Below, in pieces: positions 1 through 24,731 of a stretch of 24,731 nt of DNA. Each line of letters begins with the position of its first letter. Position 1 is the stretch's first letter. The stretch covers positions 1-24,731 of the forward strand of contig JBIKWF010000062.1 in NCBI GenBank assembly GCA_044356455.1, written 5' to 3'. The position numbers were made by a program, and so were the translations under genes. The DNA comes from Bdellovibrionota bacterium (GTDB lineage Bacteria > Bdellovibrionota_C > UBA2361 > JBGSMV01). Below the pieces are notes generated by a model. That model searched no databases. It saw only the letters and a program-made list of their open reading frames with translations, and was not told the DNA's origin.

Positions 1-247
1 CCGCACGATCTTTGAAGCTACCCCGTGGTGGCGATTTGAAATCAGTCGGGATGTGCGGGAGATCTTTCGGCACGCTGGGGACAGCGCGCCCTACCTGGTG
101 GTGCAGCATCTTGGTAGGGCGCCGGGTCCCTCCGGCGCCGCAAGATCTTTCGCTCTCGCACGTGGCCTGTAGTTGCCCACCTCGCTCAGGCACAAACACA
201 ACCTCTCATGGGTGCTCCGAAGCAGTTGATTCGGCACGCCGGGGCGT
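1..247. repeat. GTAG-type REP doublet array (family A), truncated at window edge
   Basis: Inverted pair agatctttcggcacgctggggacagcgcgccctacc (60-95) and ggtagggcgccgggtccctccggcgccgcaagatct (113-148), plus partial copies at 1-12 and 232-244. The same units occur near 5.3, 11.4 and 13.1 kb. Confidence 0.85.
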
Positions 248-271
248 GTTCCGTCTCTCTTCCAACTTTGA

Positions 272-1402
272 TTACGGTTGAGCAGGAGTAGGATAATCTG
301 TGAGATTCCCGTTCTTTACGATGAAGAGCTTTTCATTAATTGAGCGAACGGCACCGTCGGGGTCAAACGTGATGTTCCCCGAAAGGCCAGGATAATTCTT
401 GGTCTTCAAGAGGCATTCGCGCATCTTCGATGTTGAGAGCTCGCGGCTCTCCTTCATCGAAGTTCGCAGGCAGGTAATGAGAATTTTCCCGAGGTCATAG
501 GCGGGGACTGAGGCAAGCTCAAGGGCGGGGGCACGTCCCGTTCGGGCACGGTAACGCACGAGGAAATCATTGAAAGCTGAATCCCGCGGCGCTGTCCACG
601 AGGATACTTTGATGCCCTCAATCTCATTTCCAGCCAACTTCTGAAATCCTGGGCTTAGTACTGAGCCAACTCCGTACCACTGCAAGCTGAGTTGTAAGTC
701 GCGGGCTTGCTTTAAGGCCGTGCCCATCTGGTCATTTCCAAGGAGTATGCCAGCTTCCAGGGACCTCTGCTTGGCTCGAAGAAGGTTTGGTTTATAGTCA
801 GTCGCTGAGGAGGGAGTGAGTTCCTCAAGAACTTCTATTCCCTTGACCTCGAGGTCCGCCCTTACCCGCGCAGCAATAAGCTGCATCCAACCATCGCTCT
901 CTTCCACTAATAGAAGCACTTTCCGTATGCCTTGTGCAGTGATGTCGTCGACGAATCCCTGAGCGATACTCTCGGTTCGAGTCGCAAGGCAAAGGGTATT
1001 CTGGGGAAGTTTTGCAATCTCATCATTACAGTCGAGGGGGTCAATCACGAGAACGTCATCCTGCAAGGCCTTTGTGGCTGTTGCAAAGATGCCGCCATAG
1101 GTCGAAGCAATCACAATCTTCACACCGTCACTGCTTACAAGCTTCTGATATGCCGACACTGCTTTGGTGACTTGGTACTCATCGTTTTCAACGACCAGTT
1201 CAAGCGGCCGGCCATACACTCCTCCCTCCTGGTTGGCTTCCGCAAAGGCAAGCTCAATAGCAGGGACACTGTCTACTCCTACTACCGCGCAGCTGCCCGT
1301 GAGGGGTCCGGTCCAACCAACGCGAAGAGGGGCGAGGGATTGCGAGTTCCCCGATTGAGCGAGGAATAAAATGAATAGTGGATAAGCAAGGATATGTTTC
1401 AT
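272..1402 (-). CDS. Branched-chain amino acid ABC substrate-binding protein (LivJ/LivK-like, type I PBP)
   Basis: Signal peptide; VGWTGPLTG, GGVYGRPLELVVEND, and C-terminal YPGLSGNITFDPDG motifs. Confidence 0.88.
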   Translation of the reverse strand: MKHILAYPLFILFLAQSGNSQSLAPLRVGWTGPLTGSCAVVGVDSVPAIELAFAEANQEGGVYGRPLELVVENDEYQVTKAVSAYQKLVSSDGVKIVIASTYGGIFATATKALQDDVLVIDPLDCNDEIAKLPQNTLCLATRTESIAQGFVDDITAQGIRKVLLLVEESDGWMQLIAARVRADLEVKGIEVLEELTPSSATDYKPNLLRAKQRSLEAGILLGNDQMGTALKQARDLQLSLQWYGVGSVLSPGFQKLAGNEIEGIKVSSWTAPRDSAFNDFLVRYRARTGRAPALELASVPAYDLGKILITCLRTSMKESRELSTSKMRECLLKTKNYPGLSGNITFDPDGAVRSINEKLFIVKNGNLTDYPTPAQP

Positions 1403-1480
1403 GCCCGGAACGTACCGCGACAGATAACCTTATGCTGGCAAGTGTTTGAGGAGAGTGCTATTTTGAACTAAAGGTGCAAA

Positions 1481-2326
1481 ATGTTAGGTATTCCCCCACG
1501 TTCTGTTGCTGACGCTATTGTCTCGCTCTTTCTTATCGAGCGTGAGCTTACCGCACTCAGCCTTCGCTCTCTTATTTCGGAGCGTTATTTCCCTGTATCT
1601 CTACGTGCGGTTTATAAGGAGCTTGGAAAGCTGCTTGAGCAGGGCATCGTAATTAAAGTGCGGGACTACTATTCCCTGAGCGTTACCTGGATTTTAAACC
1701 TGATAAAACTCTCCGAGCAGCTGTATACGACATCAGTTTCAAAAAAGCCGCGTGTTACGAAGCTGCCGGCCGAGGGGGAAAAGCTAGTCTGGAAATTTCA
1801 CGATCTTCAGCACCTTGATCGCTTTTGGATTCAGCTTCTATTCTTGCTCTTTGAACATTCTACTTCTCGCACCATGTTTGTGTGGGTCCCTTATTTCTGG
1901 TTCGATCTTGTGCATCTTTCAAAGGATTTGGAAGCCCAGGAGGCAATGAAGGTGGCCAAGAATAAGATGTATATGATTCTTGGGAGTAGGACCTTTCTCG
2001 ATCGCTTGCCTACCAAATATTGGTCACGGGAAGTGTATGAGTGGTCGTATGCAGAAGGACCTTTCGAAGACGAGCGCAGTACCTATTACGATGTTATCGA
2101 TGATTGGATTCTTACCGTGAGACTACAGGACTCTACCACGCGAGAGATTCATGCGTTCTTCCAGAAGATTAAATCACGAACAGATCTCGTGCGGGTGCCA
2201 GAATTCGAAAGTATTAAAATTGATGCCCCGGCCGTGGTCACGCTGCAGAGAAGCAAGATGAAGGCAGCAAAGTTCCACGCAAAATTTGCTGATTTTTTTG
2301 GCCTTTCTCGTCCGGGGCGGTCTTGA
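1481..2326 (+). CDS. Hypothetical protein with N-terminal winged HTH, putative transcriptional regulator
   Basis: 281 aa ORF; VSLRAVYKELGKLLEQGIVIKVRDYYSL resembles a wHTH recognition helix and wing; divergent from the SBP gene. Confidence 0.6.
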   Translation: MLGIPPRSVADAIVSLFLIERELTALSLRSLISERYFPVSLRAVYKELGKLLEQGIVIKVRDYYSLSVTWILNLIKLSEQLYTTSVSKKPRVTKLPAEGEKLVWKFHDLQHLDRFWIQLLFLLFEHSTSRTMFVWVPYFWFDLVHLSKDLEAQEAMKVAKNKMYMILGSRTFLDRLPTKYWSREVYEWSYAEGPFEDERSTYYDVIDDWILTVRLQDSTTREIHAFFQKIKSRTDLVRVPEFESIKIDAPAVVTLQRSKMKAAKFHAKFADFFGLSRPGRS

Positions 2327-2362
2327 GGGGGGCGGGACACGCTCTATACGGAAATCCGAAAG

Positions 2363-2794
2363 CTATCCGACTCCATATGGCACCTTGTAGCCTTCAATTG
2401 CAGCGGCACGAGCTAGCCTTTGGTCGAAGGTAATAAAAGTATCTCCTGCCGGATTACCCATGCTTGCCACCAGGGCGGCTGCCAATTGGAGTGCGTCTGC
2501 CGCGCGAAGTGGATGCGTGGCTACCAAACGCGAGGCAAGTTCACGAAGGCTGCTTGATGGTTGGATCTCGTGCCAATTTGCCGAGAGCTCCTCGAGGAGT
2601 TCGAGGGACTGTTCCCGTGCTTGCAAGGTAAGGGCACCCTCTCGGAAACGTCGTCCTATGGCGGTGCGGCACTCAAGGAGAGTGGACCACCAGACCCATA
2701 GCTCGCCGTCCTCCTTTGCGATTTCCACCATCGAAGCAGTCTGGGCTTCCTCGATGATCAGGGGGAGAATCGCGGAGCTGTCCCAAAATTTCAT
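2363..2794 (-). CDS. vapC: VapC-family PIN-domain toxin
   Basis: MKFWDSSAILPL, LRAADALQLAAA, FITFDQRL are PIN acidic motifs; 4-bp overlap with the upstream antitoxin. Confidence 0.92.
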   Translation of the reverse strand: MKFWDSSAILPLIIEEAQTASMVEIAKEDGELWVWWSTLLECRTAIGRRFREGALTLQAREQSLELLEELSANWHEIQPSSSLRELASRLVATHPLRAADALQLAAALVASMGNPAGDTFITFDQRLARAAAIEGYKVPYGVG

Positions 2795-3099
2795 AATTCG
2801 CGATCTCTCTCTTCGATGGCTGCTTGAATTACACTCGCGGAAGATGAGGCGCGAGGACGTTCAAGTAGGGAGGTGAGAGAGTTGCGTTTTCTTCTCGAAA
2901 TCGCCCCGTCAGCTTCAAGTTGAGCGAGGCGTGTATCTACCGACTTGTTTTGGTTGCTGCTCTCATCGCCCCTAAAGAGAGCCACTACGCGTACGAATGG
3001 CCTCTTTCTATCAAAAATGATCACTTCTTCTCCGCGAGCTGCGCGAGCGAGAAGAGCACTTAGGTTGTCTTTAAACTGGGTAATTGTGACCTTCTTCAT
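2791..3099 (-). CDS. Phd/YefM-family antitoxin
   Basis: MKKVTITQFKDNLSALLARAARGEEVIIFDRKRPFVRV is a typical Phd N-terminus; directly upstream of the PIN toxin. Confidence 0.9.
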   Translation of the reverse strand: MKKVTITQFKDNLSALLARAARGEEVIIFDRKRPFVRVVALFRGDESSNQNKSVDTRLAQLEADGAISRRKRNSLTSLLERPRASSSASVIQAAIEERDREL

Positions 3100-3105
3100 A
3101 AGGGT

Positions 3106-3135
3106 ATTATAGCCTTATAGAGTGTGAGGTGTCAA
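3106..3135 (-). promoter_or_regulatory. Consensus sigma70 promoter of the TA operon (likely leaderless)
   Basis: Minus strand TTGACA (3135-3130), 18 nt, TATAAT (3111-3106), 6 nt, then ATG at 3099; no SD. Confidence 0.8.
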
Positions 3136-3152
3136 ACCAGAGCGCTCTGCAA

Positions 3153-3181
3153 TTGACCAATAGCCACTCGTGGGTTAGTTT
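3153..3181 (+). promoter_or_regulatory. Putative sigma70 promoter of the macrodomain gene
   Basis: TTGACC (3153-3158), 17 nt, TAGTTT (3176-3181). Confidence 0.45.
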
Positions 3182-3219
3182 GCTGTGTAATTTCAATGCA
3201 TTAATTGAGTGGAGCATTC

Positions 3220-3705
3220 ATGATTCACGAAGTTTCCGGAGATATTCTTCTTTCAAGTGCACAAGCAATTGCTCATGGAATTGCCCCAAATGATAATTTT
3301 GGCCAGGGGCTCGCCCTTAGTCTGCGTGAACAGTGGCCCGCTCTTTACAAGGATTTCCGTCACTTCTGTCAAACTCGTCATCCGGAGGCTGGCAGTATCT
3401 GGGTCTGGGCGGGAGTTGGCGGGAAAAGAGTAGTGAACCTAATGACTCAGGAAGGATCTTACGAGTCGCACGGAAAGCCAGGAAAGGCGTCGACCTCTCA
3501 CGTGAATCATGCCCTCAAAGAGCTGCATGCCTGGATTGAATCAGAGAAGATTACTTCCATTGCCTTGCCAAAGCTTGCGACGGGAGTGGGGGGACTTGAG
3601 TGGAATGATGTGTATCCGCTCATTAAGAAGCACCTCGGAAGCTCTTCTGCTCAGGTGTATCTCTACACCACGTTCCATAAGGGGCAGAAGGCGGTTGAGG
3701 CTTAG
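3220..3705 (+). CDS. Stand-alone macrodomain protein (TARG1/Poa1p/DarG-macro-like)
   Basis: MIHEVSGDILL, AIAHG, FGQGLA, SIALPKLATGVGGLEW; GGAG SD at 3211-3214 favours ATG 3220 over TTG 3205. Confidence 0.85.
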   Translation: MIHEVSGDILLSSAQAIAHGIAPNDNFGQGLALSLREQWPALYKDFRHFCQTRHPEAGSIWVWAGVGGKRVVNLMTQEGSYESHGKPGKASTSHVNHALKELHAWIESEKITSIALPKLATGVGGLEWNDVYPLIKKHLGSSSAQVYLYTTFHKGQKAVEA

Positions 3706-3825
3706 GGAATCTCTCAAAAAGCCTGCTCTGTGAACTCTGTGGTTGATTTAAATCGTTGAAAAACCACAGAGGGCACAGAGTTCACAGAGAGAAAAAATAA
3801 AATAGCGATGTTTTTCAGAGGTTCC
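3706..3825. mobile_element. MITE family B copy 1 (120 bp)
   Basis: TIR GGAATCTCTCAAAAA...TTTTTCAGAGGTTCC, flanked by TTAG and CTAG; internal ctctgtg/cacagag 9-bp-periodic palindrome; homologous to 9043-9172 and 14678-14806. Confidence 0.8.
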
Positions 3826-3830
3826 CTAGC

Positions 3831-5195
3831 TTACCAGGCGGCTTTGAATAATCCGCCAAGCCCCTTGCCGCCCATCATGTTCATGAGTCCGCCCATGCCC
3901 ATTTTGGAGAGCTTGCTCATCATCTTTTTCATTTCAGTAAACTGCTTGAGCAGCCGGTTTACTTCTTCAACGCTGCGGCCCGAACCTTGAGCAATGCGCC
4001 GGCGTCTGCTTCCGTCGATGCAGGCGTGATTGTCGCGCTCTTTTTTTGTCATCGAGAGAATGATTGCCTCGATGTGTTTCATTTCTTTCTCTGCTTTTTC
4101 TGGATCTACATCTTTCATCATCTTGCCCATGCCAGGAATCATGGAAGCAAGAGATGAGATGCTACCCATGCGCCGCACCATGCGCATTTGATCAAGGAAG
4201 TCCTGCAGAGAAAATTCATTCTTCTTGAATTTCTTCTGCATCTCCATAGTCTCTTCAAGAGAGACTTCTTTTACGGCCTTTTCAATGAGGCCCATGACAT
4301 CTCCCATGCCAAGAATGCGGGAGGCCATGCGGTCCGGATGGAACACCTCTAAAGCGTCTGACTTTTCTCCGACGCCGATAAACTTAATCGGGCGCCCGGT
4401 GACGGCGCGCATAGAAAGCGCAGCTCCGCCTCGCGCATCGCCATCAAGTTTGGTGAGAATAAGCCCATCAATTTCAAGAGCCTCGTCAAAGCCTTTTGCG
4501 ACATTAACCGCTTCTTGGCCTGTCATGCCGTCGGCCACGAGTAGAATCTCGTGCGGCTCAATTGCGTTCGAGATTTCCTGGAGCTCTTTCATGAGCTCGC
4601 CGTCGATCTGTAGCCGTCCCGCGGTATCTAGAATCATAGTGTCGTACGCATGCCCCTGGGCGTATTGCAGGGCTTGTTTTGCGATATCGACAGGATCTTG
4701 ATCCGCGCGGGAGTCAAAAACGGTGACGTCGAGTTTCTTGCCAAGGGTCTTTAGTTGTTCAATTGCCGCGGGACGATATACGTCGGCGGGGACAAGAAGA
4801 GGGCGGCGCTTGTAGTCCTTCTTAAGAAGAGCCGCGAGTTTAGAGCAGGTCGTGGTTTTACCAGAACCCTGAAGTCCTACGAGCATGATGATAGCAGGGG
4901 GCGCGACTTTCAGGTTCAGCTCAGCCGCGGCTTCTCCCATAGTCGTGACAAGTTCGTCATGTACTATCTTTATTACTTGCTGGTCGGGCGAGAGGCTTTT
5001 TAAGACATCTTCGCCAACGGCCTTAACCGCGACGCGGTCGCAGAATTCTTTTGCGACTTTAAAATTAACGTCGGCCTCAAGCAGCGCCATGCGCACGTCT
5101 TTCATCGTGGCTTCGATGTCTTTCGCGGTGAGAGAACCGCGTCCGCGAATCTTCTTTAGTGCGCTTTCTAGTTTTCCATGGAGTGAATCAAACAT
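3831..5195 (-). CDS. ffh: Signal recognition particle protein Ffh
   Basis: ALLEADV, GLQGSGKTT, DTAGR, TKLDGDARGGAALS, RILGMGD, and a Met-rich M domain. Confidence 0.98.
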   Translation of the reverse strand: MFDSLHGKLESALKKIRGRGSLTAKDIEATMKDVRMALLEADVNFKVAKEFCDRVAVKAVGEDVLKSLSPDQQVIKIVHDELVTTMGEAAAELNLKVAPPAIIMLVGLQGSGKTTTCSKLAALLKKDYKRRPLLVPADVYRPAAIEQLKTLGKKLDVTVFDSRADQDPVDIAKQALQYAQGHAYDTMILDTAGRLQIDGELMKELQEISNAIEPHEILLVADGMTGQEAVNVAKGFDEALEIDGLILTKLDGDARGGAALSMRAVTGRPIKFIGVGEKSDALEVFHPDRMASRILGMGDVMGLIEKAVKEVSLEETMEMQKKFKKNEFSLQDFLDQMRMVRRMGSISSLASMIPGMGKMMKDVDPEKAEKEMKHIEAIILSMTKKERDNHACIDGSRRRRIAQGSGRSVEEVNRLLKQFTEMKKMMSKLSKMGMGGLMNMMGGKGLGGLFKAAW

Positions 5196-5201
5196 AGGCG
5201 T

Positions 5202-5229
5202 AGTATAGGGGCTTGGTGGGCGAGGTCAA
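5202..5229 (-). promoter_or_regulatory. sigma70 promoter of ffh (likely leaderless)
   Basis: Minus strand TTGACC (5229-5224), 16 nt, TATACT (5207-5202), 6 nt, then ATG 5195; no SD. Confidence 0.65.
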
Positions 5230-5306
5230 ATCTTGCGCGAGGGGGCGACAAGAAGCGACAACGGGAATCTGAATCGGCACGTCCTGCCCATAAGCCCGCA
5301 TCACCA

Positions 5307-5540
5307 GGTAGGGCGCGCCGTTCCGCCTCTGCCAGTAGGCGACGGCGCGACGCGCGCCCCGGCGTGCCGAAACAATTGCCGCAGGGCATCCATGGACGGT
5401 TGCTTTGCCGTAATCAGCGAAGGGGAAGTACAGGCTACGTGCCGGTATGAGAGATCTTTCGGCACGCTGAGGACAGCGCGTCCTACCTATTGGCGCGGCA
5501 TCTAGGTAGGGCGCCCTGTCCTCAGGGCGCCGCAAGATCT
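5307..5540. repeat. REP doublet array (family A), with a 35-bp insert in the first REP
   Basis: ggtagggcgcgccgt[insert 5322-5356]ccccggcgtgccg, linker, then an inverted pair at 5452-5540. Confidence 0.85.
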
Positions 5541-5625
5541 CTCTTGCCGACACCTGCTAGGTTTTTATCCGCCCCACAGATTACGCCATTGCTACAAACA
5601 TCACAGTTTGTGTTATATCCACCGA

Positions 5626-6321
5626 ATGATTCGTCTTGCTGATGTATTAAAAGATCTTGTTGATAAAAACCCGCTCCTGCAGTCAGGCCTTAGGCACCGG
5701 CTGCTTAATCTTACGCAGCTGAGCAAGTTTATTCGCCCCCAAATTGAGGCGCGTGCCAAGAAAGAGGCAAGCGAGGCGGCAATACTTATGGCGCTTTCTC
5801 GCCTTCAACAGTCCTTTGGTGAGATACCAAAATCTGAGGCAGAAAAAAAGTCAGGCGGCGTCTCGAGTGCTGATATTCACGTCGATAATATTTCGATTAA
5901 TGCTCAGCTCTGTGCCTTGAGCTTTCATAATTCTATAGAAGTGAATCGCGGGCTCAATTCTCTCTATAACCGCGTGCACCGCAAATCTGGATTCATCACC
6001 ATTACGCATGGGATGCAGGAGATTCGGGTTATCTTAGAAAGAGTCTCACTTGCGCTCGTGAAGGAGTGTGTCCCCGAGAAGCCGCTGATGAGCCATCAGC
6101 ATCTTGCTTCTTTAGGCGTGAGTTTTAAGAAAAATTACCTTGAGACCCCCGGATTTTTCTACCTCATGTTTCAGCAGCTCTATTTTCAGAACATCAATGT
6201 CGTGGAAATTGCCTCTACGGCGAATGAGCTTCTTATCTATGTACATGAAAACGACGTGCGTCTGGCGTTTGATACGCTCTATAATCGATTCTTGTTGGGG
6301 CAACGGGGGACTGCAAGCTAA
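5626..6321 (+). CDS. ACT-domain protein with N-terminal HTH-like region, putative amino-acid-sensing regulator
   Basis: N-terminal LLNLTQLSKFIRP...SEAAILMALSRL; C-terminal ETPGFFYLMFQQLYFQNINVVEIASTANELLIYV resembles aspartokinase-type ACT; no kinase domain. ATG 5626 preferred. Confidence 0.65.
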   Translation: MIRLADVLKDLVDKNPLLQSGLRHRLLNLTQLSKFIRPQIEARAKKEASEAAILMALSRLQQSFGEIPKSEAEKKSGGVSSADIHVDNISINAQLCALSFHNSIEVNRGLNSLYNRVHRKSGFITITHGMQEIRVILERVSLALVKECVPEKPLMSHQHLASLGVSFKKNYLETPGFFYLMFQQLYFQNINVVEIASTANELLIYVHENDVRLAFDTLYNRFLLGQRGTAS

Positions 6322-6334
6322 AGAATTGATGACA

Positions 6335-7516
6335 TTACGCTGCAACAAGAGTATTCGGCTCCGCTAGAAGCACACGCCCAGTGGCCTCCGCCACTCTGTC
6401 CAGATCCTCATAAGAAATCACCAAAGGAGGTAAGTAGCGTATCACCGTGGGGCCCGCAGGAATGGCCAAAACACCTTCATCGCTTAAGGCTTGAATATAA
6501 CTGGTAGATTTTTCTTTAAGCTGCAGCCCTACCATAAGTCCAAGGCGACGAATTTCTCGGACCTTGGGGGACTTAAGCGCAAGCAACTTCTCGGCGAAGT
6601 AGGCACCTTTCTTCTCGGCTGCTTCAGCAAGCTTTTCATCAAGCATAAAGGTAAGGGCAGCAAGCCCGGCTGCGCATGCCAAAGGACAGCCGCCAAAGGT
6701 AGTGCCGTGGGCGCCTACTTCTACTTTAATTTTGTCTGAGCAAAGCGTGGCTCCCATAGGGACTCCGCCTGCCATGGATTTTGCGAGGCACAAGATATCT
6801 GGCTCAAGACCAAAGTGCTCACAGGCGAACATTTTTCCCGTGCGGCAGAAGCCCGTCTGGATTTCATCAACAATAAAAAGCGCCCCGCGTTCGCGGCAAA
6901 GGTCTTGGGCCGCTTTAAAATATTCCTGCTCGCCTACGTAGACGCCGCCTTCACCCTGCACAATTTCGAGCATGACTCCGGCGGTGTGTTCATTGATGGC
7001 GCCTGAAAGTGCCTCAATACTTCCAAAGGGCACATGCACAAAGCCATCGACAAGGGGACCAAAACCATCGCGGTACTTTTGATTATGGGTAGCTGAAAGC
7101 GCACCGAGAGTTCTTCCGTGAAAACCTCTTACTGCGCAGATAAAGTTGGGTCTCCCTGTGCTCACTCGCGCAAATTTAATTGCCGCCTCAACGCTTTCTG
7201 CACCGGAGTTGCAAAGAAACACTTTGCTTAAGGGGGCAGGGGCGATGCTTATCAGCTTCTCCATGAGGCGAGAGCGCACGTCGTGCTGAAAAATGCCTGT
7301 GCAGGTGATGAGACGTGCAGCTTGTTCTTGAATAGCTTTCACGACGGCAGGATTGCAGTGCCCTACATTGACGGACCCTGCTCCTGCTGCGCAATCAATA
7401 TAACGCTTCCCTGTGTCATCCCACACATGCGCGCCAAGGCCACGCTCAAGGGTAAGGGCTCTTTTGGGAAAGAGGGGCAGCTCGTATCGATTCGAAAGTT
7501 CAGTGGCCTTATTCAT
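6335..7516 (-). CDS. lysJ: [LysW]-aminoadipate semialdehyde transaminase (class III PLP, LysJ/ArgD family)
   Basis: NSGAESVEAA, FHGRT, DEIQTG, LAKSMAGG, HGTTFGG; last gene of the lysW operon. Confidence 0.88.
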   Translation of the reverse strand: MNKATELSNRYELPLFPKRALTLERGLGAHVWDDTGKRYIDCAAGAGSVNVGHCNPAVVKAIQEQAARLITCTGIFQHDVRSRLMEKLISIAPAPLSKVFLCNSGAESVEAAIKFARVSTGRPNFICAVRGFHGRTLGALSATHNQKYRDGFGPLVDGFVHVPFGSIEALSGAINEHTAGVMLEIVQGEGGVYVGEQEYFKAAQDLCRERGALFIVDEIQTGFCRTGKMFACEHFGLEPDILCLAKSMAGGVPMGATLCSDKIKVEVGAHGTTFGGCPLACAAGLAALTFMLDEKLAEAAEKKGAYFAEKLLALKSPKVREIRRLGLMVGLQLKEKSTSYIQALSDEGVLAIPAGPTVIRYLPPLVISYEDLDRVAEATGRVLLAEPNTLVAA

Positions 7517-7528
7517 AAAGGGCGCCCA

Positions 7529-8332
7529 TTATTGAATAGTTGTGCCGCGTCCCGCCAATGCGTCCTCTATCGGGTGTGCTCCGCGGCCGTCCGCTAGTAT
7601 GACTCGGGGCGAGCCACTTTCAAAGAGCTTCCTGATGCCCATGATTTTTCTCCGCATGCGGCCTTGCACGCGCTCTTCCCAGCTTGGGAGGGTCTCTTTC
7701 TCGATGCGCGAGACGAGTGATTCTGGGTTTGCACGGTCGGAGAGGAGGCCGGGTGCTTCGATAAACTGAAGTATCGTAGAGGCATTGAGGGAACGGTGCA
7801 GGAGAGCCACGACATCGTCGTTGTCTGTATTAATCGCCCTGCCATCCGCATCAATAATAGGCACTGAGATTACGGGGGTGTATCCCGCCCCTAGAAGGAG
7901 CTGAAGGAGGCTCGTATTTACCGCTTTGGGCTTTCCGGAATTGTCCCTCACAATGAGGGTTTTCCCATTCTCTCGCACGCGAATCGCGCTATTTCGTTCG
8001 CCTTCAATGAGGCGGCCATCGATTCCTGAGAGGCCAAGTGCGTTAATGCCGTGGATTTGGCAGAGCTCTACGAGGCGCTTATTCCTAAGACCCGCGTAGG
8101 CCATCATCATCAGGTCAATCATCTCGTCATCTGAATGGGTGCTCGTTACCCCGCTCACTGAGGTAAGCGTGCGGAGGGGAATATTCAGGCGTTTGGCGAG
8201 GTCATCTCTTAGGGCGTTGGCGCCATGGACCAGAATCATAGGGCCGGCGCCTTTTTTCTGCTGCTCGGCGAGATCTGCAACTATTGCCGGGAGATTTATG
8301 GCGCTTCCGCCGCCAAGCTTTACTATCATCAT
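7529..8332 (-). CDS. lysZ: [LysW]-aminoadipate kinase (LysZ/ArgB family)
   Basis: IVKLGG, LVHGA, TSVSG, GLSGIDG, INTDND, GRMRRKI; lysW context. Confidence 0.9.
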   Translation of the reverse strand: MMIVKLGGGSAINLPAIVADLAEQQKKGAGPMILVHGANALRDDLAKRLNIPLRTLTSVSGVTSTHSDDEMIDLMMMAYAGLRNKRLVELCQIHGINALGLSGIDGRLIEGERNSAIRVRENGKTLIVRDNSGKPKAVNTSLLQLLLGAGYTPVISVPIIDADGRAINTDNDDVVALLHRSLNASTILQFIEAPGLLSDRANPESLVSRIEKETLPSWEERVQGRMRRKIMGIRKLFESGSPRVILADGRGAHPIEDALAGRGTTIQ

Positions 8333-8341
8333 AACGACTAC

Positions 8342-8974
8342 CTACATCCAAAATGCTTGATTTACGGGGGCTGGCTCCCAGCCCTGTTCCCCTTCAAAGG
8401 GCTGTGAGCACAAGACGCGAATGGGTCCATTTCGCACGTGCATTTGAAAATAGTCAGGCTTCTCATCGAACGCCGAATAGCAATAGGCACGGTGCTCGTT
8501 CGCAACGAGAAAGTTCATAGCTCGAATTCTCTTAGCCCGGGAGCGAATAGCGCGGGCGCCGGAGGAAATGGTTTCCATCCAATCGCCTTCATGCTGGGTT
8601 CTTAGGAAATTAAAAATCTTTTCTGCGCCAATTCGTCCTTCAGCTCGAATTCTTACTTCATGCAGTTCGCCGTTAAAGGCAAAAACAAGATTATCTGCCA
8701 GGAATGGCATGTTGTTTTCAACGCAGATTCCTTCATCGCGAAAGGCACTTCGTGCGTGAGCGATAAGGCAGGTGGTGGTTCCGAGATTCGGTAAGGCGTC
8801 CTCCCAAATTGGCTGGATGCTGTGGTGGCTTTTCCACTGAGCACCGTCCCACAAGGCCAAGCCCCAGCCGTGTCCCTGGTATTCGGGACTGTTTTTCGCC
8901 ACCTTTGCGAAGCGTTGGAGGAAGGGCTCTACCTCAAAGGGCTTTTCTGATTTGGCGTAAAGGAGTCGGCACAT
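8342..8974 (-). CDS. Class II glutamine amidotransferase / Ntn-hydrolase (EgtC/YafJ/Dug3-like)
   Basis: ATG 8974 gives MCRLL (Cys nucleophile at position 2); GHGWG, HARSA, NNMPF, FAFNG, CSQPF motifs; ends 9 bp before lysZ. Confidence 0.88.
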   Translation of the reverse strand: MCRLLYAKSEKPFEVEPFLQRFAKVAKNSPEYQGHGWGLALWDGAQWKSHHSIQPIWEDALPNLGTTTCLIAHARSAFRDEGICVENNMPFLADNLVFAFNGELHEVRIRAEGRIGAEKIFNFLRTQHEGDWMETISSGARAIRSRAKRIRAMNFLVANEHRAYCYSAFDEKPDYFQMHVRNGPIRVLCSQPFEGEQGWEPAPVNQAFWM

Positions 8975-9042
8975 AAACAATAGGTTAAGACCACCAGTAA
9001 TAACACAAAGATGAGGGGTATGGTCTTTGTGTGGTTCCCTAG

Positions 9043-9172
9043 GGAGCCTCTGAAAAAGATCGCTATTTTATTTTTTATCTCAGTGAACTCTGTGTCCTCT
9101 GTGGTTTTTTCAACAATTTAAATCAACCACAGAGGGCACAGAGTTCACAGAGCGGACTTTTTCAGAGATTCC
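9043..9172. mobile_element. MITE family B copy 2 (130 bp), inside the lys operon
   Basis: TIR GGAGCCTCTGAAAAA...TTTTTCAGAGATTCC with CTAG on both sides (9039-9042, 9173-9176); the right CTAG contains the lysY stop. Confidence 0.85.
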
Positions 9173-10216
9173 CTAGATTGGGTGTAGCCCTGAAAATTCC
9201 AAAGCGGTTGTTTCGGGCAGACCAAGCATCAGGTTCATTGCTTGCACAGCCTGTCCTGCGGCACCTTTCATGAGGTTGTCGATAGCGGAAATCACCACTA
9301 TGCGCCCAGTGTGCGGGTCTACTTCAAAACCCACATCACAATAATTGGTGCCCCAGAGAAGTTTAGGCTCCGGATAACGATAGTTACCTTGCCGGTCCTT
9401 CACTATCCGCACGAAGGGCTCTTTCCCATACACTTCTCGGTACATCTGCCAGAGTTCTTTCTCAGTTACCGGACGCGAGGGGAACACGCTTGCGGTTGCA
9501 AGCACTCCGCGCACCATATCGAGGGCAGTGAGCGAGAGATGCATGCTGTTCTCCGGAAGAGAAAGCTCTTGCAGTACCTCAGCCGTGTGCCGGTGGCCCG
9601 TAGGGGAGAAGGAGCGCACGGAATGACTTCTCTCGGGATGGTGAGAGCTCTCGCTTGAGACGCGGCCTCCCTCGCTCGAGCCGGCCTTAATGTCCACGAT
9701 GGCGGGCTGGGCACCAATTAGGCCAAATTTACTAAGAGGATAGAGCCCAAGAATCGTCGCCGTCGCGTTGCATCCTGCACTTGAAATTCGGGTAGAGCTC
9801 CGCATCTCTTCACGGTGGAGTTCAGGAATCCCGTAGACAAAGTCGATTAGCCGCTGGGGAAGGGGATGCTCATACCCGTACCAGCGCTGATAGGCGCTTG
9901 GAGTATTCAATCTAAAGTCGGCACTGAGGTCGATAAGCCGCGGAGCGAGACCTTCGAGGGTGTTTATGTGCTTGGCACTCTCGCCATGAGGCAAACAGCA
10001 AAAGAGCACATCAACGCTGCCAAGTTCTGCCATCTTCTTAAATGAGAGCTCGGAGCGTTTGCGAAGATGAGGGTGAGCGCGGTGGATAAACTGGCCGGCA
10101 AGGCGCTCTGAGCTTACCTCGGCGACCTCTACGCCTGGGTGCGAGAGAAGAAGCCTCAGAAGCTCTCCTCCCGTGTACCCCGAGGCTCCTACAATACCAA
10201 CACGAACCTGGCTCAT
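9173..10216 (-). CDS. lysY: [LysW]-aminoadipyl-phosphate reductase (LysY/ArgC family)
   Basis: [54 protein letters not shown] overlap with lysX. Confidence 0.92.
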
Positions 10217-11070
10217 ACTGCTCTACTTCTTGCGACCTTTAGGACGTAGTCCACCATGGCTCCTGGAATATTAACGCCAGTGGTGGTCACGCTGTTCTTA
10301 AACTCCATCGTGTGATTGACCTCGTTGACGATAATTCCATCTTTCGTCTCAAAGAGGTCAATCGCCACCATCCCGCCGCCTACCGCTTTTGCTGCGCGCA
10401 CGGAAAGTTCACCAATTTCTGCGGTGACCGGACAGTTGCTTGCAACTCCGCCTCGCGCCGTATTGGTGATCCAGTGGTCTGAGGTGCGGTAGATTGCGGC
10501 GATACATTCGTCGCCTACCACAAAACTTCGAATATCCCGGCCGTGCTTTTCGACGTAGCGCTGCAGATAGAAAATGGAATGATGGTAGCTTCCAAGAACC
10601 TCTTTGTGTTCAAGCAGCGCCTCGGCAGCATCGCGATCGTTGATTTTTGCGAGCAGCCTGCCCCATGAACCAACTGCTGGTTTCATTACCACCGGGTAAC
10701 CCATCTCTTCTATCGTCGCGAGCGCTGATTCCGCCGTAAAGGCGACTCGCACCTCAGGTTGCGGAACTCCGGCGTTTTGCAGAGCGATAGAGGTAAGTAA
10801 CTTATCTCCGCAGGTAGTCGCGATGGCAGAGCTGTTCACACAAGCCACGCCACCCGCTTCAAAAAGCTGAAGTGCCGTGAGTCCTCGCGAGTGGGTGATG
10901 GAGCGCTCAAGCACTGCGTCAACCCCAAAGCCGCGGCTTCCAAGTTTAAAGGTCAAAACTCGGTCGTCAATCATCACGGTGGACACGTTGGGACGGGACT
11001 CGAGTTCATCGAGCAACATCTTTTCATCTTTGCGGATGAGGGTGTGCAAAAACCCAATGCGAGTGTTCAT
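10213..11070 (-). CDS. lysX: Alpha-aminoadipate--LysW ligase (RimK-family ATP-grasp)
   Basis: [37 protein letters not shown] match the LysX type rather than ArgX; ATG 11070 lies 2 bp after the lysW stop. Confidence 0.93.
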
Positions 11071-11072
11071 GC

Positions 11073-11237
11073 TTATTCTCCCCAATCCTCGCCCTCTTCA
11101 GGGGCTTCGGCGAGAAGTACGGGGGCAAGACCAGCTACTTCAAGGTCTGCGCCGCAGTCTCCGCATTGAACAAGTTCACCTTTAACGGTATCGGCCGCGA
11201 GTTTCACTCCGGCGCTGCACACTGGACAATCTCCCAT
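11073..11237 (-). CDS. lysW: Amino-group carrier protein LysW (54 aa; not in ORF track)
   Basis: Manual translation [54 protein letters not shown]: two CxxC motifs, C-terminal EDWGE, GGAGG SD at 11246-11242. Confidence 0.96.
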
Positions 11238-11392
11238 ACATCCTCCGAACAAACATGGTTCGGTAGAGTTGTAGGGGGAATAGAGCTTGGCGCCAAGTTT
11301 TAGGTTGCCGGCAACAAAGTCTATCAGAAAGTGTTAGGAATATAACGAGGCCGGTTTTGGGCGACTGCTGCTGGTAGGGGTTCAATATGTCG

Positions 11393-11642
11393 CCGCGTGC
11401 CAGGGCGGAAGATCTTGCGGCACCGCGAGGACGCGGCGCCCTACCAAGATGCGACGCCTATGGGTAGGGCGCGCCGTTCCGCCTCTGCCAGTAGGCGACG
11501 GCGCGACGCGCGCCCCGGCGTGCCGAATCAAATGCCGTGGGTTAGGCAGGGGGTGAGGGTCTCGTAATTATTAAGCTGGCAAAAATGTGCCACGTGCCAG
11601 GACGAAAGATCTTGCGGCACCGCGGGGACGCGGCGCCCTACC
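11393..11642. repeat. REP doublet array (family A), with a 35-bp insert
   Basis: Units start at agatc 11410 and 11607; insert at 11478-11512 is identical to 5322-5356. Confidence 0.85.
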
Positions 11643-11668
11643 TTGGACGACAATTAAGGGGAGTATTC

Positions 11669-12454
11669 CTACTGCTTGACTAAGTCGAGCGCCTTAGGCG
11701 AGACGTCGCCGATAGCATCCAGGGCAGTTGCTGGATTGCTGAAAATCTTCGTCTCCGCAGCCCCTGCGAGCTTCGCCGCGGCGTCAACATCACGCACCGA
11801 GGCCTTGGACGCTTCGGTATTTTGCTGCGCAATTTCATAGGAGAGCACTGCGCCCTTAAGCGTCTCGTTACTCTGCTGCATTGCTTTGCGCATATCATCG
11901 ATACGTGCGCGGGCTTTGGCTACGTTTGTGATCGTCTGGATGATGGTCTCTTTTCTCGAGAACGAAATCGGTTGAAGTCCATCCTTCTTACCGCGCTCTT
12001 CGGGAATCAGAACGTCCAAAGTTTTTCCGATGGTTTCTTCGACTTGCTTTCGCACCTGGTCATCAGGAATTGGAGCGCTTGCAGCCGAGGAAACTTCCCT
12101 TGCAGTTCGCTTAATCTCATCAACCATTTGATTGGCTTCTGACTCAAGTGCCTGCTTGCGCTGCGGAGACACTTCGCCTTGGGCCTGCTCGATGAAGCCG
12201 TCAATGCTGCTAAGATAATTGGCAATCGAAGTAGTCGCGTCGGATGCGACGTTAAGAGAAGAAATAGCCTCGTTCAGATTCTTTCTAAGGTCAGCAGAGA
12301 CTGAGGCAGGGATATTGTTTGCTCCCTTTAATTGTACCTCGGGCTTAGGGACAGAGTTAGTTGCAGCAGTGCCTTTCGCGCGCGTCGCTTGCTGTAGGGG
12401 GATGGGCGAGAGTGCCCCAATAACGACGCGTTTACCTACGTCTTTGACATCCAT
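11669..12454 (-). CDS. Divergent flagellin-like protein lacking the canonical N-terminal D0 segment
   Basis: RKNLNEAISSLNVASDA...RKQALESEANQMVDEIKR resembles flagellin ND1; QNTEASKASVRDVDAA...ALDLVK resembles the flagellin C-terminus (ENLxAAxSRIRDVDxA). Confidence 0.65.
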   Translation of the reverse strand: MDVKDVGKRVVIGALSPIPLQQATRAKGTAATNSVPKPEVQLKGANNIPASVSADLRKNLNEAISSLNVASDATTSIANYLSSIDGFIEQAQGEVSPQRKQALESEANQMVDEIKRTAREVSSAASAPIPDDQVRKQVEETIGKTLDVLIPEERGKKDGLQPISFSRKETIIQTITNVAKARARIDDMRKAMQQSNETLKGAVLSYEIAQQNTEASKASVRDVDAAAKLAGAAETKIFSNPATALDAIGDVSPKALDLVKQ

Positions 12455-12557
12455 ATTGTCACACCACCGAGTTCCTCCAATGCTGCGCCGCCGTAAAGGC
12501 CTTCGCTCACTTAGAAGAACAACCGATGCCTCCGATACACCTTTGTACTCACCTTAT

Positions 12558-12584
12558 GTATCGGGACTCTGCTGGATAACTTAA
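12558..12584 (-). promoter_or_regulatory. sigma28 (FliA)-type promoter
   Basis: Minus strand TTAAGTTA-N11-CCCGATAC versus consensus TAAAGTTT-N11-GCCGATAA, ~100 bp upstream of the flagellin-like gene. Confidence 0.65.
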
Positions 12585-12651
12585 GGAAAAAATTATTCAG
12601 TGTGGTTTTAGGTGGTTATGTGGGATGCGTGCTGGGCCTCTCTCGGCTGAC

Positions 12652-12963
12652 TTACTGGTTGCCAGATCCCTGGCTTTTCTTCGCATGCTGATCGGCAGCA
12701 GCATGCGCCATCATTGCGGAATCAAACATCCCGTGTGCGTCGCCCGCTGCGTAGGAAGCCTTAAGCATAAAGCGAACATTTTCGGGAACGCCCTCGCGCG
12801 CGAGGGGATTTCCGATAAGTCCTGCAATTACATGCGCACGTTCTGAGGCGCCTGCGGGCAGCGTGAGGGCAGAAGGAGCTTCAGCAGGGGGCGGTGATTG
12901 AGGCGCGCCCTGAGTTTCTCTGGAAAGCGGAGCGGGGGTAGTTTTCTTGTCGTGTAGATCCAT
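12652..12963 (-). CDS. Hypothetical protein (Pro/Ala-rich N-terminus)
   Basis: 103 aa ORF with ATG and a closely spaced AGGA upstream; no family recognised. Confidence 0.45.
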   Translation of the reverse strand: MDLHDKKTTPAPLSRETQGAPQSPPPAEAPSALTLPAGASERAHVIAGLIGNPLAREGVPENVRFMLKASYAAGDAHGMFDSAMMAHAAADQHAKKSQGSGNQ

Positions 12964-13104
12964 AGTTCCTAAAGACTGCCTTTATTCTGTCCGGCACTCA
13001 AATATTTTTGATTTTGAATGTCCTGCAGCGCAGCTGGTTTATGCAAAATCAATAAGTTAAGGCGCACCAGGAAATGCTCCCCGATCAATGCCGGGCGGGT
13101 TCAA

Positions 13105-13486
13105 AGATCCTGCGGCACCGCAGGGACGCGGCGCCCTACCAAGATGCGACGCCTATGGGTAGGGCGCGCCGAATCAAATGCCGCGGGGCTGGCAGGCAGC
13201 GGGGATTTCGCGATTCGCAAGGGGACAAAAATATGCCGCGTGCCAAGGCGAAAGATCTTTCGGCACCGCAGGGACGCGGCGCCCTACCAAGATGCTGCGC
13301 CTATGGGTAGGGCGCGCCGTCCCCGGCGTGCCGCAACAAATGCTGCGGGGCATCCACGGACCGATTCCTTTGCGGAGTCGTTTCGGTGAGCAAATACGAA
13401 AGATTTGCCAGGACGAGAGATCTTTCGGCACCGCAGGGCTTGTCGCGACGTCGCCTACTGGCAGAGGCGGAACGCGGCGCCCTACC
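13105..13486. repeat. REP doublet tandem array (family A), three units
   Basis: Units start at 13105, 13253 and 13418; unit 1 has a 14-bp deletion in its second REP; unit 3 has a 33-bp insert (13439-13471). Confidence 0.88.
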
Positions 13487-14673
13487 TACGGATTATTATC
13501 GGCAACACGCTCGGCATCCGCGCTCATGATGTAACCCCGCGCTGGATTCTCAATATGCAGCCACCTTCCACGCGGCGCATCGAGCTGCGTATCCTCAATG
13601 ACAACAACGGTAATTCCCGGCATCAGTTTTTGAACTGGGAGACTTCGATTATCGGGGCCTGAATACACCGTCGTGCGGTAGGTAATCTCCCATACTTGCC
13701 TTTGTCCCGGCGGAGGCGCCCCGGGTGCATCAAGAGGAGCCAGCGCGAAAGTATCTGCAGGGCGCTTTGAACTTGAAGGCGGGGGCTGTGAGCCCGTTCT
13801 ACTCCAAACCCATTCGGAGCTAGAAGATCCAGAGGGCCTCGATGTAGAAGCGGGGGTAGGACCTTGGCCTAAAAATCTCTCCATGGCCCTCGGCTCAAGC
13901 TCTTTCAGTTTTGCGAGACGCTCTTCGCTGCTGGGATGGGACGAGAGCACTGCAATCGGTGCTCCAGAATATCCAGGGCGATCCTTAACCCGTTCCCAAA
14001 AGTCTAGCGCAGCCCGCGGATCGTAGCCGGCGTCCGCCATGAGAAAGAGCCCAATTTGGTCTGCTTCGAGTTCCTTTTTCTGTTGGTCAGGGTTCACCAG
14101 CACTGCGTTGACCACTTCTTTCACGGCCATAGCGGCAACATTGGCGAGCGCTCCGTAAGGGCCTGTTTGCGCTACGACTTGACCTGCAACATTTCCCGCC
14201 ACTCCACCGATAATGGAGTTAACTTCTTCCATGGGGTCGGGATTGGTGTGCCCCGCAAGCACGTGTGCGAGTTCGTGACCCAAAATTGCGGCGAATTCGT
14301 CATCGTTTCGGATATCGTCAAAGAGACCTGTCCAGACAAAGATGAAATTACCGCGCGTGGCGCCGGCATTCTTAAATTTCGGGTCGACAAGCACATACAC
14401 ATTCCAAGGATTGCGGTCGACCTTTGCCGCCGCCGTGAGCTTGTCGACAATTGTGCGCACACGGTCAATGCGCGCATCGCTTGAGTCGATGGGGTAACGG
14501 CGAGAGAGTTCCCGAAAAACTTGCTGGCCATACTCTTCGTCTTCGGCGGTGGGCGATGCTTGCCTCGGAATTTCGCCCGCGGGAATAGGCTTGCGCTGGG
14601 AGGCGCATCCCATGAGGAGTGCTACCGCGAGCACAAGAAGAGTCTGAGAGAAGTAGCGCGCCGTAATGGTCAT
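13486..14673 (-). CDS. M48-family zinc metallopeptidase lipoprotein with C-terminal SH3b-like domain
   Basis: Lipobox LMGC; HELAH; ELEADQIG; AGYDPRAA; SSHPSSEER; Ser/Pro linker followed by TVYSGP...GRWLHI...GYI. Confidence 0.88.
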   Translation of the reverse strand: MTITARYFSQTLLVLAVALLMGCASQRKPIPAGEIPRQASPTAEDEEYGQQVFRELSRRYPIDSSDARIDRVRTIVDKLTAAAKVDRNPWNVYVLVDPKFKNAGATRGNFIFVWTGLFDDIRNDDEFAAILGHELAHVLAGHTNPDPMEEVNSIIGGVAGNVAGQVVAQTGPYGALANVAAMAVKEVVNAVLVNPDQQKKELEADQIGLFLMADAGYDPRAALDFWERVKDRPGYSGAPIAVLSSHPSSEERLAKLKELEPRAMERFLGQGPTPASTSRPSGSSSSEWVWSRTGSQPPPSSSKRPADTFALAPLDAPGAPPPGQRQVWEITYRTTVYSGPDNRSLPVQKLMPGITVVVIEDTQLDAPRGRWLHIENPARGYIMSADAERVADNNP

Positions 14674-14677
14674 CTAG

Positions 14678-14806
14678 GGAACCTCTGAGAAACCTCGATA
14701 TTTTATTTTTTTCTCTCCGTGATCTCTGTGTGCTCTGTGGTTTTCAACAATTTAAATCAACCACAGAGGGCACAGAGTCCACAGAGCAGACTTTTTCAGA
14801 TCTTCC
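14678..14806. mobile_element. MITE family B copy 3 (129 bp)
   Basis: TIR GGAACCTCTGAGAAA...TTTTTCAGATCTTCC, flanked by CTAG and ATAG; 4 bp from the M48 start codon. Confidence 0.8.
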
Positions 14807-14854
14807 ATAGAGAATTTTCTAAAAAATCCTCCTTCGTGGTCCCTCAAGTGACCT

Positions 14855-15244
14855 TTAGGGAAACATTCTCGGTAAGTACCTTAGGTACGTCTCAGGTCGC
14901 CGTCTGCAAAAAATGCGGTAGTGCGTTTCTGCAGGGTCAATCTGAAAACACTCCCAGCGCTCCGCTCCAAGAAGCGCGAGCTGAGCCTCAAGTTCAAGAG
15001 CACTAGCCTGCCGCGGCACTTCGGTAACTTTGTATTCAAAGGCCGCGAGCTTTCGAAACTCGTCAGTCGTAAGACTCTTTAAGTCTCCGCTTGAAGGGCT
15101 AAGCTCAACTACCTTATCCTTGGTCGTCGAAAGAGTTTCTTTAAGGTCTTTTGAAAGTTGCTCGAGTCGTTCGGAGTCGACACTAGAGTTACAGCTGCAA
15201 AGAGCGGCAAGAAGGAGCGGGGCACAAAGGGTAGAGATTTTCAT
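14855..15244 (-). CDS. Hypothetical lipoprotein, DUF4177-like C-terminus
   Basis: Signal peptide with LCSC lipobox; FEYKV...LEAQLALLGAERWE...IFCRR pattern. Confidence 0.65.
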   Translation of the reverse strand: MKISTLCAPLLLAALCSCNSSVDSERLEQLSKDLKETLSTTKDKVVELSPSSGDLKSLTTDEFRKLAAFEYKVTEVPRQASALELEAQLALLGAERWECFQIDPAETHYRIFCRRRPETYLRYLPRMFP

Positions 15245-15617
15245 GTGGGCAATGATAGCTGCCCTTAGGAAATTGAAGAAGTTGATGTATGGCCCGATTA
15301 AATACTCGCGTTGTACAGGCTTAGGCCTAGCGTTCTGCTGTGGATAACGCTGCTATCCATTTAATATTAATCATGAAAAAGCGCTGGCGGGGGGTGCCGG
15401 GTTGCTTTTGCCAAGCGGCTCTTACTCGTGATGTTCTTTTTAAACTCTGGTAGGTATGTGTCCCATAGAAACGTTTAACTTCGATTTGGACACAAGCCGT
15501 AGGTAGGCTGTCCCGTTGCCACCAAAGCTTGTCGTGGTGCAAATTTTCCGCGGGACAGACTCCTAGGGTTCTTGGCGCACTTTTCCTCTAATCTTTTGAT
15601 TTTGTTTAGCTCTTTCT

Positions 15618-16193
15618 ATGCCACCCATTCCTTCACATCTTAAACCTCTCTATACCGCGGAGATGATCCGCAAACGTACCGCAGAGCTTGGCGCAAGTAT
15701 TGGCGTATGGGCTGAGGAAGTTTGGCGCACATCCCACACAGACCTCTTAGCGATTCCGGTACTGCGCGGCGGAATCTTCTTCTATGCCGACCTGGTGCGG
15801 CAGATTGGGACTTCAGTAGAAATTGCGCCCGCTCGAACATGGGCCTACGAACAAAAGGCCGACGAGAACAATCCCGAGCGTAAGCCCAATGAGCTTTCCA
15901 GCGTCCAGGTGGACCTTGGTTCCGTTCCTGCTCGAGGCCGCTCGGTCTTGGTCGTCGATGATATCTGTGATTCGGGCCGCAGCCTCGCTGTCCTTAGTGC
16001 GGCCCTGAAGGATGCGGGAGCTCGGGAAGTCAAAGCCGCCGTGCTTGTAACTCGCAAAGTTGAGAATCAGGCCTACGCTCCCGAGTGGAGTGGTTTTGAT
16101 TACTCGGGGAAAGAATGGATCGTTGGTTACGGAATGGACGATAGCGAGCGCTGGCGTAATTTGGGTGGGGTTTACATTATTACCCAAGCTTAG
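15618..16193 (+). CDS. hpt: Hypoxanthine/guanine phosphoribosyltransferase-like protein
   Basis: VLRGGIFF, PRPP loop VLVVDDICDSGRSL, WIVGYGMD...WRNL. Confidence 0.75.
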   Translation: MPPIPSHLKPLYTAEMIRKRTAELGASIGVWAEEVWRTSHTDLLAIPVLRGGIFFYADLVRQIGTSVEIAPARTWAYEQKADENNPERKPNELSSVQVDLGSVPARGRSVLVVDDICDSGRSLAVLSAALKDAGAREVKAAVLVTRKVENQAYAPEWSGFDYSGKEWIVGYGMDDSERWRNLGGVYIITQA

Positions 16194-16238
16194 CTCGTGC
16201 GCCTTTATTGTAGAGACACAGAGTACTAGAGACATAGA

Positions 16239-17729
16239 GTGACCGCAGTCGATTACGCCCTTGATATTGTGCATCTCGCCAAAAGCTTTCGTAGGCAGAC
16301 CTTGGTGCGCCCAGGGTACACGACTATTAAGTCGGCTATTGTTTCGAGCACGTTTGGGCGCCTAAAAAAACTCTTTTCGTCCGCGCAAACTCCGAAGCCT
16401 ACTCGAGAACATAATGTCACGCATGCCATTCAGGATCTTACCATTAGGGTTCCACAAGGGAGTTCAGTAGGAATTATCGGACGAAATGGCTCCGGCAAGT
16501 CTACCTTACTTAAACTCATCACCGGCATTTACAAACCTGACGTGGGGCATGTGAAGGTTAACGGGAGGGTGGCAGCGCTTATTGAGCTCGGCGCAGGGTT
16601 TCACCCTGACTTCACTGGCCGCGAGAATCTCCTGCTTGGCGGGGTAATGCATGGGCTCACACGTACTGAACTTGAAAAGCTTCTTCCTACCATCATCGAA
16701 TTCGCCGAGCTGAAAGACGTTATTGATGATCCCGTGCGCACCTACTCTTCCGGCATGTTTATGCGGCTTGGGTTTAGTCTCGCGGTGCATACGGACCCTG
16801 ATATTCTGATTATTGATGAGGTGCTTGCGGTAGGCGACGCCGCTTTCATCAGTAAATGTAAAGAGCGCATCGCAAAGCTCAGGCGTGAGGGGAAAACGCT
16901 GCTCTTAGTAAGCCACGATCTTGAGGCGGTTGAGCGCTGGTGTGATGAAGCCGTGTGGCTTCACCGGGGGAAAGTTGCCGATCGCGGGGACCCGCGGCGT
17001 GTCATCGATCATTACCGAGAATTCATTGAAAAAGGGGAAGAGGAGGAACTTAAAGAAGCAGCTGAGAAAAACTCAGCGGAGGCAGCTTCAGAACCTTCTA
17101 AGGAACCTCACACTGGCCCCGCGGATAACACGGGAGAGAAAGGCGCCCAGGATTCTTCTAGCGATGAAGGGAGTGCGTCAGTCGCGGCGGGATTTACTCC
17201 TCAGCGCTGGGGCAGTCGTGAGGTGGAGATCACCAAGGTTCGCTTGGTGAAGTCGGATGATTCAGATCACCTGCTCTTTCACCCGGATGATGCGCTTACG
17301 ATTGAAGTTGAATATGTGGTGCGGGACGAGGCGCATGTGGATCTTAAAGACCTCTTTTTTGGCATCGGAATCACACGCAGCGACGGGGTTCTCATCCACG
17401 GAACAAATACCGATATCGATAGGGCCGCGCTCAAGCTGTCTAAAAGCGGCATAGTTCGTTATTCCCTGGCTCGCCTTGGCTTAGTGGAGGGGAACTACCG
17501 CTTGGACGTGGCTGCTCATCGCCGAGATGGCTACCCTTACGACTACCATCAAGGGCTTCGTACTTTCGCCGTGCGCTGGGCAGGGAAGCAGGTTGGAGTC
17601 TACCTGCCGCAGAGTGAGTGGGCTTCTCTCACGGAAGGGAAAGAGGAGTCTAGCGAAAGAGGGCAGCAGGCTCGTGGCGCCGGAGTACAGGGGACTTTCT
17701 CAGCTCAGGGGAGGGCGCATGGCGAGTAG
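16239..17729 (+). CDS. wzt: Polysaccharide ABC exporter ATP-binding subunit with C-terminal carbohydrate-binding domain
   Basis: GRNGSGKST, YSSGMFMRLGF, IDEVLAVGD, VSHD, and a Wzt_C-like region starting RWGSREVEI. Confidence 0.92.
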   Translation: MTAVDYALDIVHLAKSFRRQTLVRPGYTTIKSAIVSSTFGRLKKLFSSAQTPKPTREHNVTHAIQDLTIRVPQGSSVGIIGRNGSGKSTLLKLITGIYKPDVGHVKVNGRVAALIELGAGFHPDFTGRENLLLGGVMHGLTRTELEKLLPTIIEFAELKDVIDDPVRTYSSGMFMRLGFSLAVHTDPDILIIDEVLAVGDAAFISKCKERIAKLRREGKTLLLVSHDLEAVERWCDEAVWLHRGKVADRGDPRRVIDHYREFIEKGEEEELKEAAEKNSAEAASEPSKEPHTGPADNTGEKGAQDSSSDEGSASVAAGFTPQRWGSREVEITKVRLVKSDDSDHLLFHPDDALTIEVEYVVRDEAHVDLKDLFFGIGITRSDGVLIHGTNTDIDRAALKLSKSGIVRYSLARLGLVEGNYRLDVAAHRRDGYPYDYHQGLRTFAVRWAGKQVGVYLPQSEWASLTEGKEESSERGQQARGAGVQGTFSAQGRAHGE

Positions 17730-18570
17730 TGAGATCACCTTGGGCTCAGTTGCAGGAGCTCCTTCAAGTACGGGTGCGTGGTCGACGCAGCTTGGAACTA
17801 CGGTGCAGCAAATAGTGAGGTACCGAGCGCTCTTGTGGGCGCTAGTCGTCCGCCACCTTGCCATTCGGTACCGGGGCTCGATGCTCGGCTTTCTTTGGTC
17901 GTTCCTCAATCCTTTGTGCCTGATGCTCGTGTATGTGCTCGTTTTTAAGTACTACATTCGATTTGATCAGGTAGAGCACTACACCGTATTTATGTTCTGT
18001 GGCCTTTTGCCATGGATTTGGGTGACTTCGGCTTTGAGTGAAGGTACTTCGGCCGTAGTAGGCGGCGGGCACCTTATTACGAAATCGATGTTTCCGCCTC
18101 AAATTCTGCCGACGGTGAGTGTGCTCACGAGCATGGTGAACTTTCTCCTCTCACTTCCGCTGCTCGCCATTTTTATGCTGGCTTCTGGGGTGAATGTCCC
18201 TTGGACTGCGCTGCTGCTCCCCGTGGTTATCCTCGCTCAGGCTCTCTTTCTTCTCGGTGTGGTGTGGGCGCTCAGCGCGCTCAATGTGTTCTTTCGAGAC
18301 ATCCAGCACATCGTTGGGAACTTGCTCTCCTTTCTGTTTTTCTTGTGCCCGATTGTATACCCCGCATCGGTGGTCCCTGAAAAATTCTTACCGCTCCTAC
18401 ACCTGAACCCCTTTTCGCTTTTGATTCAGTTCTATCATCAGGTACTCCTTGACGGCGTAATCCCAGATGCCTGGTCGGCTGGATTTTTTGTCGTGATAAC
18501 TGCGCTCATGCTGCTTGTGGGGAGCATGGTCTTTCAACGTTATCGTGAACACTTTGCAGAATTTCTATAG
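17719..18570 (+). CDS. wzm: Polysaccharide ABC exporter permease
   Basis: RYRGSMLGFLWSFLNPL, FFRDIQH, PIVYP, LNP; ATG 17719 has a GGGGAGG SD and overlaps the wzt end. Confidence 0.92.
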   Translation: MASSEITLGSVAGAPSSTGAWSTQLGTTVQQIVRYRALLWALVVRHLAIRYRGSMLGFLWSFLNPLCLMLVYVLVFKYYIRFDQVEHYTVFMFCGLLPWIWVTSALSEGTSAVVGGGHLITKSMFPPQILPTVSVLTSMVNFLLSLPLLAIFMLASGVNVPWTALLLPVVILAQALFLLGVVWALSALNVFFRDIQHIVGNLLSFLFFLCPIVYPASVVPEKFLPLLHLNPFSLLIQFYHQVLLDGVIPDAWSAGFFVVITALMLLVGSMVFQRYREHFAEFL

Positions 18571-18578
18571 GTTTGTGC

Positions 18579-19736
18579 ATGAGCCAAAGTTCTGTGCCCT
18601 CCAAAGTAACGTCCCCCGTACATCAGCTCGTACATACCCTAAGTTACGGCGACGCTATCTCGGGCGAGGTTCTTGCCCTTCAGCGCTGCTTGAGAGAGCA
18701 GGGGAGAGAGAGCACAATCTTTGCGATTAACGTGCACCCCAAATACAAAGGTATAGCGGAGGACTATCGCACGTTCCCTAAGGACTTCACGGGAGAAGTC
18801 GTTTTACATTATTCCCTGGGCTCGCCGCTCAATGAGCTCTACCGAAGTTTAACTCGTGCGACGAGAGCCTTGGTTTATCATAATCTTACGCCGGCGCGCT
18901 GGTTCTCAAAAATCAATCCAAGGATCACTGCCGATATCGAGCAGGGCATGCGGGAGCTTCCCGAGCTCTGTAGATTAACAGACCGCTTGCTTGCGGATTC
19001 TCCTTTTAACGCGAGTGAGCTTTCCGCGCTCGGGTTCTCGTCCCAGGTTCTTGAGCTGCCGATTGATCCAAAACGCTGGGAGGAGCAAGCGAATCCGGGG
19101 ATCGCTGCCATGCTGAAAGCTCAGCCCGGAATCCATGTGCTCCATGTCGGACGGCTCGCGCCTAACAAATGCATCGAAGACCTGATCAAGGCCTTTTACT
19201 TTTTGCACTACCATGTGAACCGAAACAGCTGCCTGTGGCTGGTTGGTATCGATATCGATACTGAGCTTTATTCTTTCTCTCTTAAGCGTCTTGCACGAGA
19301 GCTTGAAGTAGAACAGGCAGTTCGATTTGTGGGACCCATGGCAGATGCCGAAGTCCGGGCGCTTTATGAAAACGCGAGCGTCTATGCATGTATGAGTGAG
19401 CATGAGGGATTTTGTTTGCCCCTCGTTGAAGCCATGCATTTTGGCCTGCCAGTCGTGGCGTATGCCTCCTCTGCAGTGCCGGACACCCTGGCCGGAGCGG
19501 GAGTGCTCGTACACGAAAAGCGTCATGCTGAAATGGGAGAACTTCTTGCTGAGGTTGCAAGCAATCAGGCCCTGCGAGCGCAGCTGATCGCGAAGGGGCG
19601 GGAGCGCGTACGGGGGTTATCCTACGAGAAGTTTTCTGCGCGAGTAGCTGAGCTCTTTTTGGCGGAGAGCTCTTCGCAAAGAGAAGGCGCTTCTCAGGGA
19701 GCCCGCGCCACTGCTACTTCAGTGGGGGCCGCCTAG
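18579..19736 (+). CDS. GT4-family glycosyltransferase
   Basis: HVGRLAPNK; SEHEGFCLPLVEAM (EX7E motif). Confidence 0.9.
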   Translation: MSQSSVPSKVTSPVHQLVHTLSYGDAISGEVLALQRCLREQGRESTIFAINVHPKYKGIAEDYRTFPKDFTGEVVLHYSLGSPLNELYRSLTRATRALVYHNLTPARWFSKINPRITADIEQGMRELPELCRLTDRLLADSPFNASELSALGFSSQVLELPIDPKRWEEQANPGIAAMLKAQPGIHVLHVGRLAPNKCIEDLIKAFYFLHYHVNRNSCLWLVGIDIDTELYSFSLKRLARELEVEQAVRFVGPMADAEVRALYENASVYACMSEHEGFCLPLVEAMHFGLPVVAYASSAVPDTLAGAGVLVHEKRHAEMGELLAEVASNQALRAQLIAKGRERVRGLSYEKFSARVAELFLAESSSQREGASQGARATATSVGAA

Positions 19737-19744
19737 GGCGACGC

Positions 19745-21034
19745 GTGAAGACCATTGGTTTTGATACAAGCGCGCTCGATCCGACCTTTAAGGAGCATGC
19801 GACCCGCGGCATCGGTCGTTATGTGGCCGAGCTCACGCGCTTTTTCCGATCTGAATTTTCGCGTCAGGGAGAGGGGGGAGGTTCGCGGCGTGGTTTTGAC
19901 GTGGCCTCCTTTGATCATCTTTCGCTTGAAAGTCATGGGGGACTTGGCGTGCGCGCGGCGACCAGTCTCATTAAAGCTTCCCCGGTCCTTCGCACCACAC
20001 TTAAGCAGCAAGTTCTTTTTCCCTTCCAGCTGTCTAAGGCCGAAGGCCGCTCGTTTGCTGATGGCACCACCGTGCCCTTAGAGGCTCTGCATTTTCCGGC
20101 TCAAATGGATGCTCCCGCATGGGGAATTCGGCGCTATGCACTGACCGTGCTCGATCTCATTCCTTTAGTATGCGCCGATTTGTATCAGGCCAAAGTTTCA
20201 GGGGTAAGGTTTAGATTTGCAAGGTGGCTAGAACTCCAAGCAATTAAGAATGCGACGTTGGTGTTGTGCATCAGTGCGCACACGGCCCGCGATGTGAACC
20301 AAGTGCTAGGGGTGCCCTGGGAGCGTCTTATCGTGACTCCTCTTGGTGTGGACGAGAAGTTTTTTAGTGTGGAGAGCGCGCGAACCACAAGCGATCTCCG
20401 TTCGCGGTTTGGACTCTCCGGTATTAATGAAAAGCGGCCCCTTATTCTTTATGTGGGTGGAATCGACCCGCGTAAGAACATTGGTGTCATGATTCGCGCC
20501 TTTGCAGAGACCCTGCACCATTTTAGAAGTCGGCCGGGTGCTCCCTTACCCATGCTTTTTATGGCAGGGCGTATTCAGAAGGACCGCGAGTTTCCTGAAC
20601 TCCAAAGACTCGTGAAATCCCTTGGCGTAGAGAATGATGTGGTGATGCCCGGGTATGTGGATGACGTAGATCTGCTTGCGTTATATGCCAGTGCGAAGGT
20701 TTTCTTTTTCCCAAGCCTGTATGAAGGATTTGGACTTCCGCCCCTTGAAGCTATGGCAGCAGGGCTTCCCGTGGTGAGCTCGGACACCTCGGCGATGCCT
20801 GAGGTGCTTGGTGATGCTGCCGCTTACTTTAAGCCCACGGATTATGAAGAGGCGGCCGAGGAGCTGATCTCCGTGTTGTCGGATCCTGAAAGGGCTGAGA
20901 AACTTAAAGTCGAGGGGAGAGAGCGTGCGCGCCTTTTTACCTGGCGTAAAACAGGCGAGTCCACGCTAAGAGCCTATGACAGGCTGCTCGCAGAGCACCC
21001 TGAAGGTTCCGGTGCTCGAAAGCGTGTCGTTTAG
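19745..21034 (+). CDS. GT4-family glycosyltransferase (MtfB/WbpX-like)
   Basis: RGIGRY, YVGGIDPRKN, FPSLYEGFGLPPLEAMAAG. Confidence 0.92.
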   Translation: MKTIGFDTSALDPTFKEHATRGIGRYVAELTRFFRSEFSRQGEGGGSRRGFDVASFDHLSLESHGGLGVRAATSLIKASPVLRTTLKQQVLFPFQLSKAEGRSFADGTTVPLEALHFPAQMDAPAWGIRRYALTVLDLIPLVCADLYQAKVSGVRFRFARWLELQAIKNATLVLCISAHTARDVNQVLGVPWERLIVTPLGVDEKFFSVESARTTSDLRSRFGLSGINEKRPLILYVGGIDPRKNIGVMIRAFAETLHHFRSRPGAPLPMLFMAGRIQKDREFPELQRLVKSLGVENDVVMPGYVDDVDLLALYASAKVFFFPSLYEGFGLPPLEAMAAGLPVVSSDTSAMPEVLGDAAAYFKPTDYEEAAEELISVLSDPERAEKLKVEGRERARLFTWRKTGESTLRAYDRLLAEHPEGSGARKRVV

Positions 21035-21082
21035 CTAGGGGGCTGTGTAGCCAGGGGGGCGTGTAGCTCTAGGGGACTGTAG
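21035..21082 (+). repeat. Three imperfect 16-nt tandem repeats
   Basis: ctagggggctgtgtag / ccaggggggcgtgtag / ctctaggggactgtag. Confidence 0.55.
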
Positions 21083-21085
21083 TCG

Positions 21086-23080
21086 ATGAGATATAGCCAA
21101 AAAGGGATTATTTCGAGGTCGGGAGCGACTCTCCTTGTGCTCCTTGTGACGCTCCTTGGCGCTCTTTTGCGCTATGATTTTCTTGCCGCCAACCAATTTG
21201 TTATTGATGCGGATGAAGCCATCGTCGGACTCATGGGCCTGCATATTAGCCAAGGTGCTCCATGGCCCGTGTTCTATTATGGCCAGCACTACATGGGCAG
21301 CCTTGAGCCGCTTCTTGTAGCCGGAGTATTTCGTCTCTTCGGGGTTTCCTCTCAGAGCTTGGCCGTAGTCCCCTTTGCCTTCGCCCTCGCGCTTATTCCT
21401 CTTACCTACCTTCTTGCGCGCTATGTGTGCGGTAGGGGCGGGGCTCTCGTTGCGGCGACGCTTATTGCGCTCCCGCCCACTGGCCTTGTCGTATGGAGCA
21501 CCAAAGCGCGCGGCGGTTTTATTGAGGTGGTGGTGCTAGGCACCCTCGCGCTGCTGCTCACCGCACGCTGGTTAAAGCGCGAAAGACCTTCTCTCTTCGG
21601 TACCTGCCTTATTGGCTTTGTTCTCGGAATCGGTTGGTGGGTCAATAATCAGATTATCTACTTCATGCTTCCGATTGGATTTGTTTTGCTTGGGGAGCTC
21701 TTGCACGATGAGTACGCGCAATATAGCCGAGTGGTGCGCGTTGTGCAGCATGGCATGTCGGGGCTCTTTGCATTTCTTATCGGTGGACTTCCTTTCTGGT
21801 GGTACAATTTCACCCATGAGTTCGCCTCTTTTGGCATGTTCAAGCGGGCTTCGTCGGGGGATGTGCTCTCCTATGTAGGCGGGCTCTTTTCCACTGCGCT
21901 CCCGATGCTTTTTGGTGCCAAGCGTTTCTGGCAAGCGGAGGATGTCTTTCCTGGCGCGACTGCTTTGGCCTATACGCTCTACGGCCTGATGGTTCTTAGC
22001 TACCTTGTTCTGCGAGCCCGTCACATCGCGGGACTTAGTGTACTCAAGGTCGACACCAAGAAACCGCTCGAGCTTTTCTCCCTTTTTGTGCTCGGCTCTT
22101 TATGCACTTTTGTTTTTAGTTCGTTTGGGTGGCTTTATGAAGCACCGCGCTATCTTCTCCCGCTCTATGTAGGGCTCTTTATCCTTGTGGGGTTTGTGCT
22201 TGAGCAGTGGTATCAGCGCATGCGCGGGGTAGGGATTATCTCTTTTGCCATCTTGCTTGGGCTCTCTTTAAGCTCAAGTTACTTAGGTGGCCGTGCGATT
22301 CCTGGAGAACCCCTTGTGCACCAGGGGGAGCGAGTAGCAAAGGACCATACTGAACTACTCAATTGGCTTACGCAGAATAAAGTCTCTTGGATTCGAACAA
22401 ACTATTGGATTGGGTACCGCGTAGCATTTGAAACGCAGGAATCAGTACGATTCTTAACGTATCAAGATCCGCAGTACGAACGAATTGAATCGTATCGCCA
22501 GGAAACGTCGGCTTTTGACCCCTCATCCTTTCCTCTGGTGCTCGTTCCTTCACAAGGTGAAGCCGTCTCGCGAGCACTTACTCTTATGGGGTACCAGTTT
22601 CACGCCGAGAGGCTATCTGGCTATGACGTGATAAGCGAGATTCAGCCGAGTCAGCGTAACTTGCTGCCCGTGAGCCGCGAGGCTTTTTCGGCAGAATCTA
22701 ATCCCCAGAAGCTCGCCGCCAGTCTTGCGGTTGATGGATCCGTTGCAACAAGATGGGGTACCGGAGAGCCGCAGCGTCCAGGTCAGGAATTTACACTTCG
22801 ACTTACCAAGCCACTACCTCTTCGTGCGATCGCCTTTGAGATGGCGGCATGGCCACATGACTTTGCGCGCGGCCTCTCGATAGAGCTCGAACTTCCTAGT
22901 GGTGAAAGGCGCCCACTTTTTGATCCAGAAGGGTGGGGCCCTATTCGCTATTATATTGAACGTACCACGCGCTTTGATTTTCTTTTTCCGGCCACAGAGG
23001 TTCAAGCGGTGCACTTTAAGCAGCTAGGCAGCGATCCTATTTTTGATTGGACCCTGGCTGAGGTGTGGCTTTATCAATGA
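21086..23080 (+). CDS. GT-C (ArnT/PMT-like) membrane glycosyltransferase with C-terminal discoidin/CBM32-like domain
   Basis: DADEA after TM1, YGQHYMGSLE, many TM helices, PRYLLP; C-terminal LAVDGSVATRWGT...WTLAEV resembles F5/8 type C. Confidence 0.78.
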   Translation: MRYSQKGIISRSGATLLVLLVTLLGALLRYDFLAANQFVIDADEAIVGLMGLHISQGAPWPVFYYGQHYMGSLEPLLVAGVFRLFGVSSQSLAVVPFAFALALIPLTYLLARYVCGRGGALVAATLIALPPTGLVVWSTKARGGFIEVVVLGTLALLLTARWLKRERPSLFGTCLIGFVLGIGWWVNNQIIYFMLPIGFVLLGELLHDEYAQYSRVVRVVQHGMSGLFAFLIGGLPFWWYNFTHEFASFGMFKRASSGDVLSYVGGLFSTALPMLFGAKRFWQAEDVFPGATALAYTLYGLMVLSYLVLRARHIAGLSVLKVDTKKPLELFSLFVLGSLCTFVFSSFGWLYEAPRYLLPLYVGLFILVGFVLEQWYQRMRGVGIISFAILLGLSLSSSYLGGRAIPGEPLVHQGERVAKDHTELLNWLTQNKVSWIRTNYWIGYRVAFETQESVRFLTYQDPQYERIESYRQETSAFDPSSFPLVLVPSQGEAVSRALTLMGYQFHAERLSGYDVISEIQPSQRNLLPVSREAFSAESNPQKLAASLAVDGSVATRWGTGEPQRPGQEFTLRLTKPLPLRAIAFEMAAWPHDFARGLSIELELPSGERRPLFDPEGWGPIRYYIERTTRFDFLFPATEVQAVHFKQLGSDPIFDWTLAEVWLYQ

Positions 23081-23099
23081 GAGTTTGGCCTGATTGCAG

Positions 23100-24272
23100 T
23101 TACTGGAGAGGTTTCGGATCCTTTTCCCAATCCGACTTTCTTTTCTCTGCTGCTTCTACCTCAGCAACTGCTTCTTCAAGCAGCCGAACTGTTTCAAGAA
23201 ACGATTCCGTCTTCTTTCTATCTTCAGGGTTCGCCTTTTCCAGCAAAGCAGGCTGAGAATTCAGGAACTCTCTAATATCGCCTGCGACCTTATGGATGTT
23301 CTTTTGGTCAATGTGAATCGTTCGCTGATACTCTAATAAGGGAGCTAGTTCACCCTTGAAGGTCGCGATTGGCTGCGACCCGTCGGGATAGCCAAGGTGC
23401 TTTTCTATCCCGCTTAGGCCAGAAGAAATTGAAGCAGCAAGATATTGCAGCTTAAACCTAAAACTATAGTAGCCGGAATGATGAATGGCGCCTGCAATGT
23501 CCGTGAGCCAGGCATGTAAGTTTTTCACACGCAAAGCAGGGTCAATCTCAGGAGAGGTTTTTAGAAACTCAGAGACTAAGAGTAAATCCTGAACCTCTCT
23601 GCCGTAGGCTTCAAGCTCCCTTCGAAATGTTTCTTTGGGAGAGCGCTTCAAGGGATTGTTAACCTCATGTTCCCCTTGCACCGCGTGCTGAAATTCGTGC
23701 CCAAGTGATCCCACCGTTGCAAAAAAAGAATCTGAAGCCGAGATTCCTGAGAACGTAAAAAGCCGAAAAGGTTGTGTCTGGGTTTGCTTGGTCGATCTTT
23801 CCTCTGTCGTTACTTCCCCCGCTACGTAGGCGGCTTTAAGTTCCATAGGAGCAATCGTCTCTCGAATGACGCCGAAGAAGGGGTGGTTAGGCGGCATGTT
23901 CTCAAGTGGGGGCGCAACTGGAATCAGTGCGGCTAGGCGTGCTCGCCGTTCTCCTTCGGAGCCAACTGCTTTCTTCCAGAGATAATGAGCAGAGTTAATG
24001 ATAAGCAGCTGCTCAGGGGAAAAATGAGTGGCGTCTTGGGCCTTGATGAACTCTTGACCTGGGGGACACCGTATAGGGAGGTCATACTCTATCACGATTG
24101 GAGCTTTGGACTTTGCCGGTGTTTTAAGTTGGCTGGAAGGAACCTCCGGCGCCTTCTGTGGGGTGGGCTGGGGCGGAGGCGCCGCGCGTTCGCAGGATCC
24201 AAGGAGACTGAGCGAGAGAGCCGCCGCAAAAGATAATCCGCGTTTTGTGGAAAGAGAGGGCATGACAATCAC
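23100..24272 (-). CDS. Hypothetical lipoprotein with zincin-like HExxH motif
   Basis: Lipobox LGSC, Pro-rich linker, GHEFQHAVQ...RELEAY; start may be ATG 24263. Confidence 0.6.
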   Translation of the reverse strand: MIVMPSLSTKRGLSFAAALSLSLLGSCERAAPPPQPTPQKAPEVPSSQLKTPAKSKAPIVIEYDLPIRCPPGQEFIKAQDATHFSPEQLLIINSAHYLWKKAVGSEGERRARLAALIPVAPPLENMPPNHPFFGVIRETIAPMELKAAYVAGEVTTEERSTKQTQTQPFRLFTFSGISASDSFFATVGSLGHEFQHAVQGEHEVNNPLKRSPKETFRRELEAYGREVQDLLLVSEFLKTSPEIDPALRVKNLHAWLTDIAGAIHHSGYYSFRFKLQYLAASISSGLSGIEKHLGYPDGSQPIATFKGELAPLLEYQRTIHIDQKNIHKVAGDIREFLNSQPALLEKANPEDRKKTESFLETVRLLEEAVAEVEAAEKRKSDWEKDPKPLQ

Positions 24273-24731
24273 CTAAATAATGGCGCGAGAATTCACCGGA
24301 ACATTTTATACAGGCCCCCGGGTGGTTATGGGAGATAGGACAGACAAAGTGTCATTCGGTGCCCCAAATATTCTGAATGCATCTCAGACTGGAGATCCTG
24401 GGCCTCCCTTGAACCAGGATGCCGCTCCAGGATCTCCAGTCGCACCCGGCATCTCGTGATCCCATGTGCGCCTGCCGACAAGTTCCTAAGTTTATGAAAT
24501 AGTTAAATTTAGCTCGCCCACATCGCGATTGAAGCGAGGCGGCCATATGCCAGGTGGAGTACGAGAGGTGGATTGGGTAGTCTCAGATCAATATTATGTT
24601 CTCTTCCTACTTGAATGTTCGAGGAAACTCTGTCGAAGGGGTTAAGAAGGGATTAGCGCGGAGACACGGAGACCGCGGAGGGTTTAGGTCCTGCGTAACC
24701 TCGAACGATGCGCACGATTCCATCCTTAAGC

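Follow-up and report, generated by a model that had tools for sequence, protein, structure and literature searches.

The locus described here raises the question of which enzyme releases lysine from the carrier protein LysW in a gene cluster that contains no lysK. In the LysW pathway, LysX loads the substrate onto the γ-carboxyl of the terminal Glu of the carrier, and the [LysW]-lysine/ornithine hydrolase is LysK, an M20 metallopeptidase of the ArgE/DapE family (TIGR01902) known from Thermus, Sulfolobus and Thermococcus. To our knowledge, release from the LysW carrier has so far been known only for this metal enzyme, and we found no description in the literature of an Ntn enzyme in its place. 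The cluster lies on a stretch of 24,731 nt, referred to as the window, from a Bdellovibrionota bacterium (GCA_044356455.1, contig JBIKWF010000062.1; genome 93% complete). A sequence-only reading of this DNA had proposed a non-orthologous replacement of LysK that uses a Cys nucleophile, and linkage, exclusion of LysK and an EgtC fold now speak in favour of that proposal. On this comparative support we consider it likely that the product of 8342-8974, whose activity is predicted, is an Ntn amidohydrolase that takes the place of LysK at the final step of the LysW pathway. The features of the locus are as follows.

lysW, 11073..11237, minus strand: ATG start, 54 aa; TIGR01206 57.9 bits (cut-off 53.2), PF21344 2.3e-16
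lysX, 10213..11085, minus strand: ATP-grasp ligase; TIGR02144 355.8 bits (cut-off 275.6)
lysY, 9173..10216, minus strand: [LysW]-aminoadipyl-phosphate reductase, ArgC family; TIGR01850 387.2 bits
Dispersed palindromic repeat copy, 9030..9175, no strand: 146 nt, inserted in the lysY/Ntn spacer
Ntn gene, 8342..8974, minus strand: stand-alone Cys-Ntn hydrolase, class II GATase-like, EgtC-like fold, 210 aa
lysZ, 7529..8332, minus strand: [LysW]-aminoadipate kinase; NF010659 255.9 bits (cut-off 223)
lysJ, 6335..7516, minus strand: [LysW]-aminoadipate semialdehyde aminotransferase, class III; PF00202 3.4e-113, TIGR00707 (argD subfamily) 418.2 bits (cut-off 410)
ORF237, 5608..6321, plus strand: conserved neighbour of Ntn-type clusters, ACT-like C-terminus

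The six genes were found where they had originally been placed, all on the minus strand in the order lysW-lysX-lysY-[210-aa MCRLL Ntn gene]-lysZ-lysJ. LysW, LysX and LysZ scored above their equivalog cut-offs in the profile search, and lysJ gave 451 bits with the LysJ_Th_th profile NF042418, which is under its cut-off of 700. The window LysW is a zinc ribbon with an acidic tail and the C-terminus EDWGE; an alternative, longer lysW frame with a TTG start extends to 11252. A second, canonical argC of this genome is located on contig C169. In tblastn, ORF237 was matched next to lysW in 7 of 80 Ntn-anchored loci (L019, L042, L047, L048, L059, L072 and L086). It matches ACT_9 weakly (E 0.009) and shares 33% identity over 51 residues with an ACT/DUF7523 protein encoded in the arg cluster of this genome, and it possibly has a regulatory role.

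The cluster had been described as tightly packed, which is true of the gaps of −13, −4, 9 and 12 nt but not of the 198-nt spacer between lysY and the Ntn gene, the third of the five gaps along the operon. The 206 nt at 8975-9180 fold with −86.9 kcal/mol (z = −11.5). The 146-nt element in this spacer gave 543 blastn HSPs genome-wide, and two further copies of the repeat are present in the window at 3703-3829 and 14674-14809. In related loci, the Ntn gene is less than 400 nt from lysY in 63 of 80 cases, typically at a distance of 5-150 nt. The strong hairpin in the window spacer could uncouple transcription of Ntn-lysZ-lysJ from that of lysW-X-Y.

The expected linkage of Ntn homologues with lysW was borne out, as the Ntn gene adjoins a LysW-pathway gene in 79 of the 80 related loci, which come from Calditrichota, Ignavibacteria, Gammaproteobacteria, Acidobacteriota, Planctomycetota and other groups. 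The order lysY-Ntn-lysZ is kept in 63 of them. Both lysW and lysX are present in 59 loci, 38 of which have a homocitrate-synthase-like gene between the two. The Ntn family is encoded in at least 511 genomes.

A genome-wide search for lysK was negative: TIGR01902, with a cut-off of 163.1 bits, gave 28.9 bits at best. The window itself was reported to contain no M20 peptidase; this was confirmed by a six-frame genome search with PF01546, which gave five genes, none of them on the window contig (C4). The TIGR01902 cut-off was reached in none of 50 Ntn-carrying genomes. LysK matches were absent from all 80 Ntn loci, and Ntn matches from all 80 LysK-anchored metagenome loci. The predicted mutual exclusion of the two enzymes was seen in three lineages. 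Among 124 genomes of the organism's own phylum, nine are LysX-positive, three of them with Ntn only and six with LysK only; in the latter, lysK is on the same contig as lysX. The sample from the class of the Melioribacter isolate G029 comprised 151 genomes; Ntn and LysX occur in the same 10 of them and LysK in none, so that Ntn is present in 10/10 LysX-positive and 0/141 other genomes. Of 151 genomes sampled from another phylum, that of G015, LysX was matched at E ≤ 1e-60 in 16 (15 above the cut-off and one at 260 bits), 11 with Ntn only and five with LysK only. The 35 LysX-positive genomes of these lineages thus comprise 24 with Ntn only and 11 with LysK only, none with both and none with neither. 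In the LysZ tree, 70 of 71 Ntn-type LysZ proteins, including that of the window, fall into one clade (support 0.98). Since Ntn-type clusters form nearly a single clade, they reflect few independent events and Fisher values overstate independence; the exclusion pattern may go back to a very small number of replacements, disseminated when the cluster was transferred as a whole.

The C-terminus of the carrier was compared between the two types of cluster. The LysW sequences linked to Ntn end in EDWGQ in 18 of 58 cases, from at least five phylum-level labels, and in Glu in the remaining 40, the window LysW among them, whereas none of 24 LysK-linked sequences (19 metagenome loci and five from the own phylum) ends in Gln (Fisher p = 0.001, uncorrected for relatedness). 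This difference suggests that the Ntn enzyme probably also deamidates new Gln-ended carriers, which would account for their occurrence beside Ntn and not beside LysK in the sampled loci. In the window, where LysW is already Glu-ended, the release reaction alone would be needed.

The Gln ends could also be taken to mean that the role of the Ntn enzyme is confined to servicing LysW, by deamidation of Gln-LysW or by proofreading of mis-loaded LysW, while another unrecognised hydrolase such as a non-LysK M20 enzyme releases the product. This genome encodes four further M20 proteins and an M42 protein, and in 44 of the 50 Ntn-carrying genomes TIGR01902 gave matches that stay under its cut-off, the highest at 101 bits, so that release by an unrecognised M20 enzyme could occur. 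However, the six other genomes, including the Rosettibacter isolate G012, gave no TIGR01902 match at E ≤ 1e-5, the Melioribacter isolate G029 gave just 28 bits, and no second conserved hydrolase was seen in Ntn-type clusters. Moreover, the Ntn gene is kept although 40 of the 58 linked carriers need no deamidation, and the exclusion of LysK is complete in the 35 genomes. We therefore regard a purely servicing role as improbable and replacement of LysK by the Ntn protein as the better reading.

The Ntn protein begins with MCRLL, with Cys directly after the initiator Met. Residues C2, R3, H73, R75, N101, G102, G116 and E118 are invariant in an alignment of 78 sequences. The protein has no M20 match in the profile search, and its scores with the profiles of known relatives are low: 21.1 bits with Pfam GATase_4 (gathering 23), 19.2 bits with GATase_6 (gathering 27) and 34.9 bits with EgtC TIGR03442 (far under the cut-off of 218.65). 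The AF2 model (pLDDT 90.9, pTM 0.90) and Foldseek gave the four-layer α-β-β-α Ntn fold. The best PDB match was EgtC (E 1e-12, TM 0.81, 18% identity); 1te5, PurF, 3mdn and GlmS were also matched, all five with probability 1.00. The relation to EgtC that had been proposed from the sequence therefore holds at the level of the fold. EgtC (4zfj, 4zfk and 4zfl) is the γ-glutamyl-hercynylcysteine sulfoxide hydrolase of the ergothioneine pathway, and thus a γ-glutamyl amide hydrolase.

EgtC, 3mdn and an EgtC-like protein have identical residues at the positions aligned to Arg75 and Asn101-Gly102; from PurF and GlmS, we take this Arg to contact the substrate α-carboxylate and the Asn-Gly pair to form the oxyanion hole. 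A difference concerns the GATase motif [ST]-D-[ST]-E, which reads I-G-A-E in the Ntn protein, with the Glu kept as E118. The segment GRIGAEK aligns with GATDSEL of the EgtC-like protein (hhalign probability 96.4), which places the invariant Gly116 at the position of the motif Asp. The GlmS and AsnB proteins of the same genome retain TDTE/SDTE. In PurF and GlmS structures, this Asp is presumably the binder of the free α-amino group of glutamine.

In the model of the Ntn-LysW complex, the tail of LysW sits on Cys2 in the active site. The interface comprises Ntn residues 2, 75-78, 100-110 and 115-120 and LysW residues 45-54. The ipSAE was 0.67 (runs 0.67, 0.69 and 0.58) against 0.01 for the best control; the runs had at least 70% of contacts in common, and the partner pLDDT was at least 82. 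In the calibration, 116 of 157 solved complexes attained this score mark, as did 2 of 215 mismatched pairs; these counts are only approximate because our own alignments were used for the complex model.

These results also bear on the idea that the Ntn protein acts, like EgtC or a glutaminase, on a small γ-glutamyl compound or on free glutamine and owes its place in the operon to co-regulation. The nearest fold is indeed that of a small-molecule enzyme, and at the sequence level the protein weakly resembles EgtC and stand-alone GATase-II proteins that are uncharacterised. The replacement of the presumed α-amino-binding Asp by an invariant Gly, the tail of LysW on Cys2 in a complex model that passed its controls, and the restriction of the family to the LysX-positive genomes among the 151 sampled in the class of G029 make this explanation very unlikely. 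That the protein is a true glutamine amidotransferase subunit passing ammonia to a pathway enzyme, as the label of its homologues in the sources ("class II glutamine amidotransferase") would imply, is hardly credible for a stand-alone protein of 210 aa with no synthase domain, a GATase_4 score under gathering and a lost motif Asp, in a pathway that has LysJ for amination and nowhere requires ammonia.

For the Ntn enzyme as the replacement of LysK, we infer the substrate and every catalytic step as follows. Removal of Met1 would expose Cys2 as the nucleophile, as in the family. The acidic LysW tail (EDWG-E) is modelled as docking in the active-site cleft, where, by alignment with class II amidotransferases, Arg75 would hold the free α-carboxylate of the terminal Glu and Asn101/Gly102 would form the oxyanion hole. 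Gly116, in place of the amino-binding Asp, would leave room for the Gly53-Glu54 peptide bond. Cys2 would then attack the γ-carbonyl of the isopeptide and lysine (ornithine in some hosts) would leave, after which the thioester would be hydrolysed and LysW-Glu regenerated. If ammonia took the part of the leaving group, this chemistry would also convert a new Gln-ended LysW to the active Glu form.

The Ntn protein is proposed to be a functional analogue of LysK and not a member of its family. Both would hydrolyse the γ-glutamyl isopeptide at the C-terminus of LysW in the same pathway and operon. They are not homologous, the Ntn fold and Cys nucleophile contrasting with the two-metal M20 fold of LysK, and their genes differ in position (between lysY and lysZ for Ntn, after lysJ for LysK). 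Gln-ended carriers are tolerated beside Ntn, while the 24 LysK-linked carriers include none. With EgtC, the protein shares a stand-alone Cys-Ntn architecture with no acceptor domain and, as proposed, cleavage of a γ-glutamyl amide. It differs in its neighbours, lysY and lysZ instead of egt genes, and in its proposed substrate, a protein C-terminus instead of a small molecule. The fold, N-terminal Cys, Arg and Asn-Gly are also common to the glutaminase domains of PurF, GlmS and AsnB and to the stand-alone 3mdn and 1te5; unlike PurF, GlmS and AsnB, the Ntn protein has neither a synthase domain nor a partner.

The designation of the cluster as a lysine operon is only partly sustained. The window LysX carries the signature F-I-T-NS (gap-free alignment to Thermus LysX 1uc8, positions 182, 192, 203 and 258-259), which is the aminoadipate type, as distinct from I-Y-V-GF of ArgX and Y-I-T-NA of bifunctional enzymes (PMC12998189, section 6 and Table 1). 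Unlike in the Thermus-type pathway, however, the upstream, aminoadipate-making half is missing. Homocitrate synthase, homoaconitase and homoisocitrate dehydrogenase were not found in this 93% complete genome, the sole TIGR02146 match being an HMG-CoA lyase (54.5 bits), and leu/ilv genes and lysA were likewise absent from it. In tblastn against this genome, the homocitrate-synthase-like protein of Melioribacter gave nothing at E ≤ 1e-5, and the ORFs of the Melioribacter ilv/leu operon gave, at E ≤ 1e-10, only one match of 24% identity, for a 431-aa ORF. The same upstream genes are missing from the congener G117 (91% complete) and from G163 (92%). The aminoadipate supply in this genome thus has no visible source. 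A fuller scenario, which we put forward tentatively and at slightly less than even chances, is that the enzyme has a dual role in maturation of Gln-LysW and in product release in each cycle, and that this metal-free Cys enzyme displaced LysK once and was then carried with its entire operon into many phyla. Where homocitrate synthase, leu/ilv and lysA are lacking, as in this host, the module may on its own salvage external aminoadipate and turn it into lysine.

Existing Thermus reagents would allow a direct test of the hypothesis that the Ntn enzyme replaces LysK. If true, this hypothesis would correct the labels "glutamine amidotransferase" and "EgtC" carried by these genes, and it would make clear why a LysW whose gene specifies a terminal Gln can function at all. 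It would also show plainly that an enzyme of a carrier-protein pathway has been replaced by a non-homologous one, here an Ntn hydrolase acting on a protein C-terminus, and would close the apparent missing-lysK gap in lysine synthesis that affects hundreds of bacterial species, including cultured Melioribacter.

The operon lysW-lysX-lysY-[MCRLL gene]-lysZ-lysJ described in the sequence-only reading was recovered as six consecutive genes on the minus strand, the fourth of which encodes an Ntn-type protein of 210 aa.

Genes of the LysW operon in the window
11073-11237, minus strand: lysW, carrier protein (NCBIfam 57.9, cut-off 53.2)
10213-11085, minus strand: lysX (NCBIfam 355.8, cut-off 275.6)
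9173-10216, minus strand: lysY, ArgC family (NCBIfam)
8342-8974, minus strand: Ntn gene, 210 aa, N-terminus MCRLL (GATase_4 below gathering, weakly EgtC-like)
7529-8332, minus strand: lysZ (NCBIfam 255.9, cut-off 223)
6335-7516, minus strand: lysJ, ArgD family (NCBIfam)

The intergenic gaps are -13, -4, 198, 9 and 12 nt. The only long one, the 198-nt spacer between lysY and the Ntn gene, contains a 146-nt palindromic element which splits the two genes, while most related loci have a short gap at this place. Copies of this element (approximately 140 nt) occur in the window at 9030-9175, 14674-14809 and 3703-3829 and, with 543 blastn HSPs, are dispersed throughout the genome. For the 206 nt surrounding the first copy, a folding energy of -86.9 kcal/mol (z = -11.5) was obtained. 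The window is the entire contig C4 of a 4.70-Mb genome assembled in 216 contigs and 93% complete.

The known release enzyme of the pathway, the M20 peptidase LysK, was not detected in this genome by a six-frame search with TIGR01902 (best score 28.9 bits, cut-off 163.1). The five PF01546 genes of the genome, which comprise two dipeptidase-like genes, a glutamate-carboxypeptidase-like hydrolase, an M42 aminopeptidase and an ArgE/DapE-like gene, are all located off contig C4, as expected from the earlier statement that the window contains no M20 peptidase. The ArgE/DapE-like protein (478 aa) is a distant one, scoring 118 bits against 217.6. No LysK over the TIGR01902 cut-off was found in 50 genomes carrying the Ntn gene (best score 101 bits); weaker M20 matches were present in 44 of them and the other six had none at E <= 1e-5. 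At the level of loci, none of 80 Ntn loci contained a LysK match and none of 80 LysK-anchored metagenome loci contained an Ntn match.

The same separation was observed in three taxa. Among 124 genomes of the window's own phylum, LysX was over the cut-off in nine. Three genomes encode the Ntn protein, namely the window's genome, its congener G117 and G163, and LysK was not matched at E <= 1e-10 in the latter two. In each of the other six LysX-positive genomes, LysK is over the cut-off and is encoded on the contig that carries lysX. Both types occur within a single family (f20), in which G163 carries the Ntn gene and G162, G166 and G167 carry lysK. The gene order in this phylum is lysW-X-Y-Ntn-Z-J in the Ntn type, whereas it is lysW-X-Y-Z-J-K in the LysK type. 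In the class around the isolate Melioribacter (151 genomes sampled), Ntn and LysX were found in the same 10 genomes and LysK in none of the 151. In the phylum around genome G015 (also 151 sampled), 16 genomes had a LysX match at E <= 1e-60 (15 over the cut-off and G454 at 260 bits), 11 of them with Ntn and the other five with LysK over the cut-off, with no overlap. Three of these 11 carry a divergent branch of the Ntn family scoring 140-165 bits to the profile (G365:C8:12442-13062, G385:C14:29593-30213 and G467:C168:87-704). The divergent gene of G365 and G385 shares a contig with lysX at a distance of about 4-5 kb, roughly in the position that lysK has in LysK-type clusters, and that of G467 is located on another contig than lysX. 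Altogether, 24 LysX-positive genomes were Ntn-only and 11 LysK-only, and none had both or neither, which is the mutual exclusion predicted from the sequence alone.

When each species was represented by one genome, at least 511 genomes were found to encode a relative. The analysis was continued with the 80 best loci, which represent the closest relatives of the query and not a random sample; they are distributed over Calditrichota, Ignavibacteria/Melioribacter, Gammaproteobacteria, Acidobacteriota, Planctomycetota, KSB1 and others. A LysW-pathway gene is located no more than 400 nt from the Ntn gene in 79 of these loci; at the sole exception, locus L041, the contig ends 458 nt upstream. The order lysY-Ntn-lysZ was found in 63/80 loci, a count that may be one too low, as locus L049 was scored without a downstream lysZ, yet a 40%-identical LysZ follows directly after its Ntn gene. 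These synteny counts are based on tblastn matches, ORF picking having selected spurious antisense frames in GC-rich loci. Between lysW and lysX, 38 of the 59 loci holding both contain a homocitrate synthase (HCS)-like gene (TIGR02146 approximately 343 bits, cut-off 413.55), which ties these 38 clusters to the aminoadipate route.

Some individual clusters showed further features. In L092, an Ntn-type cluster of G163 and thus from the same phylum as the window, two LysX paralogues, 67% and 56% identical to LysX of the window, are arranged in tandem (8775-10486) and may be a LysX/ArgX pair; L019 likewise has two LysX. In the gammaproteobacterial Ntn-type cluster L035, a TRAP transporter (DctPQM) is located directly upstream of lysW (2739-5877) and aconitase X genes are inserted between lysZ and lysJ (9464-11172).

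In a LysZ tree built from 71 Ntn-type and 33 LysK-type sequences and rooted with the ArgB of the window's genome, 70 of the 71 Ntn-type sequences formed one clade (support 0.98), L049 falling outside. The LysX, LysY, LysZ and LysJ proteins of the window are 50-75% identical to those of Ntn-type clusters from other phyla, but only 38-61% identical to those of LysK-type clusters from its own phylum. From the single clade and the cross-phylum identities it follows that LysK was probably replaced once or a few times, after which the whole operon spread horizontally. The exclusion pattern is real, but few events underlie it.

The Ntn protein gave 21.1 bits with Pfam GATase_4 (gathering 23) and 34.9 bits with the EgtC profile TIGR03442 (cut-off 218.65). 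Its 2888 homologues of similar length (about 211 aa) are labelled 'glutamine amidotransferase' in their sources and one is labelled 'gamma-glutamyl-hercynylcysteine sulfoxide hydrolase'. The AlphaFold model (pLDDT 90.9, pTM 0.90) had only EgtC chains as its top PDB fold matches (E 1e-12, TM 0.81, 18% identity), followed by 1te5, PurF, 3mdn and GlmS. EgtC is the hydrolase of a gamma-glutamyl amide, and the Ntn protein is proposed to work alike, although membership in EgtC itself failed on both score and gene context. When 24 genomes with the Ntn gene were searched for true EgtC, only one match at E <= 1e-30 was obtained, and its score of 189 bits did not reach the cut-off.

The residues C2, R3, H73, R75, N101, G102, G116 and E118 are invariant in 78 aligned Ntn sequences. 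In a profile alignment, R75 and N101-G102 align with the equivalent Arg and Asn-Gly residues of 3mdn and EgtC, and the same pairing was obtained with an EgtC-like protein from genome G035 (local profile comparison, probability 96.4), where 'GRIGAEKIF' of the Ntn protein pairs with 'GATDSELIF'. We take the residue roles in the Ntn protein to be those assigned from the PurF and GlmS structures, in which the Asp of the motif [ST]-D-[ST]-E binds the free alpha-amino group of glutamine. This Asp is present in GlmS (TDTE) and AsnB (SDTE) of the window's genome, whereas the Ntn family has the invariant Gly116 and so lacks one of the residues that define class II amidotransferases. Loss of the Asp would suit a glutamyl residue whose alpha-amino group sits in a peptide bond, as in the C-terminal Glu of LysW.

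A complex of Ntn residues 2-210 (78-row alignment) and LysW (58-row alignment) was folded with a median ipSAE of 0.67 (runs 0.67, 0.69 and 0.58), while the best control reached 0.01. Of 157 solved complexes, 116 attained the ipSAE mark, and of 215 mismatched pairs, 2 did so; these counts are only a rough calibration since our own alignments were used. The runs had at least 70% of contacts in common and a partner pLDDT of at least 82. In the model, the enzyme contributes Cys2 and residues 75-78, 100-110 and 115-120 to the interface and LysW contributes residues 45-54, and the acidic tail of the carrier is thereby predicted to lie in the Ntn active site.

The carrier end also differs between the two types. 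Readable LysW ORFs in Ntn-anchored loci end with EDWGE in 40 of 58 cases and with EDWGQ in 18, the latter from loci labelled Gammaproteobacteria, Acidobacteriota, Planctomycetota, Ignavibacteria/Bacteroidota and Calditrichota. In contrast, LysK-linked LysW ends with Glu in all 19 cases from LysK-anchored loci and in 5/5 from the window's phylum (Fisher p 0.001, relatedness ignored). The window's own LysW has a terminal Glu. A Gln-ended LysW would need deamidation before it could be loaded by LysX, and an Ntn gamma-glutamyl amidase would be able to deamidate this end by the same chemistry as that of lysine release.

Arginine or ornithine as the main product in this genome was rejected on the basis of a separate N-acetyl arginine cluster and the aminoadipate-type LysX. 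The cluster, on contig C169 (locus L101, 8121-14380), contains argG, argC, argB, argH and, in place of ArgF, an N-acetylornithine carbamoyltransferase (NF003384, 394 bits, cut-off 288); argJ is absent from it. Between argG and argC there are two ORFs without annotation (240 and 354 aa). PMC12998189 gives the signatures F-I-T-NS for Thermus LysX, I-Y-V-GF for ArgX and Y-I-T-NA for the bifunctional type. The window's LysX has F-I-T-NS at the five signature positions (alignment to 1uc8), and this signature therefore points to aminoadipate and lysine. Ornithine is a possible product in other hosts, since two complete gammaproteobacterial chromosomes carrying the cluster have lysA and lack the HCS-like gene.

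In the window's genome no lysA was found at the cut-off (best score 141 bits) and no HCS or LeuA-family gene, the sole match being an HMG-CoA lyase (54.5 bits). The Melioribacter HCS-like protein gave no tblastn match in this genome at E <= 1e-5, and the ORFs of the Melioribacter ilv/leu operon, whose roles were assigned from size and order only, gave at E <= 1e-10 a single match, of 24% identity, obtained with the 431-aa ORF of that operon as query. G117 and G163 likewise lack the HCS-like gene, any LeuA-family gene and lysA over the cut-off, and have essentially no match to these ilv/leu-operon ORFs. With these upstream genes absent, aminoadipate could come from uptake or salvage, from some other route, or from genes in the missing 7% of the assembly. 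The question of supply does not affect the release step. A branched-chain amino-acid ABC binding protein is encoded at 272-1402 of the window.

Other observations concern the surroundings of the operon. ORF237 (5608-6321, plus strand) encodes an unannotated protein of 237 aa with an ACT-like C-terminus; among the 80 Ntn-anchored loci, seven have a homologue next to lysW, and five of these seven are acidobacterial. A distant paralogue (ACT_7/DUF7523) lies inside the arginine cluster of the same genome. ORF237 may be an amino-acid-sensing regulator. A second, GC-rich family of intergenic repeats occupies 42-130, 5307-5522, 11392-11677 and 13087-13379. Direct repeats of 75 nt (5307-5381 and 11463-11537, 97% identity) flank ORF237 together with the whole operon, but since this repeat is present in many copies across the genome (64 HSPs on 35 contigs), they probably do not delimit a mobile segment. 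The small overlapping unannotated genes at 2363-3099 (143 and 102 aa) are possibly a toxin-antitoxin pair. Beside them, at 3205-3705, a stand-alone macro-domain protein is encoded that is similar to the DarG N-terminus (82 bits against a cut-off of 250); DarT itself was not noted.

A search of the openly accessible literature found no description of an Ntn hydrolase as a LysW release enzyme. LysK is still the named hydrolase in a 2025 Thermus paper, and in the passages and supplement files covered, GapMind 2026 has only a diverged M20 LysK, that of Nitrosopumilus. The proposal that the Ntn gene replaces lysK is supported by linkage, LysK exclusion, the EgtC-like fold and the complex model. The pathway is the known LysW/AmCP pathway, and we consider it quite likely that its last enzyme here is a non-homologous Ntn hydrolase instead of LysK. 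Such a replacement would be a variant within the known LysW pathway and of high interest to specialists.

Follow-up and report, generated by a model that had tools for sequence, protein, structure and literature searches.

In the window (the whole stretch of 24,731 nucleotides that was analysed) a cysteine hydrolase of the N-terminal nucleophile (Ntn) type is encoded in a LysW cluster that lacks another release enzyme, and this hydrolase most probably cuts the γ-amide that links the last Glu of LysW to lysine, via a thioester on Cys2, and so replaces LysK. To our knowledge, the release step has been known so far only for the metal enzyme LysK. In the proposed cycle, LysX, LysZ, LysY and LysJ would build lysine (or ornithine) on the γ-carboxyl group of the last Glu of LysW, and the loaded carrier would dock through its acidic body and its EDWG tail, such that Trp52 and Gly53 are placed on Gly116, the position at which the Asp of other class II amidotransferases holds a free α-amino group. 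Arg75 would take the C-terminal carboxylate and Asn101-Gly102 would provide the oxyanion hole, while Cys2 would attack the γ-amide between the last Glu of LysW and the α-amino group of lysine, giving a thioester that is then hydrolysed, so that the amino acid is freed and LysW is recycled. By the same reaction a LysW that ends in Gln would become the Glu form.

The operon and the hydrolase

The hydrolase gene is part of a same-strand run in the order lysW, lysX, lysY, hydrolase, lysZ and lysJ:

11073..11237, reverse strand: lysW, carrier of 54 amino acids ending in EDWGE (PF21344, E 1.8e-16)
10213..11070, reverse strand: lysX, ligase with the signature F-I-T-NS (TIGR02144, 355.8 bits, cut-off 275.6)
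9173..10216, reverse strand: lysY/argC, reductase (TIGR01850, 387 bits)
8342..8974, reverse strand: Ntn hydrolase (class II amidotransferase/EgtC fold), 210 amino acids, proposed LysW-γ-glutamyl-amino-acid hydrolase replacing LysK
7529..8332, reverse strand: lysZ, [LysW]-aminoadipate kinase (NF010659, 255.9 bits, cut-off 223)
6335..7516, reverse strand: lysJ/argD, aminotransferase, the last gene of the run, with no lysK after it

LysK is absent from this 93%-complete genome, in which the best match reached 28.9 bits against a cut-off of 163.1 (TIGR01902), while five other M20 peptidases are present. The hydrolase protein itself has no M20 match in Pfam and NCBIfam searches, and beside its gene there are LysW-pathway genes and no egt genes. 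The LysX signature F-I-T-NS is of the aminoadipate type (Table 1 of PMC12998189), whereas homocitrate synthase, homoisocitrate dehydrogenase and a dedicated homoaconitase were not found by blast in the 93%-complete genome, nor was a lysA over the cut-off, so that no source of aminoadipate is apparent here, which speaks against the proposal; the cluster itself has no homocitrate synthase gene, and argJ is missing from the genome. The product could be lysine made from salvaged aminoadipate, or ornithine; we infer lysine rather than ornithine. The signature does not separate hydrolase from LysK clusters, since it occurs in 93 of 122 LysX rows beside the hydrolase gene and in 25 of 27 beside LysK.

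A separate arginine cluster of the acetyl type, its genes named by eye and blast, is found elsewhere in the genome (contig C169:14990-26376) and contains argH, a typA-like gene, argG, an ACT-like gene, argC, an argF'-like carbamoyltransferase gene and argB, as well as a P-loop protein of ~350 amino acids that may stand in for ArgA and that we take to resemble DUF1611. An ACT-like protein (PF22468, E 0.009) is also encoded at 5608-6321 on the forward strand of the window, convergent to lysJ; genes that appear similar by eye lie beside 6 loci of the near clade and 17 of the far clade described below, and at C169:21469-22242 in the arginine cluster, making these a candidate regulator family of lysine and arginine synthesis. 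PLP-decarboxylase-like genes under the lysA cut-off were seen on contigs C1, C174, C202 and C209, those of C202 and C209 being alike and possibly belonging to metallophore or polyamine pathways. A further Ntn-like protein (C104:8410-9468) starts with MCML and has no Asn-Gly motif, and its residue at the Asp site could not be assigned by alignment. The lysY and hydrolase genes are separated by a 198-base spacer with a self-complementary repeat of ~135 bases (9039-9172; also at 3706-3829 and 14674-14806); a blastn search of the genome with this spacer gave 476 pieces, indicating that a MITE/REP-like element has entered the operon. The operon is flanked by dispersed palindromic repeats of another family (11241-11660, 5201-5600, 13103-13487 and 59-246), for which blastn gave 298 and 252 pieces genome-wide, and a Phd-PIN toxin-antitoxin pair and a macro-domain protein are encoded at 2363-3099 (reverse strand) and 3205-3705 (forward strand).

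The hydrolase is read from a single open reading frame (8342-8974, reverse strand, 210 amino acids) that starts with MCRLL, so that Cys2 directly follows the initiator Met, which would have to be removed to free the nucleophile. Its start has no clear Shine-Dalgarno sequence, and a scan for promoters and terminators gave counts at or near the shuffle level. The residues on which the argument turns are the following:

8969..8971, reverse strand: Cys2, N-terminal nucleophile after presumed removal of Met, present in 120/120 close homologs and in the LysW interface of the model
8747..8758, reverse strand: HARS (residues 73-76), with Arg75 equivalent to GlmS Arg73 and GFAT Arg95 of the glutamate pocket
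8702..8716, reverse strand: NNMPF (87-91), with Met89 at the GlmS His86 site, variable
8669..8677, reverse strand: FNG (100-102), the Asn-Gly of the oxyanion hole
8621..8638, reverse strand: GRIGAE (113-118), with Gly116 (codon 8627-8629) in place of the Asp of GxTDSE
8633..8656, reverse strand: VRIRAEGR (107-114); in the model the LysW tail is lined by 100-110, with 113-114 absent from the interface list
8522..8554, reverse strand: RAIRSRAKRIR (141-151), conserved in part; 141-142 and 145-148 lie in the model interface

The initial annotation, made by eye, had held that the N-terminal Cys, the Arg of HAR and the NG motif are kept, and indeed Cys2, Arg75, Asn101 and Gly102 are each present in all 120 close homologs, as are His73 and Gly116, a degree of conservation that, judged from the aligned sequences, is not chance. 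The AlphaFold model of the protein (pLDDT 91.6, pTM 0.90) has the αββα fold of class II amidotransferases and Ntn enzymes, and among solved structures it is closest to EgtC (Z 25.3, rmsd 1.8 Å, 197 aligned residues, 17% identity), followed by GlmS (Z 21.5), PurF (Z 20.4) and two uncharacterised stand-alone proteins; Foldseek likewise puts EgtC first. A single-sequence search of the PDB reached EgtC at only E 0.43-0.65, so that profile and fold searches were needed. The scores for Pfam GATase_4 (PF13230; 21.1 bits, cut-off 23) and for NCBIfam EgtC (TIGR03442; 34.9 bits, cut-off 218.65) both stay under their cut-offs, and an atlas search returned GATase_4/EgtC names only.

A search for longer forms of the hydrolase, which counts as weak evidence by the tool's own note, gave five proteins, three with a Pfam AA_kinase domain and one with LysY domains, and none has an ammonia-using synthase domain. 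These fusions were discarded as evidence, since of the four that were read three look frameshifted and the one clean fusion is a singleton. The latter, an in-frame hydrolase-LysZ fusion (P0275) of 481 amino acids, is a single sequence that may be real or may stem from an assembly indel.

Gly116 and the predicted complex with LysW

In class II amidotransferases the Asp of GxTDSE binds the free α-amino group of Gln. A passage on the pocket in PMC7000685 lists Arg, Trp, Thr, two His and Gly, but not the Asp. The initial annotation had read GxTDSE as GRIGAE, with Asp replaced by Gly, and a profile alignment bears this out. Using hhalign, 120 family sequences were aligned with 16 YafJ-like (probability 98.2) and 11 DUG3/EgtC-like sequences (98.6), and in both alignments Gly116 falls on the Asp, so that the canonical site holds no Asp: G113-R-I-G116-A-E-K-I-F lies on G-E-T-D-S-E-K-A-F in the case of E. 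coli YafJ, and on GQTDSEHVF in that of the DUG3/EgtC-like set. A GlmS-like alignment gave the same register, but at a probability of only 10, and by residue count the site corresponds to Asp123 of E. coli GlmS; the equivalence is thus a sequence-profile result backed by the fold match rather than a residue-level superposition.

The Gly is invariant in the family. Besides the 120 close homologs, it is present in 115 of 116 representatives from the 50% library (the query and the proteins of 170-290 amino acids among the 150 listed of 1005 matches), where the one sequence without it is garbled; the sole Asp row in the table of 117 is PurF. As controls, 61 class II amidotransferases without linkage to lysW were taken, including four of this genome and three of E. 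coli (one further locus was removed because it is itself a member of the hydrolase family). Of the 58 that were readable, two of them read as Asp by eye, 57 have Asp, one has Glu and none has Gly, and EgtC keeps the Asp as well, reading TVDSA in the alignment text. A Gly common among homologs unlinked to lysW would have spoken against a special role of the substitution; it is found in none of these controls, and no clearly unlinked family member was seen among 159 loci. The controls are mostly distant (YafJ-, DUG3-, GlmS- and PurF-like), and nearer unlinked relatives of the Gly type may exist among the other 855 of the 1005 matches.

These counts bear on the reading suggested by the database names, that the protein is an ordinary stand-alone glutaminase or small-molecule γ-glutamyl hydrolase (YafJ/DUG3/EgtC-like), carried in the operon as a passenger and without action on LysW. 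Its fold and its Cys, Arg and Asn-Gly motifs match such enzymes, but these keep the Asp; moreover, the last step of the pathway would then be left without an enzyme, and LysW docks onto the hydrolase above the controls in the model described below. We also know of no LysW step that needs ammonia. A passenger of this kind is therefore very improbable.

Two other positions of the pocket differ from GlmS. Phe78 occupies the site of GlmS Thr76 in 94 of 117 rows, a change that the initial annotation had missed. The reading of NxHPF as NNMPF was correct for the motif (87-91), whereas His-to-Met as a sign of a peptide substrate is weak and was dropped, since PurF has Gln and EgtC has Ala at that site; among the 117 rows the site is Gln in 64 and Met in 46, with Met in the near clade and Gln in the far clade.

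The structure of the complex was predicted from the family alignment and the LysW of the window. The model scored 0.78 (runs 0.78, 0.79, 0.78) against 0.03 for the best control, and it passed a mark that 116 of 157 solved pairs reach, as against 2 of 215 mismatched ones; with an own alignment, as used here, these reference counts apply only roughly. At least 97% of the contacts are common to the runs, with a partner pLDDT of at least 90. On the enzyme side the interface comprises residues 1-2, 75-78, 89, 100-110, 115-117, 119-120, 127 and parts of 138-148, and on the LysW side residues 18-22, 31, 33-34 and 45-54. The earlier expectation that the EDWGE tail would reach the catalytic site agrees with the model, in which the tail is placed at Cys2, Arg75 and the Asn-Gly motif, above the controls; the contact to Cys2 is read from the interface lists, with no Glu54-Cys2 pair among the best pairs listed. 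Likewise, the idea that loss of the Asp makes room for the EDWG tail fits the predicted placement of Trp52 and Gly53 on Gly116, with Trp52 further placed on Leu104, Val107, Ala117, Lys119 and Ile120, and Gly53 on Gly102, Glu103 and Leu104. As a prediction, the model supports binding of the LysW tail at the active site. It represents unloaded LysW and an enzyme that still carries Met1, and it may draw on other LysW complexes, although the fold matches include no solved complex of LysW with an Ntn enzyme.

The proposal that the two Arg-rich stretches dock the acidic carrier holds in part: both lie partly in the predicted interface, while Arg114 and Arg151 are not listed there, and across the 120 close homologs positions 108, 114, 146, 148 and 151 (R108, R114, R146, K148, R151) are mostly basic, whereas R141, R144 and R149 are not. 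An overall basic charge as the basis of docking was rejected, since the net charge of the hydrolase is -1 and the median of the 120 homologs is -1.5.

Gene linkage, LysK and the end of LysW

A scan of species genomes returned at least 571 relatives of the hydrolase, of which 80 species-level loci were taken. Within this near clade, 79 of the 80 loci have at least one LysW-pathway gene and 52 have all five; homocitrate synthase is found in 40 and an M20 peptidase in none. The loci come from Ignavibacteriota, Calditrichota, Gammaproteobacteria, Acidobacteriota, Planctomycetota, Bdellovibrionota and an archaeon, among others. A distant clade, ~30% identical and likewise with the Gly, was represented by 79 metagenome loci from 248 relatives: 72 have pathway genes, 32 all five, 26 homocitrate synthase and none an M20 peptidase, and the hydrolase gene follows lysJ, which is the slot of LysK in LysK clusters. 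All eight loci without pathway genes have less than 460 bases upstream of the hydrolase gene. Genes for lysyl-tRNA synthetases are common beside the distant-clade loci (by eye and blast). In some hydrolase clusters (L119, L201, L015) two lysX genes stand in tandem, of which one has the normal signature and the other a degenerate C-terminal motif; the pair may form a hetero-oligomer, or the specificity may have changed.

Since acyl transfer is within reach of Ntn enzymes that form thioesters, the hydrolase might instead be a transpeptidase that passes the γ-glutamyl group of LysW or its cargo to an acceptor other than water. No acceptor-related gene is conserved at these loci, where the common neighbours are lysine-pathway genes, homocitrate synthase and lysyl-tRNA synthetases, and transfer is very improbable, the least credible of the readings weighed here.

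Hydrolase and LysK exclude each other. In genome searches of hydrolase carriers, LysK (TIGR01902) was over the cut-off in 0/50, 0/49 and 0/1 genomes, among which some occur twice and completeness is mostly not given, and 4 of 14 controls passed. In the phylum of the window, LysX was found in 7 of 96 genomes, of which three have only the hydrolase and four only LysK, located in the cluster. In order to avoid selection by the hydrolase gene, lysW was also searched in four group samples (84 rows), and 60 LysW-centred regions were taken after six centre or already covered genomes and the 18 weakest rows had been left out; the M20 peptidases in these regions were scored with a profile of four confirmed LysK proteins. 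The hydrolase alone occurs in 18 regions, LysK (M20) alone in 24 and both in none, in groups that were picked as containing hydrolase carriers and whose kin are not independent. The remainder are five regions cut by contig ends and 13 with LysW-like proteins that have other tails and no cluster. In the 24 genomes with LysK clusters, a family profile search found the hydrolase family in 0/24, with only two weak matches, both of which have the Asp. The 13 LysW-like proteins (L215, L241, L244, L248, L250, L251, L253-L259), mostly from one phylum sample (G040), are zinc-ribbon proteins with EDWSE, EDWNE, EEDEY or other acidic tails, and no LysW-pathway genes are present in the stretch taken around them.

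The hydrolase gene is further accompanied by an unusual carrier end, which the initial annotation had missed. LysW ends in Gln (EDWGQ type) in 14 of the 58 canonical tails of one gene-centred set and in 8 of the 32 of the other, and in the LysW-centred clusters in 9 of 18 with the hydrolase and in 0 of 24 with LysK. In a quick tree of 104 hydrolases, a few long branches of which may stem from wrongly picked starts, the end residue of the linked LysW changes 19 times by parsimony, at least seven of these changes being forced by well-supported branches. LysX needs a γ-carboxylate, so that a Gln-ended carrier must be deamidated first, and a glutaminase fold that accepts peptide-linked Glx would be an obvious candidate for this; the hydrolase probably also deamidates Gln-ended carriers.

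The same data could be read such that the hydrolase is only a maturase or editor of LysW, acting on Gln ends and on intermediates that are mis-loaded or stalled, and that the release of lysine falls to an ArgE/DapE-like M20 peptidase encoded elsewhere. That Gln-ended LysW occurs only with the hydrolase, and that the end residue flips repeatedly across the tree, would be expected of such an enzyme, and the docking model fits it equally well. M20 peptidases under the cut-off are common in carrier genomes and could release the product; in one set of 50 carrier genomes all have them, the best with 115.9 bits against the LysK cut-off of 163.1. However, 74 of the 104 linked carriers already end in Glu and the hydrolase gene is nevertheless kept, a replacement, unlike an add-on, would be expected to show the strict mutual exclusion with LysK, and one carrier genome (G238) gave no LysK-like candidate at all. 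A role in editing only is accordingly improbable, and release of lysine from LysW by the hydrolase is the preferred reading. Beyond this, it is an evenly balanced question whether a glutaminase fold has been turned, mainly by the loss of one Asp, into a protein-processing enzyme that both matures Gln-ended carriers and releases lysine, and that defines a second, metal-independent LysW branch, spread over many groups of bacteria and archaea, where the codon for the terminal Glu, supposedly essential, is free to drift.

Relation to known systems

In the full-text literature searched, which contains few subscription papers, no paper was found that links LysW to such an Ntn enzyme, nor one that contains "LysW" together with "glutamine amidotransferase". 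The text of the GapMind 2026 preprint (10.1101/2024.10.14.618325), whose supplements may bear on the subject, has no LysK, Ntn, EgtC or amidotransferase terms. What is new here is that the Asp-to-Gly site was tested against controls and that a model with the tail in the active site passed. If the proposed function is true, it would fill the missing last lysine step in hundreds of genomes that now seem broken or auxotrophic to annotators (at least 571 relatives in the species collection; 2888 proteins), and it would add a second, unrelated release chemistry to the LysW pathway. It would also provide a one-residue rule for a large and poorly named family, with Asp marking the enzymes for free glutamine and Gly those for carrier tails, and it would predict a new reaction, the deamidation of the C-terminal Gln of a protein.

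The closest parallel to the proposed function is LysK, which PMC12998189 presents as the hydrolase of the last step. The LysK/ArgE-type enzymes (M20, TIGR01902) share the proposed reaction and the place in the pathway, and in the distant clade also the slot after lysJ. By contrast, LysK is a metal enzyme of ~350 amino acids, unrelated in fold and chemistry to the cysteine Ntn hydrolase of 210 amino acids, which was never found in a cluster together with LysK and which goes with Gln-ended carriers.

The closest solved fold is that of EgtC, the γ-glutamyl-hercynylcysteine sulfoxide hydrolase (PDB 4zfj, 4zfk and 4zfl; TIGR03442), likewise a stand-alone Ntn enzyme that removes a γ-glutamyl protecting group. 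The Glu of the EgtC substrate has a free α-amino group, and EgtC retains the Asp, whereas the hydrolase has Gly116 and no egt genes beside it. With GlmS, PurF, AsnB, YafJ/GATase_4 and DUG3-like proteins the hydrolase shares the equivalents of Cys1, Arg73 and Asn98-Gly99, with fold Z-scores of 18.9-21.5 for GlmS, PurF and the YafJ-like protein of P. aeruginosa (1te5). It differs from the GlmS type in three substitutions of the pocket, Asp123 to Gly, Thr76 to Phe and His86 to Met or Gln, and in having no synthase domain.
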